Shown: piece after piece, positions 1 to 62,123 of the stretch
Layout of the letters: every line of letters starts with the position of its first letter
How positions within the stretch are numbered: position 1 is the first letter of the stretch
From: Escherichia coli
GTDB taxonomy: Bacteria; Pseudomonadota; Gammaproteobacteria; Enterobacterales; Enterobacteriaceae
Direction: 5' to 3' (one strand)
DNA length: 62,123 nt
Assembly: GCF_003334815.1 (NCBI RefSeq)
Contig: NZ_QOWO01000026.1
Made by a program: the position numbers and the translations under genes
Notes under the pieces: model-generated
Seen by the model: only the letters and a program-made list of their open reading frames with translations
Databases searched by the model: none
What the model was told of the DNA's origin: nothing

Positions 1-9692: not shown

Positions 9693-12566
9693 ATGACACA
9701 GACGTTAAGCCAGCTTGAAAACAGCGGCGCTTTTATTGAACGCCATATCGGACCGGACGCCGCGCAACAGCAAGAAATGCTGAATGCCGTTGGTGCACAA
9801 TCGTTAAACGCGCTGACCGGCCAGATTGTGCCGAAAGATATTCAACTTGCGACACCACCGCAGGTTGGCGCACCGGCGACCGAATACGCCGCACTGGCAG
9901 AACTCAAGGCTATTGCCAGTCGCAATAAACGCTTCACGTCTTACATCGGCATGGGTTACACCGCCGTGCAGCTACCGCCGGTTATCCTGCGTAACATGCT
10001 GGAAAATCCGGGCTGGTATACCGCGTACACTCCGTATCAACCTGAAGTCTCCCAGGGCCGCCTTGAAGCACTGCTCAACTTCCAGCAGGTAACGCTGGAT
10101 TTGACTGGACTGGATATGGCCTCTGCTTCTCTTCTGGACGAGGCCACCGCTGCCGCCGAAGCAATGGCGATGGCGAAACGCGTCAGCAAACTGAAAAATG
10201 CCAACCGCTTCTTCGTGGCTTCCGATGTGCATCCGCAAACGCTGGATGTGGTCCGTACTCGTGCCGAAACCTTTGGTTTTGAAGTGATTGTCGATGACGC
10301 GCAAAAAGTGCTCGACCATCAGGACGTCTTCGGCGTGCTGTTACAGCAGGTAGGCACTACCGGTGAAATTCACGACTACACTGCGCTTATTAGCGAACTG
10401 AAATCACGCAAAATTGTGGTCAGCGTTGCCGCCGATATTATGGCGCTGGTGCTGTTAACTGCGCCGGGTAAACAGGGCGCGGATATTGTTTTTGGTTCGG
10501 CGCAACGCTTCGGCGTGCCGATGGGCTACGGTGGCCCACACGCGGCATTCTTTGCGGCGAAAGATGAATACAAACGCTCAATGCCGGGCCGTATTATCGG
10601 TGTATCGAAAGATGCAGCTGGCAATACCGCGCTGCGCATGGCGATGCAGACTCGCGAGCAACATATCCGCCGTGAGAAAGCGAACTCCAACATTTGTACT
10701 TCCCAGGTACTGCTGGCAAACATCGCCAGCCTGTATGCCGTTTATCACGGCCCGGTTGGCCTGAAACGTATCGCTAACCGCATTCACCGTCTGACCGATA
10801 TCCTGGCGGCGGGCCTGCAACAAAAAGGTCTGAAACTGCGCCATGCGCACTATTTCGACACCTTGTGTGTGGAAGTGGCCGACAAAGCGGGCGTACTGAC
10901 GCGTGCCGAAGCGGCTGAAATCAACCTGCGTAGCGATATTCTGAACGCGGTTGGGATCACCCTTGATGAAACAACCACGCGTGAAAACGTAATGCAGCTT
11001 TTCAACGTGCTGCTGGGCGATAACCACGGCCTGGACATCGACACGCTGGACAAAGACGTGGCTCACGACAGCCGCTCTATCCAGCCTGCGATGCTGCGCG
11101 ACGACGAAATCCTCACCCATCCGGTGTTTAATCGCTACCACAGCGAAACCGAAATGATGCGCTATATGCACTCGCTGGAGCGTAAAGATCTGGCGCTGAA
11201 TCAGGCGATGATCCCGCTGGGTTCCTGCACCATGAAACTGAACGCCGCCGCCGAGATGATCCCAATCACCTGGCCGGAATTTGCCGAACTGCACCCGTTC
11301 TGCCCGCCGGAGCAGGCCGAAGGTTATCAGCAGATGATTGCGCAGCTGGCTGACTGGCTGGTGAAACTGACCGGTTACGACGCCGTTTGTATGCAGCCGA
11401 ACTCTGGCGCACAGGGCGAATACGCGGGCCTGCTGGCGATTCGTCATTATCATGAAAGCCGCAACGAAGGGCATCGCGATATCTGCCTGATCCCGGCTTC
11501 TGCGCACGGAACTAACCCCGCTTCTGCACATATGGCAGGAATGCAGGTGGTGGTTGTGGCGTGTGATAAAAACGGCAACATCGATCTGACTGATCTGCGC
11601 GCGAAAGCGGAACAGGCGGGCGATAACCTCTCCTGTATCATGGTGACTTATCCTTCTACCCACGGCGTGTATGAAGAAACGATCCGTGAAGTGTGTGAAG
11701 TCGTGCATCAGTTCGGCGGTCAGGTTTACCTTGATGGCGCGAACATGAACGCCCAGGTTGGCATCACCTCGCCGGGCTTTATTGGTGCGGACGTTTCACA
11801 CCTTAACCTACATAAAACTTTCTGCATTCCGCACGGCGGTGGTGGTCCGGGTATGGGACCGATCGGCGTGAAAGCGCATTTGGCACCGTTTGTACCGGGT
11901 CATAGCGTGGTGCAAATCGAAGGCATGTTAACCCGTCAGGGCGCGGTTTCTGCGGCACCGTTCGGTAGCGCCTCTATCCTGCCAATCAGCTGGATGTACA
12001 TCCGCATGATGGGCGCAGAAGGGCTGAAAAAAGCAAGCCAGGTGGCAATCCTCAACGCCAACTATATTGCCAGCCGCCTGCAGGATGCCTTCCCGGTGCT
12101 GTATACCGGTCGCGACGGTCGCGTGGCGCACGAATGTATTCTCGATATTCGCCCGCTGAAAGAAGAAACCGGCATCAGCGAGCTGGATATTGCCAAGCGC
12201 CTGATCGACTACGGTTTCCACGCGCCGACGATGTCGTTCCCGGTGGCGGGTACGCTGATGGTTGAACCGACTGAATCTGAAAGCAAAGTGGAACTGGATC
12301 GCTTTATCGACGCGATGCTGGCTATCCGCGCAGAAATTGACCAGGTGAAAGCCGGTGTCTGGCCGCTGGAAGATAACCCGCTGGTGAACGCGCCGCACAT
12401 CCAGAGCGAACTGGTCGCCGAGTGGGCGCATCCGTACAGCCGTGAAGTTGCGGTATTCCCGGCAGGTGTGGCAGACAAATACTGGCCGACAGTGAAACGT
12501 CTGGATGATGTTTACGGCGACCGTAACCTGTTCTGCTCCTGCGTACCGATTAGCGAATACCAGTAA
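9693..12566 (+). CDS. gcvP: Glycine dehydrogenase (decarboxylating), P protein
   Basis: 957-aa PLP-dependent enzyme. Length and position match K-12 gcvP. Confidence 0.96.
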
Positions 12567-12587
12567 TTCACTGATTCGACTATTTTC

Positions 12588-12611
12588 TAAAGGCGCTTCG
12601 GCGCCTTTTTA
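12588..12611 (+). terminator. Rho-independent terminator of gcvTHP
   Basis: aaaggcgc-ttcg-gcgccttttt forms a hairpin with a U-tail, 22 nt after the gcvP stop. Confidence 0.8.
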
Positions 12612-12639
12612 GTCAGATGACAAAGTACAAAAGTGCTCA

Positions 12640-12765
12640 GACAGTCCCCTCGCCCCTTTGGGGAGAGGGTTAGGGTGAGGGGAACAGGCCGGCACTGGCG
12701 CGAATATTTACCCTCACCCCGGCCCTCTCCCTGAAAGGGCGAGGGGGAAAAGCGTGCCAACATTG
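12640..12765. repeat. Large imperfect inverted-repeat extragenic element (same family as 9585-9665)
   Basis: Left arm cccctcgcccctttggggagagggttagggtgagggg. Right arm ccctcaccccggccctctccctgaaagggcgaggggg. The arms are about 37 nt with a spacer of about 30 nt. Confidence 0.6.
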
Positions 12766-12832
12766 AAGATTGAGCCAGTTTGTTAGCAATCTCAAAGATA
12801 CGTCAACGAATTAATTTTTCTCGGAAAAACAA

Positions 12833-13576
12833 ATGGCTATAGCACTTGTGACTGGTGGCAGTCGCGGCATCGGGCGGGCAACTGCATTACTGTTGGCGCA
12901 AGAAGGGTATACGGTGGCGGTTAATTATCAGCAAAACCTCCACGCGGCGCAGGAAGTGATGAACTTAATAACGCAAGCCGGTGGCAAAGCATTCGTGCTC
13001 CAGGCGGATATCAGCGACGAAAACCAGGTCGTTGCGATGTTTACAGCAATCGATCAGCACGATGAACCGCTAGCAGCGCTGGTCAATAACGCCGGGATCT
13101 TGTTTACCCAGTGCACCGTTGAAAACCTTACCGCAGAGCGAATCAACCGAGTACTTTCCACCAACGTGACGGGATATTTTCTCTGCTGCCGCGAGGCGGT
13201 AAAACGCATGGCGCTTAAAAATGGTGGCAGTGGCGGCGCTATCGTCAATGTCTCTTCGGTGGCCTCACGGTTGGGTTCGCCAGGGGAATATGTTGATTAC
13301 GCGGCATCGAAAGGGGCGATTGATACGTTAACCACCGGACTATCGCTGGAAGTCGCCGCGCAGGGGATCCGCGTTAACTGCGTGCGGCCAGGGTTTATTT
13401 ATACCGAAATGCACGCCAGCGGCGGCGAGCCTGGACGCGTCGATCGCGTTAAGTCGAACATCCCCATGCAGCGTGGTGGACAGGCAGAAGAGGTCGCGCA
13501 GGCCATTGTCTGGCTACTAAGTGATAAAGCCTCTTACGTCACGGGAAGTTTTATCGATTTGGCGGGCGGGAAATAA
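12833..13576 (+). CDS. ygfF: Short-chain dehydrogenase/reductase (NADP-dependent)
   Basis: 247 aa, with the TGGSRGIG Rossmann motif and the Y-x3-K catalytic motif (YAASK). Confidence 0.88.
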   Translation: MAIALVTGGSRGIGRATALLLAQEGYTVAVNYQQNLHAAQEVMNLITQAGGKAFVLQADISDENQVVAMFTAIDQHDEPLAALVNNAGILFTQCTVENLTAERINRVLSTNVTGYFLCCREAVKRMALKNGGSGGAIVNVSSVASRLGSPGEYVDYAASKGAIDTLTTGLSLEVAAQGIRVNCVRPGFIYTEMHASGGEPGRVDRVKSNIPMQRGGQAEEVAQAIVWLLSDKASYVTGSFIDLAGGK

Positions 13577-13632
13577 AACAGGGAAGTTGTCTGACCGGAT
13601 GCAACAAGTATTGCATCCGGTACTTCATCGAC

Positions 13633-15093
<1,461 letters not shown>

Positions 15094-15110
15094 TTACAGG
15101 AAATAGTACC

Positions 15111-15422
15111 ATGCAGCCAAACGACATCACTTTTTTTCAACGTTTCCAGGATGACATTCTGGCTGGGCGTAAAACCATCACCATCCGCGACGAGTCTGAA
15201 TCGCACTTCAAAACGGGTGATGTGCTTCGTGTCGGACGTTTTGAAGATGACGGTTATTTTTGCACGATTGAAGTCACCGCAACCTCAACCGTAACGCTGG
15301 ATACGCTGACTGAAAAACATGCAGAGCAGGAAAATATGACCCTGACTGAACTGAAAAAAGTCATTGCTGACATCTATCCCGGTCAGACACAATTTTATGT
15401 GATTGAATTTAAATGTCTTTAA
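15111..15422 (+). CDS. yqfB: ASCH-domain protein YqfB (N4-acetylcytidine amidohydrolase)
   Basis: 103-aa protein matching YqfB, in the K-12 position. Confidence 0.85.
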
Positions 15423-15582
15423 ATTGAACTCACGCCTGTTAGTTGAAATTTCGCATTTAATTTCATGATTTTTAGGAGATTAGTCTCAAATCAGAATTTA
15501 TTTTAGCTAACAGGTGTTCACTGGAACTATTCTCAGTTACGCTGGAGAGGTATACATGTGCGTGTACGTTTCTCCGGAGTAA

Positions 15583-16245
<663 letters not shown>

Positions 16246-16254
16246 TGGGTATGC

Positions 16255-16435
16255 CTTTGTAGGCCTGATAAGACGCGCCAGCGTCGCATCAGGCATCGGA
16301 GCACAACTGCCGGATTCGGCGTGAACGCCTTATCCGATCTACGGGCCTCGTCCCTGTTGTGATAAAGGCATCAAATCCCAGACATGATAAGACGCGCCAG
16401 CGTCGCATCAGGCGATAAATGCCTGATGCGATAAA
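16255..16435. repeat. REP/BIME cluster (at least 3 REP units in alternating orientation)
   Basis: gcctgatgcgacgctggcgcgtcttatcaggcctac-type palindromes (copies at about 16276 and about 16384 on opposite strands) together with gccggattcggcgtgaacgccttatccg (a Y-type REP). Confidence 0.85.
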
Positions 16436-16440
16436 GAGAT

Positions 16441-17421
16441 TTACTCTTCGAGCGAATACGGCAGCGGCTCGATATGCAATGTATTCGCATCGTCGCGTAC
16501 GCGGAAGATGCTATCCGGTTCCATATCGTTATTCATGACGACCTGTACCACGACCTGACCATCTTCCAGTTTTACCGCAGCCAGTACCGTACCGGTACGA
16601 CGCCAGTTCTCGCCCATTTTCAGCTCTAAGTCTTCACCAGCTTCCGGCAGTCGGCTGGCGCTACCTGCCAGCAACCAGAGCGCACGTTTATTGGCACCAC
16701 GGAATTTTGCTCGCGCCACCATCTCTTGTCCGGTATAACAGCCTTTCTTAAAGCTGATACCGCCCAGCGCCTGGAGATTGGTCGCCTGTGGGATAAACTG
16801 CCCGCTGTTGGCGGCATCAATCACCGGGAAACCCGCTTCAATGTTTAATGCCAGCCACTGTTGGCTATTGTTCAGTTCCGCTTCACCGCGCAGTTTATCG
16901 GTCAGCATATTAGCAGTAGCTTCATCGGTTACGATCAGGAAACGTTCTGCCGGGTGTTCAAACCATAGCAAAGTGGTCGCGCCTTCTTTGACTACCTGTT
17001 TTTCTTTCGAAGGCAGTTCGCTAAAGAGATTTGCCAGCGCGGCGCGCGCCTGAAAACCGGCAACACCAAGCAGCACACGCTCGTCGTCTGGCGCGATGGT
17101 CACTTTAGAGAATACCGCATATTTTTTCAGTTCAGTCAGCTGCGGTTCACGCACGCTGCGCCGTTCAATCCATGCAAAGCCATCGCCGTCGCGGAACAGA
17201 CGTAAATTGCTCCACATTTTACCTTTGGCGTCGCAATGGGCGGCGAGCAGGTGCTGATCTTCTGCCATCTGGCTGACATCTGCTGTCACCTGACCCTGCA
17301 TATATTTTTCGCTGTCCGCGCCAGTAATGGTGGCAAGCGCCCAGTCATCAAGCGTCATCAGCGTCAGCGGTAAACGGGCAGAAGCCGTAGGCTGACGGGG
17401 AGGAAAAGGTGTAAAAGCCAT
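16441..17421 (-). CDS. ygfZ: Folate-binding tRNA-modifying protein YgfZ
   Basis: 326-aa protein of the GcvT-like fold. It is on the same strand as bglA, and its neighbours match K-12. Confidence 0.9.
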
Positions 17422-17651
17422 AATAGAGTCCTGAGTTGCTTAACGGCGTATTAATGACTAATGGTAAAAGAGCTATGAGGCAATGCAAGTGCTTTCACTA
17501 CGCGATCTGTGCCTTCTGCGAGGCGACTTCCAAAAAAATGAAGCCATTGAATTGTTGTGAATTAATTTCGCGATCGCGATGGTGTTTACTGATATTCCCG
17601 TAAAAGAAGGCGAAAAACACGTTACAATAGCCGGGTACTGGATTTTCGTGA

Positions 17652-18318
<667 letters not shown>

Positions 18319-18357
18319 AGATGACGGCAAAGCATATGCGCTAAGCCGTCAGTGAGA

Positions 18358-18879
18358 TCAGGCGTAATGCTCTGCCATTTCGTTGAGGATTTGCTCGCAC
18401 CAGCTCTGAATACGCTCGTCGCTAAGGTCATACTGGTTAGTTTCATCCAGCGCCAGACCCACGAACAGTTGCCCGTCAGCAATCACCGGTTTCGGGCTGG
18501 TAAATTCATATCCTTCCGTTGGCCAGTAGCCGACGAACTTCACGCCTTTGGTCGAGAGTTTGTCATGCAGCATACCGAGCGCATCGAGGAACCACTCGCC
18601 GTATCCCAGTTGATCGCCAAGCCCATACAGCGCAACAATTTTACCTTCAAGGTTCAGGTCGTCGAGCTGATCCCAGACGGCTTCCCAGTCTTCCTGGATT
18701 TCACCAAAATCCCAGGTCGGGATACCCAGAATGAGCACATCGTACTGCTCCATTAATTTCGGGGAGTCGTCCTTGAGGTTATGTAAGGTCACCAGTTCTG
18801 GGCCGATAATATCGCGGATTTTTTCTGCCGCCATTTCGGTGTAACAGGTGCTGGAACCGTAAAAAAGACCCATATTCAT
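18358..18879 (-). CDS. fldB: Flavodoxin 2
   Basis: 173-aa long-chain flavodoxin starting [15 protein letters not shown]. Confidence 0.92.
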
Positions 18880-18990
18880 AACGTAAGCTTCTCGATTCTG
18901 CTGTGGCTTTTGCGGCTAGTGTATCAGAATCGCTTTAGTCACGGCACAATAAGGCATAATGGATCAAATGAGTGACCATAAGGGGCGCAA

Positions 18991-19887
18991 GTGAAACAGG
19001 ATCTGGCACGCATCGAGCAGTTTCTTGATGCTCTGTGGCTGGAAAAAAATCTGGCTGAAAATACGTTGAACGCTTACCGTCGCGATCTGTCAATGATGGT
19101 GGAGTGGTTGCATCACCGCGGGTTGACGCTGGCGACGGCGCAAAGTGACGATTTGCAGGCATTACTGGCAGAACGGCTGGAGGGCGGGTATAAAGCCACC
19201 AGCTCAGCGCGTTTGCTGAGTGCAGTGCGCCGATTGTTCCAGTATCTTTATCGCGAAAAGTTTCGTGAAGACGATCCCAGTGCGCATCTCGCTTCACCGA
19301 AATTGCCCCAGCGTTTGCCAAAAGATTTAAGCGAAGCGCAGGTCGAACGTTTATTACAGGCACCATTAATCGATCAGCCACTGGAGCTACGCGATAAAGC
19401 CATGCTTGAAGTGTTGTATGCTACCGGGCTGCGTGTCTCTGAACTGGTCGGACTGACAATGAGTGATATCAGCCTGCGTCAGGGCGTGGTACGGGTCATT
19501 GGTAAAGGCAACAAAGAGCGTCTGGTGCCGTTAGGTGAAGAGGCGGTTTACTGGCTGGAAACCTATCTGGAACATGGGCGTCCGTGGCTGCTGAATGGTG
19601 TGTCAATTGACGTGTTGTTTCCCAGCCAGCGTGCGCAGCAGATGACGCGACAGACCTTCTGGCACCGTATTAAACATTATGCTGTGCTGGCGGGTATCGA
19701 CAGCGAAAAGCTGTCACCGCATGTGTTGCGTCACGCTTTTGCCACTCATTTATTAAATCATGGTGCGGATTTACGCGTGGTGCAGATGCTACTGGGCCAC
19801 AGCGATCTCTCCACCACGCAAATTTATACGCATGTCGCTACCGAGCGTCTGCGGCAACTTCATCAACAGCATCACCCGCGGGCGTGA
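18991..19887 (+). CDS. xerD: Site-specific tyrosine recombinase XerD
   Basis: 298 aa with R..HxxR..Y catalytic residues (HVLRHAFATHL ... IYTHV). Confidence 0.93.
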   Translation: MKQDLARIEQFLDALWLEKNLAENTLNAYRRDLSMMVEWLHHRGLTLATAQSDDLQALLAERLEGGYKATSSARLLSAVRRLFQYLYREKFREDDPSAHLASPKLPQRLPKDLSEAQVERLLQAPLIDQPLELRDKAMLEVLYATGLRVSELVGLTMSDISLRQGVVRVIGKGNKERLVPLGEEAVYWLETYLEHGRPWLLNGVSIDVLFPSQRAQQMTRQTFWHRIKHYAVLAGIDSEKLSPHVLRHAFATHLLNHGADLRVVQMLLGHSDLSTTQIYTHVATERLRQLHQQHHPRA

Positions 19888-19911
19888 TGTCTGAAAAGAA
19901 CGGGAAGATTT

Positions 19912-20622
19912 ATGAAGAAAGGTTTTATGTTGTTTACTTTGTTAGCGGCGTTTTCAGGCTTTGCTCAGGCTGATGACGCGGCAATTCAACAAACGTTAGC
20001 CAAAATGGGCATCAAAAGCAGCGATATTCAGCCCGCGCCTGTAGCTGGCATGAAGACAGTTCTGACTAACAGCGGCGTGTTGTACATCACCGATGATGGT
20101 AAACATATCATTCAGGGGCCAATGTATGACGTTAGTGGCACGGCTCCGGTCAATGTCACCAATAAGATGCTGTTAAAGCAGTTGAATGCGCTTGAAAAAG
20201 AGATGATCGTTTATAAAGCGCCGCAGGAAAAACACGTCATCACCGTGTTTACTGATATTACCTGTGGTTACTGCCACAAACTGCATGAGCAAATGGCAGA
20301 CTACAACGCGCTGGGGATCACCGTGCGTTATCTTGCTTTCCCGCGCCAGGGGCTGGACAGCGATGCAGAGAAAGAAATGAAAGCTATCTGGTGTGCGAAA
20401 GATAAAAACAAAGCGTTTGATGATGTGATGGCAGGTAAAAGCGTCGCACCAGCCAGTTGCGACGTGGATATTGCCGACCATTACGCACTTGGCGTCCAGC
20501 TTGGCGTTAGCGGTACTCCGGCAGTTGTGCTGAGCAATGGCACACTTGTTCCGGGTTACCAGCCGCCGAAAGAGATGAAAGAATTCCTCGACGAACACCA
20601 AAAAATGACCAGCGGTAAATAA
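19912..20622 (+). CDS. dsbC: Periplasmic thiol:disulfide interchange protein DsbC
   Basis: 236 aa with a signal peptide and the CGYC active site. Confidence 0.93.
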   Translation: MKKGFMLFTLLAAFSGFAQADDAAIQQTLAKMGIKSSDIQPAPVAGMKTVLTNSGVLYITDDGKHIIQGPMYDVSGTAPVNVTNKMLLKQLNALEKEMIVYKAPQEKHVITVFTDITCGYCHKLHEQMADYNALGITVRYLAFPRQGLDSDAEKEMKAIWCAKDKNKAFDDVMAGKSVAPASCDVDIADHYALGVQLGVSGTPAVVLSNGTLVPGYQPPKEMKEFLDEHQKMTSGK

Positions 20623-20627
20623 TTCGC

Positions 20628-22361
20628 GTGAAACAACAGATACAACTTCGTCGCCGTGAAGTCGATGAAACGGCAGACTTGCCCGCTGAATTGCCTCCCT
20701 TGCTGCGCCGTTTATACGCCAGCCGGGGAGTACGCAGTGCGCAAGAACTGGAACGCAGTGTTAAAGGTATGCTGCCCTGGCAGCAACTGAGCGGCGTCGA
20801 AAAGGCCGTTGAGATCCTTTACAACGCTTTTCGCGAAGGAACGCGGATTATTGTGGTCGGTGATTTCGACGCCGACGGCGCGACCAGCACGGCTCTAAGC
20901 GTGCTGGCGATGCGCTCGCTTGGTTGCAGCAATATCGACTACCTGGTACCAAACCGTTTCGAAGACGGTTACGGCTTAAGCCCGGAAGTGGTCGATCAGG
21001 CCCATGCCCGTGGCGCGCAGTTAATTGTCACGGTGGATAACGGTATTTCCTCCCATGCGGGGGTTGAGCACGCTCGCTCGTTGGGCATCCCGGTTATTGT
21101 TACCGATCACCATTTGCCAGGCGACACATTACCCGCAGCGGAAGCGATCATTAACCCTAACTTGCGCGACTGTAATTTCCCGTCGAAATCACTGGCAGGC
21201 GTGGGTGTGGCGTTTTATCTGATGCTGGCGCTGCGCACCTTTTTGCGCGATCAGGGCTGGTTTGATGAGCGTAACATCGCAATTCCTAACCTGGCAGAAC
21301 TGCTGGATCTGGTCGCGCTGGGGACAGTGGCGGACGTCGTGCCGCTGGACGCTAATAATCGCATTCTGACCTGGCAGGGGATGAGTCGCATCCGAGCCGG
21401 AAAGTGCCGTCCGGGGATTAAAGCGCTGCTTGAAGTGGCAAACCGTGATGCACAAAAACTCGCCGCCAGCGATTTAGGTTTTGCGCTGGGGCCACGTCTC
21501 AATGCTGCCGGACGACTGGACGATATGTCCGTCGGTGTGGCGCTGTTGTTGTGCGACAACATCGGCGAAGCGCGCGTGCTGGCAAATGAACTCGATGCGC
21601 TAAACCAGACGCGAAAAGAGATCGAACAAGGAATGCAAATTGAAGCCCTGACCCTGTGCGAGAAACTGGAGCGCAGCCGTGACACGCTACCCGGCGGGCT
21701 GGCAATGTATCACCCCGAATGGCATCAGGGCGTTGTCGGTATTCTGGCTTCGCGCATCAAAGAGCGTTTTCACCGTCCGGTTATCGCGTTTGCGCCAGCA
21801 GGTGACGGTACGCTGAAAGGTTCCGGTCGCTCCATTCAGGGGCTGCATATGCGTGATGCGCTGGAGCGATTAGACACACTCTACCCTGGCATGATGCTGA
21901 AGTTTGGCGGTCATGCGATGGCGGCGGGTTTGTCGCTGGAAGAGGATAAATTCAAACTCTTTCAACAACGGTTTGGCGAACTGGTTACTGAGTGGCTGGA
22001 CCCTTCGCTATTGCAAGGCGAAGTGGTATCAGACGGTCCGTTAAGCCCGGCCGAAATGACCATGGAAGTGGCGCAGCTGCTGCGCGATGCTGGCCCGTGG
22101 GGGCAGATGTTCCCGGAGCCGCTGTTTGACGGTCATTTCCGTCTGCTGCAACAGCGGCTGGTGGGCGAACGTCATTTGAAGGTGATGGTCGAACCGGTCG
22201 GCGGCGGTCCACTGCTGGATGGTATTGCTTTTAATGTCGATACCGCCCTCTGGCCGGATAACGGCGTGCGCGAAGTGCAACTGGCTTATAAGCTCGATAT
22301 CAACGAGTTTCGCGGCAACCGCAGCCTGCAAATTATCATCGACAATATCTGGCCAATTTAG
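20628..22361 (+). CDS. recJ: Single-stranded-DNA-specific exonuclease RecJ (GTG start)
   Basis: 577 aa with DHH/DHHA1 motifs (DHH at VTDHHLP). It starts 5 nt after the dsbC stop. Confidence 0.93.
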   Translation: MKQQIQLRRREVDETADLPAELPPLLRRLYASRGVRSAQELERSVKGMLPWQQLSGVEKAVEILYNAFREGTRIIVVGDFDADGATSTALSVLAMRSLGCSNIDYLVPNRFEDGYGLSPEVVDQAHARGAQLIVTVDNGISSHAGVEHARSLGIPVIVTDHHLPGDTLPAAEAIINPNLRDCNFPSKSLAGVGVAFYLMLALRTFLRDQGWFDERNIAIPNLAELLDLVALGTVADVVPLDANNRILTWQGMSRIRAGKCRPGIKALLEVANRDAQKLAASDLGFALGPRLNAAGRLDDMSVGVALLLCDNIGEARVLANELDALNQTRKEIEQGMQIEALTLCEKLERSRDTLPGGLAMYHPEWHQGVVGILASRIKERFHRPVIAFAPAGDGTLKGSGRSIQGLHMRDALERLDTLYPGMMLKFGGHAMAAGLSLEEDKFKLFQQRFGELVTEWLDPSLLQGEVVSDGPLSPAEMTMEVAQLLRDAGPWGQMFPEPLFDGHFRLLQQRLVGERHLKVMVEPVGGGPLLDGIAFNVDTALWPDNGVREVQLAYKLDINEFRGNRSLQIIIDNIWPI

Positions 22362-22451
22362 CGTCATCTTCTCTATAAAAAAGAGCGTGGATTGGGTACA
22401 ATCCCGCTCTTATCACCGCATTTTGACTAGCTCAATAAAAGAAATCAGACC

Positions 22452-23550
22452 ATGTTTGAAATTAATCCGGTAAATAATCGCATTCAGGACCTCACGGAAC
22501 GCTCCGACGTTCTTAGGGGGTATCTTTGACTACGACGCCAAGAAAGAGCGTCTGGAAGAAGTAAACGCCGAGCTGGAACAGCCGGATGTCTGGAACGAAC
22601 CCGAACGCGCACAGGCGCTGGGTAAAGAGCGTTCCTCCCTCGAAGCCGTTGTCGACACCCTCGACCAAATGAAACAGGGGCTGGAAGATGTTTCTGGTCT
22701 GCTGGAACTGGCTGTAGAAGCTGACGACGAAGAAACCTTTAACGAAGCCGTTGCTGAACTCGACGCCCTGGAAGAAAAACTGGCGCAGCTTGAGTTCCGC
22801 CGTATGTTCTCTGGCGAATATGACAGCGCCGACTGCTACCTCGATATTCAGGCGGGGTCTGGCGGTACGGAAGCACAGGACTGGGCGAGCATGCTTGAGC
22901 GTATGTATCTGCGCTGGGCAGAATCGCGTGGTTTCAAAACTGAAATCATCGAAGAGTCGGAAGGTGAAGTGGCGGGTATTAAATCCGTGACGATCAAAAT
23001 CTCCGGCGATTACGCTTACGGCTGGCTGCGTACAGAAACCGGCGTTCACCGCCTGGTGCGTAAAAGCCCGTTTGACTCCGGCGGTCGTCGCCACACGTCG
23101 TTCAGCTCCGCGTTTGTTTATCCGGAAGTTGATGATGATATTGATATCGAAATCAACCCGGCGGATCTGCGCATTGACGTTTATCGCGCGTCCGGCGCGG
23201 GCGGTCAGCACGTTAACCGTACCGAATCTGCGGTGCGTATTACCCACATCCCGACCGGGATCGTGACCCAGTGCCAGAACGACCGTTCCCAGCACAAGAA
23301 CAAAGATCAGGCCATGAAGCAGATGAAAGCGAAGCTTTATGAACTGGAGATGCAGAAGAAAAATGCCGAGAAACAGGCGATGGAAGATAACAAATCCGAC
23401 ATCGGCTGGGGCAGCCAGATTCGTTCTTATGTCCTTGATGACTCCCGCATTAAAGATCTGCGCACCGGGGTAGAAACCCGCAACACGCAGGCCGTGCTGG
23501 ACGGCAGCCTGGATCAATTTATCGAAGCAAGTTTGAAAGCAGGGTTATGA
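22452..23550 (+). CDS. prfB: Peptide chain release factor 2, made by a programmed +1 ribosomal frameshift. Frame 0 covers 22452-22526 (25 aa) and the +1 frame continues from 22528, giving 365 aa in total.
   Basis: ATG at 22452 ... CTT AGG GGG TAT CTT TGA C, with an in-frame UGA at 22527-22529. The +1 frame continues through the SPF and GGQ motifs (AGGQHVN) to the stop at 23550. Confidence 0.95.
22512..22530 (+). promoter_or_regulatory. prfB: prfB autoregulatory +1 frameshift site (internal SD-like AGGGGG, slippery CUU-U, UGA-C stop context)
   Basis: The exact canonical sequence cttagggggtatctttgac is present. Confidence 0.95.
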
Positions 23551-23559
23551 GGAACCAAC

Positions 23560-25077
23560 ATGTCTGAACAACACGCACAGGGCGCTGACGCGGTAGTCGA
23601 TCTTAACAATGAACTGAAAACGCGTCGTGAGAAGCTGGCGAACCTGCGCGAGCAGGGGATTGCCTTCCCGAACGATTTCCGTCGCGATCATACCTCTGAC
23701 CAATTGCACGCAGAATTCGACGGCAAAGAGAACGAAGAACTGGAAGCGCTGAACATCGAAGTCGCCGTTGCTGGCCGCATGATGACCCGTCGTATTATGG
23801 GTAAAGCGTCTTTCGTTACCCTGCAGGACGTTGGCGGTCGCATTCAGCTGTACGTTGCCCGTGACGATCTCCCGGAAGGCGTTTATAACGAGCAGTTCAA
23901 AAAATGGGACCTCGGCGACATCCTCGGCGCGAAAGGTAAGCTGTTCAAAACCAAAACCGGCGAACTGTCTATCCACTGCACCGAGTTGCGTCTGCTGACC
24001 AAAGCACTGCGTCCGCTGCCGGATAAATTCCACGGCTTGCAGGATCAGGAAGCGCGCTATCGTCAGCGTTATCTCGATCTCATCTCCAACGATGAATCCC
24101 GCAACACCTTTAAAGTGCGCTCGCAGATCCTCTCTGGTATTCGCCAGTTCATGGTGAACCGCGGCTTTATGGAAGTTGAAACGCCGATGATGCAGGTGAT
24201 CCCTGGCGGTGCCGCTGCGCGTCCGTTTATCACCCACCATAACGCGCTGGATCTCGACATGTACCTGCGTATCGCGCCGGAACTGTACCTCAAGCGTCTG
24301 GTGGTTGGTGGCTTCGAGCGTGTATTCGAAATCAACCGTAACTTCCGTAACGAAGGTATTTCCGTACGTCATAACCCAGAGTTCACCATGATGGAACTCT
24401 ACATGGCTTACGCAGATTACAAAGATCTGATCGAGCTGACCGAATCGCTGTTCCGTACTCTGGCACAGGATATTCTCGGTAAGACGGAAGTGACCTACGG
24501 CGACGTGACGCTGGACTTCGGTAAACCGTTCGAAAAACTGACCATGCGTGAAGCGATCAAGAAATATCGCCCGGAAACCGACATGGCGGATCTGGACAAC
24601 TTCGACTCTGCGAAAGCAATTGCTGAATCTATCGGCATCCACGTTGAGAAGAGCTGGGGTCTGGGCCGTATCGTTACCGAGATCTTCGAAGAAGTGGCAG
24701 AAGCACATCTGATTCAGCCGACCTTCATTACTGAATATCCGGCAGAAGTTTCTCCGCTGGCGCGTCGTAACGACGTTAACCCGGAAATCACAGACCGCTT
24801 TGAGTTCTTCATTGGTGGTCGTGAAATCGGTAACGGCTTTAGCGAGCTGAATGACGCGGAAGATCAGGCGCAACGCTTCCTGGATCAGGTTGCCGCGAAA
24901 GACGCAGGTGACGACGAAGCGATGTTCTACGATGAAGATTACGTCACCGCACTGGAACATGGCTTACCGCCGACAGCAGGTCTGGGAATTGGTATCGACC
25001 GTATGGTAATGCTGTTCACCAACAGCCATACCATCCGCGACGTTATTCTGTTCCCGGCGATGCGTCCGGTAAAATAA
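23560..25077 (+). CDS. lysS: Lysyl-tRNA synthetase (constitutive)
   Basis: 505-aa class II aaRS. It starts 9 nt after the prfB stop, as in the prfB-lysS operon. Confidence 0.95.
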
Positions 25078-25097
25078 GCATTACGTTATGCTCACAA

Positions 25098-25122
25098 CCC
25101 CGGCAAATGTCGGGGTTTTTTT
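25098..25122 (+). terminator. Rho-independent terminator after lysS (overlaps the idi stop)
   Basis: ccccggcaaatgtcgggg hairpin followed by ttttttt. Confidence 0.8.
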
Positions 25123-25669
25123 ATTTAAGCTGGGTAAATGCAGATAATCGTTTTCTGGCTTCGCGATTTGTCGCCTGCATCACCATCCACGGACTGAACG
25201 CCCACGGCGTGGCATCAATACCGTGTAATACATCTGCTAAATCACACCATTGATAATCCATCACTTCATCATCATTGATCTGTAACGCACTAGTGGTGCG
25301 TGCGGCAAATACCGGACACACTTCATTTTCCACAATGCCACTCGGATCGGTGGCGCGGTAGCGAAAGTCAGGATAGATAGATTCAGGAGGCGTAATTTCC
25401 ACGCCAAGCTCATAACGGCAACGGCGGATCACTGCGTCTTCGTTGCTTTCTCCCAGTTGTGGGTGCCCACAAACCGAGTTAGTCCACACGCCAGGCCATG
25501 CTTTTTTGCTCAGTGCGCGGCGGGTAACTAATAATTGTCCTTTGGCATTAAACAGCCAACTGGAGAACGCGAGATGTAAGCGGGTGTCTGCCGTGTGTGC
25601 GGCATACTTTTCCAGCGTACCCGTGGGAACTCCCTGTGCATTCAATAAAATGACGTGTTCCGTTTGCAT
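25121..25669 (-). CDS. idi: Isopentenyl-diphosphate delta-isomerase (Nudix type 1)
   Basis: 182-aa protein with a Nudix fold and the conserved C..E..W residues. Confidence 0.92.
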
Positions 25670-25918
25670 AATTTCTCACATGTAATTCTGATCACTCATC
25701 ATTATAGATAATTGAAGAGTGAAATGATTAACCAAGTGAGCGTTTATCGACAACCGCCCGTTTTGAGCGGATGCCGACAGGTAAAAACCATTTAAAAAAG
25801 TAGCATCATATATTTGAAGCGACTTTCAATGGCCATTGCAACACAGTCAGAAATGACAGGAATAGAGAGAGTAAAAAGCAACAACAGACTGAATATAGCG
25901 CGCATTAAAAAATTCATA

Positions 25919-27367
25919 TTATTCTCCATGCTCATTTTTCTTCAGCTTGCGCATCAGAAGCCACATACGTACTGTCCTGACTTTTAAATCTTTATCAGAG
26001 ACGGATTCCTTCACCAGGTCAGCATGATGCTGATAGCCATTAAAGAAGACGTTCAGCACAACGGCGCTAAGGGTTGCGAGCATAATGCCGCTATGTAGCA
26101 GCGGTTGCAGTACGGCCGGTAACTTAGAAAAGAAATCGTGAGAGAGCGTCGGAGTCATGCCAACGCCGAGACTGATCGCCACAATATAGAGGTTGTAACG
26201 GTTGGTGGTGTAGTTACAGCGCGACAGAATTCGAATCCCTGTCGCCAGTACCATGCCGAACATCACTAGACCAGCGCCGCCCAGCACAAATTGCGGAATG
26301 GAGGCTACCAGCACCGCCATTTTTGGCACCATGCCAAACAGGATTAATATAATTCCCGAAGAAATACACACCCAGCGGCTATGAACGCGCGTCACGCTAA
26401 CCAGGCCAACGTTTTGAGAAAATGACGTGTGGGGGAAGCTGTTAAACGTGCCGCCTATCATTGTCCCTACGCCATCGACACGCAGCCCGCGAATAATATC
26501 GTGCGAAGAGAGTTTACGACCGACTATTTCACCCAGTGCCAGGAACATCCCCATCGACTCGATAAACACGATGATTAACACGGCAGTCATGGTCAGAATG
26601 GAAACGGGATCGAAAATCGGCATACCAAACGACATCGGCGTAACAATCGCAAACCATGAAGCATCATGTAGCCCGGATAAATTGACTTCATTCATCATCC
26701 ACGAAAGTAAAAAGCCAAATACAATCCCCAGTAATACGGCGACGTTGGACATAAATCCTTTCGCATAGCGAGTAATGAGCAAGATAAAAATTAAGACGGC
26801 AAAGGAGATACCTAAATAAACGGGATTACCATATTGCGGATTCCCTTTACCTCCGGCGGCCCAGTCAATACCCACCTGAATGATGCTAAGCCCGATAGAA
26901 GTAATAACCACACCGGTAACCAGTGGCGGGAATAAAGGCATCAAGCGACCGATAAGTGGCGCTAATAATGTGGTGATAAAACCCGCGGCGATAGTGGCAC
27001 CAAATATCCCCAGCAGGCCGATATCCGGGTTCATCCCAATGGCTATCATTGGTGTTACAGCAGCAAAGGTCACCGACATAATCACCGGCAGGCGGATCCC
27101 CATAAAGCGGCCGATACCGATACATTGCAATAATGTGACGATCCCGCAGCAAAAGAGATCCGAGCTAATGAGCATCGCAATAGCTTCTTTTGAGAGGCCC
27201 AGTCGGTCACCAATCATAAGAGGAACAGCGACTGCACCTGCGTACATGACAAGGACGTGTTGCAGACCGAGTATGATCAGCTTTCCTGGTGATAATATGC
27301 GGTCAACCTCATCAGTTGGGCGGTCTTGCCCAGAAGATGAGGGAAGTTGGGAATCTATGGCGCTCAT
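25919..27367 (-). CDS. uacT: Uric acid:H+ symporter (NCS2/NAT family)
   Basis: 482 aa from MSAIDSQLPSSS, with 12-14 transmembrane helices. The ORF-track entry carries a 43-codon 5' extension. Confidence 0.88.
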   Translation of the reverse strand: MSAIDSQLPSSSGQDRPTDEVDRILSPGKLIILGLQHVLVMYAGAVAVPLMIGDRLGLSKEAIAMLISSDLFCCGIVTLLQCIGIGRFMGIRLPVIMSVTFAAVTPMIAIGMNPDIGLLGIFGATIAAGFITTLLAPLIGRLMPLFPPLVTGVVITSIGLSIIQVGIDWAAGGKGNPQYGNPVYLGISFAVLIFILLITRYAKGFMSNVAVLLGIVFGFLLSWMMNEVNLSGLHDASWFAIVTPMSFGMPIFDPVSILTMTAVLIIVFIESMGMFLALGEIVGRKLSSHDIIRGLRVDGVGTMIGGTFNSFPHTSFSQNVGLVSVTRVHSRWVCISSGIILILFGMVPKMAVLVASIPQFVLGGAGLVMFGMVLATGIRILSRCNYTTNRYNLYIVAISLGVGMTPTLSHDFFSKLPAVLQPLLHSGIMLATLSAVVLNVFFNGYQHHADLVKESVSDKDLKVRTVRMWLLMRKLKKNEHGE

Positions 27368-27802
27368 CAGTGTTTCTCCTTTCGCCCGCCAGAGTAAAAA
27401 GCAACCGTTTACGTTAATGAAACTGTCTAAACACATGCTCGTGGAGTGCCAGTTTTTGCGAGGAAGGGGAGTTAGAGACAGGAATTGCGGAGGCAATCAC
27501 ATAATCGTGGTTAAACCACGAAAATGAGAATAGAACCTGACAATGGAATTATCTGTAATTTTCTCATATTGATATTTCATTAATCATTCTGGCATGTCGC
27601 ACTCTCGCATTTAATCGTTTTTATCTGGATAGCGCTCTTTTGATCGGCAATGTTGAAATAATGAAAGCGGCATAGATTGAGGGGCAATAATTTGAACTCA
27701 GTCGCAAAATTATAATTAAAACGGTCATGCTACCTAATATATGCCCGTTTATTGCATCGCGAAATTTGAGAAGACATAACTCATTAAATGAAAGGGATGC
27801 AA

Positions 27803-29722
27803 ATGAATAAGTTTATTGCTGCTGAAGCTGCGGAATGTATAGGCTGTCATGCTTGTGAAATTGCCTGTGCGGTGGCACACAATCAAGAAAACTGGCCGCT
27901 GAGTCACAGTGACTTTCGACCGCGTATCCACGTTGTAGGGAAAGGCCAGGCTGCGAATCCGGTGGCCTGCCATCACTGCAACAATGCCCCTTGCGTTACG
28001 GCTTGTCCGGTTAATGCTCTGACTTTCCAGTCCGATAGCGTACAACTGGACGAGCAAAAATGTATTGGTTGTAAAAGATGCGCAATCGCTTGCCCCTTTG
28101 GCGTCGTTGAGATGGTCGATACGATTGCGCAGAAATGCGACCTTTGTAACCAGCGCAGTTCCGGCACGCAAGCCTGTATTGAAGTTTGCCCAACACAGGC
28201 GTTACGACTGATGGACGATAAAGGGTTGCAGCAGATAAAGGTGGCCCGCCAGCGCAAAACGGCAGCAGGAAAAGCGTCATCAGACGCTCAGCCATCTCGC
28301 AGTGCAGCGTTGCTCCCCGTTAACTCGCGTAAAGGCGCAGATAAAATTTCAGCGAGTGAACGGAAAACCCACTTTGGCGAAATATATTGCGGGCTGGATC
28401 CACAACAAGCGACTTATGAGAGTGACCGCTGTGTTTATTGTGCCGAAAAAGCTAACTGCAACTGGCATTGCCCGCTGCATAACGCTATTCCGGATTACAT
28501 CCGTCTGGTACAGGAAGGAAAGATTATTGAAGCGGCAGAACTTTGCCACCAGACCAGTTCCTTACCAGAAATTTGCGGCAGGGTATGTCCACAGGACCGT
28601 CTTTGTGAAGGCGCATGTACTTTGAAAGATCACTCGGGCGCAGTCTCTATCGGTAATCTGGAACGCTACATCACCGATACCGCGCTGGCGATGGGCTGGC
28701 GTCCCGATGTCAGCAAAGTTGTTCCCCGTAGCGAAAAAGTGGCGGTGATTGGCGCTGGGCCTGCAGGGTTAGGGTGTGCTGATATTCTGGCGCGCGCAGG
28801 AGTTCAGGTCGATGTCTTTGATCGCCATCCAGAAATTGGCGGTATGCTGACTTTTGGCATTCCTCCTTTCAAACTCGATAAAACGGTATTAAGCCAGCGG
28901 CGAGAGATATTCACCGCAATGGGAATCGACTTTCATCTTAACTGTGAAATTGGCCGCGATATTACCTTTAGCGATTTAACTTCTGAATATGATGCAGTTT
29001 TCATCGGCGTGGGGACTTACGGGATGATGCGAGCAGATCTGCCGCATGAAGATGCGCCCGGTGTCATTCAGGCTCTACCGTTCCTGACTGCCCATACCCG
29101 CCAGCTCATGGGATTGCCGGAGTCTGAAGAGTATCCGCTGACGGACGTGGAAGGTAAGCGAGTCGTGGTATTGGGCGGTGGCGATACGACAATGGATTGT
29201 TTGCGGACTTCCATCCGCCTCAATGCCGCCAGCGTGACCTGCGCGTATCGTCGTGATGAAGTCAGTATGCCGGGCTCGCGCAAAGAGGTGGTTAATGCGC
29301 GCGAGGAAGGTGTCGAGTTTCAGTTCAATGTTCAACCGCAATATATCGCTTGTGACGAAGATGGGCGTTTAACTGCGGTGGGCCTGATTCGTACCGCCAT
29401 GGGTGAGCCGGGGCCGGATGGTCGCCGTCGTCCTCGTCCGGTAGCGGGTTCAGAGTTTGAATTGCCCGCCGATGTTCTGATTATGGCCTTTGGTTTCCAG
29501 GCGCATGCCATGCCGTGGTTGCAGGGCAGCGGAATTAAACTCGATAAATGGGGCCTGATTCAAACCGGTGACGTCGGGTATTTACCTACCCAGACGCATC
29601 TGAAAAAAGTCTTTGCTGGTGGTGATGCAGTTCATGGCGCGGATCTGGTTGTCACTGCAATGGCCGCAGGAAGGCAGGCGGCGCGCGATATGTTAACTCT
29701 GTTTGATACGAAGGCATCGTGA
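27803..29722 (+). CDS. ygfT: Fused 4Fe-4S ferredoxin / NAD(P)H-dependent oxidoreductase, like the glutamate synthase small subunit
   Basis: 639 aa from [15 protein letters not shown]. Multiple CxxCxxCxxxCP clusters are followed by the GAGPAG and GGGDTAMD dinucleotide-binding motifs. Confidence 0.88.
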
Positions 29723-30210
29723 TGAAATCGTTAATTATCGTTAATCCGGCTGACTGTATTGGCTGCCGTACTTGTGAAGTAGCCTGTGTGGTCGCTCACC
29801 CTTCAGAACAGGAGTTGAATGCCGATGTCTTTTTACCCCGGCTGAAGGTACAGCGACTGGACAGCATCAGTGCGCCGGTGATGTGCCATCAGTGTGAAAA
29901 CGCCCCTTGTGTTGGCGCTTGCCCCGTGGGGGCGCTGACGATGGGCGAGCAGGTGGTGCAGACCAATTCTGCCCGTTGTATTGGCTGTCAGAGTTGCGTC
30001 AGTGCGTGCCCGTTTGGAATGATCACCATTCAGTCGTTGCCGGGGGATACCCGACAACAAATTGTGAAATGCGATCTCTGTGAACAGCGGGAAGAGGGGC
30101 CAGCCTGCGTTGAATCTTGCCCAACACAGGCGCTGCAGTTGCTTACTGAAAGAGAACTCAGGCGAGTCCGCCAGCAGCGTATTGTTGCCAGCGGTGAGAA
30201 TCCTCTCTGA
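29722..30210 (+). CDS. ygfS: 4Fe-4S ferredoxin-type protein
   Basis: 162 aa with four CxxCxxCxxxCP-like motifs. Its start overlaps the ygfT stop (ATGA). Confidence 0.88.
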
Positions 30211-30216
30211 AAGAAA

Positions 30217-30240
30217 TCTCCGCGCTGAAAGGCGCGGAGA
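30217..30240. terminator. Bidirectional Rho-independent terminator between convergent ygfS and ghxQ
   Basis: tctccgcgc-tgaaa-ggcgcggaga forms a perfect hairpin. Confidence 0.75.
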
Positions 30241-30245
30241 ATCTA

Positions 30246-31613
30246 TTAGATTGCCCAACCACCCGCGTAAAATGCGACCAGTGCGGCAGTAATGATCACC
30301 GTACCAATATTCAGCTTTTGCCATTCGCGTGCAAAGACGCGGCCTACGACCAGTGTCACAAAGCCCAGCATAATACCGGTAACGATATTACAAGTCAGAA
30401 CGATGAACACGGCACACACCAGGCCAGCCATAGCGTCAATAAAATCATTGAAATCCAGCTTCGAGACGTTACTTAACATCAGCAAACCTACGTACATCAG
30501 AGCGGGTGCAGTGGCGTAACCAGGGATCAAAAATGACAGCGGTGATAAAAACAGAATTAACAGGAATAACGCCCCCACTACGGTTGCGGTTAAACCTGTT
30601 TTACCCCCGGCGGCGGTTCCTGCCGCTGATTCGATATAAACCGCTGCGGGCGCTGCGCCCACCAGGCCGGAGAATATTGAACTTACTGAGTCACTGGTCA
30701 GGGCTTTGCCGCCGTTGATGATCTGGTTGTCTTTATCCAACAAATTCGCCTGACCGGCGACGGCACGGATGGTGCCAGTAGCGTCGAACACTGCGGTCAT
30801 CACCAATGCCAGTACACTCGGAAGTACAGTTGGCTGGAGTGCACCCATAATATCGAGGCTGAAAATCAGAGACTTACCATCTTCGCCAGTCAGGCTTGGC
30901 ATCGCCACCAGACCGTGGTATTTCACCGCTGGGTCAAAGATTAAGCCGATGATCGAAATTGCAATAATCACCAACAAGATCCCGCCGGGTACGCGACACT
31001 TCTCCAGGCCGAAGATGACCGCCAGCCCCAGCAAGCTCATCATCACCGGGAAGGAGGTAAACGCACCGAGCGCCACTGGCAAGCCTTCAATCGGGTTTTT
31101 GATAACCATACCCACACCGTTAGCAGCAATCAGCAGCAGAAACAGCCCGATACCGATACCTGTACCGTGAGCGATACCCATCGGCAAATTACGTAAGATC
31201 CAGGTACGCACACCGGTTACGGAAATGGCGGTGAAGATGACGCCCATCAGAAATACCGCGCCCAGTGCGACAGGAACGCTAATTTGTTGCCCGAGTACCA
31301 GACTGAATGCGGTAAACGCCGTCAAGGAAATCGCGCAACCAATCGCCATTGGCAAATTAGCCCATAATCCCATCAGCAACGAGCCGAAGCCCGCGACCAG
31401 ACAGGTGGCAACAAACACAGCTGCGGGAGGAAAACCTGCTTTGCCCAGCATTCCCGGAACGACGATAACGGAATAAACCATGGCCAGAAAGGTCGTTAAG
31501 CCAGCCAGTACTTCCTGACGAACGGTACTGCCACGAGCGGTAATTTTAAAATAATTATCCAGCGCGCCCTGTGGCTTTGGTGCGTCCGGTGTTTGTAGGA
31601 TGTCTCCAGACAT
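30246..31613 (-). CDS. ghxQ: Guanine/hypoxanthine permease (AzgA-like NCS2)
   Basis: 455-aa polytopic membrane protein. It is intact here, not split as in the older K-12 ygfQ/ygfR annotation. Confidence 0.85.
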
Positions 31614-31648
31614 AATGATGTCCTCACGAGGATGTTAAAGTTTTATTA

Positions 31649-32968
31649 TTAGTTGCGTTCGTACACCAGACGACCATCAACGTAGGTGCGGTAGATCGAA
31701 CGGTCATCGCCCAACGTCATCATCACGAACAATTTGTCGACTAAAGAAACAGAGTTGTCATAGCGCAGCTGCTGTAGCGGAGTGGCGGTGGGTTCCATCA
31801 CCACGAAATCAGCCTCTTTGCCAGGTAAAAAGTTGCCAATCAAATCGTCAAGGCCCAGAGATTTCGCTCCGCCGAGCGTGGCCAGGTAAAACGCTTCATA
31901 TGCCGAGAGGCGATAGCCTTGTAATTGCAATACTTTGTAGGCTTCGTTCAGCGTTTGCAGCATGTTGAAAGTGGTTCCGGCACCGATATCCGTTCCCATG
32001 CCCACTTTAACTTTCTTCTGCCATGCTTTTTTCAAGTTGAATAAGCCGCTGCCGAGGTAAAGGTTGGAGGTCGGACAGAAAGCAATGCTGGATTTGGTTT
32101 CGCTGAGACGATCCCACTCTTTTTCTTCGAGATGGACGCAGTGAGCAAAGACACAGTTTTTACCGGTCAGGCCGTACTGATGGTAAACATCCAGATAACC
32201 ATCATGGTCAGGATAAAGCGATTTCACCCAGGCAATTTCATCTTTGTTTTCACAGAGATGGGTATGTACCCACGTATCCGGATATTCTTCTTTCAGGCGT
32301 TGCGCCATCGCCATCTGTTCAGGAGATGAGGTCGGGGCGAAGCGTGGCGTAATCGCATATAGCAGACGACCATTTTTGTGCCAGCGTTCGATCAGTTCTT
32401 TGCTTTGGTGATAGCTGCTTTCGGCAGTGTCGAGCAGATAATCCGGTGCGTTGCGGTCCATCATCACCTTACCGGCAATCATACGCATATTGATATGACT
32501 GGCGGCTTCAAACAGCGCATCAACAGATTGCGGATGAACAGTGCCAAACACCAGCGCCGTGGTGGTTCCGTTACGTAAAAGCTGCTTGATGAAGAACGCC
32601 GACATTTCGCGGGCGTACTCTAAATCCTCATAACGACGTTCAGTAGGGAAGGTGTGTTTATTCAACCACTCCAGCAATTGCTCACCATAGGCCCCCACCA
32701 TTTCACTTTGCGGATAATGGATATGTGTATCGACAAAGCCCGGTACTATCAGTTTGCCGCGATAGTCGCGCACGCGAATGGTGTCAGGAATTTGATGCTT
32801 TCCGTTTTCCCATTCGCCAAACCATTCCACTTTTCCCTGTTTAATGAGTAATAAACCATCCTCAATAAACCGCAGCGCAGAGGCAATCTCTTCCGGGTTA
32901 TCGATCGTACGGGTGACATCAATAAAACTGCCTCGTACCGCTTTTAACGTGTGTTCTCCTGACATCAT
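31649..32968 (-). CDS. guaD: Guanine deaminase
   Basis: 439 aa from MMSGEHTLKAV, an amidohydrolase with the HTHL and HCVH motifs. The ORF track adds a 40-codon extension. Confidence 0.9.
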   Translation of the reverse strand: MMSGEHTLKAVRGSFIDVTRTIDNPEEIASALRFIEDGLLLIKQGKVEWFGEWENGKHQIPDTIRVRDYRGKLIVPGFVDTHIHYPQSEMVGAYGEQLLEWLNKHTFPTERRYEDLEYAREMSAFFIKQLLRNGTTTALVFGTVHPQSVDALFEAASHINMRMIAGKVMMDRNAPDYLLDTAESSYHQSKELIERWHKNGRLLYAITPRFAPTSSPEQMAMAQRLKEEYPDTWVHTHLCENKDEIAWVKSLYPDHDGYLDVYHQYGLTGKNCVFAHCVHLEEKEWDRLSETKSSIAFCPTSNLYLGSGLFNLKKAWQKKVKVGMGTDIGAGTTFNMLQTLNEAYKVLQLQGYRLSAYEAFYLATLGGAKSLGLDDLIGNFLPGKEADFVVMEPTATPLQQLRYDNSVSLVDKLFVMMTLGDDRSIYRTYVDGRLVYERN

Positions 32969-32982
32969 TGACTCCTTTACTG

Positions 32983-34383
32983 TTAATCCATCTCTTCCGC
33001 TGAGGTAATACCAGGCAGAACGTTTTCCTGTCGGTAGCCACCAGGGAGGATAATATTTAATAAAATCGCAGTTAACCCGCCAGCACAAATAGGGTTTTCA
33101 ACTAATACATAAATAGAGGCTGGCAATATTTTAAAAATTTCGGGATCGTAGGAGACGCCAAGCCCTAAACCTAAAGAAGTGGCGACAATAAGTGTTTCAC
33201 GGCGCTTTAAACCGTTGGTGATGATGATGCGAATCCCTGCGATGGCAATCATGGAAAACATCAACGTCATTGCGCCTCCCAGAACTGCCGAGGGAATGGT
33301 CGTGAAGAAGCCGCCAATCATCGGAAATAAGCCGAGGATAACCAGCATTACCGCGATGGTTCGCCCGACATAACGTGAAGCGACGCCAGTCATCTGAATA
33401 ACCCCATTATTTTGCGCAAACGTGGTTAATGGTAATGAACCGACAGCGGAGGCGATAACAGAAACCAGACCATCTGCCAGCACGCCGCCTTTCAGCCGGG
33501 ACTGATACTCTTCCCCCTGAATGGGGCGGCGGGAAACCATTGCCGTGGCGGTGATATCGCCGACTGCTTCCAGCACGCTAAGCAGATAAATCGTGCCAAC
33601 CACCAGGAACTGATGGAAGCTAAAACTAAAGCCGTATTTGAACGGATGCGGGATGGTGATTAACGGCAAATTGCGCATACTGCTGAAATCCACCATGCCC
33701 AGGCATAACGATGCGATATAGCCGACACATAGCCCAATGGCGATCCCTCCCATGCGTAGCAACGGACTGCGACAGCAGTTAAAGCCGATCACCACAATTA
33801 AAACCAATAAACCAACGCCGAGATGTTCGTAATTGCCGAACGTACCGCTGCTTTTGGCTGCAAATCCTCCACCAAAATCGATAATGCCGACTTTAATCAG
33901 GCTTAAGCCGATCATCAGTACCACAATACCGCTGACGGTAGGCGTAATAACCCGACGTAAATAGGGCAAGATAAATGAAGATCCGACAACCAGAAATGCG
34001 CCAACGAAGGAGACGCCGAGAAGCGACGACATGATTAACTCTTCGTGAAAACCGTCGCTTTTCATGCTGCTGCCCAGCGCAATCATGACCGTAACAAATG
34101 AAAAATTGACTGACTGAATTGAGAGTAGGCCAGAACCGACGATGCCGTAGCGGTTTACTTGTAACCAGGTACCAATACCAGAGGCGATCATCGCCATAGA
34201 AACAAGATAGGCAGTTGTTTCAGCGGAAAGCTGTAAGGCCGCACCCACGATTAACGCGGGGGTTACCATCGGAACGAAAATTGCCAACAGATGGGTAATG
34301 GCACCAACGAGAGCCTGATGAAAGGGAGGGCGATCCTCCAGTTCAAATATAAGGTCAGAACCTGCATGGTTTATATCAGACAT
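32983..34383 (-). CDS. xanQ: Xanthine permease (NCS2)
   Basis: 466 aa from MSDINHAGSDLIFELEDRPPFHQ. Confidence 0.9.
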   Translation of the reverse strand: MSDINHAGSDLIFELEDRPPFHQALVGAITHLLAIFVPMVTPALIVGAALQLSAETTAYLVSMAMIASGIGTWLQVNRYGIVGSGLLSIQSVNFSFVTVMIALGSSMKSDGFHEELIMSSLLGVSFVGAFLVVGSSFILPYLRRVITPTVSGIVVLMIGLSLIKVGIIDFGGGFAAKSSGTFGNYEHLGVGLLVLIVVIGFNCCRSPLLRMGGIAIGLCVGYIASLCLGMVDFSSMRNLPLITIPHPFKYGFSFSFHQFLVVGTIYLLSVLEAVGDITATAMVSRRPIQGEEYQSRLKGGVLADGLVSVIASAVGSLPLTTFAQNNGVIQMTGVASRYVGRTIAVMLVILGLFPMIGGFFTTIPSAVLGGAMTLMFSMIAIAGIRIIITNGLKRRETLIVATSLGLGLGVSYDPEIFKILPASIYVLVENPICAGGLTAILLNIILPGGYRQENVLPGITSAEEMD

Positions 34384-34507
34384 CCCTTCACTCCTTTTAA
34401 AGTAAATTTGATCATCTGAATTAGTAAAATAAATTCCCACGAATTTGGGGCGCAGGACGCCTTGAGAACGGCTTATCTCATTTTCGCAGTCACTATTTAG
34501 TCATCGT

Positions 34508-34539
34508 TCAAACAGAGAAACAGGCCGCCGAAGCGGCCA
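34508..34539 (-). terminator. Rho-independent terminator after xdhD
   Basis: On the minus strand, a ggccgcttcggcggcc hairpin is followed by tgtttctctgttt. Confidence 0.65.
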
Positions 34540-34547
34540 TTTATTAT

Positions 34548-44494: not shown

Positions 44495-46120
44495 ATGAAT
44501 ATTTTCACAGAGGCTGCAAAACTCGAAGAGCAAAATTGTCCGTTTGCTATGGCGCAAATTGTTGATAGCCGAGGCTCGACTCCCCGCCATTCTGCACAAA
44601 TGTTAGTGCGCGCCGATGGTTCTATCGTCGGTACAATTGGTGGCGGAATGGTTGAGCGGAAGGTGATTGAAGAGTCGCTTCAGGCATTGCAGGAACGTAA
44701 GCCGCGATTATTCCATGGACGTATGGCTCGTAACGGTGCGGATGCTGTCGGGTCAGATTGTGGAGGTGCAATGTCAGTATTTATCAGCGCCCATGGTATG
44801 CGTCCACGTCTGGTGTTGATTGGCGCGGGGCATGTCAACCGGGCGATAGCCCAGAGTGCGGCGCTATTAGGATTTGATATTGCCGTTGCTGATATTTATC
44901 GCGAAAGCCTCAATCCTGAACTATTCCCACCATCAACCACGCTTCTCCATGCTGAGTCGTTTGGTGCGGCAGTGGAAGCACTGGATATTCGCCCTGATAA
45001 TTTTGTCCTGATTGCCACGAATAATCAGGATCGTGAAGCCCTCGACAAACTCATTGAACAGCCCATTGCATGGTTGGGGTTGCTGGCAAGTCGTCGCAAG
45101 GTTCAGCTTTTCCTGCGTCAATTGCGTGAGAAAGGCGTGGCTGAAGAACATATTGCCCGTTTACATGCGCCCGTTGGTTACAACATAGGTGCGGAAACGC
45201 CGCAGGAGATCGCCATCAGCGTGCTGGCAGAAATATTACAGGTGAAAAATAACGCGCCGGGTGGGCTGATGATGAAACCTTCTCATCCTTCCGGACACCA
45301 GCTGGTGGTGATTCGCGGTGCGGGAGATATCGCCAGTGGTGTGGCGCTACGTCTGTATCATGCGGGTTTTAAAGTGATCATGCTGGAAGTGGAAAAACCG
45401 ACAGTGATTCGTTGTACCGTGGCGTTTGCCCAGGCCGTGTTCGATGGCGAAATGACGGTCGAAGGCGTCACTGCTCGCCTGGCAACCAGCTCTGCGGAAG
45501 CGATGAAACTTACCGAACGCGGATTCATTCCTGTGATGGTAGATCCCGCCTGTTCATTGCTTGATGAACTGAAACCGCTTTGCGTGGTGGACGCTATTCT
45601 GGCGAAACAGAATTTGGGAACGCGGGCAGATATGGCACCAGTAACAATCGCGCTTGGGCCGGGCTTTACTGCTGGGAAGGATTGTCATGCGGTAATTGAA
45701 ACAAATCGCGGGCACTGGCTCGGTCAGGTGATTTACTCTGGTTGTGCGCAGGAGAATACCGGTGTTCCTGGCAATATTATGGGGCATACCACCCGACGGG
45801 TGATCCGTGCTCCTGCTGCAGGCATTATGCGATCCAACGTGAAATTAGGCGATCTGGTGAAAGAGGGCGATGTGATTGCCTGGATTGGTGAGCATGAAAT
45901 TAAAGCACCGTTGACGGGGATGGTGCGTGGCTTGTTGAACGACGGCCTGGCAGTGGTTGGTGGTTTTAAAATTGGTGATATCGATCCTCGTGGTGAAACC
46001 GCTGATTTCACCAGCGTTTCTGATAAAGCCCGGGCGATTGGCGGCGGCGTACTTGAGGCGTTAATGATGTTGATGCATCAGGGCGTGAAAGCGACAAAAG
46101 AAGTGCTGGAAGTGGCTTAA
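44495..46120 (+). CDS. yqeB: XdhC/CoxI-family accessory protein YqeB
   Basis: 541 aa, with an XdhC/CoxF-like N-terminus and a Rossmann-like domain. Confidence 0.8.
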   Translation: MNIFTEAAKLEEQNCPFAMAQIVDSRGSTPRHSAQMLVRADGSIVGTIGGGMVERKVIEESLQALQERKPRLFHGRMARNGADAVGSDCGGAMSVFISAHGMRPRLVLIGAGHVNRAIAQSAALLGFDIAVADIYRESLNPELFPPSTTLLHAESFGAAVEALDIRPDNFVLIATNNQDREALDKLIEQPIAWLGLLASRRKVQLFLRQLREKGVAEEHIARLHAPVGYNIGAETPQEIAISVLAEILQVKNNAPGGLMMKPSHPSGHQLVVIRGAGDIASGVALRLYHAGFKVIMLEVEKPTVIRCTVAFAQAVFDGEMTVEGVTARLATSSAEAMKLTERGFIPVMVDPACSLLDELKPLCVVDAILAKQNLGTRADMAPVTIALGPGFTAGKDCHAVIETNRGHWLGQVIYSGCAQENTGVPGNIMGHTTRRVIRAPAAGIMRSNVKLGDLVKEGDVIAWIGEHEIKAPLTGMVRGLLNDGLAVVGGFKIGDIDPRGETADFTSVSDKARAIGGGVLEALMMLMHQGVKATKEVLEVA

Positions 46121-46340
46121 ATGAAAATGGCCGGATGGTATTACCCACCCGGCCTGAGACTGATGACAAACGCCAAATTGCCTGATGCGCTACGCTTATC
46201 AGGCCTACAAGTGCATTGCAATCTATTGAATTTGCGATGTTTTGTAGGACGGATAAGGCGCTCGCGCCGCATCCGGCATCAACAAAGCGCACTTACTTGA
46301 CAATCTTTGGCCGGATGGTATTACCCACCCGGCCTTTAAA
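46121..46340. repeat. REP cluster bracketed by a 29-nt direct repeat (ggccggatggtattacccacccggcct at 46131 and 46301)
   Basis: REP units gcctgatgcgctacgcttatcaggcctac and gtaggacggataaggcgctcgcgccgcatccggca. The flanking direct repeats are perfect. Confidence 0.8.
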
Positions 46341-47273
46341 TTACTGACAAATCACCGTTCCTGTTTTGCCTTCAATCCCTTCTTTCGCTTTGCTCAATAC
46401 GGTAATCAGTGCTTCACGACCTGCGCGAGAGCGAGCAAACGAGGCGGCAGCTTCCACTTTAGGCAGCATAGAACCTTTCGCAAAATGACCTTCTTCGATA
46501 AAGCGTTCAGCATCACTTAATGACAGGCGATCGAGCCACTGTTCATTCTCTTTACCGAAGTTAATGGCCACTTTTTCTACCGCAGTCAGAATGATCAGCA
46601 TATCGGCATCAATCATTTCTGCTAAACGGGCGCTGGCCCAGTCTTTATCGATAACCGCGCTGGCACCACGCAGATGGTTACCTTCACGAATAACAGGGAT
46701 ACCACCACCGCCAACGGTGATCACCACCTGACCTGCATCTACCAGAGCTTTAACCGTTTCTTTTTCAATGATATCAACCGGTTTTGGCGAGGCAACAACA
46801 CGGCGATAGCCGCGACCAGCATCTTCTTTCAGAGTGTAACCCTGTTTTGTCAGTTGCTCTGCTTCTTGCTCGGTAAAGAACGAACCGATCGGCTTGGTCG
46901 GGTTGAGGAATGCCGGATCGTTAGCGTCGACTTCGACCTGAGTAACCAGCGTTGCTACAGGTTTATTAATGCCCCGAGAAAGCAGTTCTTCTCTTAAAGC
47001 GTTTTGTAGATCGTAACCAATATAACCCTGGCTTAATGCAACACAGACAGACATCGGCAGCATTGGCGAGTGCGCTTCAGTTTTTGCGGCAGCTTCAAAG
47101 GCCTGGTTAATCATGCCCACCTGCGGCCCGTTACCATGAGTGACGATAACTTCATGTCCCTGGGCAATTAAATCAACAATTGCCTGAGAAGTAATTTTTA
47201 CCGCTTTCATTTGCCCGGCCAGGTCATCGCCCAGCGCATTCCCGCCCAGGGCGAGAACAATTTTCTTACTCAT
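46341..47273 (-). CDS. yqeA: Carbamate kinase-like protein
   Basis: 310 aa, starting MSKKIVLALGGNAL, of the amino-acid kinase family. Confidence 0.88.
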   Translation of the reverse strand: MSKKIVLALGGNALGDDLAGQMKAVKITSQAIVDLIAQGHEVIVTHGNGPQVGMINQAFEAAAKTEAHSPMLPMSVCVALSQGYIGYDLQNALREELLSRGINKPVATLVTQVEVDANDPAFLNPTKPIGSFFTEQEAEQLTKQGYTLKEDAGRGYRRVVASPKPVDIIEKETVKALVDAGQVVITVGGGGIPVIREGNHLRGASAVIDKDWASARLAEMIDADMLIILTAVEKVAINFGKENEQWLDRLSLSDAERFIEEGHFAKGSMLPKVEAAASFARSRAGREALITVLSKAKEGIEGKTGTVICQ

Positions 47274-47320
47274 TTTTCCTCACTCATCATTCTTGATTGT
47301 GTATAGATCCCTGGCAGTGG

Positions 47321-48706
47321 TTAGAGCACGGGAGGGACAAACGGTTTGCGTCGCAGGAAACGACCTCGCCCGGCTTTGCCTGTAAAGGTGCCGTCACAGA
47401 AAATCGTTTCACCACGGGATAAGGTTCTGACAATCGCGCCCTGACAGGTAAAACCCTCCCATGGCGAGTAGTCGGCGTTGTCGTGGAGATGGCGATGCTG
47501 AATTTGTTGGCTCTGACGTGGGTCGATAATCACCACGTCGCCGTCGGAACCGGGCGCTAATAATCCTTTTTGCGGCCACAGGCCAAACAACCTGGCGGGC
47601 ATTGCGCTGGTTAATTCAACAAAGCGTTCCGGTGTTATACGTCCCGTCATCACGCCACTGGAAAACAGTAACTGCATGCGGTTTTCCACACCGGGTAAGC
47701 CATTTGGGCAGCGACTGAAATCGCCTTTAGAAATTTGCAGGCGTTGAGCCATCGAGAAGGTGCAGTGATCGGTTGCCACCACGTCAATCGCACCATCGCT
47801 GATGCCACACCACAGTTTGTCCTGCTCGCGTACGTTACGCAGCGGTGGGCTAAGAATGAACTTCATGCCATCTTCTGTATCGTAACTGCGTTCGTCCAAC
47901 AGGAGATATTGTGGGCAGGTTTCAACCCAGACTGGCTGGTGATTCGCACGGGCAAGACGCAGATAATCCAGACCTAAGCCGTTAGACAGGTGCACGATAT
48001 AGAGCGGGGCGTTACCGGCAATTTGTGCCAGGTTAATCATGCGGGCGATGGCTTCCGCTTCGCATTCCAGAGGGCGACTCAAGGCATGATAGCGCGGCGC
48101 GGTTAACCCTGCGGCGATAAATTCCGCCCGCTTGCTGGCGATAGCCGCATCATTTTCCGGGTGCACGGTGGTCAGCGCGCCGGATTCATGCAAGCGGCGT
48201 AATGCCTGCAAAACCTCGTCATCGTTGAGTTTGTATTGATAGGTTAAATAGAGTTTAAAACTGCTCAGTCCTTCCTCGACCATCATCGGGATTTCGTCGA
48301 GGATTGCGTGATTAATGTGCTGGATCACACCGTGAAAGCTGTAATCGATGACCGCTTTATGGGCGGCATAACCACGATAAACCTCCAGTTGATGGCGTAA
48401 CCGACAGCCGTTTGGGCCAAATCCCATATGGTCAATAATGGTTGTTGTACCGCCACACGCAGCTGCGCGGGTACCGGTAAAAAAATCATCACAACTGCGC
48501 GCGATGCCGACATCAATATTGAAATGCGTATGGACATCCACGCCGCCAGGGAAAACGTAACAGCCAGTGGCATCAATTTCTTCATACGGGAGCTGCGGCG
48601 AAATATTGTTGCCCAACTGGCGAACAATCCCGCTTTCAATCAGCAAATCCTGTTTGGCTTGTCCATCTGCGTTAACGACAGTGCCGTTTTTGATCAATAC
48701 GCGCAT
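47321..48706 (-). CDS. hyuA: D-phenylhydantoinase / dihydropyrimidinase-like cyclic amidohydrolase
   Basis: 461 aa from MRVLIKNGTVV, with the DVHTH metal-binding motif. Confidence 0.88.
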   Translation of the reverse strand: MRVLIKNGTVVNADGQAKQDLLIESGIVRQLGNNISPQLPYEEIDATGCYVFPGGVDVHTHFNIDVGIARSCDDFFTGTRAAACGGTTTIIDHMGFGPNGCRLRHQLEVYRGYAAHKAVIDYSFHGVIQHINHAILDEIPMMVEEGLSSFKLYLTYQYKLNDDEVLQALRRLHESGALTTVHPENDAAIASKRAEFIAAGLTAPRYHALSRPLECEAEAIARMINLAQIAGNAPLYIVHLSNGLGLDYLRLARANHQPVWVETCPQYLLLDERSYDTEDGMKFILSPPLRNVREQDKLWCGISDGAIDVVATDHCTFSMAQRLQISKGDFSRCPNGLPGVENRMQLLFSSGVMTGRITPERFVELTSAMPARLFGLWPQKGLLAPGSDGDVVIIDPRQSQQIQHRHLHDNADYSPWEGFTCQGAIVRTLSRGETIFCDGTFTGKAGRGRFLRRKPFVPPVL

Positions 48707-48758
48707 AGCAAACTCCAAAAACCCTCCGGCGAACCGGAGGGGAATAAGTGAAGAGTAA

Positions 48759-49970
48759 TTACTCTGTTGCCAGCCAGCTTAACGGGATTGCAGCGTACAT
48801 CGCGGCACAGGTCACCAGGTGAGATTTCCAGGTTTTTTCGTTAGGTGCATGCGCTTCAGGTTCTTTACCCGGGCCAAAGCCGATCACCGGAATGCCGTGA
48901 CGGCCCATGATAGATACGCCGTTAGTTGAGAAGGTCCACTTATCAACAACCGGCGCTTTGCCAAACAGCCCTTCGTAGGCATTCACCAGTGCTTTAACGG
49001 TGAAGTGATCTTCTTCCACTTTCCAGGTCGGGAAGTAGCATTCGGTTGGGTAAACCAGGCCAGTCCAGGACGGACGGTCGTAGTTGTACATAGAAACAAC
49101 CGCGTTAGCTTTCTGTACTGCAGGCAGGGCGCGGATTTCGTCCAGCGCGCCTTCCCAGGTTTCGCCCCAGGTCAGACGACGGTCGATTGAAACTGCGCAG
49201 CTGTCTGCTACAGCGCAACGGCTTGGGGATGTGAAGAAGATTTCAGAAACGGTGAGGGTGCCTTTGCCGAGGAATTCGTCATAACCCAGACGTTGGGAGA
49301 GTTCTTGTAATTCGCCAAGAATCGGACCCATTTTGAAAATGGCGTTATCACCGCGTTCTGGTGCAGAACCGTGGCAGCTAACACCCTGAACATCAATACG
49401 AATTTCCATACGACCGCGCTGACCACGGTATACCTGGCAGTCGGTTGGTTCGGTACTGACCACAAATTCCGGGCGAATGCCGGATTGTTCAATAATGTAC
49501 TGCCAGCACAGACCGTCGCAGTCTTCTTCCTGCACCGTACCGGTAACCAGCAGGGTATATTCATCTTCCAGACCGAGGTCTTTAATGATTTTACCGGCAT
49601 AAACCATAGAGGCCATGCCACCTTCCTGGTCGGAAGTACCGCGACCACCAATCAGTTCATCAGTTTCCATGCCTTCGTACGGATCGAAGTCCCAGTTTTT
49701 GATGTTGCCAATGCCGACGGTATCGATATGAGCGTCCATTGCCACCAGACGCGGGCCGTGGCCGATATAACCGAGAACGTTGCCCATCGGGTCGATTTCA
49801 ACTTTATCGAAGCCGACTTTTTCCATCTCTTCTTTAATACGATGTACTACGCGTTTCTCGTCGCAGCTTTCACTGGGAATAGCAACCATGTCGCGCAGGA
49901 AGCGAGTCATATCCGCCTGGTAATCTTTTGCTTTTTCAAGAATCAGTTTGAATGGAATATTCTTAGCCAT
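48759..49970 (-). CDS. ygeY: M20 family peptidase/deacylase
   Basis: 403 aa with ArgE/DapE-like motifs. Confidence 0.85.
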
Positions 49971-50027
49971 TATTTTTCTCCAGATTTTTTACTCCCCGTT
50001 TTGCAGGGAGCAGTTCCAATAGGGTGA

Positions 50028-51224
50028 TTAAGGTGCTACAGCGTGTTTGCCTTCCCAGACAACTTCGCGGTAGTGCTTCACGTCGGTGTCGCCTTCAGTG
50101 CTGATAACCAGCACCACGGCATCTTTGTTCAGCGCCAGTTTTTCCATCAGGCTTTGACGTTGCGGGTGATAATGAACCGCTGCGAGAACGCCCAAACCGA
50201 CAGCGCCGGATTCACCGGAGATGATGCGCGGGTCGTTGCCGTACGGATTACCCAGCACGCGCATACCTAATGCGGCAACGCTGTCCTGGCAGGAGATGAA
50301 TTGGGTGGCGCAGTTACGTAGGATTTCCCAGCCCAGCGGGTTAGGTTCGCCACAGGCCAGGCCTGCCATGATGGTGGCCATATCACCGCCAACGTTGACG
50401 ATGTCGCCTTTGACGCCGGAGCGATAAATACAGTCAGCTTTGTCAGGTTCAACAATAATGCTGTGCAGATTTTGCGGGCTATAGACGTCGACCAGATAAC
50501 CCAGCACACCACCGGCCATTGCTCCGACACCGGCTTGCAGCAGAACGTGCGTCGGGGTTACGCCCATTTCACGCATTTGCTCGACGGCTTCATCTGCCAG
50601 GGTTGCGTAGCCTTGCATGATCCAGGTTGGGATTTTGGTGTAACCTTCCCATGCCGTGTCCTGTACCACTTCCCAGCCGTGCTGCTGCGCGTGTTGCATG
50701 GTCAGGCGAACGGTATCGTCATAGTTCATATCCGTGACGATGCACTCGGCACCGAGGTTCAGAATGGCGTCAACGCGTTCCTGAGCAGAACCTTTCGGCA
50801 TGTAAATCACCGCATTCTGTCCGAGTTGCTGTGCTGCCCACGCCACACCGCGCCCGTGGTTGCCGTCGGTGGTGGTCGCGAAAGTCATTTTTTCGCCGAT
50901 GGCATTTTTCAGGTGCTCAAATGACAGCGTTTCGATATCAAGATGATATTTTTCACACAATAATTGAGCGATGGCGTACGCACCGCCAAGCATTTTGAAG
51001 GCGTTCAGACCGAATCGTTTTGATTCGTCTTTGACGAGAATTTTCTTCACACCAAAAAGGTTTGCGAGATCGTCCAGCGCACAAAGCGGTGTTGGGCGAT
51101 AACCAGCTATTTTCTGGTGGAACTGGCGCGCCAGTTTGGCCTGGCTTTGCGAAAAGAGCGGTGATGTTTCGCCGTTGAAAAATTTGTTATCGGCGATATC
51201 AATCTTCAATGAGAAAACGGACAT
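50028..51224 (-). CDS. ygeX: PLP-dependent diaminopropionate ammonia-lyase
   Basis: 398 aa with a tryptophan synthase beta-like fold. The PLP lysine lies within FGLNAFKMLGG. Confidence 0.88.
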   Translation of the reverse strand: MSVFSLKIDIADNKFFNGETSPLFSQSQAKLARQFHQKIAGYRPTPLCALDDLANLFGVKKILVKDESKRFGLNAFKMLGGAYAIAQLLCEKYHLDIETLSFEHLKNAIGEKMTFATTTDGNHGRGVAWAAQQLGQNAVIYMPKGSAQERVDAILNLGAECIVTDMNYDDTVRLTMQHAQQHGWEVVQDTAWEGYTKIPTWIMQGYATLADEAVEQMREMGVTPTHVLLQAGVGAMAGGVLGYLVDVYSPQNLHSIIVEPDKADCIYRSGVKGDIVNVGGDMATIMAGLACGEPNPLGWEILRNCATQFISCQDSVAALGMRVLGNPYGNDPRIISGESGAVGLGVLAAVHYHPQRQSLMEKLALNKDAVVLVISTEGDTDVKHYREVVWEGKHAVAP

Positions 51225-51281
51225 ATCCTATCCTTTTGGCCTCTGGAAATAGAGGGCCGACCAGCTGATCGGCCCGAGGGG

Positions 51282-52472
51282 TTATTTCACGCGTTCTTGC
51301 GCTTCTTTCAGCAGTTGCTCGAGCAGTGCACCTGGTTTGGCGTATTTACGGGACAGGATCATCGCGGCGATGATATAAGGCTTCCAGCTGGCTTCTTTGT
51401 AGGTAGCGATACGGTATTTTTCGAATACGCCTTCAGTCACTTCACCTTCTTTACAGGATACGCCGCTGATATCAGCTGGCAGGCAGTGCATGTACAGGGC
51501 TTCGCCATCACGGGTCAGTTCCATCATCTCTTCAGTACAATGCCAGTCTTTGTGTTGCGCGTTCTGTGCCAGACACTGTTTTTCCAGTGCTTTTAAGCCT
51601 TCGTGATCGTTCGCACGCAGCAATTCAGTACGCTCTTCCATCACTTTGTAAGGTGCCCATGACTTCGGATAAACGATGTCTGCGTCTTTGAAGGCTTCTT
51701 CCATGCTGGTGACCTGACGGAAGCTACCACCGGAGGCTTTAGCATTGTTTTTCGCCACTTCAACCACATCCGGGATCAGGTCGTAGCCTTCCGGATGGGC
51801 CAGGGTGACATCCATACCGAAGCGAGTCATCAGACCGATGATGCCTTGTGGTACAGAGAGCGGTTTGCCATAGCTTGGAGAGTAGGCCCAGGTCATGGCG
51901 ATTTTTTTACCTTTCAGGTTTTCCAGTGAACCAAAGTGTTCACGTAACCACGCGAGGTCAGCCATTGACTGAGTCGGGTGGTCAATATCGCATTGCAGGT
52001 TCACTAAAGCCGGACGCTGTGGCAGTACACCCTGCTTGTAACCGTCATCAAGTGCAGCGCCAACTTCACGCATATAGGCGTTGCCTGCGCCCAGATACAT
52101 ATCGTCGCGAATACCAATAGCGTCGGCGCAGAAGGAGATCATATTGGCGGTTTCACGCACGGTTTCGCCGTGAGCGATTTGTGATTTGCCTTCGTCGAGA
52201 TCTTGTTGTGCAAGGCCGAGCAGGTTAAGCGCGGAAGCATAAGAGAAGCGGGTACGGGTGGAGTTGTCGCGGAATACGGAAATACCTAATCCACTATTAA
52301 AGACTTTGGTTGAGATGTTTTCAGCACGCAGTGCTTTTAATGCTGCGGCAACGTCCAGTACTTGTTTCAGTTCATCTGGCGTCTGTTCCCACGTTAACAA
52401 AAAATCTTTCTCGTGAAGGTGAGAGGTCAGCGAATTGATATCCTTAATCAGCTCATTAACAGTTTTCATCAT
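51282..52472 (-). CDS. ygeW: Carbamoyltransferase (OTC/ATC-like; oxamate/unknown-substrate transcarbamylase)
   Basis: 396 aa with the STRTR carbamoyl-phosphate binding motif and the HCLP motif. Confidence 0.88.
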   Translation of the reverse strand: MMKTVNELIKDINSLTSHLHEKDFLLTWEQTPDELKQVLDVAAALKALRAENISTKVFNSGLGISVFRDNSTRTRFSYASALNLLGLAQQDLDEGKSQIAHGETVRETANMISFCADAIGIRDDMYLGAGNAYMREVGAALDDGYKQGVLPQRPALVNLQCDIDHPTQSMADLAWLREHFGSLENLKGKKIAMTWAYSPSYGKPLSVPQGIIGLMTRFGMDVTLAHPEGYDLIPDVVEVAKNNAKASGGSFRQVTSMEEAFKDADIVYPKSWAPYKVMEERTELLRANDHEGLKALEKQCLAQNAQHKDWHCTEEMMELTRDGEALYMHCLPADISGVSCKEGEVTEGVFEKYRIATYKEASWKPYIIAAMILSRKYAKPGALLEQLLKEAQERVK

Positions 52473-52562
52473 AAAGTCCCGGTAGTGGAATGACAGGCAA
52501 AGTGGTTTATTTCACTGTGACTTGCCAAAGTGATTGGTGTTTTCACAGCTATACCTGGGACT

Positions 52563-52578
52563 AACAATAAGTGTGCCA
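52563..52578 (-). promoter_or_regulatory. Candidate sigma54 (-24/-12) promoter for the ygeW-ygeX-ygeY-hyuA-yqeA operon
   Basis: On the minus strand, cTGGCACacttaTTGTt has a perfect -24 TGGCAC, but the -12 element is TTGT rather than TTGC. It lies about 95 nt upstream of the ygeW ATG and is divergent from the sigma54 activator gene ygeV. Confidence 0.4.
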
Positions 52579-52947
52579 GAATTATCCGCGCGGCTGCAAA
52601 AGACTAATTTGACGGATAATGTGTGGGGTTGATCACAAATTGATGCCAGCTTCTGGTTGTTTGTAAAATACGAAAACGTTTGGCTTTTTTTATCGCGTTA
52701 TTTATTTGCTGCTAAGTATCAGAAATAAGATAAAGGGGCAGGCTATCTCTCTTCAGTTTGATAAACTCACCGCCGTAATTCTCATATTGATATAGAAATG
52801 TGATATCTCTTCCATAATTTCATTAGAAAATGATAAAAATCTTATGTTTTTATCAAAGCCAATTTCGCCTGAGTTAATATCATCATGATCTGTGAACCAT
52901 CAACGTCTTCAATGATCGACTTTTAAGTAAGTCTGGAAGGTAAAGCT

Positions 52948-54726
52948 ATGGAGCTTGCTACTACGCAGTCAGTATTGATGCAAATTCAACCGACAATTCA
53001 GCGTTTTGCCAGAATGCTTGCCAGCGTTTTGCAGCTTGAGGTTGAGATCGTTGATGAAAACTTGTGTCGCGTTGCCGGAACGGGCGCGTATGGGAAGTTT
53101 CTTGGTCGCCAGTTGAGCGGCAACTCACGCCTGCTCCGCCACGTCCTGGAAACGAAAACTGAAAAAGTTGTGACACAGTCTCGCTTCGATCCCCTTTGCG
53201 AAGGTTGCGATAGTAAAGAAAATTGCCGCGAAAAAGCATTTCTGGGTACGCCTGTCATTTTACAGGATCGTTGTGTTGGGGTGATAAGTTTGATTGCCGT
53301 TACCCACGAGCAACAAGAGCATATCAGTGATAATTTACGCGAATTTTCTGATTATGTTCGCCATATATCCACCATTTTTGTTTCGAAACTTCTGGAGGAT
53401 CAGGGGCCAGGAGATAACATCAGTAAAATATTTGCGACCATGATCGATAATATGGATCAGGGCGTATTAGTTGTAGATGATGAAAATCGGGTTCAGTTTG
53501 TTAATCAGACTGCCTTAAAAACACTTGGTGTTGTGCAAAATAATATTATTGGGAAACCTATCCGTTTCAGACCATTAACATTTGAGAGTAATTTTACCCA
53601 TGGACATATGCAGCATATTGTTTCATGGGACGATAAAAGTGAATTAATCATTGGTCAATTGCATAACATTCAGGGCCGACAATTATTTTTAATGGCGTTT
53701 CACCAATCGCATACCAGTTTTTCTGTAGCAAATGCACCTGATGAACCGCATATTGAACAATTGGTTGGCGAGTGCCGTGTTATGCGGCAATTAAAACGAC
53801 TCATTAGCCGTATTGCACCCAGCCCATCCAGCGTTATGGTGGTTGGTGAAAGCGGCACGGGTAAAGAAGTCGTCGCCCGTGCAATCCATAAGTTGAGCGG
53901 AAGACGGAATAAACCCTTTATTGCTATCAACTGTGCCGCGATTCCGGAGCAGCTTCTGGAGAGCGAACTGTTCGGTTATGTTAAAGGTGCATTTACTGGC
54001 GCTTCTGCCAACGGTAAAACAGGGTTGATTCAGGCGGCGAATACGGGCACGCTGTTTCTCGATGAAATAGGTGATATGCCATTAATGTTGCAGGCTAAAT
54101 TACTGCGCGCTATTGAGGCACGTGAAATTCTGCCGATTGGTGCCAGTAGCCCAATACAAGTCGACATTCGCATCATTTCTGCAACTAATCAGAATTTGGC
54201 CCAGTTCATTGCCGAAGGTAAATTCCGCGAAGATCTCTTCTACCGACTTAATGTTATCCCGATAACTCTGCCACCGCTGCGTGAACGTCAGGAAGATATT
54301 GAACTATTGGTGCATTACTTTTTACATCTGCATACCCGTCGTCTGGGATCGGTTTATCCTGGCATTGCTCCCGATGTCGTCGAAATATTGCGTAAGCATC
54401 GTTGGCCCGGAAACCTGCGCGAGTTAAGCAATTTGATGGAATATCTGGTTAACGTGGTTCCTTCAGGTGAAGTTATCGACAGCACGCTATTGCCGCCAAA
54501 TCTGCTGAATAATGGCACAACGGAGCAAAGTGATGTAACAGAGGTCAGTGAGGCGCACCTGTCACTCGATGATGCGGGCGGCACGGCGCTGGAGGAGATG
54601 GAAAAGCAAATGATCCGCGAGGCGCTTTCACGTCATAACAGCAAGAAGCAAGTTGCTGATGAACTGGGCATCGGCATTGCTACGCTCTATCGCAAGATTA
54701 AGAAATATGAGTTGTTAAACACATAA
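52948..54726 (+). CDS. ygeV: Sigma54-dependent transcriptional activator (bacterial enhancer-binding protein)
   Basis: 592 aa with the AAA+ Walker A motif GESGTGKE, the GAFTGA sigma54-contact motif and a C-terminal HTH. Confidence 0.92.
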   Translation: MELATTQSVLMQIQPTIQRFARMLASVLQLEVEIVDENLCRVAGTGAYGKFLGRQLSGNSRLLRHVLETKTEKVVTQSRFDPLCEGCDSKENCREKAFLGTPVILQDRCVGVISLIAVTHEQQEHISDNLREFSDYVRHISTIFVSKLLEDQGPGDNISKIFATMIDNMDQGVLVVDDENRVQFVNQTALKTLGVVQNNIIGKPIRFRPLTFESNFTHGHMQHIVSWDDKSELIIGQLHNIQGRQLFLMAFHQSHTSFSVANAPDEPHIEQLVGECRVMRQLKRLISRIAPSPSSVMVVGESGTGKEVVARAIHKLSGRRNKPFIAINCAAIPEQLLESELFGYVKGAFTGASANGKTGLIQAANTGTLFLDEIGDMPLMLQAKLLRAIEAREILPIGASSPIQVDIRIISATNQNLAQFIAEGKFREDLFYRLNVIPITLPPLRERQEDIELLVHYFLHLHTRRLGSVYPGIAPDVVEILRKHRWPGNLRELSNLMEYLVNVVPSGEVIDSTLLPPNLLNNGTTEQSDVTEVSEAHLSLDDAGGTALEEMEKQMIREALSRHNSKKQVADELGIGIATLYRKIKKYELLNT

Positions 54727-54735
54727 CCTCAGTGA

Positions 54736-54759
54736 ATCCGGCCTGAATTCAGGCCGGAT
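54736..54759. terminator. Bidirectional terminator between convergent ygeV and xdhC
   Basis: atccggcctgaattcaggccggat forms a perfect palindrome and is flanked by T-runs. Confidence 0.75.
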
Positions 54760-54765
54760 ATCCTT

Positions 54766-55245
54766 TTACTTCGTTTTCTCGCAATCCAGAACTGTATTTA
54801 CAATCATCTGATACCCCGTGCAGCGACAAAGATTTCCCGCCAGTCCGCGACGAATTTCCGTAATGGTTAATGGCTTCTCGCGTGGTTTCGCCAGCATTGC
54901 CGTGGTAGCCATAATCAGGCCAGGCGTACAAAACCCGCACTGCACTGCGCCGGATTTCGCATAAGCCTGCTGAACATGAGAAAGTTTTCCGCCTTTCGCT
55001 TCACCTTCCAGCGTGCGGATCTCTTTTCCTTCAGCCCAGGCGGCAAGGTATAAGCAACTGTCTATTGCTGTGCCGTCGACCAACACCGTACAGGCACCAC
55101 ATTCACCCACGCAGCACCCTTGTTTGACACTTAGCAGTCCTTGTTCGCGGAGTAATTCCGAGAGCGGCGTGCCTGGTGCGGCGTGAAGCTGAAAAGGCAT
55201 CCCGTTAATGGTGCATTCGATGGTAATTGTTTCGCTGTGATTCAT
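54766..55245 (-). CDS. xdhC: Xanthine dehydrogenase Fe-S subunit (2x 2Fe-2S)
   Basis: 159 aa carrying the CxxGxCGxC and C..C motifs. Confidence 0.9.
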
Positions 55246-56120
55246 TGCAATTTTCCCCCCGCCGCGGCGACGGCTTCGCTAATCACTTTTTTGGTCATCG
55301 TCTGGATGAGATGCAGACGAAACTCTTTACTGGCCCGCCATGAAGAACGCGGGGCGACATCTTGCAGGACAGATTCGCTGATAGCTTCCAGCGTTTGCAG
55401 GTTTAATGGCGCATTTTGTGCAGTCTGTTCGGCATGTTGGCAGCGAATCGGCGTTGGCGCGGCAACACCAAATGCCAGGCGTAATTCGCTGAAATTGCCG
55501 TTATCCAGTCGGCAATGTGCGGCGCAGCCAATCGTTGAAATATCCATTGCGTCGCGCATGGCATATTTAAAATGCGCGCTGCCCGCGTGTTCTTTCGGCT
55601 GTGGCGGAAAATGAAAGGCGACGAGGATTTCGTCATGCTCAAGAGACACTTTGCCCGGCCCGGTGTGAAAGCCATTAATCGGGACGAAACGAACACCGCG
55701 CGGGGAGTGGATCTCCAGTTTCGCGTCATAAATTAGCGTTGGCGTGGCAGAATCTGCGCTGGTGGCACCGTTGCAAATATTTCCACCGTAGGTAGCGACG
55801 TTACGGATCTGCGGTCCAGCAATGGACGTGGCCGCAGCACATAACGCCGGGAGATGACGTTGAGTTATAGGATCTTCTATTAGCTGGGTAAATGTCGTTG
55901 CAGAGCCGATACGTAGCGAGCCATCTTCCGCCAGCGTAATTCCCCGCAGCTCCGCCAGATTATGAATATCAACAATATGGCGATAACGGTCATTGTGATG
56001 GTGGAGCTGAATCAGTACGTCAGTGCCACCGGCGAGCAGTTTGGCCTGCGGGTTGTCAGCCAGCAGGTTGATGGCATCGGCAAGGGTTGCTGCGCGATGG
56101 TAAGAAGCAAAATCAAACAT
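55242..56120 (-). CDS. xdhB: Xanthine dehydrogenase FAD-binding subunit
   Basis: 292 aa with a CoxM-like fold. It overlaps the xdhC start by 4 nt. Confidence 0.9.
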
Positions 56121-56130
56121 GATGTTATCC

Positions 56131-58389
56131 TCAAATCAATCCTGCCAGATGGAACTCTTCATATAACCGTTTTGGCGTCAGCGGCAGTGTATTGATTGCA
56201 ACACCGGTAGCCATCTTCACCGCGTTACGAATAGCAGCGGCAACAGGAATTATTGGTGGCTCACCCAGTGACTTATGTCCGTATGCGGATTGCGGCTCAT
56301 TGATTTCGACGAACGCGCTTTCCAGTTGTGGCAGATCCGGCATGGTCGGCATTTTGTAATCCAGCAGATTGGGGTTACGGACCACGCCGCTTTTAGCATC
56401 GATGATCATCTCTTCAAATAGCGCCCAGCCAATGCCCATTCCCATTCCGCCGTGTACCTGACCTTCTGCCAGCAGTGGATTAAGAATATGCCCTGAATCA
56501 TGAACGTTGAGGATGCGGTTGATGGTGACTTTGCACAGCGCAATATCGACCGTCAGATCAACAAAGGTACAGCCAAACGCCGGTGGGTTAGTGGTGGTTT
56601 TGATGGAGCTTTCAGCAGAGAGCTGCCCGCCGCGTTCAGGGTGGTAGAAAGCGTCCATCGCCAAATCTTTTAACGACATTAACGGCTCTTCCGGTCGTTC
56701 AACCAGCACGATATGGCCTTTTATCAGGGTCAGATTCATCGCTGACTGATGTAGCATGACTGCGGCGTGAGCGATGATTTTCTCTTTTAATAATAGTGCC
56801 GCACTGCGCAGCGCAGGCGCGGCAACATAGCTCTGGCGTGAGGCAAATGCGCCGGGATCGAACGGCGTAACGTCGGTATCTTGAGTTGAAATAACGCGAA
56901 CGTCGCTGACCGGAACCCCCACGGTTTCTGCCACCATTTGCGAGAAGACGGTGTCGGCACCCTGACCGATTTCCGTCGCGCCGCTTTGCACGTTGATGGT
57001 TCCATCCTGATTCATCAGAAGGCGCGCGCCTGCTATTTCTACGCCGACAGGCCAGGTGTTAGAGGTGTAGCTAAAACAGGCGACGCCAACGCCGCGGCGC
57101 AAATTGCCTTGCTGGTTCTGGCATTCTGCACGGCGTTTTTCCCATTCAAAGATTTTCCGGCCTTTTTCAAGACACTCCGGCAACCCTGCGCTGTAAATAC
57201 GTTTGCCCGTGAGCGGATTAGCATCTCCTTCGCGGGCGGCGTTGCGTAAACGAATTTCAACAGGATCAATACCTAACGCTGTCGCGGCGTCATCAAGCAT
57301 AGACTCAACGGCAAATACGACTTGTGGCGCGCCATAACCACGCATCGCACCAGCCGAGGGGAGGTTGGTATAGCAGGTCTTTGAACTGTAAGCGTAGGCA
57401 CAACGAGGATAAAGGTAAGCGACTTTATTCCCCCCCGCAGAAGCGATGGAGTGCCCGTGAGATGCATAAGCGCCGGTGTTAGACAGAACATCCAGACTAT
57501 AACCTTTCAATGTTCCGTCGCGGTTCACGCCCATTTGCCCGTCAATGGTAAAAGCGTGGCGGGTACGGGTTGCGAGGAAACACTCTTCACGGCTAAGGGA
57601 AACTTTCACCGGAATGCCGCCAAGCTTGCTGGTCAGGAATGCCGCCATTGGCTCTTCCAGTACATCCTGTTTATTACCAAAACCGCCACCGACAAATGGT
57701 TTGATGACTCGTACGCATGACCAGGGAATATCCAGCGCCTGACCAACCACGCGGCGAACAATGTGCGGGATCTGGGTGCTGGAAACGATGGTAATTCGCG
57801 AGTCATCCTCCATCCACGCCAGCGATGTTACGCTTTCCATGTGACAATGTTGAATAACGGGGGTCTGATAGTGCCCCTGTACCTGGTAGTCGGCGGCATC
57901 GATTGTTTGTTGGACATTACCCGTCGACATCGTGCTTTGTTTCAGTAAATTGCCACCGTTATGGATTGGTGCAGCGTCTTCTGCCAGCGCCGCTTCTGGC
58001 GTGGTGATAACGGGTAATTCTTGCCACTCAATGCTGACCAATTGCGCCGCTTTTTCTGCCGTGAGTTCATCGCGGGCCACGACGATGGCAACGGCGTCAC
58101 CATGATGACGAACATGGCGAGTTAGCAGTGCGCGATCGGCGGTATCGCGCTTGTTTTCGTCAAGTGTCCAGGCATGCCCAGCTGTAGCGAATGGAATATC
58201 AGGCACATCTTCCCAGGTAAAAATCGCCAGTACGCCCGGCAAACTTCTGGCTTGTTCATCATTAATACTTACGGCATAACCATGTGCGATAGGGCTACGT
58301 ACATATTTCGCATAACACATGCCCGCCATAACATAATCGTCAGTATATCGTGCCCGCCCGGTGACCTTAGCAATGGCATCGACGCGCAT
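56131..58389 (-). CDS. xdhA: Xanthine dehydrogenase molybdopterin-binding subunit
   Basis: 752 aa from MRVDAIAKVTGRARYTDD. The ORF track extends it by 13 codons. Confidence 0.9.
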   Translation of the reverse strand: MRVDAIAKVTGRARYTDDYVMAGMCYAKYVRSPIAHGYAVSINDEQARSLPGVLAIFTWEDVPDIPFATAGHAWTLDENKRDTADRALLTRHVRHHGDAVAIVVARDELTAEKAAQLVSIEWQELPVITTPEAALAEDAAPIHNGGNLLKQSTMSTGNVQQTIDAADYQVQGHYQTPVIQHCHMESVTSLAWMEDDSRITIVSSTQIPHIVRRVVGQALDIPWSCVRVIKPFVGGGFGNKQDVLEEPMAAFLTSKLGGIPVKVSLSREECFLATRTRHAFTIDGQMGVNRDGTLKGYSLDVLSNTGAYASHGHSIASAGGNKVAYLYPRCAYAYSSKTCYTNLPSAGAMRGYGAPQVVFAVESMLDDAATALGIDPVEIRLRNAAREGDANPLTGKRIYSAGLPECLEKGRKIFEWEKRRAECQNQQGNLRRGVGVACFSYTSNTWPVGVEIAGARLLMNQDGTINVQSGATEIGQGADTVFSQMVAETVGVPVSDVRVISTQDTDVTPFDPGAFASRQSYVAAPALRSAALLLKEKIIAHAAVMLHQSAMNLTLIKGHIVLVERPEEPLMSLKDLAMDAFYHPERGGQLSAESSIKTTTNPPAFGCTFVDLTVDIALCKVTINRILNVHDSGHILNPLLAEGQVHGGMGMGIGWALFEEMIIDAKSGVVRNPNLLDYKMPTMPDLPQLESAFVEINEPQSAYGHKSLGEPPIIPVAAAIRNAVKMATGVAINTLPLTPKRLYEEFHLAGLI

Positions 58390-58483
58390 GCATGATTCAC
58401 CCGTAGCGGTTGCTTCCCGCGCTTCCATAGAAATCCCCTCGATTTGAACATTTGGTTCTTATGGCAAAGATTTAGTCTAAGCA

Positions 58484-58500
58484 GGCAAGATTTACGCCAG
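58484..58500 (-). promoter_or_regulatory. Candidate sigma54 (-24/-12) promoter for xdhABC
   Basis: On the minus strand, cTGGCGTaaatcTTGCc has the conserved GG and GC with the canonical spacing. It lies about 95-110 nt upstream of the xdhA ATG. Confidence 0.4.
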
Positions 58501-58842
58501 AAACGACGATAAGCGTTAGGGGAGGTAGGAAGTGTGATGACGTTAAAAAAACACAGATATGATACGAAACAGGACTCTGAATAGGGGCAGTGATACGTAT
58601 CAATATGAGTGGCGATAAAATCAATGTGATAAATTGGGATTATTACGCATCAGGATGGGAAATAGGGTAAAAAGTCAGGAAGTTCGATACCTCTACAGCG
58701 AATATTTTGCTGATGATACTTCCCTTTGCCAAATGAAATTAACCTCTTTCTCTATTACCACGTTTTTCCAGAAGCAAGAGATTGGGTATCAAGAGGCTGG
58801 CTGCTATGATAAGGCGTCTTGTTTTTTAAGCGAGGAAAGATT

Positions 58843-59598
58843 TTGAGTGCGGGACGCCTGAATAAAAAATCTCTGGGTATCGTGATGTTGTTATCGGTTG
58901 GACTGCTTTTGGCGGGCTGTTCGGGTAGCAAATCATCCGATACAGGAACGTATTCCGGCTCCGTTTACACCGTGAAACGGGGGGATACGCTATATCGTAT
59001 TTCGCGCACCACGGGAACCAGCGTAAAAGAACTGGCGCGACTGAACGGCATTTCCCCCCCTTACACCATTGAAGTTGGTCAGAAACTAAAACTGGGTGGG
59101 GCGAAAAGTAGCAGTATTACACGTAAATCAACCGCCAAATCAACGACCAAAACCGCATCGGTTACACCGTCATCAGCGGTACCGAAATCATCCTGGCCGC
59201 CAGTAGGGCAACGTTGTTGGTTATGGCCAACGACAGGGAAAGTTATCATGCCGTATTCGACAGCAGATGGCGGCAATAAAGGGATTGATATCTCAGCTCC
59301 ACGGGGTACACCTATTTACGCCGCGGGTGCAGGAAAGGTGGTGTATGTGGGCAACCAGCTGCGTGGCTACGGTAATCTCATCATGATTAAACACAGTGAA
59401 GATTACATTACGGCTTACGCCCATAATGACACGATGCTGGTAAATAATGGGCAAAGCGTGAAGGCTGGGCAAAAAATCGCCACTATGGGGAGCACGGATG
59501 CGGCATCTGTTCGCCTGCATTTCCAGATTCGTTACCGTGCAACGGCAATTGATCCGCTACGTTACTTGCCGCCTCAGGGCAGCAAGCCAAAATGCTGA
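58843..59598 (+). CDS. ygeR: LysM / M23-peptidase lipoprotein (TTG start)
   Basis: 251 aa from (L)SAGRLNKKSLGIVMLLSVGLLLAGCSG, with a lipobox, a LysM domain (YTVKRGDTLYRISR) and an M23 HxH motif. Confidence 0.85.
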   Translation: MSAGRLNKKSLGIVMLLSVGLLLAGCSGSKSSDTGTYSGSVYTVKRGDTLYRISRTTGTSVKELARLNGISPPYTIEVGQKLKLGGAKSSSITRKSTAKSTTKTASVTPSSAVPKSSWPPVGQRCWLWPTTGKVIMPYSTADGGNKGIDISAPRGTPIYAAGAGKVVYVGNQLRGYGNLIMIKHSEDYITAYAHNDTMLVNNGQSVKAGQKIATMGSTDAASVRLHFQIRYRATAIDPLRYLPPQGSKPKC

Positions 59599-59631
59599 TG
59601 GCGAATTAATCAGCAGTCAGCAGCGTGGCAC

Positions 59632-59658
59632 TTGCTAAGGAGAGCGTAAGGTTTATAA
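59632..59658 (+). promoter_or_regulatory. sigma70 promoter of glyU (-35 TTGCTA, -10 TATAAT)
   Basis: cTTGCTAaggagagcgtaaggttTATAATg sits 18-20 nt upstream of the mature tRNA 5' end. Confidence 0.6.
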
Positions 59659-59675
59659 TGCCTTACGCATCTCGA

Positions 59676-59750
59676 AGCGGGCGTAGTTCAATGGTAGAAC
59701 GAGAGCTTCCCAAGCTCTATACGAGGGTTCGATTCCCTTCGCCCGCTCCA
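59676..59750 (+). tRNA. glyU: tRNA-Gly (anticodon CCC)
   Basis: GCGGGCG acceptor stem, cuUCCCAag anticodon loop, GGTTCGATTCC T-arm, CGCCCGC-T-CCA 3' end. Confidence 0.92.
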
Positions 59751-59864
59751 TGACACTTCTTAAAGTATTCCAACTTACTGAATCCTAAGGGATATGGCTT
59801 AACGCCTCCTTGCAGAGTTACTTACTGTAACCCACTGTGTAACCCTCTCAGGGCATACAGACAT

Positions 59865-61511
59865 ATGATTCAGCTATCCAGCAGTCACAAACTTCCAGCC
59901 GTCTCCTATCTCTACCAGCGTAACGGCGTCTACTACTTCCGTCTTCGGGTCAGACAATCAAACAATGATAGAATGACCTCAATATCATTACGGACCAAGG
60001 ATAGACGCACCGCTATGGCTCACTCAAGGCACATCAAGGCAGCACTCAAGGCAATACACGCAGACAGACCCAACGCTACCTATGAGGAAATGAGGGAGCA
60101 CCTTAAGGACATCGCTGAGTGTGAACTGTCTATGGGCCGTTCAGATCTCTTTGAGCCTGACATGAGGGATATCTACCGGGACCAATACGGAGAACTTGGT
60201 GAGAGCCTTACCGATGCTCTGGCTAGTGAGCCGCTAAGTATTGACCAGCATCGTTACATCAATGAGGCCCTGAAGGTGCTAAAAGCCTGCATGAGGCGTA
60301 TCGAAGCGGGAGACAGTCAGCCTCTGATAGATTACGTCGATCATTTTAATGATATTGATAGGCAAGATAGCCAAGTAGCCTCTGTGTCCCTATCTGTTAA
60401 TGCTCCAGAAGTAAAACCAGAAGTAAAACCAGAAGTAAAACTAGAAGTAAAACCAGAAGTTACGCCTAGCATTACCATAGCGAGCCTCTTTGAGCAATAC
60501 GAAGCGGAGAATTATCAGAACTGGAAGCCTGCAACCTTAAGGGAAAACAAGGCGTCACACGCTGCGTTAATCGAAATATTCGACCATCTGGGTCTCAATG
60601 CAGACGCTAACAGGGCTGACATGCTTAAGGTCCGTGATGTGCTCCAGCAGTTACCTAGGAACCGTAAGCAGCGCTTCAAGGATGCCCCACTTGCTGACCT
60701 GTTGAGCCGTGAAGATAAGACAGATTGTCTGGATGTCGTTACCATCAACAACAAGTATCTTATTAAGATGGCTGCTGTCTTTAGGTGGGCTGTGCGCAAT
60801 GACTTGATTAAAAAGAACATGACTGAGGGTCTGGAGCTTAAAGTCCCTCAGCGTAAAGCCTCAGGGGCCCGTAACGCCTTCTCTACGGAGCAGGTGGGGC
60901 AACTACTGGTCGCAGCTAAGGCATACTCTCAGAAGACCTCTGGTAAGCCCTACCACTATTACGTTACGGCTTTGGCTGCTATCACTGGGGCGAGACTCAA
61001 TGAAATAGCCCAACTACAGGTCAAAGACGTCAGGACCACTGAGGCGGGAACCGTTTATATTCATATCAATGAAGACGATAGTAGTCTACCCGGTAAGAGC
61101 ATCAAGAACGCTCATAGTGACCGCTGTGTGCCTCTGGTCGATGGGGCCTATGGTTTTATATTGGCTGACTTTATGAGGTTGGTTGAGACCCGTAGAGGCG
61201 CTGATGGTGATGACGCTATGGTGTTCGATGGTCTTCGCCTCATGAAGAACGGTTACGGTGAGCAGGTGAGTAAATGGTTTAATCGGACGTTGTTGCCTAA
61301 AGTCCTCGCAGATCGTAGCGGCTTAGCGTTTCACTCGTTTAGACATACAGTTGCGACCCAGTTAAAACAACATGGGGTCGAGTTGGCGTATGCACAGGCG
61401 ATCATGGGGCATAGTTCAGGGTCTATTACTTACGACCGTTATGCTAAAGAGGTTGAGGTTGATAGGCTGGTCAATGTGATGGCTGATGTTTATAAGGAGA
61501 TTGTGGGGTAA
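59865..61511 (+). CDS. Tyrosine-type integrase of a genomic island inserted next to tRNA-Gly (N-terminal arm-type domain, PEVK-repeat linker, C-terminal catalytic domain)
   Basis: 548 aa. The N-terminus (SYLYQRNGVYYFRLRV) is typical of island/phage integrase arm-binding domains. The C-terminus has R (TGARLNE), HSFRHT and Y (ITYDRYAK) catalytic motifs. It starts 115 nt after the tRNA 3' end. Confidence 0.85.
   Translation: MIQLSSSHKLPAVSYLYQRNGVYYFRLRVRQSNNDRMTSISLRTKDRRTAMAHSRHIKAALKAIHADRPNATYEEMREHLKDIAECELSMGRSDLFEPDMRDIYRDQYGELGESLTDALASEPLSIDQHRYINEALKVLKACMRRIEAGDSQPLIDYVDHFNDIDRQDSQVASVSLSVNAPEVKPEVKPEVKLEVKPEVTPSITIASLFEQYEAENYQNWKPATLRENKASHAALIEIFDHLGLNADANRADMLKVRDVLQQLPRNRKQRFKDAPLADLLSREDKTDCLDVVTINNKYLIKMAAVFRWAVRNDLIKKNMTEGLELKVPQRKASGARNAFSTEQVGQLLVAAKAYSQKTSGKPYHYYVTALAAITGARLNEIAQLQVKDVRTTEAGTVYIHINEDDSSLPGKSIKNAHSDRCVPLVDGAYGFILADFMRLVETRRGADGDDAMVFDGLRLMKNGYGEQVSKWFNRTLLPKVLADRSGLAFHSFRHTVATQLKQHGVELAYAQAIMGHSSGSITYDRYAKEVEVDRLVNVMADVYKEIVG
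60405..60461 (+). repeat. Intragenic 12-bp tandem repeat (ccagaagtaaaa, about 4.75 copies) encoding (PEVK)n in the integrase
   Basis: ccagaagtaaaaccagaagtaaaaccagaagtaaaactagaagtaaaaccagaagtt. Confidence 0.9.
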
Positions 61512-61631
61512 CCAAGCTGTCCACCCCCGGGGAGATTTGCCTTGAGGATGACCATAGTCGATGACCATATTGCTACAGGCCTGTGTGGTCATGTTTTTGA
61601 CTCACGGTTTTCACTACTTGTCAAGGATTTC

Positions 61632-61654
61632 TAATACGACTCACTATAGAGAGA
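61632..61654 (+). promoter_or_regulatory. Near-consensus bacteriophage T7 RNA polymerase promoter (copy 1): TAATACGACTCACTATAG|AGAGA, with predicted +1 G at 61649
   Basis: Positions -17 to +1 match the T7 consensus TAATACGACTCACTATAG at 18 of 18. The +2 to +6 region is AGAGA against consensus GGAGA. The specificity positions -12 to -8 are T7-like (CGACT), not T3-like or SP6-like. Confidence 0.7.
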
Positions 61655-61769
61655 AGGGACACAAAAAGTTTTCTCTCTTTCTCTCTCTTCTAGGACACTT
61701 GCTACTACTACTACAGGCCTGTGTGGTCATGTTTTTGACTCACAGTTTTCACTACTTGTCAAGGATTTC

Positions 61770-61792
61770 TAATGCGACTCACTATAGAGAGA
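61770..61792 (+). promoter_or_regulatory. T7-type promoter (copy 2): TAATGCGACTCACTATAG|AGAGA, with predicted +1 G at 61787
   Basis: This is the second copy of the tandem repeat. It differs from copy 1 by a single mismatch, A to G at -13. Confidence 0.6.
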
Positions 61793-61858
61793 AGGGACAC
61801 AAAAAGTTTTCTCTCTTTCTCTCTCTTCTAGGACACTTGCTACTACTACTACAGGTAG

Positions 61859-61888
61859 CTCTAACTCTAACTCTAACTCTAACTCTAA
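61859..61888 (+). repeat. Hexanucleotide microsatellite (CTCTAA)5, followed by a degenerate ccgtaa unit; (TAC)4 lies just upstream in each 138-bp unit
   Basis: ctctaactctaactctaactctaactctaa. Confidence 0.9.
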
Positions 61889-62046
61889 CCGTAACTTATC
61901 GCATCCTTTCAGGGGCGGGATGACCAATTACAGACACCAAGCGTTCTACTTAAAGTGAATGCTTCCTGTGTGCTCTGGGTCAGTCGATAAGTGAATAGCA
62001 ATAGACATCATATTAAATATGGTCTCTACCCTACAGGGGCTTAACT

Positions 62047-62123
62047 CTGATGAATCCCCTAATGATTTTGGTAAAAATCATTAAGTTAAGGTGGATACAC
62101 ATCTTGTCATATGATCAAATGGT
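62047..62123 (+). mobile_element. Terminal 77 bp of an IS10 end (IS4 family, Tn10-type). The element continues beyond the window.
   Basis: ctgatgaatcccctaatgattttggtaaaaatcattaagttaaggtggatacacatcttgtcatatgatcaaatggt matches, from memory, the IS10 outside-end sequence that precedes the transposase start. The 9 bp immediately before it (ggcttaact) resemble the IS10 target consensus NGCTNAGCN. Confidence 0.7.

Follow-up and report, generated by a model that had tools for sequence, protein, structure and literature searches.

The xdhABC operon of Escherichia coli very probably has a functional sigma-54 (RpoN) promoter in the 17-mer at 58500-58484 on the minus strand of the DNA analysed here, a stretch of 62,123 nucleotides that we call the window. 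This 17-mer is a real sigma-54 element, as judged by its position, orientation, cross-genus conservation and published ChIP-seq data, and upstream of it lies a pair of conserved dyads, common to the neighboring purine and urate operons, which is perhaps where the enhancer-binding protein YgeV binds. The xdhABC promoter is already known from EcoCyc and from two genome-scale sigma-54 studies, and the ygeW site and the idea of a YgeV regulon are likewise already published (Reitzer & Schneider 2001, as cited by PRECISE-1K, and the YgeV iModulon). What is new here, i.e. the conserved dyads and the fixed architecture of the promoter region, is a modest and testable addition.

The window DNA is E. 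coli chromosome in the reverse complement of the K-12 orientation, with actS (ygeR) divergent from xdhA-xdhB-xdhC, ygeV convergent with xdhC, and ygeV in turn divergent from ygeW-ygeX (dpaL)-ygeY. Of 5,426 complete E. coli genomes, 5,412 match the 601 nt around the site with an identity of at least 95%. The genes and the xdhA start signals are as follows.

56131-58428, minus strand: xdhA, from the open reading frame list and annotation, first gene of the xdhABC operon (54766-58428)
55242-56120, minus strand: xdhB, from the open reading frame list and annotation
54766-55245, minus strand: xdhC, from the open reading frame list and annotation
52948-54726, plus strand: ygeV, sigma-54 enhancer-binding protein and presumed activator
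51282-52472, minus strand: ygeW, from annotation
start near 58846, plus strand: actS
58440-58435, minus strand: Shine-Dalgarno sequence GAGGGG, kept across genera
58428-58426, minus strand: xdhA start codon ATG, the PGAP start in other strains, kept across genera

The spacer between actS and xdhA measures 417 bp. In K-12 the xdhA start is annotated at 58389, 13 codons downstream of the PGAP start; given that both the GAGGGG and the ATG at 58428 are conserved, this annotation is probably too short. The element precedes that ATG by 57-72 nt and the K-12 start by 96-111 nt, and it is the latter distance that the figure of about 100 nt, given by an earlier reading of the DNA without database searches (the sequence-only reading), fits. 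Some strains carry an IS1 in the spacer, which the annotated transposase position puts some 340 bp ahead of the xdhA ATG; the insertions lie upstream of the dyads, so disruption of the promoter region is unlikely and they probably leave it intact.

The promoter itself comprises two features.

58484-58500, minus strand: sigma-54 -24/-12 element CTGGCGTAAATCTTGCC of xdhABC, with GG at 58498-58497 and GC at 58486-58485
58473, minus strand: predicted transcription start, 12 nt past the C of the -12 block and 19 nt past the motif centre at 58492, by the convention of PMC4591121

Read on the minus strand, the element has C at 58500, then TGGCGTAAATCTTGC down to 58485, and C at 58484. Its spacing, TGGC-N7-TTGC, is that of the canonical TGGCAC-N5-TTGC, with TGGCGT-AAATC-TTGCC at 58499-58484; the sequence-only reading was thus right to call the spacing canonical and wrong to write it as TGGC-N8-TTGC, a pattern whose search misses the site. 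It had also called the match good. The element is there, and it is a moderate rather than a strong match to consensus (TGGCGT, TTGCC; 12 bits), with three mismatches to the 16-mer TGGCACNNNNNTTGCW (GT for AC, C for W), and is therefore missed in a consensus search at two mismatches or fewer. The predicted start would leave a leader of about 45 nt to the ATG at 58428, and on window coordinates the same convention gives 84, 80, 62 and 36 nt for xdhA, ygeW, ygfK and ygfT, the published distances.

With two occurrences in the window where 3.75 are expected, the bare pattern TGGC-N7-TTGC is not enriched. With a weight matrix built from 38 published intergenic sites (PMC4591121 Table 1), leaving out the region's own four, the xdhA element was recovered by the scan that the sequence-only reading had proposed, scoring 11.96 bits and ranking fifth of 124,214 window positions. 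Shuffled windows yield about 3.5 matches as good, so by its letters alone the element is no better than chance window-wide. Three of the six best matrix matches are intergenic and face genes that head operons of the purine cluster (ygeW, xdhA and ygfK). A scan of the actS-xdhA spacer for sigma-70-like promoters and terminators gave none above chance near xdhA.

Published data place sigma-54 at exactly this position. The identical 17-mer is ChIP-seq site OS29, b2866 xdhA, of Bonocora 2015 (PMC4591121), with a fold-above-threshold score of 11, a distance of 84 nt from its predicted start to the xdhA start codon of K-12 and a flag as experimentally confirmed in EcoCyc, which confirms the -24/-12 element first picked out from the letters. 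The K-12 promoter xdhAp is the same object, in 17-mer, orientation and distance to xdhA; the window strain differs from K-12 in having an integrase next to glyU and a PGAP xdhA start 13 codons upstream. Zhao 2010 (PMC2831329) gave the xdhA promoter as tttcTGGCGTAAATCTTGCCTGctta and as rpoN-responsive, with microarray changes of +4.9-fold five minutes after sigma-54 induction and -2.1-fold in an rpoN deletion. Most sites of that microarray study were judged false positives by Bonocora et al., and xdhA and ygfK are among only 5 of its 22 candidates that ChIP-seq supported (PMC4591121). The same ChIP-seq table contains sites for ygeW (OS30), ygfK (OS31) and ygfT (OS32). In an RpoN gSELEX study the ygeV/ygeW spacer is listed and xdhA is not, and PRECISE-1K credits the sigma-54 promoters upstream of xdhABC and ygeWXY to Reitzer & Schneider 2001.

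Conservation of the element was followed in 47 xdhA loci, one genome per species, by scanning the 500 nt upstream of xdhA with the sigma-54 matrix. In every enterobacterial locus the best match was the homologue of this element, which precedes the ATG by 56-102 nt, across about 12 genera (Escherichia, Shigella, Citrobacter, Pseudocitrobacter, Kluyvera, Atlantibacter, Trabulsiella, Buttiauxella, Hafnia, Enterobacillus, Klebsiella, Yokenella, Pluralibacter). The blocks TGGCG and TTGC (TGGCG-N6-TTGC) are retained in all of these loci but one, a frameshifted Shigella assembly (L047) that has CTGC; between them the bases vary (e.g. AAATC, AATTC, AATTA, AAATT, ACTTC, GCATC), and distant genera have a better -12 element, TTGCT, scoring 15-16 bits. 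In an alignment of 23 species the rest of the actS-xdhA spacer is essentially unalignable outside conserved islands. Constant GG and GC blocks, a variable spacer between them and unalignable flanks are together the signature of a functional -24/-12 promoter.

Two of the conserved islands lie further upstream, within the interval 58520-58800 where the sequence-only reading had expected activator sequences, and comprise three features.

58528-58551, minus strand: conserved middle element TTTTTTTAACGTCATCACACTTCC, a T-tract with a TCACA box, an island in the 23-species alignment
58598-58609, plus strand: proximal dyad TATCAATATGAG, centre 58604, about -131, reading CTCATATTGATA on the minus strand at 58609-58598
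58620-58631, minus strand: distal dyad TATCACATTGAT, palindrome ATCA-CAT-TGAT, centre 58625, about -152, 16.3 bits with the dyad matrix

The dyads, a pair of 11-bp repeats of the form (A/C)TCA-N3-TGA(T/G) at 58631-58598, are a conserved candidate for the expected activating sequence, with YgeV as the putative ligand. Their centres are 21 bp apart, which puts both dyads on one face of the helix; in the 23-species xdhA alignment the island reads TATCAyAATGAk-N10-cTCATwwTGATA. Each dyad is short and AT-rich. A 12-mer matrix trained on the xdhA orthologue arms only was run over the whole window (about 124,000 positions), and its top eight matches all fell in the four spacers with sigma-54 ChIP sites (xdhA, ygeW, ygfK and ygfT/uacT). 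Six of the nine matches of at least 14 bits lay in the three spacers other than that of xdhA, which make up 2% of the window, against 0.18 expected, and in dinucleotide shuffles each spacer had a p of about 0.001-0.002. The window contains three exact copies of the 12-mer TATCAATATGAG, one each upstream of xdhA, ygeW (52781-52792) and ygfT/uacT (27563-27574). Shared inverted repeats upstream of xdhA, ygeW and ygfK, which the sequence-only reading had suggested looking for, were thus found, and extend to ygfT/uacT. Specificity was assessed on about 137 kb of E. coli DNA. We also considered ybiYW, a member of the YgeV iModulon, and aegA, of the urate pathway, as further targets; no dyad of at least 10 bits was present in the 26 kb of K-12 DNA surrounding the two, which served as control, and they are therefore not predicted to be direct targets.

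The sites at the other three operons are the following.

52563-52579, minus strand: ygeW sigma-54 promoter CTGGCACACTTATTGTT, top matrix match of the window (16.07 bits), ChIP-seq site OS30, with an RpoN gSELEX peak in the spacer
52792-52781 and 52763-52752, minus strand: ygeW dyad-family sites TATCAATATGAG and TATCAAACTGAA
52878-52889, plus strand: further ygeW dyad-family site TATCATCATGAT
42747-42763, minus strand: ygfK sigma-54 promoter GTGGTGCGATTGTTGCT, 11.96 bits, ChIP-seq site OS31, conserved in metagenome orthologues
42932-42944, symmetric: perfect 13-bp palindrome TATCATAATGATA, 183 bp upstream of the ygfK promoter centre, top dyad match (19.6 bits)
27740-27756, plus strand: ygfT sigma-54 site TATGCCCGTTTATTGCA, ChIP-seq site OS32
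27563-27574, minus strand: dyad TATCAATATGAG in the ygfT/uacT spacer, 180 bp upstream of the ygfT sigma-54 site

The second site that the sequence-only reading had placed upstream of ygeW is therefore the best sigma-54 match in the window. In 19 species its TGGCA and TATTGTT are invariant and the three bases between them vary, and an upstream block, ATATCAATATGAGAAT-N11-TTTATCAAnnTGA, is kept in the same number of species. For ygfK, 80 metagenome loci were surveyed, representing 41 distinct upstream sequences. The sigma-54 element and a TATCA-NNN-TGATA palindrome occur together in 34 of the 41 and neither occurs in six; the one further sequence has the sigma-54 element with a variant dyad, TATCACTTTGAG, outside the search pattern. 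The arms of the ygfK palindrome are invariant and its central triplet is variable (nine variants), and the distances from dyad to promoter cluster at 141/144, 162-166, 182-185 and 195 bp. These steps of about 21 bp suggest that the ygfK dyads are helically phased with the promoter. At xdhA, ygeW and ygfK alike, the dyad is conserved across genera.

The middle element is held at a fixed place. In 38 of 40 xdhA loci the TCACA box lies 43-44 bp upstream of the promoter centre, at about -62, and a TCACA box stands at an equal distance upstream of most ygfK promoters. Its counterpart at ygeW, CCACA, is at 53 bp, one helical turn further, where it supplies the right-hand half of a CRP-like TGTGA-N6-CCACA; the ygeW region appears to carry both CRP- and PurR-like sites. 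The xdhA element may be a CRP-like half-site, an IHF site or a proximal YgeV half-site. For IHF, the consensus WATCAANNNNTTR is not matched in E. coli, nor consistently in orthologues. For CRP, just the A-N6-TCACA half is conserved, and the CRP gSELEX lists, which contain ygfK and the divergent spacers ygeV-ygeW and ygfT-ygfU, do not contain xdhA.

YgeV has the sequence features of a complete enhancer-binding protein. Pfam domains were found for PAS (residues 162-205), Sigma54_activat (272-439; PF00158, E = 7.8e-71), AAA_lid_14 and HTH_8 of the Fis type (548-587), together with a Walker A motif GESGTGK at 300, GAFTGA at 347 and DEI at 372; the Pfam search gave no match in residues 1-160 and no receiver domain. 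Its gene, as the sequence-only reading had noted, is near xdhABC; it directly follows xdhC, no other gene of the cluster encodes a regulator, and in most genera ygeV is syntenic with xdhABC and ygeW. The gene also goes by the name uacR. An indole-signalling study renamed it isrR. In PRECISE-1K, xdhABC belongs to the YgeV iModulon, a ygeV mutant is reported to have lower ygfT expression, and ygeV is reported, in a paper citing Iwadate & Kato 2019, to be necessary for anaerobic, formate-dependent use of urate. On the strength of linkage, co-expression and intact protein domains, YgeV would be the most likely activator at xdhA, and the proposal that the xanthine and urate supercluster is a sigma-54/YgeV regulon is supported, for the most part by published work, through the ChIP-seq sites at xdhA, ygeW, ygfK and ygfT, with the role of YgeV being the presumptive part.

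Other explanations of the same observations have to be weighed against this reading. That the 17-mer is a chance, functionless match to a degenerate consensus is what the unenriched bare pattern and the 3.5 or so equally good matches expected per window would suggest, but the published in vivo binding of sigma-54 to precisely this 17-mer (PMC4591121) and blocks that stay invariant across genera, with a variable spacer and unalignable flanks, already refute it, and we give it practically no weight. It is also improbable, though less extremely so, that polymerase with sigma-54 occupies the site while xdhABC is expressed mainly from another promoter or hardly at all. Bonocora et al. chose the term 'binding site' on purpose, since many of the 135 that they report may never drive transcription (PMC4591121), and the effect of the rpoN deletion on xdhA is small; however, xdhA had risen 4.9-fold five minutes after sigma-54 induction (PMC2831329), and no sigma-70-like competitor rises above chance. 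The YgeV iModulon is almost always inactive, and a 2026 massively parallel reporter study found no consistent footprints at YgeV-iModulon promoters, which fits a silent site, yet this one lies between genes, faces xdhA and keeps a constant distance to it in about 12 genera, and the dyad pair with a position-locked TCACA box upstream of it is the architecture of an activator-dependent promoter.

A real promoter with an activator other than YgeV, or with dyads bound by another regulator (a repressor, Fur at ygfK, or unlinked NtrC), is unlikely but is the alternative that we take most seriously. A linked ygeV was not found within 10 kb in Kluyvera, Hafnia and Enterobacillus, although these genera keep promoter and dyads; against this stand the synteny seen in most genera and the standing of ygeV as sole regulator gene of the cluster. 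The ygfK palindrome resembles a Fur box, with which it shares AATGATAA. The dyad nevertheless co-occurs strictly with sigma-54 sites, at activator-like distances and with helical phasing, and a Fis-type helix-turn-helix such as that of YgeV suits it. CRP sites have been mapped in neighboring spacers, and an NtrC gSELEX peak lies inside xdhB/xdhC, i.e. away from the promoter; the lower ygfT expression and impaired anaerobic urate use reported for ygeV mutants speak for YgeV instead.

We therefore return to activation by YgeV as the preferred reading. RNA polymerase with sigma-54 binds GG (-24) and GC (-12) as a closed complex, as published ChIP-seq shows, and transcription would run from near 58473, so that a leader of about 45 nt precedes the ATG. 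Opening of the complex would be driven by an AAA+ enhancer-binding protein, most likely YgeV, to which linkage, co-expression and intact domains point. Phylogenetic footprinting and the sharing of the motif between promoters suggest that YgeV would bind the two dyads, at about -152 and -131; more speculatively, it could reach polymerase by DNA looping across the T-tract and TCACA element at about -62, which may itself bind an architectural or co-regulatory protein. On balance we favour the steps that involve YgeV and the dyads, with considerably less confidence than the promoter itself. The same dyad is present at the sigma-54 promoters of ygeW, ygfK and ygfT (probably also serving uacT), and the purine/urate cluster would therefore form one regulon.

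Such an arrangement has known counterparts. The FhlA-dependent hyc/hyp/fdhF promoters and the NorR-dependent norVW promoter, like that of xdhA, are -24/-12 promoters of anaerobic-metabolism operons, served by a dedicated enhancer-binding protein encoded in the cluster that acts from short dyads more than 100 bp upstream, a role that at xdhA YgeV would fill. NorR sites are 11-bp GT-N7-AC dyads in multiple copies. In contrast to FhlA and NorR, YgeV has a PAS domain and, before residue 162, an N-terminal region with no Pfam match, rather than a GAF domain. The likeness to NtrC at glnAp2 lies in tandem sites on one helix face upstream of a -24/-12 element, DNA looping and possible modulation by CRP, whereas NtrC is a phosphorylated response regulator that recognizes TGCACC-N5-GGTGCA, and YgeV has no receiver domain.

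The searchable literature describes no YgeV operator. We know of no operator that the palindrome TATCA-N3-TGA(T/G)A matches, and we are inclined, if only somewhat, to regard it as the hitherto undescribed operator of YgeV. If so, the direct YgeV regulon would comprise xdhABC, ygeWXY-hyuA-yqeA, ygfK-ssnA-ygfM-xdhD..., ygfT(S) and, through the shared divergent site, probably uacT, and sigma-54 promoters would be where induction by urate or purines, catabolite control and purine repression come together. The same genes degrade urate and purines anaerobically in gut bacteria, and authors who are engineering them in probiotic E. coli with the aim of lowering urate describe their regulation as poorly understood. 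A concrete YgeV operator and a fixed promoter architecture would help to identify the inducing signal and to de-repress the pathway rationally.

Several further elements in the window lie close to the sigma-54 promoters of the purine/urate cluster, and the features discussed here are as follows.

27436-27452, minus strand: sigma-54-like match CTGGCACTCCACGAGCA, about 70 nt upstream of uacT
42826-42841, minus strand: CRP-like site TGTGAGTTCATTCACA, conserved upstream of the ygfK sigma-54 promoter
42850-42925, minus strand: inverted repeat TTTTGAGAA ... TTCTCATTT, conserved, with the ygfK palindrome on one side and the CRP-like site on the other
52622-52637, minus strand: CRP-like site TGTGATCAACCCCACA, conserved upstream of the ygeW sigma-54 promoter
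52670-52685, minus strand: PurR-like block AGCCAAACGTTTTCGT, in the ygeV-ygeW spacer, flanked by the dyads and by the sigma-54 promoter of ygeW
52825-52857, minus strand: inverted repeat TTGATAAAAA-N10-TTTATCA, conserved close to the ygeV start
52873-52889: aTGATAcTAAC / TATCATCATGAT element, conserved, 59-70 nt ahead of the ygeV start codon
59865-61511, plus strand: 548-aa ORF beyond actS

In the ygfT/uacT spacer, CTGGCACTCCACGAGCA scored 7.4 bits with our sigma-54 matrix (built from 38 published sites), similar to the 7.2 bits of the ChIP-detected ygfT site, and lies 124 bp from the common dyad at 27563-27574, one of the short palindromes considered as candidate YgeV binding sites. The match may serve uacT as a divergent sigma-54 promoter, working from the same dyad as ygfT; it is absent from the published sigma-54 ChIP-seq sites (Bonocora 2015, Table 1). 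Elsewhere in the window, the matrix gave 15.1 bits to CTGTCGCGATTTTTGCA (7867-7883, plus strand), but its -24 element has GT, not GG, and 13.0 bits to CTGGCACAGGCACTGCG (3479-3495, plus strand).

At xdhA, the K-12 annotation places the start at 58389 (minus strand, 752 aa) and PGAP at 58428 (minus strand, 765 aa); we favor the latter, based on PGAP and on a Shine-Dalgarno sequence, GAGGGG, that is kept with its ATG across genera. Some E. coli strains (APEC-O117H42, locus L050, and genome matches H1-H3) carry an IS1 within the actS-xdhA spacer. Its near end, as estimated from the annotated transposase position and not from sequence, is ~340 bp away from the xdhA start codon on the upstream side, and the IS1 therefore lies distal to the dyads. 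In Kluyvera (L013-L015, L027), neither ygeV nor ygeW was found near xdhABC, yet xdhA keeps both its sigma-54 promoter and its dyads. Directly after xdhABC, these loci have ORFs of 259, 956, 483, 438 and 455 aa. Judged solely by their lengths and arrangement, they correspond to ygfM-xdhD, a xanQ-like transporter, guaD and ghxQ; one of them has a weak UacT-family match. Beyond actS, the position of the 548-aa ORF is occupied in strain E2865 by a site-specific integrase adjoining the tRNA-Gly gene glyU, and the window thus appears to derive from a non-K-12 strain carrying an island inserted at glyU.

The CRP-like sites at ygeW and ygfK are consistent with published CRP gSELEX targets, and fit the mention of a 'native Crp-binding site' in PMC12507026. 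The TGAGAA half of the ygfK inverted repeat also occurs as an extension of the ygeW dyad (TATCAATATGAGAAT). Near the ygeV start, the 52825-52857 repeat and the 52873-52889 element may be autoregulatory sites of ygeV. The AGCCAAACGTTTTCGT block, which is kept in most of the 19 species compared, resembles the PurR operator (ACGCAAACGTTTTCGT), and its presence upstream of ygeW may tie the catabolic cluster to purine repression.

Follow-up and report, generated by a model that had tools for sequence, protein, structure and literature searches.

A miniature integrative element at glyU of Escherichia coli carrying T7-type promoters, and its possible relationship to T7-like phages

The last 2.4 kb of the DNA analysed here (the window: 62,123 nt of one strand of Escherichia coli, GCF_003334815.1 NZ_QOWO01000026.1) form the left part of a miniature integrative element that sits at glyU and is, in this lineage, reduced to an integrase and a cis-acting module. 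The reading favoured here, with some reserve, is that the family to which this element belongs consists of satellites, or at least molecular parasites, of T7-like (Autographiviridae) virulent phages, acting by the mechanism proposed below. The family is apparently undescribed; no description of these elements was found in the literature outside subscription-only papers, and no Rfam family matched inside the islands.

The element abuts tRNA-Gly(CCC), glyU (59677–59750, + strand), the sole tRNA called by ARAGORN in the window. The last 23 nt of this gene (59728–59750, + strand), TTCGATTCCCTTCGCCCGCTCCA, form the attL core, of which 17–23 nt are repeated as attR in relatives. The integrase ORF (59865–61511, + strand; 548 aa) starts 114 nt past the end of glyU and matches Pfam Phage_integrase (PF00589, E=2e-18) and the PHROG_1 integrase (E=2e-45), with an additional DUF6538 match just below the 27-bit cut-off (25.8 bits, E=8e-6). 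Its catalytic residues R377, H490, R493, H516 and Y526 are invariant among 14 homologues and give the R...HxxR...H...Y arrangement of tyrosine recombinases. An in-frame 12-nt tandem repeat, (PEVK)n, read from the sequence at 60405–60461 (+ strand), lies in the integrase linker; its copy number differs among relatives, as in the 544-aa integrase of locus L001. The tRNA, the 548-aa integrase, the T7-promoter repeats and the IS10 end named in the original prediction were all recovered where it had placed them. As it had also claimed, no second glyU 3′ end is present in the window (17-mer search, up to 2 mismatches), which supports its view that the element continues past the window end. An attR repeat of 17–23 nt is present in 9 of the first 22 loci and in 4 later loci including L031. 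The original placing of this sequence at the attL (left) boundary of an element that is integrated at glyU and specific to the strain is supported.

The closest relative, L031 (GCA_018427835.1), has an identical integrase and 99.6 % DNA identity over 10 kb, and lacks the IS10. Its attR lies ~650 nt beyond the position of the IS10 in the window, so that the whole element measures 2.84 kb and comprises the integrase, promoters, conserved core, A+T-rich tract and attR, with no ORF besides the integrase; the yge/ETT2 genes come after attR, with ygeQ and ETT2 intact. The glyU site of K-12 is empty, the tRNA gene being followed directly by ygeQ and ETT2 remnants, and this comparison bears out what had been said of the K-12 flank. 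Two further claims of the original prediction fared less well. The island had been thought to replace the ETT2 context; ygeQ and ETT2 genes follow attR in every relative in which attR was found, and with these genes intact the element therefore replaces nothing. Cargo had been thought to lie unseen beyond the window; given the gene content of L031, it is very probably absent from this element.

Immediately 3′ of the integrase, a 138-nt unit is tandemly duplicated (61568–61705 and 61706–61843, + strand; copies 97 % identical), each copy holding one T7-type promoter. Scored against the 23 bp T7 class III promoter consensus (TAATACGACTCACTATAGGGAGA, −17 to +6), promoter 1, TAATACGACTCACTATAGAGAGA (61632–61654, + strand), matches at 22/23 positions (1 mismatch) and promoter 2, TAATGCGACTCACTATAGAGAGA (61770–61792, + strand), at 21/23 (2 mismatches); no match to the consensus arose in 100 shuffles (0/100). 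The variant bases of the two sites are +2 A and −13 G. Both sites are of T7 class III type, and initiation by T7 RNA polymerase is predicted at them. Promoter 1 has its predicted +1 G at 61649 and shares the initiation sequence GAG with T7 phi1.1A. These repeats, correctly reported as present in the original prediction, were mentioned there only in passing and turn out to be the key feature of the element.

A repeat search located a (TAACTC)n microsatellite at 61856–61897 (+ strand), and alignment delimited a conserved non-coding block 3′ of the promoters at 61886–62046 (+ strand). Across 12 loci from 6 genera this block has 42 invariant columns; its 58-nt core (61886–61943), TAACCGTAACTTATCGCATCCTTTCAGGGGCGGGATGACCAATTACAGACACCAAGCG, is a candidate cis-acting site for origin or packaging function. 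A conserved RNA structure for the core was rejected, the RNAalifold fold being weak and without compensatory pairs, and a hairpin drawn by hand (CATCC/GGATG, or TTTCC/GGAAA in Proteus) is not claimed, as it reflects a single lineage split only. Exact copies of a 27-mer from the core were found on 23 contigs from metagenomes and 3 from IMG/VR. The order on these 26 contigs is attL to attR, or tandem with another island; every junction on them is of the attL or attR type, none is attP, and several of the contigs include no junction. Likewise, the attP 38-mer was not found in JGI metagenome contigs or IMG/VR. Three island-sized contigs were considered as excised circles. L023 and L026 were rejected, both being chromosomal fragments, and L028 ends at de Bruijn branch points and shows only that an empty site or attP co-existed in the sample.

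The terminal 77 nt (62047–62123, + strand) are an IS10 end, and the window stops inside this insertion sequence; L031 agrees with the window as far as 62046, beyond which it continues with no insertion. Positions 62048–62123 are 100 % identical to sequence on >2000 plasmids including R100, which carries Tn10, and the window end has the IS10 terminal sequence (CTGATGAATCCCCTAATGATTTT...). The insertion point coincides with the exact start of the A+T-rich origin-like tract in relatives. This copy is defective in several respects: the integrase is its only gene, its promoters deviate from the consensus, and IS10 splits them from the A+T tract. Because of that separation the copy is probably inert. 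IS elements cut other copies of the family too.

Related elements of 4.1–6.5 kb are located at glyU in ~6.7 % of complete E. coli genomes (integrases in 365/5426); this frequency, together with the empty K-12 site, agrees with the earlier expectation that the integrase is accessory and not core. The family extends to at least a dozen further Enterobacterales genera, including Klebsiella, Serratia, Yersinia, Pectobacterium and Proteus, and across ~12 genera integrase identity stays at 80 % or more. An E. coli copy and that of Klebsiella pneumoniae ATCC 13883 share 94.5 % identity over 6.4 kb, whereas their flanks are ~72 % identical or unalignable. Between the 17–23 nt att repeats the elements measure 4146–6447 bp (2.8–6.5 kb for the family with L031 included), with a tight class at 6.16–6.45 kb. 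The tightness of this class despite variable gene content suggests a packaging constraint.

Every related element has promoters of the phage single-subunit RNA-polymerase kind shortly 3′ of its integrase. With up to 1 mismatch allowed, 38 promoter cores were counted in 25 loci within 2 kb 3′ of the integrase, each of them on the + (coding) strand; none were found in the other 430 kb of these loci, scanned on both strands. The 23/23 promoters of relatives are identical to T7 phi6.5, phi9, phi10, phi13, phi17 and phiOR. At the sequence level promoter specificity tracks the host, being of T7 type in E. coli and of K11 type in Klebsiella. Promoters of the E. coli type match mainly Escherichia phages of the T7 group (140/183 records), and the Klebsiella island promoter, AATTAGGGCACACTATAGGGAGA, is found in Klebsiella phages in 161 of the 173 matching records, at ~10 sites per genome. 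The Proteus island promoter shares a 30-nt identity with promoters of ICP3/N4-type T7-like phages, which have 12–15 such sites per genome. In some islands, T7-type and K11-type promoters share an array with promoters of a third type.

In relatives the tandem promoters are followed, on the same strand, by a tract of 146–231 nt that is 70–78 % A+T. T7 likewise has same-strand tandem promoters followed by an A+T tract at its primary origin (phi1.1A and phi1.1B) and at phiOL, its secondary origin. The island arrangement differs in its spacing, with ~230 nt, holding the conserved 58-nt core, between promoter and A+T tract as against ~20 nt in T7, and in its tract, which is longer and repetitive. 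It also differs in its setting, since the T7 origin resides in a phage genome and its counterpart in a chromosomal island, where origin function is predicted from sequence. The 7-mers of the tract fit T7 best at 226–500 (the phiOL region) and 5826–6125 (the primary origin), with 25–30 7-mers in common where the genome-wide average is 2.4 (sd 3). Dinucleotide shuffles of the tract had 12–18 7-mers in common with T7 against the 26–30 observed, and for L001, one of three loci tested, the shuffle maximum of 37 exceeded the observed 26; the similarity thus appears real and partly compositional. When element non-coding DNA was compared with 50,697 phage records, the only non-promoter BLAST match was the gene 1/gene 1.1 intergenic region of a Teseptimavirus, the position of the primary origin; this match, to Tarrare, was weak (E=3e-3). 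Plasmids with a cloned T7 origin reportedly replicate in T7-infected cells and, when they carry the concatemer junction, are said to be packaged. As a separate observation, not used as evidence, L001 has arrays with the T7 primase pentamers GGGTC and TGGTC.

Elements of the 6.4-kb class add a Rha/KilA-N protein, DUF6971 and an HK97-fold capsid protein, and often RAZR (PD-T7-4). The DUF6971 protein is identical to PDB 5EUR (SF216), and a fold search returned solely its own crystal structure. The capsid-like protein (gene family F3), present in relatives only, has the HK97 fold in its predicted model. This model has a mean pLDDT of 70 and its top structural matches are encapsulin-like shells, not phage capsids, so that identification as a capsid protein carries moderate confidence. 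By sequence it matches nothing in PDB, Pfam or NCBIfam, has no detectable similarity to T7 gp10 (hhalign) and no homologue in 50,697 phage genomes (tblastn); in IMG/VR it appears on one provirus-type contig only. At most loci a hairpin and T-run come after its stop codon. Of packaging machinery, neither a terminase nor a portal nor a recognisable pac site was found in the elements.

RAZR/PD-T7-4 was detected in 9/19 islands (L004 and 8 others; E=2e-102), in a slot that adjoins the integrase and lies upstream of the phage promoters; other occupants of the slot are Bro-N or HEPN-like proteins. RAZR, which combines a zinc finger with DUF4145 (HEPN), is not in the window, where the promoters come straight after the integrase. 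PD-T7-4 is a validated anti-T7 abortive-infection protein (PMC9519451; PMC13017515), and RAZR senses the T7 portal gp8 and is expressed from its own promoter (PMC13017515). RAZR/PD-T7-4 as described in those papers has the same genomic neighbourhood as the family, the window element being without it; the phage promoters, origin-like tract and capsid-fold gene around RAZR go unmentioned there (PMC9519451; PMC13017515).

The family has the general make-up of satellites, at 2.8–6.5 kb with an integrase, at most one capsid-fold gene and helper-type promoters. The anatomy, the identity of the promoters and its change with the host, the capsid fold, the att repeats and the near-identical copies in different genera are observed directly; beyond them we infer a cycle of promoter use, origin function, excision, packaging and phage interference. 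In an uninfected cell the element would be quiet, because few sigma-70-like sites lie ahead of its late genes. On infection, the phage RNA polymerase would recognize the element promoters, which are matched to the phages of that host genus, and transcription into the 70–78 % A+T tract could make this tract serve the phage replisome as an origin, in the manner of the T7 primary origin. The same transcripts would run through a conserved 5′-UTR hairpin, express the Rha/KilA-N/ANT-type DNA-binding protein, a 58–76 aa protein, DUF6971 and the HK97-fold capsid protein, and stop at a Tphi-like hairpin. The integrase would excise the element and re-integrate it at the tRNA-Gly(CCC) 3′ end, and the capsid protein may build or remodel capsids as carriers of the element. 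In the many members that have RAZR (PD-T7-4), this protein would abort the infection on sensing the phage portal. T7 degrades host DNA fast, and a chromosomal satellite would need to outrun this degradation.

The most serious competing explanation is a defence island triggered by phage polymerase rather than a transmissible satellite. The promoters would then sense infection and turn on genes that interfere with the phage, namely those for the DNA-binding protein and for a decoy capsid or an encapsulin-like shell by which assembly is poisoned. In a variant, the promoter/origin module would itself be the decoy, diverting phage RNA polymerase and replisome. Spread would be by ordinary horizontal transfer and would not involve packaging in the helper. 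The presence of RAZR/PD-T7-4, the validated anti-T7 protein (PMC9519451; PMC13017515), beside the integrase in 9/19 islands, the Bro-N or HEPN-like alternatives in that slot and the encapsulin shells among the best fold matches all suit such an island, as do the lack of a terminase or pac site in the elements and of attP or virome evidence in the searches made; even the cargo-less form in the window could still work as a decoy. Against it stand the position of RAZR upstream of the phage promoters and its expression from its own promoter (PMC13017515), the tight 6.16–6.45 kb class with its variable genes, and the near-identical copies at the same tRNA in different genera. Taken jointly, these variants are considered unlikely, though well worth keeping in view. 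Satellites typically combine parasitism and defence, and this explanation therefore overlaps the satellite reading.

Two other explanations are highly improbable. The elements could be decaying remnants of a once-integrated T7-like temperate phage, with promoters and A+T tract as functionless leftovers; the T7 type of both, the visible loss of genes and gain of IS10 in the window lineage and the IS elements that interrupt further copies would fit. Yet no RNA polymerase, DNA polymerase, portal or tail gene remnants were found in 25 loci, the capsid-like protein has no sequence relationship with T7 gp10 or with any of the phage genomes searched, and a dozen genera have in common the gene order, the intact att repeats and the narrow range of sizes. 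The promoters, moreover, are kept at 0–1 mismatch and track host-specific phage types; neutral decay would not preserve such a match. Just as little credence is given to an ordinary tRNA-linked island whose large unseen cargo replaces the ETT2 region and whose T7-like sequences are incidental. The window does end inside IS10 ahead of any attR, and glyU can host tandem islands (L001 has a second island of ~10 kb, and L055 has another). Against this, the promoter sites are far above chance and position- and strand-specific, ETT2 is kept after attR in all relatives, and L031, with its identical integrase, reaches attR ~650 nt past the IS10 site and then resumes yge/ETT2; by the refuting condition set in the original prediction, a large island with cargo therefore fails for the window lineage.

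Phages of the T7 type are textbook examples of virulent phages and find wide use in phage therapy and biotechnology. If the satellite reading is true, it could account for some of the resistance that bacteria naturally show to T7-like therapeutic phages, a route of gene transfer would exist via phages thought to be non-transducing, and RAZR would gain an ecological context. It would also be a very economical parasitism, in which helper promoters and origin are copied and no machinery is encoded. Perfect T7 promoters in natural isolates matter for T7-based expression or diagnostics in wild strains. Island-bearing strains are available from culture collections (NCTC10973, ATCC 13883), making the hypothesis directly testable; the island of NCTC10973 is of a 4.2-kb class with a perfect T7 promoter, and that of E. 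coli 51008369SK1 is of the 6.4-kb class with T7 and K11 promoters.

To our knowledge, T7-like phages have no known satellites. A bolder version of the satellite reading, about which doubt slightly outweighs belief, is that the glyU elements are the first satellites of T7-like phages and the smallest to encode a capsid (6.4 kb), plugging into the helper by copied promoters and a copied primary origin and accompanied by RAZR. Such elements would do without replication or transcription genes, and their set of promoter types (T7, K11 or others, at times several to an array) would define the helper range. The classical satellites PLE of Vibrio cholerae and P4 of E. coli, at 11–18 kb, encode replication initiators or primases themselves, together with dedicated regulators, and we know of no use of helper RNA-polymerase promoters as a switch by either. 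Both are integrative, activated by a specific helper, and combine their own spread with blocking of the helper, as is proposed for the glyU elements. These elements are half the size of P4, and none of its markers (alpha primase, sid, psu, delta, cos) was found in them. Searches with Pfam, PHROGs, NCBIfam and PADLOC, each covering a subset of the island proteins, also detected none of the PICI/cf-PICI markers (AlpA/Stl, primase-replicase, terS, portal, protease, connectors). The cf-PICIs exceed the glyU elements in size by far; they specify a complete module for capsid and packaging and take only the tails from their temperate helpers. The glyU elements, in contrast, appear to be wired to virulent T7-like phages and differ from cf-PICI (EcCI2, PDB 9GYI) and from the capsid-size redirector Ccm of SaPIbov5 in having one capsid-fold gene in a 6.4-kb element.

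PICMIs (phage-inducible chromosomal minimalist islands) carry, among others, Fis, AlpA and primase genes and no capsid gene, and we know of no report of phage-RNA-polymerase promoters or a phage-type origin in them. The glyU elements have neither primase nor AlpA and, unlike PICMIs, include in their 6.4-kb class an HK97-fold protein of their own; their hosts are Enterobacterales, whereas those of PICMIs are Vibrionaceae. PICMIs are packaged as concatemers (PMC10803314). In being very small, integrase-bearing and gene-poor, and in exploiting virulent phages as is suggested here, PICMI of the Vibrionaceae (PMC10803314) and the glyU elements are alike.

The window contains a single tRNA gene, the tRNA-Gly(CCC) gene glyU (59677–59750, + strand; ARAGORN), which lies downstream of xdhA and ygeR/actS, as it does in K-12. 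An ORF of 548 aa starting 114 nt after the tRNA (59865–61511, + strand) encodes a tyrosine integrase (Pfam Phage_integrase, E=2e-18; PHROG_1, E=2e-45), the catalytic R, HxxR, H and Y of which show no variation among homologues. The linker of this integrase encodes (PEVK)n through an in-frame 12 nt tandem repeat, CCAGAAGTAAAA (60405–60461), present in ~4.75 copies here and in fewer copies in relatives (544 aa), and is a linker of variable length within a recombinase. Downstream, a 138 nt unit is tandemly duplicated (61568–61843), and each copy carries one 23 nt match to the T7 class III promoter. TAATACGACTCACTATAGAGAGA, at 61632, has 1 mismatch to it and TAATGCGACTCACTATAGAGAGA, at 61770, has 2; 100 shuffles of the window gave 0 such matches. 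A (TAACTC)n hexanucleotide microsatellite (61856–61897), whose length differs between relatives, separates the promoter duplication from the conserved core, and a block conserved across genera extends from 61886 to 62046. An IS10 end occupies 62047 to the window end; the window, probably a contig, thus stops within IS10 in the manner typical of a short-read assembly break. The insertion point, after GCTTAAC and before T (62040–62047), is similar to GCTNAGC, the target sequence that IS10 prefers. The tRNA 3′ end was not found a second time within the window. In its structural description (tRNA, integrase, T7-promoter repeats, IS10 end and no attR in the window), the original prediction was accurate in every detail.

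The closest relative, L031 (public assembly GCA_018427835.1), encodes an identical 548 aa integrase, shares 99.6 % DNA identity with the window over its final 10 kb as far as base 62046, and lacks IS10. Past the IS10 point, the next ~650 nt of L031 comprise TTAAAG-type repeats in an A+T-rich array, the palindrome GGTGATGATATTTATAACAATCAATCACC and attR, a 23 nt direct repeat of the glyU 3′ end. The whole element is 2836 bp, with the integrase as its sole gene, and behind attR are ygeQ-like ORFs and the ETT2 type III secretion genes. The window had been predicted to hold the left edge of an island with unseen cargo that replaces the ETT2-remnant context of K-12. Judging from L031, such cargo is most probably absent, and ETT2 has not been replaced. 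In comparison with 4.2 kb relatives, the L031/window lineage has lost ~1.3 kb, a segment comprising a third promoter together with a KilA-N gene and a gene for 157 aa. The window copy is a degenerate family member, without cargo and cut by IS10. It is probably also defective, as IS10 splits the promoters from the A+T tract.

Of 5426 complete E. coli genomes, 365 have a related integrase (≥80 % nucleotide identity) at glyU, in every case on the chromosome; the K-12 site is empty. The promoter and core module of the window type is present in 91 genomes. Integrase protein homologues of 80–96 % identity occur in Shigella, Citrobacter, Klebsiella, Raoultella, Serratia, Yersinia, Cedecea and Lonsdalea, and a one-genome-per-species scan added Pectobacterium, Rouxiella, Buttiauxella, Shimwellia, Kluyvera, Proteus and Edaphovirga. 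Where a contig includes both ends, the elements are bounded by 17–23 nt repeats of the tRNA 3′ end and measure 4146, 4182, 6160, 6288, 6403, 6435 or 6447 bp; copies with an IS are larger. Gene order is conserved: the integrase, a variable slot, a non-coding region of 0.7–1.3 kb, a variable DNA-binding gene (Rha, KilA-N or ANT domains), a 58–76 aa protein, DUF6971, a 326–402 aa protein (family F3) and attR. The 4.2 kb class is without the last three genes. Copies from an E. coli dog isolate and K. pneumoniae ATCC 13883 are 94.5 % identical across the full 6.4 kb, whereas their flanks are ~72 % identical or unalignable, indicating recent inter-genus transfer.

Several islands can share glyU. In locus L001, an unrelated island of ~10 kb (27583–37657), with a 650 aa integrase and a third att copy at 37641, lies in tandem behind the mini-island, and in the metagenome contig L055 (1–6113) a different island lies upstream of it. 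The first base of the 6512 nt contig L028 (Logan SRR8759048) lies exactly 30 nt ahead of the island, and the contig stops 7 nt past attR. Branch points at k=31 would fall at these positions if the sample contained, besides the occupied site, an empty glyU site or an attP circle.

The defining feature of the family is its phage promoters. Among 25 loci, the conserved 13 nt core CACTATAGGGAGA (≤1 mismatch) matches 38 times within 2 kb 3′ of the integrase, always on the coding strand, and not once on either strand of the other 430 kb; five loci without such a site carry variants with ≥2 mismatches. Several E. coli islands contain perfect 23/23 T7 promoters, identical to phi6.5, phi9, phi10, phi13, phi17 and phiOR. 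The upstream, specificity-determining part differs by host: the K. pneumoniae ATCC 13883 island has two copies of AATTAGGGCACACTATAGGGAGA together with one exact T7 promoter and another variant, the Proteus island has AATTAACCCACACTATAGGGAGA and the Pectobacterium island AATTAACTATCACTATTGGGAGA. In the island type shared by ATCC 13883 and the dog isolate, the four phage promoters represent three specificities: two are of K11 type, one is an exact T7 promoter and one is AATTAGGTAGCACTATAGGGAGA (L006 10265–10841, L034 10377–10954). When 50 697 phage genomes were searched, E. coli-type promoters matched Escherichia T7-group phages in 140 of 183 records, and Klebsiella-type promoters matched Klebsiella phages in 161 of 173, at ~10 sites per genome. 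The Proteus-type promoter shows 30 nt identity to promoters of the T7-like vibriophages ICP3 and N4 (12–15 per genome). By these host-wise matches, the island sequences are real T7-like phage promoter types that correspond to the phages of the local population. Relics evolving neutrally would not be kept in this way. A scan of one island showed no enrichment of sigma-70-like sites (3 versus 6.6 ± 3 in shuffles).

In the islands, 1–4 phage promoters on one strand are followed by a tract of 70–78 % A+T. The 7-mers that this tract has in common with T7 fall preferentially at 226–500 (phiOL; phiOL and phiOR are the T7 secondary origins) and 5826–6125 (primary origin), with 25–30 shared against a genome-wide mean of 2.4 (sd 3); dinucleotide shuffles of the tract already share 12–18, so the signal is partly compositional. 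The sole non-promoter BLAST match of island non-coding DNA to phage records is a weak one (E=3e-3) to Teseptimavirus Tarrare, with stretches AATTAGAGATT...TAAGAGG in common. It falls in the intergenic region that separates gene 1, encoding the RNA polymerase, from gene 1.1, which is where the primary origin lies. The spacer of ~230 nt between promoters and tract includes a 58 nt core, nearly invariant from E. coli to Edaphovirga and recognizable in Proteus, to which neither a structure nor an Rfam family could be assigned. This core is regarded as the best candidate for a cis-acting origin or packaging site. In L001, tandem arrays (CCTGTGTGGTC)n and (CTAGGGTCTCT)n (21950–22020 and 22640–22770) flank the promoters and A+T tract; TGGTC and GGGTC, pentamers recognized by the T7 primase, occur within them. 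Another array, (CTCAGTTTTGAGC)n, is mirrored within the Rha gene.

Immediately upstream of the first late gene, whatever its family, is a conserved 5′ UTR of ~95 nt with a long predicted hairpin of 30 predicted pairs (L006 11247–11345, L020 10937–11046 and nine other loci). Many one-sided changes from G-U to A-U or G-C point to structure at the RNA level. The hairpin matched no Rfam family and may serve RNase III-type processing or the control of translation. DUF6971 (L001 25446–25856 and homologues) is identical to a crystallized Shigella flexneri M90T protein, 'hypothetical protein SF216' (PDB 5EUR), which consists of two long helices and a small alpha/beta domain. A solved structure thus exists for this mobile-element protein, whose context seems not to have been recognized so far. 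The F3 protein has only ~50 homologues, all in Enterobacterales, and matched nothing in Pfam, NCBIfam or PDB sequences. Its AlphaFold model (pLDDT 70) has a predicted HK97 capsid fold, with structural matches to the P. furiosus virus-like particle (12.4), encapsulins (10.1), T4 gp24 (9.8), HK97 gp5 (9.2), the cf-PICI EcCI2 head protein (9.1) and SaPIbov5 Ccm (7.4). No sequence relation was found to T7 gp10 or to any genome of the phage collection.

The variable slot encodes RAZR/DUF4145 in 9 of 19 loci, and a Bro-N protein, another small gene or nothing in the others; the window element lacks RAZR. In L004 and eight other loci the gene adjoining the integrase is PD-T7-4 (PADLOC, E=2e-102), now named RAZR, an abortive-infection RNase activated on assembling around the T7 portal gp8 (PMC13017515).

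The family is rated as phage satellites or phage-inducible islands, and is read most economically as a parasite of T7-like phages. The analysis shows the anatomy, the statistics, the fold and the distribution; each dynamic step is inferred. Phage RNA polymerase would switch the element on, the mimicked origin would let the phage replisome copy it, and the integrase would insert it into tRNA-Gly(CCC) and release it again. A container may be supplied or remodelled by the capsid-fold protein, in which DUF6971 perhaps takes part, and the helper would be harmed by RAZR and by competition for phage machinery. A packaging constraint fits the narrow 6.16–6.45 kb size range, kept despite variable gene content. 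Descent from a decayed T7-like prophage would also account for phage promoters, but is unlikely given the absence of polymerase, portal or tail gene remnants and the conservation of promoters in host-matched form. The main rival is that the phage polymerase triggers a defence island which is not itself transmissible, or that the element acts as a decoy replicon; in part it coincides with the satellite reading. Searches of the elements found no terminase or pac site, and neither attP junctions nor virome enrichment were found.

A full-text literature search, with subscription-only literature outside its reach, found no description of such elements, and the texts of PMC9519451 and PMC13017515 make no mention of the phage promoters, origin-like tract or capsid-fold gene. 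At most loci a strong hairpin and T-run 3′ of the F3 stop codon recall the gene 10-Tphi arrangement of T7. In the T7 primary origin, two tandem promoters, phi1.1A and phi1.1B, precede an A+T-rich region; the islands follow the same logic, with promoters on one strand and then A+T-rich DNA.

Follow-up and report, generated by a model that had tools for sequence, protein, structure and literature searches.

The locus described here raises the question of what a short tandem repeat is doing in the middle of a recombinase gene. The stretch of Escherichia coli DNA that was analyzed, 62,123 nucleotides long and referred to in the following as the window, carries near its end an integrase gene that includes an array of 12-bp units encoding a run of PEVK-like tetrapeptides. 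Is this array genuine and variable between isolates, does it identify a family of integrases, and what would a change in its length mean for the enzyme and for the element that encodes it?

The integrase, its insertion site and its linker

The window contains E. coli chromosome, with xdhABC, ygeV and the actS/ygeR region, followed by a tRNA-Gly gene with anticodon CCC (59677..59750, plus strand; found by ARAGORN and by the Rfam tRNA model, 71.6 bits), which is the integration target. The 3' end of the tRNA (59733-59750, plus strand) constitutes the 18-bp attL core, TTCCCTTCGCCCGCTCCA, and in relatives this core is found again at the opposite boundary of the island, at 9869/12447 in L005, 15134/22476 in L001 and 9829/16233 in L003. 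These directly repeated copies of the tRNA 3' end delimit the islands, and the metagenome contigs described below indicate a circular form. A direct pair of TGTAACC heptamers with a spacing of 12 bp is located just upstream of the int start codon (59826..59844, plus strand), with copies at 59826 and 59838, about 93-105 bp inside attL. On the attR side, a TGTAACC pair with equal spacing occurs 70-82 bp inside attR in the islands of E. coli and Klebsiella and, in part, in that of Proteus. Judging from their sequence and placement, the paired heptamers on the two arms of the island are candidates for arm-type sites bound by the integrase, distinct from the core. An Rfam scan of 59600-62123 returned the tRNA and the IS10 RNA-OUT, and no other family.

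The integrase gene (59865..61511, plus strand) is an intact ORF for a tyrosine integrase of 548 aa, containing the segment ...SVNAPEVKPEVKPEVKLEVKPEVTPSIT.... Residues 341-528 matched the Pfam Phage_integrase family (PF00589) at 2.1e-18 and 67.1 bits, against a cut-off of 27.1, and residues 196-530 matched the PHROG 1 integrase at 1.7e-45. In an alignment of 50 sequences, R377, K414, H490 and R493 were invariant, and H516 and Y526 were conserved in at least 90%. When the predicted structure was compared with the PDB by Foldseek, the top match was Tn1549 Int (1.6e-7, covering Tn1549 Int residues 82-397), and Cre and XerH were matched with probability 1.0; Tn1549 Int was also the closest solved structure by sequence, at a marginal E of 2e-3. 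The product of 59865-61511 is a tyrosine recombinase with the core-binding and catalytic fold. It looks like an intact enzyme, in which all catalytic residues are kept, and recombination activity is predicted.

The AlphaFold2 (AF2) model, made with an input of 50 homologues, had a mean pLDDT of 80 and fell into two confident parts. The N-terminal module (residues 1-171; 59865..60377, plus strand) was modeled as a three-stranded sheet plus helix (residues 12-66), followed by four long helices up to residue 171. Residues 15-63 matched DUF6538 at 8.4e-6 and 25.8 bits, which is 1.2 under the Pfam cut-off of 27. We take the β3-α topology to resemble that of the N-domains of λ and Tn916 Int. The topology, the sub-cut-off DUF6538 match and the paired TGTAACC heptamers together make arm-type DNA binding by this putative N-terminal domain plausible. 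The second part comprises the core-binding (residues 205-335) and catalytic (residues 341-544) domains (60477..61496, plus strand), with pLDDT mostly 85-97, and is also defined by the Foldseek and PHROG 1 matches.

The repeat sits within the sole long low-confidence coil of the model (residues 169-204). The pLDDT was below 50 at residues 169-200, with values of 32-39 in the residue blocks within 171-200 compared to 83-97 in the flanks, and DSSP assigned coil to residues 172-204, which we designate the predicted disordered interdomain linker (60378..60476, plus strand). When 1.8 billion representatives were searched exhaustively, most of the distant homologues aligned only from query residues ≈190-220 on, which places the repeat at a domain boundary. 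A preliminary description of the locus had proposed a disordered linker between an arm-binding region and the catalytic domain. Structure prediction supports the disorder, placing a low-pLDDT coil between confident domains, as do the hypervariable linker sequences described below. The interdomain placement was also confirmed, but what the linker connects to the N-terminal module is the core-binding domain, whose helices start at residue 205, and not directly the catalytic domain. We conclude that the linker is most likely an intrinsically disordered interdomain tether, as predicted by the model.

This organization is like that of the heterobivalent integrases, such as λ Int and Tn916/Tn1549 Int, which share the C-terminal core-binding and catalytic fold with the R-K-H-R-H-Y residues, a small N-terminal sheet-plus-helix domain joined by a flexible linker, and insertion at a tRNA 3' end with repeated candidate sites on both arms. 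The window integrase is larger, however, with 548 aa compared to about 350-400, and differs in having an extra helical region of ≈100 residues after the N-domain and a linker of about 35 aa with repeat polymorphism. Its N-domain matches DUF6538, just below the cut-off, and not the named Arm-DNA-bind families.

Copy number and distribution of the repeat

The array consists of five in-frame 12-bp units (60405..60464, plus strand), encoding PEVK PEVK PEVK LEVK PEVT at residues 181-200. Units 1-3 (60405-60440) are three copies of CCAGAAGTAAAA, unit 4 (60441-60452) is CTAGAAGTAAAA and unit 5 (60453-60464) is CCAGAAGTTACG, all on the plus strand. Tandem Repeats Finder (TRF) reported 60405-60460 with period 12, 4.7 copies, 95% matches and a score of 105, which made it the top-scoring short-period array of the 62-kb window. 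The period-12 self-match, allowing at most 3 mismatches, extended over 46 nt, whereas 100 composition-preserving shuffles of the window gave a mean of 14 and a maximum of 19. The near-perfect in-frame array of about five units noted in the preliminary description was thus borne out by unit parsing, by TRF and by the shuffles.

Integrases 94-100% identical carry 2, 3, 4 or 5 units. The alleles were read from 134 close homologues, taking the linker as the sequence between LSV(N/S)A and (A/T)SLF. The 2-unit allele, PEVKPEVTPSIT, was found in a cluster of 769 members dominated by S. flexneri, in several E. coli, and in the IMG/VR loci L088, L089 and L092. Most E. coli, including loci L001 and L006, have the 3-unit allele, PEVKPEVKPEVTPSIT. 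A 4-unit allele that includes the CTA unit, PEVKPEVKLEVKPEVTPSIT, is present in P0126 (WP_340511419.1), which is encoded by locus L005. The 5-unit allele, PEVKPEVKPEVKLEVKPEVTPSIT, is the longest found and was seen in the window only: an exact look-up of the 548-aa protein among about 15 billion sequences gave no match, and a megablast search of 5,426 complete E. coli genomes with the repeat region yielded three records, none of which had the 5-unit allele.

The units have the same DNA sequence in the different alleles, which fits recent duplication rather than convergent selection on the protein. The closest comparison is with L005 (E. coli contig JBBPGO010000018.1), which is 99.89% identical to window positions 49865-61714 over 11,850 aligned columns; the differences are one mismatch and one 12-nt gap, corresponding to exactly one CCAGAAGTAAAA unit. 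Apart from this indel, the window integrase is 100% identical to P0126. Since the CTA unit is common to both, the 5-unit allele arose from the 4-unit allele by gain of a single unit. Copy-number variation between isolates, which the preliminary description had expected, is therefore real, with 2-5 units across homologues and a near-isogenic relative that is one unit shorter. The array is an in-frame variable-number tandem repeat, with a unit that is a multiple of three and polymorphism among near-identical strains.

Beyond this group the repeat is lost from view. In homologues with 82-88% identity, which come from Klebsiella, Serratia, Citrobacter, Yersinia and other E. coli islands, the linkers are non-homologous and 8-20 aa long, for instance PEVKPAALAALAVTPSVT, PEVKPVVAPSADTTSSVT, PQELSIPEGKSSIT and PEVNPGVT. 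Over all homologues the linker measures 8-24 aa, and Klebsiella has an unrelated AALAALA stretch. Sequence comparison thus shows the linker to be a hotspot at which both length and sequence change between genera. Its start stays PEVK-like (PEVK/PEVN/SEVK) across genera, which hints at some constraint on the first linker residues. No tandem peptide repeat with a period of at least 3 and at least 3 copies was detected in the linker of any of 150 family representatives (50%-identity clusters). The same scan picked up trivial dipeptide matches and two unrelated cases, and nothing else.

The same 12-mer array, encoding (PEVK)3-19, was found in 33 unrelated metagenomic or viral contigs when the JGI metagenomes and IMG/VR were searched for at least 3 perfect units; all encoded unrelated PEVK-repeat proteins and none an integrase. 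That all 33 were non-integrases is evidence against the motif marking integrases. The repeat is indeed atypical for the integrase family, as had been suggested (0/150 representatives with a comparable repeat), but its proposed use as a family marker fails, as it is limited to an E. coli/Shigella sub-lineage and the linkers of Klebsiella, Serratia and others are unrelated. On the basis of these comparisons, (PEVK)n is a recurrent spacer motif and not an integrase signature; within integrases it marks a sub-lineage. Proline-rich repeat spacers are known from the titin PEVK region, the Glu-Pro/Lys-Pro region of TonB and the linkers of lipoyl domains, where they are extended and unstructured and change in copy number by whole units. 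The present array is like these in composition and expected behavior; it has no homology to them and lies, in 2-5 units, inside a recombinase.

Origin and effect of the length variation

We consider it very probable that the locus shows a genuine repeat polymorphism in the flexible tether of a heterobivalent-type integrase, generated by slippage or unequal exchange and with little functional effect. It is ordinary biology in the disordered linker of a known enzyme class. An ancestral two-unit PEVK-PEVT sequence would have provided the foothold for replication slippage or unequal exchange, after which DNA-identical units would have been gained singly, from 2 to 3, to 4, where a C-to-T change gives LEVK, and then to 5. 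Each gain would add four residues and keep the frame. The tether connects the N-terminal module, which probably binds arm sites, with the core-binding and catalytic domains. A stretch of Pro, Glu, Val and Lys should be extended and unstructured, and the number of units would therefore alter only the reach between the two DNA-binding parts. The copy-number variation is probably neutral or nearly so.

Growth to 4-5 units might alternatively represent drift in the dispensable integrase of an island without cargo. The 4- and 5-unit alleles belong to a lineage with an island of ≈2.6 kb, so that the added units may stem from relaxed constraint on an integrase that has become redundant, and not from the tolerance of a functional one: the L005 island consists of int and the promoter region described below, with attR at 12447, the window island has additionally been hit by IS10 at 62047, and the intact islands L001 and L006 have 3 units. 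We regard this explanation as rather doubtful, however, since the reading frame is uninterrupted and retains all catalytic residues, and the protein is 100% identical to P0126 outside the indel. Variation between 2 and 3 units exists as well, and the few loci are too small a sample for a correlation.

Adaptive tuning would be a different matter, in which linker length sets the bridging from arm to core by one protomer and the alleles are functionally distinct. In λ Int, the N-domain and linker allosterically control cleavage at the core. The present enzyme appears to be of the arm-plus-core kind, the candidate TGTAACC pairs are kept on both arms about 70-105 bp from the core, and linker length differs systematically among genera, from 8 to 24 aa. 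Nevertheless, the 2-5-unit alleles coexist in one species in near-identical backgrounds with identical arm-site spacing, the longest alleles belong to a decayed island, and no covariate of unit number was found, making such tuning distinctly unlikely.

A role at the DNA level, as a binding-site array, an iteron or a slippery template, with the PEVK coding incidental, is scarcely credible: the noncoding part of the island is rich in tandem repeats, with periods of 6, 8, 9, 10, 11-13 and 138 bp, and the promoter unit likewise varies in copy number, but the array is strictly in frame, relatives with other DNA keep a Pro/Val/Ala-rich peptide at that place, and the island contains no further copy of the 12-mer. 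Inflation of the unit number by an assembly or sequencing artefact, which would fit the missing 5-unit protein, is very unlikely indeed, because the array is merely 60 bp, shorter than any read, many independent assemblies have it with 2, 3 or 4 units, and the CTA variant unit is common with L005.

The repeat itself matters little beyond being a clean example of in-frame variation in the tether of a recombinase. It could serve for fine-scale typing within one E. coli/Shigella island lineage, and its alleles form a natural series with which the influence of tether length on arm-core bridging could be studied. It is of value chiefly because it draws attention to the neighboring unusual island; if that island is what we suggest below, the PEVK repeat would be one among several slippage-prone repeats of the element, with no special function.

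The island and its T7-group promoters

Downstream of int, the window contains a 138-bp tandem repeat in 2.1 copies (61573..61855, plus strand; TRF score 552), with two T7 RNA polymerase promoters on the plus strand that point away from int: TAATACGACTCACTATAGAGAGA at 61632-61654 and TAATGCGACTCACTATAGAGAGA at 61770-61792. Compared with the T7-group consensus from -17 to +6, TAATACGACTCACTATAGGGAGA, these match at 18/18 and 17/18 positions over -17 to +1, and +2 is changed from G to A. A search allowing at most 2 mismatches gave two matches in the window and none in 100 shuffles. By this comparison, the window carries two near-perfect T7-group promoters, from which a phage RNA polymerase would be expected to transcribe. 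The 138-bp promoter unit is present in one copy in the near-isogenic L005 and in 1-3 copies in relatives.

A noncoding block follows (61886..62046, plus strand), which is conserved across genera in the form AACCGTAACTTATCGCATCCTTTCAGGGGCGGGATGACC ... GGTCAGTCGATAAGTGAATAGC ... CTACAGGGGCT. It was aligned across 7 islands from E. coli, Klebsiella, Rouxiella and RIT691. A structured RNA was considered for this block, and was rejected: the consensus fold consisted of a long-range stem in which a single compensatory change was seen, not enough to infer an RNA. Similarity to L005 ends at 62046. The remaining sequence (62047..62123, plus strand), which we take to be the outer end of IS10, is inserted in the island remnant and runs off the window; the Rfam RNA-OUT model, the IS10 antisense RNA, matched 62092-62123 on the minus strand at an E of 2e-4, cut by the window end. 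The window island is a decayed remnant that consists of int, two promoters and IS10, without a capsid-like gene.

Intact relatives are islands of 6.2-6.4 kb at tRNA-Gly, bounded by the 18-bp tRNA repeat; L001 of E. coli 21AR0133 and L008 of K. pneumoniae ATCC 13883 are examples. Int comes first and is followed by an optional PD-T7-4/RAZR defense gene (PADLOC 2.5e-101), a noncoding stretch of about 1.1 kb that contains 1-4 T7-group promoters as well as AT-rich CTTAAAG repeats, a Rha/Ant-like gene, a small ORF, a DUF6971 gene and a gene for a 373-aa protein. The predicted structure of the 373-aa protein (pLDDT 71) has an HK97 capsid/encapsulin fold. Searches of the 373-aa and DUF6971 proteins against Pfam, PHROGs, PADLOC and NCBIfam gave DUF6971 itself and no more. 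A metagenome contig of 6,628 nt had a terminal overlap of 141 nt, and a second contig was circularly permuted, running from the capsid gene into int; together these indicate an excised circular or concatemeric form of the island.

The specificity region of the promoters varies with the host genus. The E. coli islands have the exact T7 consensus. Exact 23-mers are present in L001 and L003. In Klebsiella, the T7 type occurs together with AATTAGGGCACACTATAGGG, which we take to be the K11 type, and AATTAGGTAGCACTATAGGGAGA; the Proteus island has AATTAACCCACACTATAGGGAG, and Edaphovirga and Citrobacter have further variants. AATTAGGTAGCACTATAGGGAGA was found in 262 phage genomes, of which 254 belong to Klebsiella phages and 5 more carry the name Przondovirus, with 10-12 sites per genome among the matches listed. 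The Proteus AATTAACCCACACTATAGGGAG is identical to promoters of T7-like Vibrio phages, which have 12-15 sites per genome. When the noncoding region of the island was compared with 50,697 phage genomes by blastn, the promoters matched and nothing else did, and a short-word comparison with T7 positions 1-6600 again returned the promoters alone. Any resemblance of the region to a phage origin or packaging site therefore rests on organization and composition.

Based on the host-matched promoters, the capsid-fold gene and the circular contig, we tentatively suggest that these elements of ≈6.3 kb, a previously undescribed tRNA-Gly island family, may be satellites or abortive decoys of T7-like phages, a possibility that we would put somewhat short of even. 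The AT-rich CTTAAAG region after the promoters resembles the promoter-primed replication origins of T7, and the infecting phage's own polymerase would activate the island and might also prime its replication. In this reading, the promoter arrays fit the T7-like phages of the host genus, with the T7 type in E. coli and the T7, K11 and Przondovirus types side by side in Klebsiella. The islands differ from small phage satellites (capsid-forming PICIs, SaPIs with Ccm, and PICMIs) in having no terminase, portal or primase genes and in carrying promoters for T7-group single-subunit RNA polymerases matched to the T7-like phages of the host. We know of no described satellite with promoters matched in this way, and, to our knowledge, no satellite of the T7-like phage group has been described; if confirmed, the islands would be a new kind of satellite for this group. 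A literature search on T7 promoters, satellites and islands, which was not exhaustive, found no description of such an element.

Part of this island family touches on a described defense locus. Klebsiella homologues of the integrase, about 87% identical, are followed by a DUF4145 gene with a stop/start overlap, and this gene matches PADLOC PD-T7-4 at 2.5e-101. PD-T7-4 "often overlaps an integrase gene" (Vassallo et al. 2022, PMC9519451). The matching passages of that paper and of the RAZR paper (Nature 2026, PMC13017515) are silent on the linker of the integrase, on the T7 promoters and on the remainder of the island. Unlike the PD-T7-4/RAZR loci, the window island is without the RAZR gene and its promoters come directly after int. 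With exact T7 promoters on the chromosome, exchanged in Klebsiella for those of Klebsiella phages, a mobile element or defense island would be able to sense infection by T7-like virulent phages directly. In some strains, the same island type houses the RAZR/PD-T7-4 defense gene.

T7 promoters downstream of the integrase

Directly 3' of the integrase gene, the window carries a 138-bp tandem repeat (61573–61855) that contains two near-perfect T7 RNA polymerase promoters, at 61632–61654 and 61770–61792, both directed away from the integrase. By chance, no such promoter matches would be expected in the window. The 138-bp unit is present once in L005, the near-isogenic E. coli contig, and one to three times in relatives, making it a second copy-number polymorphism.

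The interval separating the integrase from the promoters, which is empty in the window, appears to be a site for defence cargo. This reading is based on L003, a Klebsiella island in which the interval is occupied by a PD-T7-4/RAZR gene (11628–12266; PADLOC, 2.5e-101) that overlaps the integrase stop codon. PD-T7-4/RAZR has already been published as an anti-T7 abortive-infection RNase (PMC9519451, PMC13017515).

Intact islands and a possible excised form

Intact tRNA-Gly islands of 6.2–6.4 kb were found in E. coli (L001, 15134–22493), in Klebsiella (L003, 9829–16250, and L008, 8844–15296) and in a further relative, L014 (8882–15059). Their promoter arrays are matched to the host genus's T7-like phages, those in Klebsiella comprising T7, K11-type and Przondovirus-type promoters. 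The intact islands also hold AT-rich CTTAAAG repeats, a Rha/Ant-like gene and DUF6971, and they encode a capsid-like protein with a predicted HK97 fold. We consider this island type a candidate satellite, or decoy, of T7-like phages, of a kind not described in the literature searched.

A metagenomic contig of 6628 nt carrying the same island type (L130, ENA ERZ27247387 k141_403532) has ends that overlap by 141 nt, and therefore implies a circular element of ≈6.49 kb. In another contig, L131, the order is circularly permuted: the integrase comes after the capsid-like gene. Together, the arrangement of these two contigs provides evidence for what would be an excised or concatemeric form of the island.

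Putative recognition sites and conserved noncoding sequence

Just 5' of the integrase start codon, at 59826–59844, there are two direct TGTAACC heptamers with a spacing of 12 bp. The pair is also found inside attR in islands of E. coli and Klebsiella, with a partial counterpart in Proteus. Judged from sequence, these pairs are candidate arm-type sites, and the one near the integrase start may be an autoregulatory site as well.

On the 3' side of the promoters, a noncoding block at 61886–62046 is kept across E. coli, Klebsiella and Rouxiella. It includes a long-range inverted repeat of 10 bp, ACTTATCG...CGATAAGT, with one compensatory change, and could function as an RNA element, as an origin or as a packaging site. 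Similarity to L005 stops at 62046, before an IS10 end inserted into the island remnant (62047–62123), part of which matches Rfam RNA-OUT (partial match, 62092–62123, minus strand). Since the window stops within IS10, the remaining locus lies outside the view.

Tandem repeats in the island and elsewhere

Short tandem repeats crowd the noncoding region of the island, including (CTCTAA)5 at 61859–61889 in the window and arrays with periods of 9, 10, 11–13 and 36 bp at 16900–18000 of L001. Separately, (PEVK)n arrays of 3–19 units were observed in 33 unrelated environmental or viral contigs from metagenomes and IMG/VR (L096–L128), where the coding unit is exactly CCAGAAGTAAAA; (PEVK)n is a Pro-rich spacer that recurs.

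Follow-up and report, generated by a model that had tools for sequence, protein, structure and literature searches.

Tandem T7-type promoters in an Escherichia coli tRNA-Gly island and a family of small integrative elements that are probably satellites of T7-group phages

Why does an Escherichia coli genomic island carry what look like promoters for the RNA polymerase of phage T7, and what might they serve? The locus lies at the end of the stretch of DNA analysed here (62,123 nt, hereafter the window) and comprises the following features.

59677–59750, + strand: tRNA-Gly(CCC), glyU (ARAGORN)
59731–59750: attL core, the last 20 nt of tRNA-Gly(CCC); the same 20-mer is attR in intact relatives
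59865–61511, + strand: island tyrosine integrase, 548 aa (Phage_integrase ORF)
60380–60399, + strand: exact 20-mer copy of T7 nt 149–168, within the integrase ORF (blastn-short, E = 5.5e-4)
61547–61569, + strand: two GATGACCATA direct repeats, 13 nt apart, just 3′ of the integrase stop; iteron-like
61573–61855, + strand: promoter-bearing unit, tandem duplication (2.05 copies of 138 bp; TRF)
61632–61654, + strand: promoter P1, TAATACGACTCACTATAGAGAGA (−17 to +6), +1 = G at 61649; 22/23 against the T7 consensus
61770–61792, + strand: promoter P2, TAATGCGACTCACTATAGAGAGA, +1 = G at 61787; 21/23 (−13 G, +2 A)
61859–61889, + strand: (CTCTAA)5 microsatellite in the predicted transcribed leader (TRF)
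61886–62047, + strand: conserved non-coding block, TAACCGTAACTTATCGCATCCTTTCAGGGGCGGGATG ... GGTCAGTCGATAAGTGAATAG ... CTACAGGGGCTTAAC
62048–62123, + strand: outer end of an IS10-like (ISVsa5, IS4-family) element, within which the window ends

A tandem pair of T7 promoters had been reported here in the initial annotation, and this description was borne out in nearly all respects. An exact match to the T7 18-mer, TAATACGACTCACTATAG, is found at 61632–61649 (+), and TAATGCGACTCACTATAG at 61770–61787 (+) departs from that 18-mer by a single mismatch, at −13; the two are carried by a 138-bp repeat unit present in 2.1 copies that are 98 % identical (61573–61855, Tandem Repeats Finder). For scoring we used the 23-bp class III consensus TAATACGACTCACTATAGGGAGA (−17 to +6), and upon comparison with all 17 T7 promoters the GAG start of P1 (+2 A) proved to be the same as that of the natural promoter φ1.1A. 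Both P1 and P2 contain CGACT as their specificity region (−12 to −8), which is of the T7 type and not of the T3, K11 or SP6 type, and in both copies of the unit the promoter is followed 3′ by AGAGAAGGGACAC, with (TAC)4 also present and (CTCTAA)5.2 at 61859–61889 (TRF). Dinucleotide shuffles of the window yield an expectation of 0.03 T7 promoter matches by chance at ≤ 3 mismatches, and no sigma-70 consensus is present at the P1 and P2 positions. As described, the promoters are on the + strand 3′ of the integrase, P1 starting 120 bp beyond its stop codon (stop at 61511, promoters from 61632), and point towards the IS10-like end. A hairpin proposed for the 5′ end of the predicted transcript did not hold up, as it folds no better than shuffled sequence (z = −0.68).

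The unit is found in 202 of 5,426 complete E. coli genomes (∼4 %), in every case on the chromosome, with isolates originating from pigs, poultry, giant panda, river water and sediment. Comparison with other genomes, as suggested in the initial annotation, revealed a conserved unit rather than an unconserved one-off. Additionally, the exact 23-mer TAATACGACTCACTATAGGGAGA occurs in ∼200 E. coli genomes, at 265 chromosomal and three plasmid places; this set of genomes is similar in size to the set with the island unit, the overlap of the two not having been cross-checked. Most E. coli carriers possess the full 23-bp T7 consensus (23/23), with P1 of the window reaching only 22/23, and in strain AW1.7 the −13 G variant is the sole promoter. 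Other strains have one to three copies of the unit, spaced 118–121 bp apart. An alignment of 12 units revealed nearly all of the shared part to be conserved, from upstream through the promoter to +22; because E. coli strains conserve the whole repeat unit, it takes the comparison across genera (below) to show selection on the promoter itself. Searched for DNA similarity against 50,697 phage genomes, the repeat and the non-coding region gave only short, promoter-sized matches, and the non-coding part matched the T7 genome at promoters only. Judged by their sequence, P1 and P2 are thus natural and conserved, near-perfect T7 promoters.

The island around them is interrupted. From 39600 to 61506 the window is 99.5 % identical to E. 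coli 21AR0133 (L001), and a homologue of the island integrase matches PF00589 at 2.7e-18 and phrog_1 at 1.6e-42. The GATGACCATA repeats 3′ of the integrase number three to four in L001, and are also seen in family D9 of the intact relative L003; the copy number of the (CTCTAA) microsatellite likewise varies among aligned strains. The non-coding block beyond it is near-identical in alignments of E. coli, Rouxiella and Morganella, and contains a long-range helix in which AACTTATCG (61893–61901) pairs with CGATAAGT (61985–61992), with compensatory changes in Klebsiella (ACTCATCG/CGATGAGT) and Proteus. An Rfam search of an intact island returned no match; the block may be an origin, a structured RNA or a region bound by proteins. 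Its 3′ neighbour in intact relatives is an AT-rich TTAAAG array, where GC content falls to 0.17 in L003, and attR lies 4.1–6.5 kb downstream of attL. In the window, the IS10-like element splits the island 260 bp past the promoters, a junction placed by comparison with L003, and truncates the block at its 3′ end; the visible IS end is a 100 % match to plasmid copies, whose ISVsa5-family transposase gene, in the same orientation, begins 31 nt beyond it. With its end inside this IS, the window shows only attL and the integrase, and because the insertion splits the element after the conserved block, this particular copy of the island may be disabled.

The integrase marks a family of att-flanked elements of 4–7 kb in Enterobacterales and in Pseudomonas-like metagenome contigs. 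These are discrete elements with an integrase and att sites, far below phage size and without a full virion gene set. In 13 loci, from Escherichia, Klebsiella, Pectobacterium, Citrobacter, Buttiauxella, Morganella, Enterobacter and Proteus, attL and attR repeats enclose 4.1–6.5 kb, and the full-length tRNA-Gly islands have a uniform size of 6.2–6.5 kb; an E. coli island is 93 % identical to that of Klebsiella pneumoniae ATCC 13883. E. coli NT1N31, EC-16-35 and 21AR0133 are further strains that bear islands. A second promoter set is located directly 5′ of the first cargo gene. Behind the promoters, intact relatives carry a KilA-N/Rha-type DNA-binding gene, followed in most full-length members by genes for a scaffold-like DUF6971 protein, composed of a small domain and a long charged helical hairpin, and an HK97-fold capsid-like protein. 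This capsid module is present in 113 E. coli genomes; it is absent from the 4.1-kb E. coli forms, in which the promoters are followed only by the gene for the DNA-binding protein and one for a 105-aa membrane protein, and from the Morganella and C. braakii forms of 5.5 kb. Searches with the capsid-like protein gave no match among PDB sequences, no similarity to T7 gp10 (hhalign) and no tblastn match in the 50,697 phage genomes. As no replication gene (rep or primase) was found by Pfam, PHROGs, NCBIfam or PADLOC, replication would have to come from a helper. The E. coli/Klebsiella sublineage has a strong AT-rich array, which is not evident in the Citrobacter type. T7 primase-site pentamers (GGGTC, TGGTC, GTGTC) are enriched in the non-coding regions of E. 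coli (z of 5–10) and not in those of Klebsiella; we do not use them as evidence, as the enrichment is absent from Klebsiella and tandem repeats inflate the counts.

Across these genera, each lineage carries, on the same strand, the promoters of its own host's T7-group phages. In the Klebsiella island, promoters of the K11 and KP32 types are exact, as is one T7 promoter; the former two recur 8–12 times per genome in Klebsiella phages. Kayfunavirus-type promoters are found in Citrobacter, Buttiauxella and Escherichia islands, and the type seen in Pectobacterium islands, CACTATTGGGAGA, agrees with Pectobacterium phages. The Pseudomonas-like metagenome members contain TTAAAAACCCTCACTRTGGCTAC, identical to sites in gh-1-like Pseudomonas phages, some of which carry a promoter annotation. 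The 3 kb past the integrase contain, over 24 loci, 46 promoter-core hits, all of them on the + strand, against three in the 369 kb outside, an 88-fold enrichment. Moreover, single elements hold promoters for two or three different phage polymerases. Such host-matched promoters predict induction by the helper phage, and the tandem pair in the window seemingly serves a small mobile element as its 'helper-phage sensor'.

A second signal of T7 type is embedded in the integrase gene. The 20-mer at 60380–60399 consists of the last 12 nt of the T7 terminal repeat and ATCTGTT (60392–60398), which is the class II RNA polymerase pause/termination signal (10.1101/2021.01.11.426313), and it corresponds to the inner terminal-repeat boundary of the T7 concatemer junction. 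This motif is on the + strand in 37 family loci, among them Pseudomonas-like members whose integrase is ∼30 % identical, and at differing positions in the integrase ORF. In 643 records of T7-group phages, each genome has about one copy, placed at the boundary of the terminal repeat. The complementary, pre-repeat or left-end part of the junction, AAAAATCTGAG-N6-TATNTAATAG-N-TTCCCCCATAG, is located 222–286 nt 5′ of attR in six lineages, and diverged versions lie within the last 440 nt 5′ of attR in four more loci. In the metagenome contig L033 the module has an exact 16-mer and the same 28-nt spacing as T7; the right-end junction module is missing in L015 and L022. The half within the integrase gene is conserved family-wide; the two halves of the junction, along with the HK97 capsid-like and scaffold-like genes, may be a means of hijacking packaging.

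The same L033 provides a circular form, in that a 141-bp terminal overlap closes it into a circle of 6,487 bp. L034, assembled independently, has the same sequence (100 % identity) in circularly permuted form, with the capsid gene followed by the integrase and no tRNA; both contigs derive from metagenomes of unstated fraction. Four short metagenome contigs with the capsid gene (L030, L032, L036 and L037) were rejected as circles, being chromosomal or incomplete fragments. Within IMG/VR, three matches were obtained with an island 27-mer and five with the capsid profile, none of them virome-derived; every match is a prophage prediction from an isolate genome, and as such they say nothing on packaging.

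The promoters, att sites, junction motifs, gene content and fold, match of promoters to phages and circular form, each read from the DNA itself, are brought together by the reading that the element is a satellite of virulent T7-group phages, induced by the helper's own RNA polymerase, which we consider probable. This was one of several options in the initial annotation, as a satellite or defence island, and is the one favoured by the conserved unit, the host-matched promoters in other genera, the junction signal, the capsid-like gene and the anti-T7 gene discussed below. By this account the element probably copies T7-like transcription and packaging signals to ride with those phages. In the uninfected cell the cargo would be silent, since no sigma-70 promoter is evident there. 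Upon infection by a Teseptimavirus, the single-subunit RNA polymerase of the phage would fire from P1 and P2, with transcription entering the conserved non-coding block and then the AT-rich array, and continuing in intact relatives into the KilA-N/Rha-type, DUF6971 and HK97-fold capsid-like genes. Integrase-driven excision would join the island ends and thereby rebuild a T7-type concatemer junction, from the left-end module near attR and the terminal-repeat end with ATCTGTT in the integrase gene. The helper terminase could then cut and package unit-length copies of ∼6–7 kb, presumably housed in small capsids made of the element's own capsid protein. We infer that the phage polymerase transcribes the island, that the helper replisome copies it, and that infection leads to its excision, followed by packaging and transfer. 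The broader proposition, that of a ∼6-kb capsid-encoding satellite family in at least Enterobacterales and Pseudomonas-like hosts, its entire programme dependent on parts taken from the helper, with helper promoter cassettes, a junction reassembled by excision and often an anti-helper protein, RAZR, we put at about an even chance; in it, the promoter cassettes would be exchangeable, serving induction and probably also the priming of replication. Several observations count against the satellite reading: the copy in the window is interrupted and its promoters depart from consensus at +2 and −13, no replication gene was found, the IMG/VR matches come from isolate genomes, some forms are without the capsid module or the right-end junction module, and in the integrated state the integrase lies 5′ of the phage promoters, a position that does not account for the timing of excision. 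A further one is that RAZR and the small membrane protein are also compatible with a purely defensive island.

This last possibility is the foremost rival. In most lineages the gene overlapping the integrase stop is PD-T7-4 (RAZR; E = 8e-99), encoding a protein with a Zn-finger and DUF4145 (HEPN) that is present in L007 and many relatives, and absent from the island in the window. RAZR is an abortive-infection RNase triggered by the portal rings of T7 and T3 (PMC13017515), and PD-T7-4 has already been noted to 'often overlap an integrase gene' (PMC9519451); the passages of these two papers that deal with integrases, satellites and promoters describe no phage promoters, satellite role or mobile-element structure. 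With RAZR alongside, the phage-polymerase promoters might serve to switch on harmful or decoy cargo, aborting the infection whilst the element itself goes unpackaged, a scenario we consider rather unlikely. Candidates for such cargo, put forward with similar reserve, are the capsid-like protein as a poison of helper head assembly, the small membrane protein and the KilA-N/Rha regulator. Consistent with this are the proven anti-T7 activity of RAZR, borne by most family members, a weak match of the KilA-N-like protein to PD-T4-2_B (5e-5), the 4.1-kb E. coli forms with their two-protein cargo, and IMG/VR matches that all come from isolate genomes rather than from particles. However, a defence function leaves unexplained why both junction halves are conserved in promoter orientation and why they are split by attP, to be rebuilt by excision alone; nor does it account for the circular form, the uniform 6.2–6.5 kb size or the pairing of scaffold-like and capsid-like genes. 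Furthermore, defence and satellite life-styles are compatible, as PLE and P4 do both.

Far less plausible is that the islands are decayed remnants of a temperate T7-like prophage, without present function, another option in the initial annotation. T7-like prophages with integrases are known, in Pseudomonas putida KT2440 and cyanophage P-SSP7, and an integrase, T7-type promoters, terminal-repeat-like motifs and an HK97 capsid-like gene could survive heavy deletion. Yet there are no T7-like protein genes in the elements, the capsid-like protein is unlike gp10 and unmatched in the phage genomes searched, and the same compact, discrete architecture of uniform size, with att sites intact, recurs in many genera and ∼200 E. 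coli genomes and exists as a circle. Single elements contain promoters for two or three polymerases, which the remnant of a single phage would not. The promoters could also be decoys that titrate or misdirect the phage RNA polymerase, with no part in expression or movement of the element, to which exact consensus sites in one to three tandem copies, varying in number among strains, would be suited. We give this marginally less credence still, because one to four chromosomal sites cannot rival 17 promoters per replicating phage genome unless the element is amplified, and because every promoter runs in the direction of the genes downstream (46 to 0), with a second set right before the first cargo gene. 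Finally, a laboratory construct or contamination by a T7-promoter cassette beside Tn10/IS10, listed in the initial annotation as an engineered insertion and in keeping with an exact 18-mer of the commonest cloning promoter adjoining an IS10-like end, can practically be dismissed, given that the unit occupies always the same chromosomal site in ∼200 wild isolates of many hosts and countries, that no lac operator, ribosome-site cassette, T7 terminator or vector backbone accompanies it, and that its homologues in other genera have non-T7 promoters.

Returning to the satellite reading, no virulent phage has been studied better than T7, whose relatives find wide use in phage therapy of Klebsiella and E. 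coli, and no satellite of the T7 group is described in the literature searched; searches on satellites of T7-like phages, DUF6971 and PD-T7-4 likewise yielded no description of the element. If correct, the reading would add a new route of parasitism, in which the RNA polymerase and terminase signals of the helper are read and promoter cassettes are swapped to suit local phages, and would give the RAZR defence protein a mobile context. The outcome of therapy with such phages, as well as gene transfer, could then be affected in ∼4 % of E. coli genomes and in K. pneumoniae, including type strain ATCC 13883. Moreover, T7 polymerase expression strains of some wild backgrounds would hold live chromosomal T7 promoters.

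Several known systems resemble the family in part. The capsid-forming PICIs (cf-PICIs, e.g. EcCI2) are larger, their full head module including a portal, a protease, adaptors and a small terminase. The family lacks a complete module of this kind and has just the capsid-like and scaffold-like DUF6971 pair within 6–6.5 kb. The cf-PICIs are not known to be driven by helper RNA polymerase promoters. Here a virulent phage of the T7 group would act as helper, and the putative packaging signal imitates the terminal-repeat junction of that helper. P4 depends on the transcription machinery of its helper, P2, for late expression and changes the size of the capsid. Its late expression, however, relies on activator proteins that act on the host RNA polymerase; P4 also brings a primase and an origin of its own and exploits a temperate helper, whereas the family would use the helper's own polymerase via consensus promoters and is without a replication gene. 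PLE, PICMI and the marine VEIMEs are small integrative elements that exploit phages, as the family probably does, and we know of no report of phage-polymerase promoters or T7 junction mimicry in any of them. VEIMEs range from < 5 kb to 16.8 kb, have no major capsid genes and are found in virions, packaged as concatemers in full-size heads (PMC9618062). The layout of tandem promoters and AT-rich DNA may also be likened to the primary origin of T7, φ1.1A/φ1.1B; in T7 the AT-rich DNA follows directly after the promoters, in L003 the AT trough (GC 0.17) starts ∼260 nt past P2, and in the window the IS stands in its place. A further parallel is reportedly artificial, in that Chung and Hinkle are said to have found in 1990 that plasmids with a T7 origin and concatemer junction were replicated and packaged by T7. 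In cis, those plasmids and the family have the same set of elements: one or more T7 promoters together with DNA rich in AT, and the class II pause site at a terminal-repeat junction. The former, however, are laboratory constructs with real T7 DNA, whereas the family is natural and chromosomal, mimics only short junction ends, places attP and the 5′ end of the integrase between the junction halves, and brings integrase and capsid genes of its own.

Both tandem T7 promoters that the initial annotation had placed near the integrase were recovered on the + strand, as was the 138-bp repeat carrying them; shuffled versions of the window yield 0.03 such matches.

Features of the window island (window coordinates)
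59677-59750: tRNA-Gly(CCC), upstream of the promoters
59865-61511: tyrosine integrase, 548 aa, upstream of the promoters
60380-60399: exact T7 20-mer CTCTGTGTCCCTATCTGTTA, inside the integrase gene
61573-61855: tandem repeat, 138-bp unit, 2.1 copies, 98% identity, holding P1 and P2
61632-61649, + strand: promoter P1, exact 18-mer TAATACGACTCACTATAG (sequence match)
61770-61787, + strand, as P1: promoter P2, one-mismatch copy of TAATACGACTCACTATAG (sequence match)
Directly beyond 61573-61855: (CTCTAA)5
61886 to IS junction: conserved non-coding block, nearly identical in E. coli, Rouxiella and Morganella
From 62048: end of an IS10-like (ISVsa5-family) element, downstream; the window terminates inside it

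Over positions -17 to +6, P1 and P2 agree with the T7 consensus at 22 and 21 of 23 nt, respectively, and both have the GAG start found in the natural T7 promoter phi1.1A. A consensus scan at both sites found no sigma-70 promoter, and the hairpin proposed for the 5' end of the transcript proved no better than chance. A 120-aa ORF (61561-61923) crosses the promoter repeats and microsatellites and is almost certainly spurious, since repeat units make up its frame and annotated relatives have no equivalent ORF. Compensatory changes in Klebsiella and Proteus support a long-range helix within the non-coding block, and immediately 3' of this block the IS10-like element interrupts the island. Its insertion point (62040-62056) lies directly after GCTTAACT, and the junction is matched 100% by two Klebsiella plasmids, 8 flanking bases included, which probably reflects the target preference of IS10 and not common descent. 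In intact relatives the block is followed by an AT-rich TTAAAG array (GC down to 0.17). Tandem promoters and then AT-rich DNA resemble the T7 primary origin; however, the spacing differs and Citrobacter-type islands have no AT-rich array. By this analogy an origin function is plausible, the region standing as a candidate only.

Window positions 39600-61506, integrase included, are 99.5% identical to E. coli 21AR0133, and the non-coding promoter unit was found in 202 of 5,426 complete E. coli genomes, in every case on the chromosome, adjoining glyU, the tRNA-Gly(CCC) gene, and the ETT2 secretion-system remnant. The isolates came from pigs, poultry, pigeons, a giant panda, river water, sediment and patients, and this frequency and range of sources exclude an engineered insertion. 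Most relatives have the full class III consensus, in one to three tandem units. The bare 23-bp T7 consensus occurs in ∼200 genomes (265 chromosomal and three plasmid places), about as many as bear the unit. Compared by genome number alone, the two sets are similar in size, so this element probably accounts for most exact T7 promoters in the chromosomes of wild E. coli. Within the 21AR0133 island, to which the window is closest, the stretch separating the AT-rich array from the Rha gene (L001 22640-22990) contains long short-repeat arrays of CTAGGGTCTCTCT (∼10 times), CTCAGTTTTGAGC (∼6 times) and CACCAGCACCACTAG, where T7 primase recognition pentamers are strongly over-represented (z ∼8, a count inflated by the tandem repeats). 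In an intact relative (L003 15796-15846), a third promoter-like site of degenerate sequence, CAATACGACTTACTAATAGGAGACACAC, is preceded by three 10-bp AATCAATACG repeats, and the first cargo gene follows ∼215 bp downstream; the site is nearest to the T7 class II promoters phi4.3 and phi1.6, differing by a 1-nt insertion and a change at -7.

An association of the unit with the integrase or tRNA-Gly, envisaged beforehand, is seen at glyU in E. coli and in homologous islands across the Enterobacterales. Integrase homologues of 64-85% identity are present in 20 species-representative genomes of this order, the majority at tRNA-Gly(CCC), and in intact relatives a repeat of the tRNA's final 20 nt forms attR and bounds the island. 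Lengths are 4.1-4.2 kb in E. coli NT1N31 and AW1.7, 5.5 kb in Morganella and C. braakii, and 6.2-6.5 kb in Klebsiella pneumoniae ATCC 13883, Pectobacterium, Citrobacter, Buttiauxella, Enterobacter and Proteus. The common architecture, on a single strand, is integrase, an optional DUF4145 gene overlapping the integrase stop, promoter set A, ∼500 bp of non-coding DNA, promoter set B, a structured leader, and then KilA-N/Rha-type, DUF6971 and 330-400 aa protein genes. Distant relatives, with integrase and capsid-like protein ∼30% identical and GC of 0.52-0.61, preserve this gene order on 6.4-7.2 kb metagenome contigs. In the 5.5-kb Morganella (L015 10610-11242) and C. braakii (L022 10599-11186) islands, the place of the capsid module is taken by small genes, one of them serine-recombinase-like, and the right-end junction module is missing. 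On two IMG/VR-listed isolate contigs (L027 3470-3780 and L028 1546-1856), this same T7-promoter island adjoins not glyU but a tRNA array, Met-Arg-Thr-Gly(UCC), suggesting a second integration site.

The key comparative result for this finding is the correspondence, as judged by sequence matching, between promoter type and the phages of each host.

Promoter types of the islands
Klebsiella: AATTAGGGCACACTATAGGGAGA twice (exact in K11-like Klebsiella phages, 8-10 times per genome); AATTAGGTAGCACTATAGGGAGA (exact in KP32-like phages, 11-12 times); exact T7 promoter
Citrobacter, Buttiauxella, Enterobacter and one E. coli/Shigella lineage: CTTAACTATCACTATAGGGAGA, close to Kayfunavirus genome sites
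Pectobacterium: four sites of CACTATTGGGAGA type, matching Pectobacterium phages
Morganella and Rouxiella: T7-like variants
Pseudomonas-like contigs: TTAAAAACCCTCACTRTGGCTAC, 2-3 copies, identical to gh-1-like Pseudomonas phage sites, part of them annotated promoters

Across 24 loci, all 46 promoter-core matches within 3 kb after the integrase were on the + strand, with only three in the 369 kb outside. K11, KP32 and T7 cassettes are shuffled among strains in Klebsiella-type metagenome copies. The island of E. coli EC-16-35 (L090 633-7028) shares its array of K11-, T7- and KP32-type promoters with the K. pneumoniae ATCC 13883 island, to which it is 93% identical over 7 kb, implying recent transfer between genera. 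E. coli chromosomes with this island thus bear promoters for Klebsiella phage polymerases; a Klebsiella-type island with K11- and KP32-type promoters was seen in ∼110 E. coli genomes.

When all loci were compared with the ends of the T7 genome, a second T7-type feature emerged. The 20-mer CTCTGTGTCCCTATCTGTTA corresponds to T7 nt 149-168, i.e. the final 12 nt of the 160-bp terminal repeat and then ATCTGTT, a heptamer with no other copy on the T7 + strand. Lyakhov et al. in 1997 and Zhang and Studier in 2004 reportedly found that T7 concatemer processing needs pausing at the class II signal. At the concatemer junction, it is ATCTGTT that forms this class II signal, at which T7 RNA polymerase pauses or terminates (10.1101/2021.01.11.426313; 10.64898/2026.02.12.705533). 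As a hallmark, the 20-mer occurs once per genome in 643 T7-group phages, at the inner edge of annotated direct terminal repeats, and its core is present in 37 island-family loci, Pseudomonas-like members included, always on the promoter strand. Its position in the integrase ORF varies (∼515 nt in for most; 30-41 nt in for L036 and the circular metagenome member, L033), which argues for a DNA-level signal and not a coding constraint. Directly 3' of the motif, a 12-nt tandem repeat, CCAGAAGTAAAA (∼4.7 copies, 60405-60461), encodes (PEVK)n within the integrase ORF; other lineages have one PEVKP-like stretch there.

The second junction half occupies the last few hundred nucleotides before attR, in the order AAAAATCTGAG, a TATNTAATAG box (T7 counterpart, the left end TCTCACAG) and TTCCCCCATAG, comparable to T7 39757-39810. 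Six lineages, the 4.1-kb E. coli forms among them, have it 222-286 nt before attR; in L001, L012, L013 and L020 it is diverged. With one half near attR and the other inside the integrase gene, integration separates the halves and excision would rejoin them into a T7-type junction. One family member was recovered on a 6,628-bp contig whose ends overlap by 141 bp, the assembler's k-mer length, which implies a 6,487-bp circle. A second, independent assembly is a 100% identical circular permutation, running from the capsid gene to the integrase without a tRNA. The junction region of this member has an exact T7 16-mer ∼350 nt before the pause site, with T7 spacing kept. According to a 2026 preprint (10.64898/2026.02.12.705533), the T7 junction sequence doubles as a sigma-70 extended -10 promoter that is strong but depends on context, and so, by analogy, the copy at 60380-60399 might also drive host transcription of the integrase 3' part or RAZR.

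With regard to cargo, the 330-400 aa capsid-like protein has 49 homologues, none named; it showed no sequence similarity to T7 gp10, and a search of phage genomes gave no match. DUF6971, a small domain with a long charged helical hairpin and a conserved FG...FG tail, is scaffold-like and hence a candidate scaffold; 113 E. coli genomes, EC-16-35 among them, carry it together with the capsid module. The DUF4145 gene is PD-T7-4 (E = 8e-99), renamed RAZR, an RNase that acts by abortive infection once the portal rings of T7 or T3 activate it (PMC13017515). Its frequent overlap with an integrase gene was remarked in the original screen (PMC9519451). RAZR is absent from the window island.

Taken together, the window promoters are best explained as a putative switch by which a small, satellite-like element of T7-group phages would sense its helper. 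This element copies the helper's promoters and packaging junction, usually with a capsid protein of its own. Everything here beyond sequence anatomy we infer. The earlier proposal of a satellite or defence island awaiting a T7-like phage polymerase is favoured by the host-matched promoters, split T7-type junction, capsid-like cargo and RAZR. The main rival, a purely defensive island, is compatible with the satellite reading, and the two are not exclusive. No earlier description of such T7-group satellite-like elements was found in the literature searched. The nearest concepts to the island family are cf-PICIs, P4 and PLE/PICMI/VEIME, and its nearest laboratory counterpart is plasmids carrying a T7 origin and junction.

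What the first reader, a model, noticed from the sequence alone, without database searches (positions are those of the whole stretch)
61695..61894. Microsatellites (TAC)4 and (CTCTAA)5 embedded in or after the T7-promoter repeats
There are three layers of repetition within about 300 bp: the 138-bp tandem duplication, trinucleotide runs and a hexanucleotide run. Repetition of this kind is typical of hypervariable or contingency regions and of phage genome ends.

Copy-number change could alter the spacing or phase of whatever lies downstream of the promoters. The hexamer array resembles the short direct-repeat arrays found near T7-group genome termini.
Basis: seen in the sequence. Interest (0 to 1): 0.45.

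Follow-up and report, generated by a model that had tools for sequence, protein, structure and literature searches.

The report
Variable repeats behind chromosomal T7 promoters
The short repeats are real and vary between strains, but they are slippage-prone filler in the untranslated leader of a small mobile island next to a tRNA-Gly gene in E. coli, and that island carries near-perfect phage T7 promoters and so looks built to switch on only when a T7-type phage infects the cell.

Summary
The window holds (TAC)4 twice, (CTCTAA)5 once and a 138-bp x2.1 tandem repeat, and shuffled sequence predicts almost none of these.

The contingency-locus reading is not supported. The repeats lie in a poorly conserved linker of a non-coding leader. 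The nearest gene in intact relatives is about 740 nt away, and the ORF that spans the repeats is not conserved. Copy number does vary among strains: CTCTAA runs from 1 to 5 copies and the promoter unit from 1 to 3.

The context is the interesting part. The repeats sit in a 4.1-4.5 kb island bounded by a 23-bp repeat of the tRNA-Gly 3' end. The order is integrase, 1-3 T7 promoters (22/23 and 21/23 matches here, 23/23 in relatives), a structured leader, an AT-rich array, a KilA-N-like gene and a small ORF. In this window an IS10-like insertion cuts the island at 62048.

Related islands in E. coli, Citrobacter, Pectobacterium, Proteus, Pantoea and Pseudomonas carry different promoters of the T7-group type at the same position. 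Two of these I matched exactly to sequenced phages (Kayfunavirus, Pectobacterium phage). One island keeps 290 bp that are about 80% identical to a phage phiOR region. Some variants carry the anti-T7 gene RAZR (PD-T7-4).

My best reading is a phage-RNA-polymerase-triggered island, either satellite-like or defensive. I found no publication describing it.

The parts
59677..59750 (+). tRNA-Gly (CCC), glyU. Its last 23 nt (59728-59750, TTCGATTCCCTTCGCCCGCTCCA) form the left attachment repeat of the island.
   Evidence: ARAGORN. The same 23-mer is repeated perfectly at the right end of intact islands 4.1-4.5 kb away.
59865..61511 (+). Tyrosine integrase of the island, 548 aa.
   Evidence: Pfam Phage_integrase E=2e-18 plus DUF6538; PHROG phrog_1 integrase E=2e-45. 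Annotated as site-specific integrase in E. coli genomes.
61573..61855 (+). Tandem duplication of a 138-bp promoter unit: copy 1 at 61573-61710, copy 2 at 61711-61848, then 7 nt of a third copy.
   Evidence: Tandem Repeats Finder gives 2.1 copies at 98%. Relatives have 1, 2 or 3 units with periods of 118-121 bp.
61632..61654 (+). T7-type promoter 1, TAATACGACTCACTATAGAGAGA, 22/23 to the T7 class III consensus. The predicted +1 is 61649.
   Evidence: 0 expected by chance. The same position holds a 23/23 match in relatives.
61770..61792 (+). T7-type promoter 2, TAATGCGACTCACTATAGAGAGA, 21/23. The predicted +1 is 61787.
   Evidence: The same -13 G variant occurs in L005.
61668..61691 (+). Pyrimidine tract TTTTCTCTCTTTCTCTCTCTTCT (copy 2 is at 61806-61829). 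It is the predicted 3' arm of a hairpin with the purine-rich start of the transcript.
   Evidence: Tandem Repeats Finder reports an 8-nt period. ViennaRNA gives about -11 kcal/mol for a 5'-terminal hairpin, comparable to the T7 phi10 leader at -13.4, and diverged leaders such as L010 keep a hairpin.
61702..61714 (+). (TAC)4 / (CTA)4 microsatellite at the junction between unit 1 and unit 2. A second copy lies at 61840-61852 at the end of unit 2.
   Evidence: It is polymorphic, with 4, 3, 2 or 1 copies in relatives.
61859..61888 (+). (CTCTAA)5 microsatellite in the variable linker of the leader.
   Evidence: Relatives have 5, 4, 3, 2 or 1 copies.
61889..62047 (+). Conserved non-coding block of the leader (CCGTAACTTATCGCATCCTTTCAGGGGCGGGATGACC...ACAGGGGCTTAAC). 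It is kept in every T7-type island variant examined, and by eye a similar stretch is present in the Proteus and Kayfunavirus-type islands.
   Evidence: Leaders read side by side. The cross-genus similarity was judged by eye and was not scored with an alignment.
62048..62123 (+). Left end of an IS10/ISVsa5-like (IS4 family) insertion sequence. It interrupts the island just before the AT-rich array and runs off the end of the window.
   Evidence: 100% matches in more than 2,000 plasmids. An ISVsa5-family transposase gene starts 31 nt after the matched stretch in NZ_CP028170. Intact relatives continue with TTAAAGTTAAC... at this point.

Best explanation
The microsatellites are replication-slippage length polymorphisms. 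They lie in a weakly constrained linker of a non-coding leader that is transcribed from T7-type promoters.

The leader belongs to a 4.1-4.5 kb integrative island at the tRNA-Gly gene glyU. Its order is integrase, an optional defence gene such as RAZR, 1-3 promoters for the phage RNA polymerase, a 5' hairpin, the variable linker, a conserved block, an AT-rich 11-mer array, a distal promoter-like site, a conserved structured 5' UTR, a KilA-N-like gene and a small ORF.

The TAC run marks the microhomology (TTGCTAC...AGG) at which the promoter unit was duplicated by unequal exchange. The change with a plausible functional effect is therefore the number of promoters, not the repeat phase.

Inferred, not shown: the island is silent until a T7-group phage makes its own RNA polymerase, which then transcribes the leader and the cargo genes. 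The most likely purpose is a satellite-like or defensive response to that phage. In that reading the module of promoter plus AT-rich array acts as a replication origin that depends on the phage RNA polymerase, like T7 phi1.1A/B, phiOL and phiOR (the role of those T7 origins is from my own knowledge of the T7 literature).

In this window the island is disrupted by an IS10-like element 159 bp after the hexamer array.
For: Shown directly:
- The repeats exist and exceed chance.
- Copy numbers differ among otherwise nearly identical islands.
- The variable linker lies between conserved blocks.
- The ORF across the repeats is not conserved.
- The island is bounded by a perfect 23-bp repeat of the tRNA 3' end, and it is also found at a second tRNA-Gly gene, which I identified as glyT from memory of its sequence.

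Promoters look selected:
- Every one of 12 fetched E. coli loci has at least one 23-mer with 0-1 mismatch to the T7 consensus on the + strand at the same position, and no match with 5 or fewer mismatches elsewhere in the two 40-kb loci or the 62-kb window. This holds even where the flanks share no similarity.
- Only T7-like phages match the region in the phage collection, and only at the promoter.

Promoter type tracks the local phages:
- Island L020 has ACTAAACTATCACTATAGGGAGA, 23/23 identical to a Kayfunavirus EcoDS1 promoter.
- The Pectobacterium island has a 28/28 match to a DU_PP_II promoter.
- The Proteus, Pantoea, Citrobacter and Pseudomonas islands carry other promoter-like sites of the T7-group type.

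Phage-derived module:
- L026 3969-4258 is 79-82% identical (E=1e-64) to the region from the gene 19 end through phiOR of Pectobacterium phages.
- The best T7 match of the E. coli unit is phiOR, 85% over 40 nt.

Other support:
- No excess of sigma-70 promoters ahead of the cargo genes.
- The 5' UTR hairpin before the KilA-N-like gene has 24 pairs, 8 with compensatory changes, across five genera.
- Variant islands carry RAZR / PD-T7-4 (PADLOC E=2e-100). This is a proven anti-T7 abortive-infection RNase (PMC13017515) that is reported to 'often overlap an integrase gene' (PMC9519451).
Against: - No experiment shows transcription from these promoters, and both copies in this window depart from the consensus (+2 A in both, -13 G in copy 2).
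- No excised or concatemeric form was found. The predicted attP junction is absent from the metagenome and viral contig collections, and all metagenome hits are integrated copies.
- Apart from promoters, the E. coli island shows only weak similarity to T7.
- The T7 concatemer-junction pause signal ATCTGTT is absent from all islands examined.
- The cargo proteins have no assignable function. The KilA-N match is below the Pfam threshold, the structure model has no PDB match, and the orf157 model is unreliable.
- An effect of repeat length on RNA stability or structure cannot be excluded.
Confidence: 0.7

Rival explanations
1. Contingency locus: changes in the TAC or CTCTAA copy number switch a downstream gene on or off by altering reading frame, RBS spacing or promoter geometry.
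For: Copy number does vary among strains. All three repeat periods in this window (3, 6 and 138) are multiples of three, so the 120-aa ORF at 61561-61923 stays open.
Against: That ORF is not conserved. With a 118-bp period in L001 it breaks into 63- and 67-aa ORFs. Most relatives lack the arrays altogether. The nearest gene is about 740 nt downstream in intact islands. T7-type promoters are self-contained 23-mers that lie upstream of the repeats.
Confidence: 0.05
2. Pure defence island. The T7-type promoters act only as an infection sensor that drives a toxic or phage-blocking cargo (the KilA-N-like protein and its partner), giving abortive infection, and the island is not replicated or transferred by the phage. 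On this reading the long leader and its repeats are regulatory RNA or spacer.
For: The proven anti-T7 gene RAZR sits in the same islands (PMC13017515). Other variants carry an HNH or HEPN-like gene at that slot. A Kiwa system lies next to the Pectobacterium island. The KilA-N slot is replaced by a Rha/Ant-type regulator in L012. No free form of the island was found.
Against: A sensor would need only the 23-bp promoter directly before the gene. Instead a 0.7-1.5 kb non-coding leader with conserved blocks and AT-rich short-repeat arrays is kept across genera. The Pectobacterium island keeps 290 bp of the phage phiOR region including non-promoter flanks. The integrase and perfect attachment repeats point to an actively mobile element.
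Confidence: 0.3
3. Inert relic: a decayed fragment of a T7-like phage genome captured next to an integrase, with repeats and promoters drifting neutrally.
For: There is a phage-derived segment in the Pectobacterium island. Several copies are hit by IS elements, including this window. The promoters in this window carry 1-2 mismatches.
Against: Exact consensus promoters persist while their flanks diverge beyond alignment. The same architecture recurs in at least six genera with promoters of different T7-group types. The 5' UTR structure shows compensatory changes. No phage structural or replication gene remnants are present.
Confidence: 0.05

Closest known systems
Phage satellites of virulent or temperate helpers (PLE of Vibrio cholerae, the minimalist Vibrio islands PICMI, P4-like elements, PICI)
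   Same: Small integrase-bearing islands at fixed chromosomal sites. They stay silent until a specific helper phage infects, are wired to helper factors, and often carry anti-phage cargo next to the integrase (PMC6002521, PMC7145576 and PMC9519451 for context).
   Different: No replication initiator, primase, capsid-remodelling or packaging gene could be recognised. Activation would come through the helper's own RNA polymerase promoter rather than through a helper protein acting on a satellite regulator. Excision, replication and transfer are all untested here.
T7 replication origins and the right-end region (phi1.1A/phi1.1B primary origin; phiOL and phiOR secondary origins; phiOR lies left of the concatemer junction)
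   Same: One to three T7-type promoters followed by an AT-rich segment. The best T7 match of the unit is phiOR. The Pectobacterium island is about 80% identical to a phage phiOR region over 290 bp. The strand-specific C[CT]TA[AT]AG heptamer density equals that of the T7 left end.
   Different: The AT-rich array lies about 260 nt after the promoter rather than directly after it. No terminal-repeat homologue and no ATCTGTT pause site are present. The origin and packaging roles of these T7 regions are taken from my own knowledge of the classic T7 literature, with partial support in PMC3276506, and were not tested here.
RAZR / PD-T7-4 integrase-associated defence locus
   Same: Variant islands (L006, L010, L011, L020, L044) carry RAZR directly after the same integrase family and before the phage-type promoters.
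   Different: The island in this window has no RAZR gene; the integrase stop is followed directly by the promoter units. In term searches of the two RAZR papers, 'T7 promoter' appears only in methods sections (in vitro transcription primers and T7 transcript mapping).
Bacterial contingency loci (simple-sequence phase variation)
   Same: Perfect short tandem repeats whose copy number differs between strains.
   Different: The repeats are not in a conserved ORF, not between the -35 and -10 elements of a host promoter, and not near an RBS.

Membership tests
T7 class III (Teseptimavirus) promoter | A 23-bp match to TAATACGACTCACTATAGGGAGA (-17 to +6), with the specificity bases at -12 to -8 (CGACT) intact. 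| tested here: met
   Window copies match 22/23 and 21/23 with CGACT intact. Relatives match 23/23. The +2 A also occurs in T7 phi1.1A.
T7 class III (Teseptimavirus) promoter | Transcription by T7 RNA polymerase that starts at the +1 G. | not testable with these tools
   Needs in vitro transcription or RNA-seq during infection.
Contingency locus | The repeat tract lies within a conserved coding sequence, or within the promoter or RBS of a gene, so that unit changes alter expression. | tested here: not met
   The ORF at 61561-61923 is not conserved. The nearest gene is about 740 nt away. The repeats lie downstream of the self-contained promoter.
Contingency locus | Repeat number varies among closely related isolates. 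| tested here: met
   CTCTAA has 1-5 copies and TAC has 1-4 copies.
Integrative mobile island targeting a tRNA gene | A tyrosine integrase next to a tRNA gene, with direct repeats of the tRNA 3' end at both borders. | tested here: met
   The integrase and tRNA-Gly are in the window. The perfect 23-bp repeat is seen at both ends in 13 intact relatives. In this window the right end lies beyond the IS and is not visible.
Phage satellite | Helper-dependent excision, replication and packaging into helper particles. | not testable with these tools
   Indirect searches for an excised form were negative. No attP junction was found in the metagenome or viral contig collections. The IMG/VR hits look like provirus predictions from isolate genomes, judging by their contig names.
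Phage satellite | Genes or sites that hijack the helper, such as an origin, a pac site or a capsid-remodelling function. | tested here: inconclusive
   Present: helper-type promoters, a phiOR-homologous segment and AT-rich 11-mer arrays. Absent: any recognisable hijacking protein and the ATCTGTT signal.
T7-group terminal short-repeat arrays | Dense, strand-specific arrays of CCTAAAG-like heptamers next to the terminal repeat. | tested here: inconclusive
   The CTCTAA array does not match this motif. The downstream array of intact relatives reaches 33 per kb, against 30 per kb in the T7 left end, but I generalised the motif after seeing both sequences, and the array is missing from this window.

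The most novel reading that the evidence does not exclude
These glyU/glyT mini-islands, and their relatives in Citrobacter, Pectobacterium, Proteus, Pantoea and Pseudomonas, are a previously undescribed family of satellites of virulent T7-like phages. They would sense infection through the phage's own RNA polymerase promoter, be replicated from a phiOR-derived origin made of promoter plus AT-rich array by the phage replisome, and be spread in phage particles, while carrying anti-phage cargo such as RAZR. Tandem duplication and mixing of promoter units would then tune which phage genera trigger them.
Probability: 0.35. Interest if true: 0.9.

Novelty: new variant of a known kind. Interest (0 to 1): 0.6.

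Why it matters
T7 expression systems rest on the assumption that E. coli chromosomes carry no T7 promoters. Here natural E. coli strains carry exact consensus T7 promoters in a mobile island. In my megablast survey about 90 of 5,426 complete genomes had a match to the island's non-integrase part at 80% identity or better, and 17 of them covered at least 80% of it.

Sister islands in other genera carry promoter-like sites of the T7-group type at the same position, two of which match promoters of sequenced local phages exactly. If these promoters work, they are a simple and specific infection sensor, and the islands may be the first satellites or inducible defence islands tied to T7-like virulent phages. 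That would bear on phage therapy with T7-like phages, on the natural context of RAZR, and on strain choice for T7 expression.

The microsatellites themselves matter only as markers of a fast-evolving linker and of how promoter units duplicate.

Tried and rejected
- **Vector contamination** as the source of the T7 promoter. Rejected: the same sequence sits in the same chromosomal context, with attachment repeats, in many independent complete genomes.
- **A coding role for the 120-aa ORF across the repeats.** Rejected: it is not conserved.
- **Known RNA families.** Only the tRNA was found at E <= 1.
- **Homology of the E. coli leader to the T7 and EcoDS1 genomes.** Similarity is at promoters only, plus weak local matches to T7 413-495 (z=8.3 against mononucleotide shuffles, which overstate significance in AT-rich sequence) and to 39316-39365.
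- **T7 class II pause signal ATCTGTT.** Absent.
- **Excised or attP forms and virome copies.** None found. The IMG/VR hits appear from their contig names to be provirus predictions from isolate genomes, and the short metagenome contigs are integrated fragments.
- **Function of the cargo proteins.** The KilA-N-like model is confident (pLDDT 86.6) but has no significant PDB match. The orf157 model is unusable (pLDDT 44). The larger 340-384-aa proteins of other genera have no Pfam or PHROG hit.
- **Literature.** Five searches for T7 satellites, native T7 promoters in islands, or phage-RNA-polymerase-dependent defence found nothing relevant. A sixth search, on ETT2 with glyU and integrase, returned three papers that I did not read. 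The classic T7 packaging papers are not in the library.

Full report
**1. The observation**

The window region 61573-61855 is a 138-bp unit repeated 2.1 times at 98% identity. It is followed by CTCTAA repeated 5.2 times at 61859-61889.

A census of perfect short repeats finds (CTA/TAC)4 at 61702-61714 and at 61840-61852, and (CTCTAA)5 at 61859-61888. The only other run of this kind in 62 kb is one (GAC)4. Shuffled sequence predicts 0.145 trinucleotide runs and 0.000 hexanucleotide runs.

Each 138-bp unit contains a near-perfect T7 class III promoter. The one at 61632-61654 has 1 mismatch and the one at 61770-61792 has 2 mismatches. No match with up to 3 mismatches occurs in 100 shuffles.

**2. 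Where it sits**

The window is E. coli-type chromosome. The gene order in the annotated relatives is ygfK ... xdhABC, actS, then tRNA-Gly, which lies at 59677-59750 in the window. A 548-aa tyrosine integrase follows at 59865-61511. The promoter units start 62 bp after the integrase stop.

At 62048 the sequence becomes the end of an IS10/ISVsa5-like IS4-family element, and the window ends inside it. Intact relatives in complete E. coli genomes show what was interrupted. After the repeats come:
- a conserved non-coding block;
- an AT-rich array of six TTAACTTA[AT]AG 11-mers;
- a third, degenerate T7-like promoter;
- a 187-aa gene that PGAP calls KilA-N domain-containing, with a weak Pfam match (E=0.003, below threshold) and phrog_129 at E=3e-9;
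- a 105- or 157-aa ORF;
- a perfect 23-bp copy of the tRNA-Gly 3' end.

The unit is thus a 4.1-4.5 kb integrative island at glyU, lying just before the GH15 gene and the ETT2 type III secretion cluster. In other strains the same island family sits at a second tRNA-Gly gene, which I take to be glyT from memory of its sequence (L021, L023). This argues for real mobility.

In a megablast survey, about 90 of 5,426 complete E. coli genomes matched the island's non-integrase part at 80% identity or better. Of these, 17 covered at least 80% of it.

**3.

Among islands that are otherwise nearly identical, the counts are as follows.

| Feature | Copies | Where |
|---|---|---|
| CTCTAA | 5 | window, metagenome contig L051 |
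| CTCTAA | 4 | L002 |
| CTCTAA | 3 | L001, L013 |
| CTCTAA | 2 | L008, L014, L015, L016 |
| CTCTAA | degenerate pair | L004, L005 |
| CTCTAA | single AACTAACCGTAAC | L003, L007, L010, L011, L012, L019 |
| TAC | 4, 3, 2 or 1 | various relatives |
| Promoter unit | 1 | L002, L013, L014 and others |
| Promoter unit | 2 (118-119 bp period) | L001, L007, L008, L012, L015, L016 |
| Promoter unit | 2 (138 bp period) | this window only |
| Promoter unit | 3 | L019, L022 |

The variable tract lies between two conserved elements. One is the promoter with its 5' hairpin. The other is the block that begins CCGTAACTTATCGC.

The TAC run lies exactly at the unit junction. TTGCTACAGG precedes unit 1 and TTGCTAC(TAC)3AGG ends each unit. 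The duplication is therefore best explained by unequal exchange at this microhomology.

The 120-aa ORF that spans the repeats in the window is not conserved. The next gene starts about 740 nt after the hexamer array in intact islands. The region is hypervariable, but it has none of the anatomy of a phase-variation switch.

**4. The promoters look selected**

All 12 E. coli loci fetched by that point carry at least one 23-mer with 0-1 mismatch to the T7 consensus. It is always on the + strand, just after the integrase or after a gene inserted there. There is no match with 5 or fewer mismatches elsewhere in the two 40-kb loci or in the 62-kb window.

In variants L006, L010 and L011 the flanks cannot be aligned with those of the window, yet the 23-mer is exact. 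The identity figure in that call is partly circular, because I picked instances with a pattern. The positional argument does not depend on it.

In the phage collection only T7-like phages match the region, and only at the promoter.

Most T7-type leaders can fold their first 30-40 nt into a terminal hairpin using the pyrimidine tract, at -8 to -12 kcal/mol. This compares with -13.4 for the T7 phi10 leader. Diverged leaders such as L010 keep a hairpin. This is modest evidence.

No excess of sigma-70 promoters precedes the cargo genes.

**5. The same design with other phage promoters**

A more distant integrase lineage (72-74% identity) carries ACTAAACTATCACTATAGGGAGA. This is 23/23 identical to an annotated promoter of the Kayfunavirus EcoDS1, and it is typical of K1F-like phages at 7-10 sites per genome.

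Homologues of the KilA-N-like protein occur across Enterobacterales and in Pseudomonas. Every context I fetched has the same order: an integrase of about 500-540 aa, 0.7-1.5 kb of non-coding DNA, the KilA-N-like gene, then small ORFs. The non-coding part holds promoter-like sites of the T7-group type. Only the first two rows below were matched to a sequenced phage; the resemblances in the last column are my own recollection.

| Host | Promoter-like sequence | Compared with |
|---|---|---|
| E. coli lineage L020 | ACTAAACTATCACTATAGGGAGA | 23/23 to an EcoDS1 promoter |
| Pectobacterium | TATTAACGACTCACTACTAGAAGAGACC | 28/28 to a phage DU_PP_II promoter |
| Proteus | AATTAACCCACACTATAGGGAGA, twice | not compared with a phage |
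| Pantoea | CATGCGACTCACTAAAGGGAGA | not compared with a phage |
| Pseudomonas | TAAAAACCCTCAC... | resembles the gh-1 type |
| Citrobacter | two tandem pairs of two different types | one type resembles T3, the other K1F |
| L021 | three promoters of two types | two are K1F-type |

The 5' UTR just before the KilA-N-like gene is conserved across five genera. It folds into a 24-pair structure in which 8 pairs show compensatory changes.

**6. Link to phage ends and origins**

In the Pectobacterium island, 290 bp directly after the integrase are 79-82% identical (E=1e-64) to a region of Pectobacterium T7-like phages. That region runs from the last 38 nt of gene 19 through phiOR to just before gene 19.5.

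The best T7 match of the E. coli unit is also phiOR, at 85% over 40 nt, and it extends past the promoter.

The AT-rich array of intact E. coli islands has a + strand density of the heptamer C[CT]TA[AT]AG of 33 per kb. The T7 left end has 30 per kb, the T7 interior 0.34 per kb and the flanking chromosome 0.05 per kb. The array also aligns weakly to T7 413-495, just after phiOL. I chose this motif after seeing both sequences, so the result is suggestive only.

From my own knowledge of the T7 literature, T7 origins consist of T7 promoters followed by AT-rich DNA (phi1.1A/B, phiOL, phiOR). Plasmids that carry such origins plus the concatemer junction are replicated and packaged by T7. PMC3276506 summarises two related points: packaging specificity maps to within 5% of the genome ends, and the T7 RNA polymerase-lysozyme complex pauses at the concatemer junction to start packaging.

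Against a strict mimic, no island contains the ATCTGTT pause signal, and no homologue of the terminal repeat was detected.

**7. Link to defence**

In variants L006, L010, L011, L020 and L044, the slot between the integrase and the promoters holds a DUF4145 gene. The L006 copy matches PADLOC PD-T7-4 at E=2e-100.

PD-T7-4 was selected with T7 and 'often overlaps an integrase gene' (PMC9519451). It has been renamed RAZR and is an abortive-infection HEPN RNase activated by the T3/T7 portal protein (PMC13017515). In term searches of these two papers, 'T7 promoter' appears only in methods sections.

Other variants carry an HNH-domain gene or a weakly HEPN-like gene in that slot. In one island the KilA-N slot is replaced by a Rha/Ant-type regulator.

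**8. Interpretation**

Shown:
- The microsatellites are real, polymorphic and non-coding.
- They lie in the leader downstream of T7-type promoters, inside a small tRNA-Gly island.
- The promoter unit varies from 1 to 3 copies.
- The island family carries promoters of different T7-group types, two of which match sequenced phages exactly.

Inferred:
- The promoters are fired by the RNA polymerase of the infecting phage.
- The island then acts against the phage, or rides on it.

I rate the satellite-like reading (replication from a promoter-plus-AT-rich origin, possibly transfer) at about 0.35-0.45. I rate a non-transferred defence island at about 0.3 and an inert relic at about 0.05. The specific contingency-locus reading of the repeats is about 0.05.

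Searches for excised forms were negative, and the cargo proteins remain uncharacterised.

**9. Novelty**

Five literature searches for T7 satellites, native phage-RNA-polymerase promoters in bacterial islands or related ideas found nothing relevant. A sixth search, on ETT2 with glyU and integrase, returned three papers that I did not read.

Within known kinds, this is a helper-activated integrative island, that is, a satellite or a defence island. It has a distinct trigger, which is the phage's own promoter. I therefore class it as a new variant of a known kind.

The microsatellites on their own are ordinary. The score reflects their context.

Noticed in passing
window 62048-62123: An IS10/ISVsa5-like (IS4 family) element is inserted into the island just before its AT-rich array. 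None of the 5,426 complete E. coli genomes searched covers this junction, so the insertion looks specific to the source strain.
   Followed up: partly
L001 21060-21200 and the equivalent positions in L004, L006, L011, L020, L021, L026, L028, L030: A conserved structured 5' UTR lies directly before the KilA-N-like gene. It has an invariant AAGTC[AT]TTCTG motif followed by a 24-pair hairpin in which 8 pairs change in a compensatory way across five genera. No Rfam family matches. It could be an RNase III site or a translational control element.
   Followed up: partly
L033 (Citrobacter portucalensis) 2917-2970 and 3487-3540; L021 8269-8320: Pairs of promoters of two different specificities, about 27 nt apart, occur in the same island. 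One resembles the T3 or T7 type and the other the K1F type. This suggests sensing of more than one phage genus.
   Followed up: partly
L026 3969-4258 (Pectobacterium carotovorum): This 290-bp stretch is 79-82% identical to the region from the gene 19 3' end through phiOR of Pectobacterium T7-like phages. It shows direct DNA exchange between virulent phages and the island.
   Followed up: yes
L006 2201-2830, L010 2301-2942, L011 2194-2835, L020 about 1602-2260, L044 799-1440: The RAZR (PD-T7-4, DUF4145) anti-T7 gene occupies the slot between the integrase and the phage-type promoters in variant islands. An HNH_3 gene (L047, L048) or a weakly HEPN-like gene (L030) occupies the same slot elsewhere, so this looks like a cargo hotspot.
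   Followed up: partly
L001 20937-20985: AATCAATACG is repeated three times and runs into a degenerate T7 class II-like promoter (CAATACGACTTACTAATAGGAGACACAC). This aligns to T7 phi4.3 with a 1-nt insertion. Whether it is active is unknown.
   Followed up: no
L011 1-420: In E. coli strain 5735 the left attachment repeat of the island abuts another integrase gene on the opposite strand rather than the tRNA body. This suggests tandem islands at the same site.
   Followed up: no
window 60405-60460: A 12-bp unit, CCAGAAGTAAAA, is repeated 4.7 times inside the integrase gene (Tandem Repeats Finder score 105). It is in frame and would encode a short peptide repeat. I did not examine it further.
   Followed up: no

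Follow-up and report, generated by a model that had tools for sequence, protein, structure and literature searches.

An IS10-Right-type end within a tRNA-Gly island carrying T7-type promoters in an Escherichia coli chromosome

Background

The window considered here, a stretch of 62,123 nucleotides of Escherichia coli DNA (contig NZ_QOWO01000026.1), breaks off in what looks like IS10, shortly after tandem repeats that carry T7-type promoters. A sequence-only reading had matched its last 77 bp to the IS10 terminus and, holding IS10 to be rare on wild-type E. coli chromosomes, had wondered whether the region was engineered or plasmid-derived. The locus thus raises the question of which IS10 end this is, whether it marks a real transposition and of what form, and what kind of DNA has been struck. 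Loci in other genomes are cited by our handles (L002 to L033) where coordinates refer to them.

Identity and type of the IS10 end

The segment 62047-62123 (plus strand; CTGATGAATCCCCTAATGATTTTGGTAAAAATCATTAAGTTAAGGTGGATACACATCTTGTCATATGATCAAATGGT) agrees at 77 of 77 positions with the outside end of the IS10-Right copy, the one beside tetD, in Tn10 on R100 (NC_002134), compared with 73 of 77 for IS10-Left of the same plasmid. The mismatches to IS10-Left fall at IS10 nt 24, 25, 27 and 47, where the window has G, G, A and G as in IS10-Right and IS10-Left has T, A, C and A, and the left-or-right alignment that had been proposed is thereby answered as the outside end of the Right type. Megablast against 5426 complete E. 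coli genomes gave 100% full-length matches with E = 1e-31, and the best place was at least 99% identical in 1968 of the 2292 matching E. coli records. The 23-bp terminal inverted repeat (62047-62069, plus strand), exactly matched and common to IS10-Left and the window copy (nt 1-23), is found at a single place in the window and was not produced by any of 100 shuffles; in IS10/Tn10 it is the transposase binding site.

The 3' 32 nt of the gene for the antisense RNA-OUT were recognised on the minus strand at 62092-62123 by Rfam (RF00240, model positions 39-70 of 70, 35.2 bits, E = 5.7e-5, flagged as 5'-truncated); truncation at the window end is the sole reason why this score stays under the gathering score of 41, and a complete IS10 copy returns the full RNA-OUT at nt 46-115 with 98.8 bits. 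A GATC Dam-methylation site, read in the sequence at 62113-62116 (IS10 nt 67-70), overlaps, according to the established IS10 literature, the transposase promoter pIN. In the complete chromosomal copy of L002, 108 nt separate the end of the element from the start of the DDE transposase coding sequence (402 codons), and in our locus the ATG (IS10 nt 108) would fall 31 nt past the window end. The L002 transposase is annotated as "IS4-like element ISVsa5 family transposase", and both Tn10 IS10 copies on R100 carry the ISVsa5 family label too, this being the name that the NCBI pipeline gives to IS10-like elements.

Judged by sequence, an IS10-Right-type outside end is thus confirmed, the element being an ordinary and already known one, and the earlier match to the IS10 terminus stands on the 77 identical bases, the Rfam hit and the megablast E-value together. 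Nucleotides 1-77 of IS10-Right, with the 23-bp repeat, the Dam site and the 3' part of RNA-OUT, are what is visible of its 1,329 nt, and IS10-Left and IS10-Right differ in R100 at 15 positions over the whole element. No inside-end sequence of IS10 was found anywhere in the window. IS10-Right of Tn10 is the active copy and forms a transposon arm on a plasmid, whereas the window copy is most likely solo and chromosomal.

Junction and target site

The junction lies precisely between 62046 and 62047, since the flank 61924-62046 is 100% identical to that of 17 uninterrupted chromosomes and this identity ends at 62046. The empty site of strain 14EC001 has ...CAGGGGCTTAACT on the left of the insertion point and TAAAGTTAAC... 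on the right, and in relatives GGCTTAACT is followed by TAAAG. The nonamer GGCTTAACT (62038-62046, plus strand) agrees with the IS10 hotspot NGCTNAGCN at 5 of its 6 specified positions, position 7 having A in place of G, just as the sequence-only reading had it; 285 of the 62115 9-mers of the window (0.46%) score at least as well, and this is the sole such site within 61511-62046, the 536 bp from the integrase gene to the IS.

Two IS10 insertions served as controls. In R100 a 9-bp repeat, CGCTCTGCC, borders Tn10 on both sides, and the solo chromosomal IS10 of strain 203740 (NZ_CP025913, L002) has at its ends the 9-bp repeat GGCCAAGCT, which matches the hotspot at 5 of 6 positions. The latter copy measures 1,329 bp, differs from IS10-Right at 2 positions and has a 77-nt end identical to that of the window, but it sits in a chromosomal mobile element (in a phage tail gene), at an insertion site unlike ours. 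Transposition of IS10-like elements in the chromosomes of clinical E. coli isolates, accompanied by 9-bp repeats, has been described (PMC8767348).

An IS10-Right-type IS would have moved into the chromosome of this strain by normal IS10 cut-and-paste: the transposase would bind the 23-bp ends, IHF would bend the outside end, a target resembling NGCTNAGCN would be captured, and a 9-bp staggered cut would give rise to a 9-bp duplication. A second GGCTTAACT is then to be expected at the far end of the IS, beyond the window. For a solo element the predicted right junction consists of the inside end ...GGGGATCTCTCAG followed by GGCTTAACTTAAAGTTAAC, and for Tn10 or an inverted IS10 pair of ...GGGGATTCATCAG followed by GGCTTAACTTAAAGTTAAC; neither form had a match among metagenome contigs. 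The left junction was absent from the 5426 complete E. coli genomes, the metagenome contigs and the species-representative genomes.

That this join occurs in no other public sequence searched, and that contig ends are error-prone, could be taken as signs of an assembly chimera, with IS10 k-mers misjoined to a flank whose real locus is uninterrupted. However, the join falls at the exact first base of IS10, beside a 5/6 nonamer of a kind offered by so few positions, and this combination argues for a real transposition and makes a misassembly extremely improbable. The insertion is real and, judged by the public data, private to the strain.

Both ends of the window lie in repeats. It begins with a terminus of IS421 (IS4 family; 1-77, plus strand, about 75-78 nt) between rpiA and serA, identified by a 25-nt inverted repeat and the flanking repeat GGGGAACCTCCC, and this insertion is common to 30 complete E. 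coli genomes. A sequence that starts about 77 nt inside one IS and ends 77 nt inside another points to a repeat-broken contig from a short-read de Bruijn assembly with k = 77, an argument that is exact at the IS10 end only, the IS421 part being 75 or 78 nt long according to the IS end chosen. The window is thus probably a whole short-read contig of final k 77, bounded by repeats, and the nature of the assembler is deduced from the same pattern. Since the contig is broken at IS10, this end should have more than one neighbour, so that the genome would contain at least two IS10 ends. The IS10 end explains why the contig stops and at the same time marks the strain-private insertion.

Frequency of IS10 in E. 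coli and form of the insertion

The supposed rarity of IS10 on wild-type E. coli chromosomes is not borne out by the complete genomes. The 77-mer is present in 1876 of the 5426, carried by isolates from humans, pigs, poultry and water, and two thirds of all its places (4202) are chromosomal; the statement does hold for K-12 MG1655 (PMC11148124). Outside ends number 4202 on chromosomes and 2127 on plasmids, and inside ends 4123 and 751. The near equality of the two chromosomal counts indicates that chromosomal copies are almost all full length.

We hold with good confidence that the window ends in a chromosomal IS10-Right-type insertion, most likely a solo element of the full 1,329 bp at which the contig was broken as at any repeat, and the solo, full-length form taken by itself is very probable; its inside end would then join GGCTTAACTTAAAG directly. 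A complete Tn10 (IS10-Left, jemA-C, tetR, tetA, tetC, tetD, IS10-Right), the 9.1-kb tetracycline resistance transposon, would show the same end on its right, as the Right type is the one found at that boundary, and the Tn10-specific tetD/IS10-Right junction is complete in 576 records and 561 of the 5426 E. coli genomes, at times on chromosomes. Set against 4874-6329 IS10 end places, however, these 576 records mean that copies linked in this way make up only about a tenth of IS10 ends, a small share which makes a solo copy likely and a Tn10 boundary unlikely; the window holds nothing bearing on tet genes. A truncated remnant, in which an outside-end fragment has been cut by another element as happens near IS26 on resistance plasmids, is less probable still. 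Truncated IS10 remnants, often beside IS26, are mainly a plasmid feature, as reflected in the excess of outside over inside ends on plasmids and in the many plasmid matches that cover just the first 37 nt or lie under IS6-family annotations, whereas the present copy is chromosomal, where the two ends are balanced, and its visible bases are all intact. Full length, solo status, the 9-bp duplication at the far end and the presence of multiple IS10 copies in the genome are what we infer from these comparisons, and the strain would then carry an active IS10, possibly with Tn10/tet(B) elsewhere.

The suspicion of a laboratory origin, with a mini-Tn10 or an engineered construct beside synthetic T7 promoters, has in its favour that T7 promoters and Tn10 derivatives are standard laboratory tools and the cloning strains XL1-Blue, JM109 and DH10B carry IS10 copies (PMC11148124). 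But the 536-bp T7-promoter region is chromosomal, together with its flanks, in 92 genomes of natural isolates (pig, poultry, human, panda, sediment), and tRNA-Gly islands homologous to this one, likewise with T7-family promoters, are found in Klebsiella, Citrobacter, Pectobacterium, Proteus and other genera. The chromosome is not K-12-like here, given the glyU island and an IS421 insertion common to wild isolates, and vector sequence is absent. Kleckner mini-Tn10 constructs reportedly carry only the outer 70 bp of IS10, against 77 native bases in the window. We consequently dropped an engineered origin, to which we attach hardly any probability, and the wild isolates speak equally against the idea that the region came from a plasmid.

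Many Klebsiella and E. coli resistance plasmids were seen to carry just the first 37 nt of the IS10 outside end, and other plasmid IS10 ends lie under IS6-family (IS26) annotation.

The interrupted tRNA-Gly island

The DNA that received IS10 belongs to a small island integrated at the tRNA-Gly(CCC) gene glyU (59677-59750, plus strand, found by ARAGORN). The last 23 nt of this gene constitute attL (59728-59750, plus strand), present as a single copy in the window, and in the uninterrupted strain 14EC001 the same 23-nt 3' end repeats exactly 4.2 kb downstream (L005 160-4385), which delimits a small integrative element. An open reading frame at 59865-61511 (plus strand) encodes the island tyrosine integrase of about 542 aa, the 14EC001 homologue of which matches Pfam Phage_integrase (2.3e-18) and phrog_1 (2.8e-42).

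Downstream of the integrase, a 138-bp unit is repeated in tandem (61573-61855, plus strand; 2.1 copies), each copy with one T7 class-III-type promoter, TAATACGACTCACTATAGAGAGA at 61632-61654 and TAATGCGACTCACTATAGAGAGA at 61770-61792, whose +1 positions precede the IS10 junction by 398 and 260 nt. Compared with the 23-nt T7 consensus TAATACGACTCACTATAGGGAGA they show 1 and 2 mismatches, all outside -12 to -8, and on this ground they can be assigned to the T7 group (single-subunit phage RNA polymerase). Both copies have a G-to-A change at +2, and the second also A-to-G at -13; the +2 A is shared by T7's own phi1.1A promoter. Between strains (L006, L009, L031, L032) the promoter unit (118-138 bp) varies from 1 to 3 copies, often with a perfect 23-mer.

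The promoters are followed by a conserved non-coding block, Block A (61880-62046, plus strand; L005 2170-2350), which ends in CAGGGGCTTAACT and contains the IS10 target. It was found in E. coli, Klebsiella, Rouxiella, Enterobacteriaceae RIT691 and, in part, Edaphovirga. In the island of 14EC001 about 1 kb of non-coding DNA separates the integrase from the gene for a 187-aa KilA-N-like protein (Pfam 1e-3; PHROG transcriptional regulator 9e-10), after which comes one for a 157-aa protein. Beyond the point of the IS10 insertion, relatives have AT-rich repeats, an inverted repeat, a degenerate second T7-like promoter, both genes and, some 2 kb further on, attR. The inverted repeat, GGTGAT-N17-ATCACC, lies 3' of the AT-rich region and bears a likeness, of weak statistical support, to that at T7 39329-39354, about 100 nt past phiOR. 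In these relatives the AT-rich region directly after the IS10 site (L005 2332-2520) has 20% GC and short repeats of the TTAAAGA type.

With attL alone in the window and attR some 2 kb beyond the insertion point in relatives, IS10 lies inside the island and does not merely abut it, as had first been thought. The accompanying suggestion that it may interrupt whatever the T7 promoters originally transcribed fared better: in uninterrupted relatives the DNA from which IS10 here separates the promoters comprises conserved non-coding sequence, the AT-rich repeat block, the KilA-N-like gene and the 157-aa gene. IS10 has its outside end turned towards the promoters, and its transposase gene would thus point the same way as they do, leaving the window on the right. 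T7 RNA polymerase could perhaps transcribe across the 1.3-kb IS; a function at the DNA level that needs the promoter adjacent to the AT-rich region would be broken by it.

Related islands in other Enterobacterales

The IS10 end itself is already known, and the island family came to light as a by-product of following it up. Related islands are present in 15 other Enterobacterales species representatives, and the integrase family is represented by 19 loci in species-representative genomes, 17 of them outside Escherichia/Shigella. Island size at tRNA-Gly is 4.2 kb in E. coli, and in six other genera (Klebsiella, Pectobacterium, Enterobacter, Citrobacter, Buttiauxella and Proteus) it comes to 6.2-6.5 kb. 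Each of the five E. coli relatives retrieved has 1-2 perfect or near-perfect T7 promoters on the same strand 3' of the integrase, and these are kept though flanks and cargo genes differ. With the core CACTATAGGGAGA and up to 2 mismatches, 33 plus-strand matches were obtained within 1.6 kb after the integrase, at 14 of 16 loci, against 3 in the other 147 kb, 3 on the minus strand and 0.27 expected by chance; the conserved feature of the islands is 1-4 promoters on the plus strand within 1.6 kb 3' of the integrase (L011-L026).

In K. pneumoniae ATCC 13883 the island carries AATTAGGGCACACTATAGGGAGA beside a perfect T7 promoter. In the genomes of Klebsiella T7-like phages this 23-mer fits the promoters, at some ten places in each, and 371 of the 423 phage records that match it are Klebsiella phages. 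Other promoter variants are found in the islands of Proteus, Citrobacter, Enterobacter and Pectobacterium. The specificity bases differ from host to host, and the Klebsiella promoter, the one checked against phage genomes, fits Klebsiella T7-like phages.

Some islands are linked to a known anti-phage system. In K. pneumoniae ATCC 13883 an ORF for PD-T7-4 (L011 6612-7244; PADLOC 8e-99) overlaps the stop codon of the integrase, as does one in E. coli 13P484A (L008 2501-3142) that is assigned to PD-T7-4 by its DUF4145 annotation, and in both the promoter array follows immediately. PD-T7-4 was noted earlier as a gene that "often overlaps an integrase gene" (PMC9519451), and under its present name RAZR it is described as an RNase which the T7 portal ring activates (PMC13017515); neither paper speaks of native T7 promoters or of T7-family promoter arrays downstream. 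The islands with RAZR/PD-T7-4 share their integrase family with that of the window, which differs in having no RAZR gene.

A further conserved non-coding segment, Block B (L005 2820-2935), lies just upstream of the KilA-N/Ant-like ORF in 14 of 23 compared loci, from 4 E. coli relatives and 10 other species. No Rfam family matched Blocks A and B or the island non-coding region.

Resemblance to T7 and possible role of the island

The E. coli island promoter has its best match in T7 phiOR, downstream bases included (85% over 40 nt), and the second island promoter is similar to T7 phi1.1A. At 71% over 69 nt the AT-rich region could be aligned to the T7 primary origin after phi1.1B (T7 5930-6006), a weak match (E = 0.04, from a small search). 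When the 990-bp non-coding region was searched against 50,697 phage records, it matched only through the promoter of about 27 nt, and in IMG/VR neither relatives of the KilA-N-like protein nor matches to the promoter with its flank were found. Three IMG/VR contigs with the Block A motif also carry host tRNA genes and an integrase, and for this reason look like provirus calls and not packaged DNA.

A decayed T7-like prophage was considered for the island and rejected, as the phage and IMG/VR searches came back nearly empty and the islands have a uniform size and att sites, which speak for an independent element; the regulatory DNA of the island could conceivably derive from a prophage remnant. 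Around the target the sequence recalls the place where the T7/T3 terminal repeat ends and TAAAG arrays begin; this too was set aside, being a resemblance of motifs seen by eye, without statistical support.

Tentatively, and with odds that we place somewhat below even, we propose that these are undescribed 4-6.5-kb tRNA-Gly islands with host-matched T7-family promoters, acting either as a phage-induced satellite or as a polymerase-triggered defence. The promoters would be of T7 type in E. coli, of K11/Przondovirus type and T7 type in Klebsiella, and of other types elsewhere, and the layout would comprise the promoters, the conserved non-coding blocks, an AT-rich region like the T7 primary origin and small regulator-like genes, with RAZR/PD-T7-4 in some. 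That the island is switched on by the RNA polymerase of a T7-like phage seems likely; that it is a satellite replicated or packaged by such phages is a possibility. As in P4-like, PICI and PICMI satellites, the islands combine an integrase, small size and att sites (attL and attR being the 3' end of tRNA-Gly). With regard to the helper-dependent excision, replication and packaging of such satellites, what was seen are sequence resemblances to T7 phiOR, phi1.1A and the AT-rich primary-origin region. No relevant description of a T7-promoter island or a T7 satellite was found in the full-text literature searched.

If this proposal is true, an infecting T7-like phage would turn the islands on and perhaps also replicate and package them, and the window would contain an island naturally knocked out by IS10, in which the promoters would no longer be coupled to the remainder. 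It is then the island family, and not the IS, that would be the discovery, provided that the island responds to T7-like infection, in which case the window allele would offer a natural loss-of-function control.

Two provirus-type contigs of IMG/VR (L032 3470-3780, L033 1546-1856) place the island beside a Met-Arg-Thr-Gly(TCC) tRNA cluster instead of a single tRNA-Gly(CCC) gene, which suggests a second integration site. Island relatives and the adjacent ETT2 type III secretion cluster have been struck repeatedly by IS3, ISEc68, IS2 and IS1 (L007 508-1715, L009 5147-6127, L008 from 5983, L005 11496 and 21198), and the ETT2 genes adjoining the island in 14EC001 are truncated or frameshifted.
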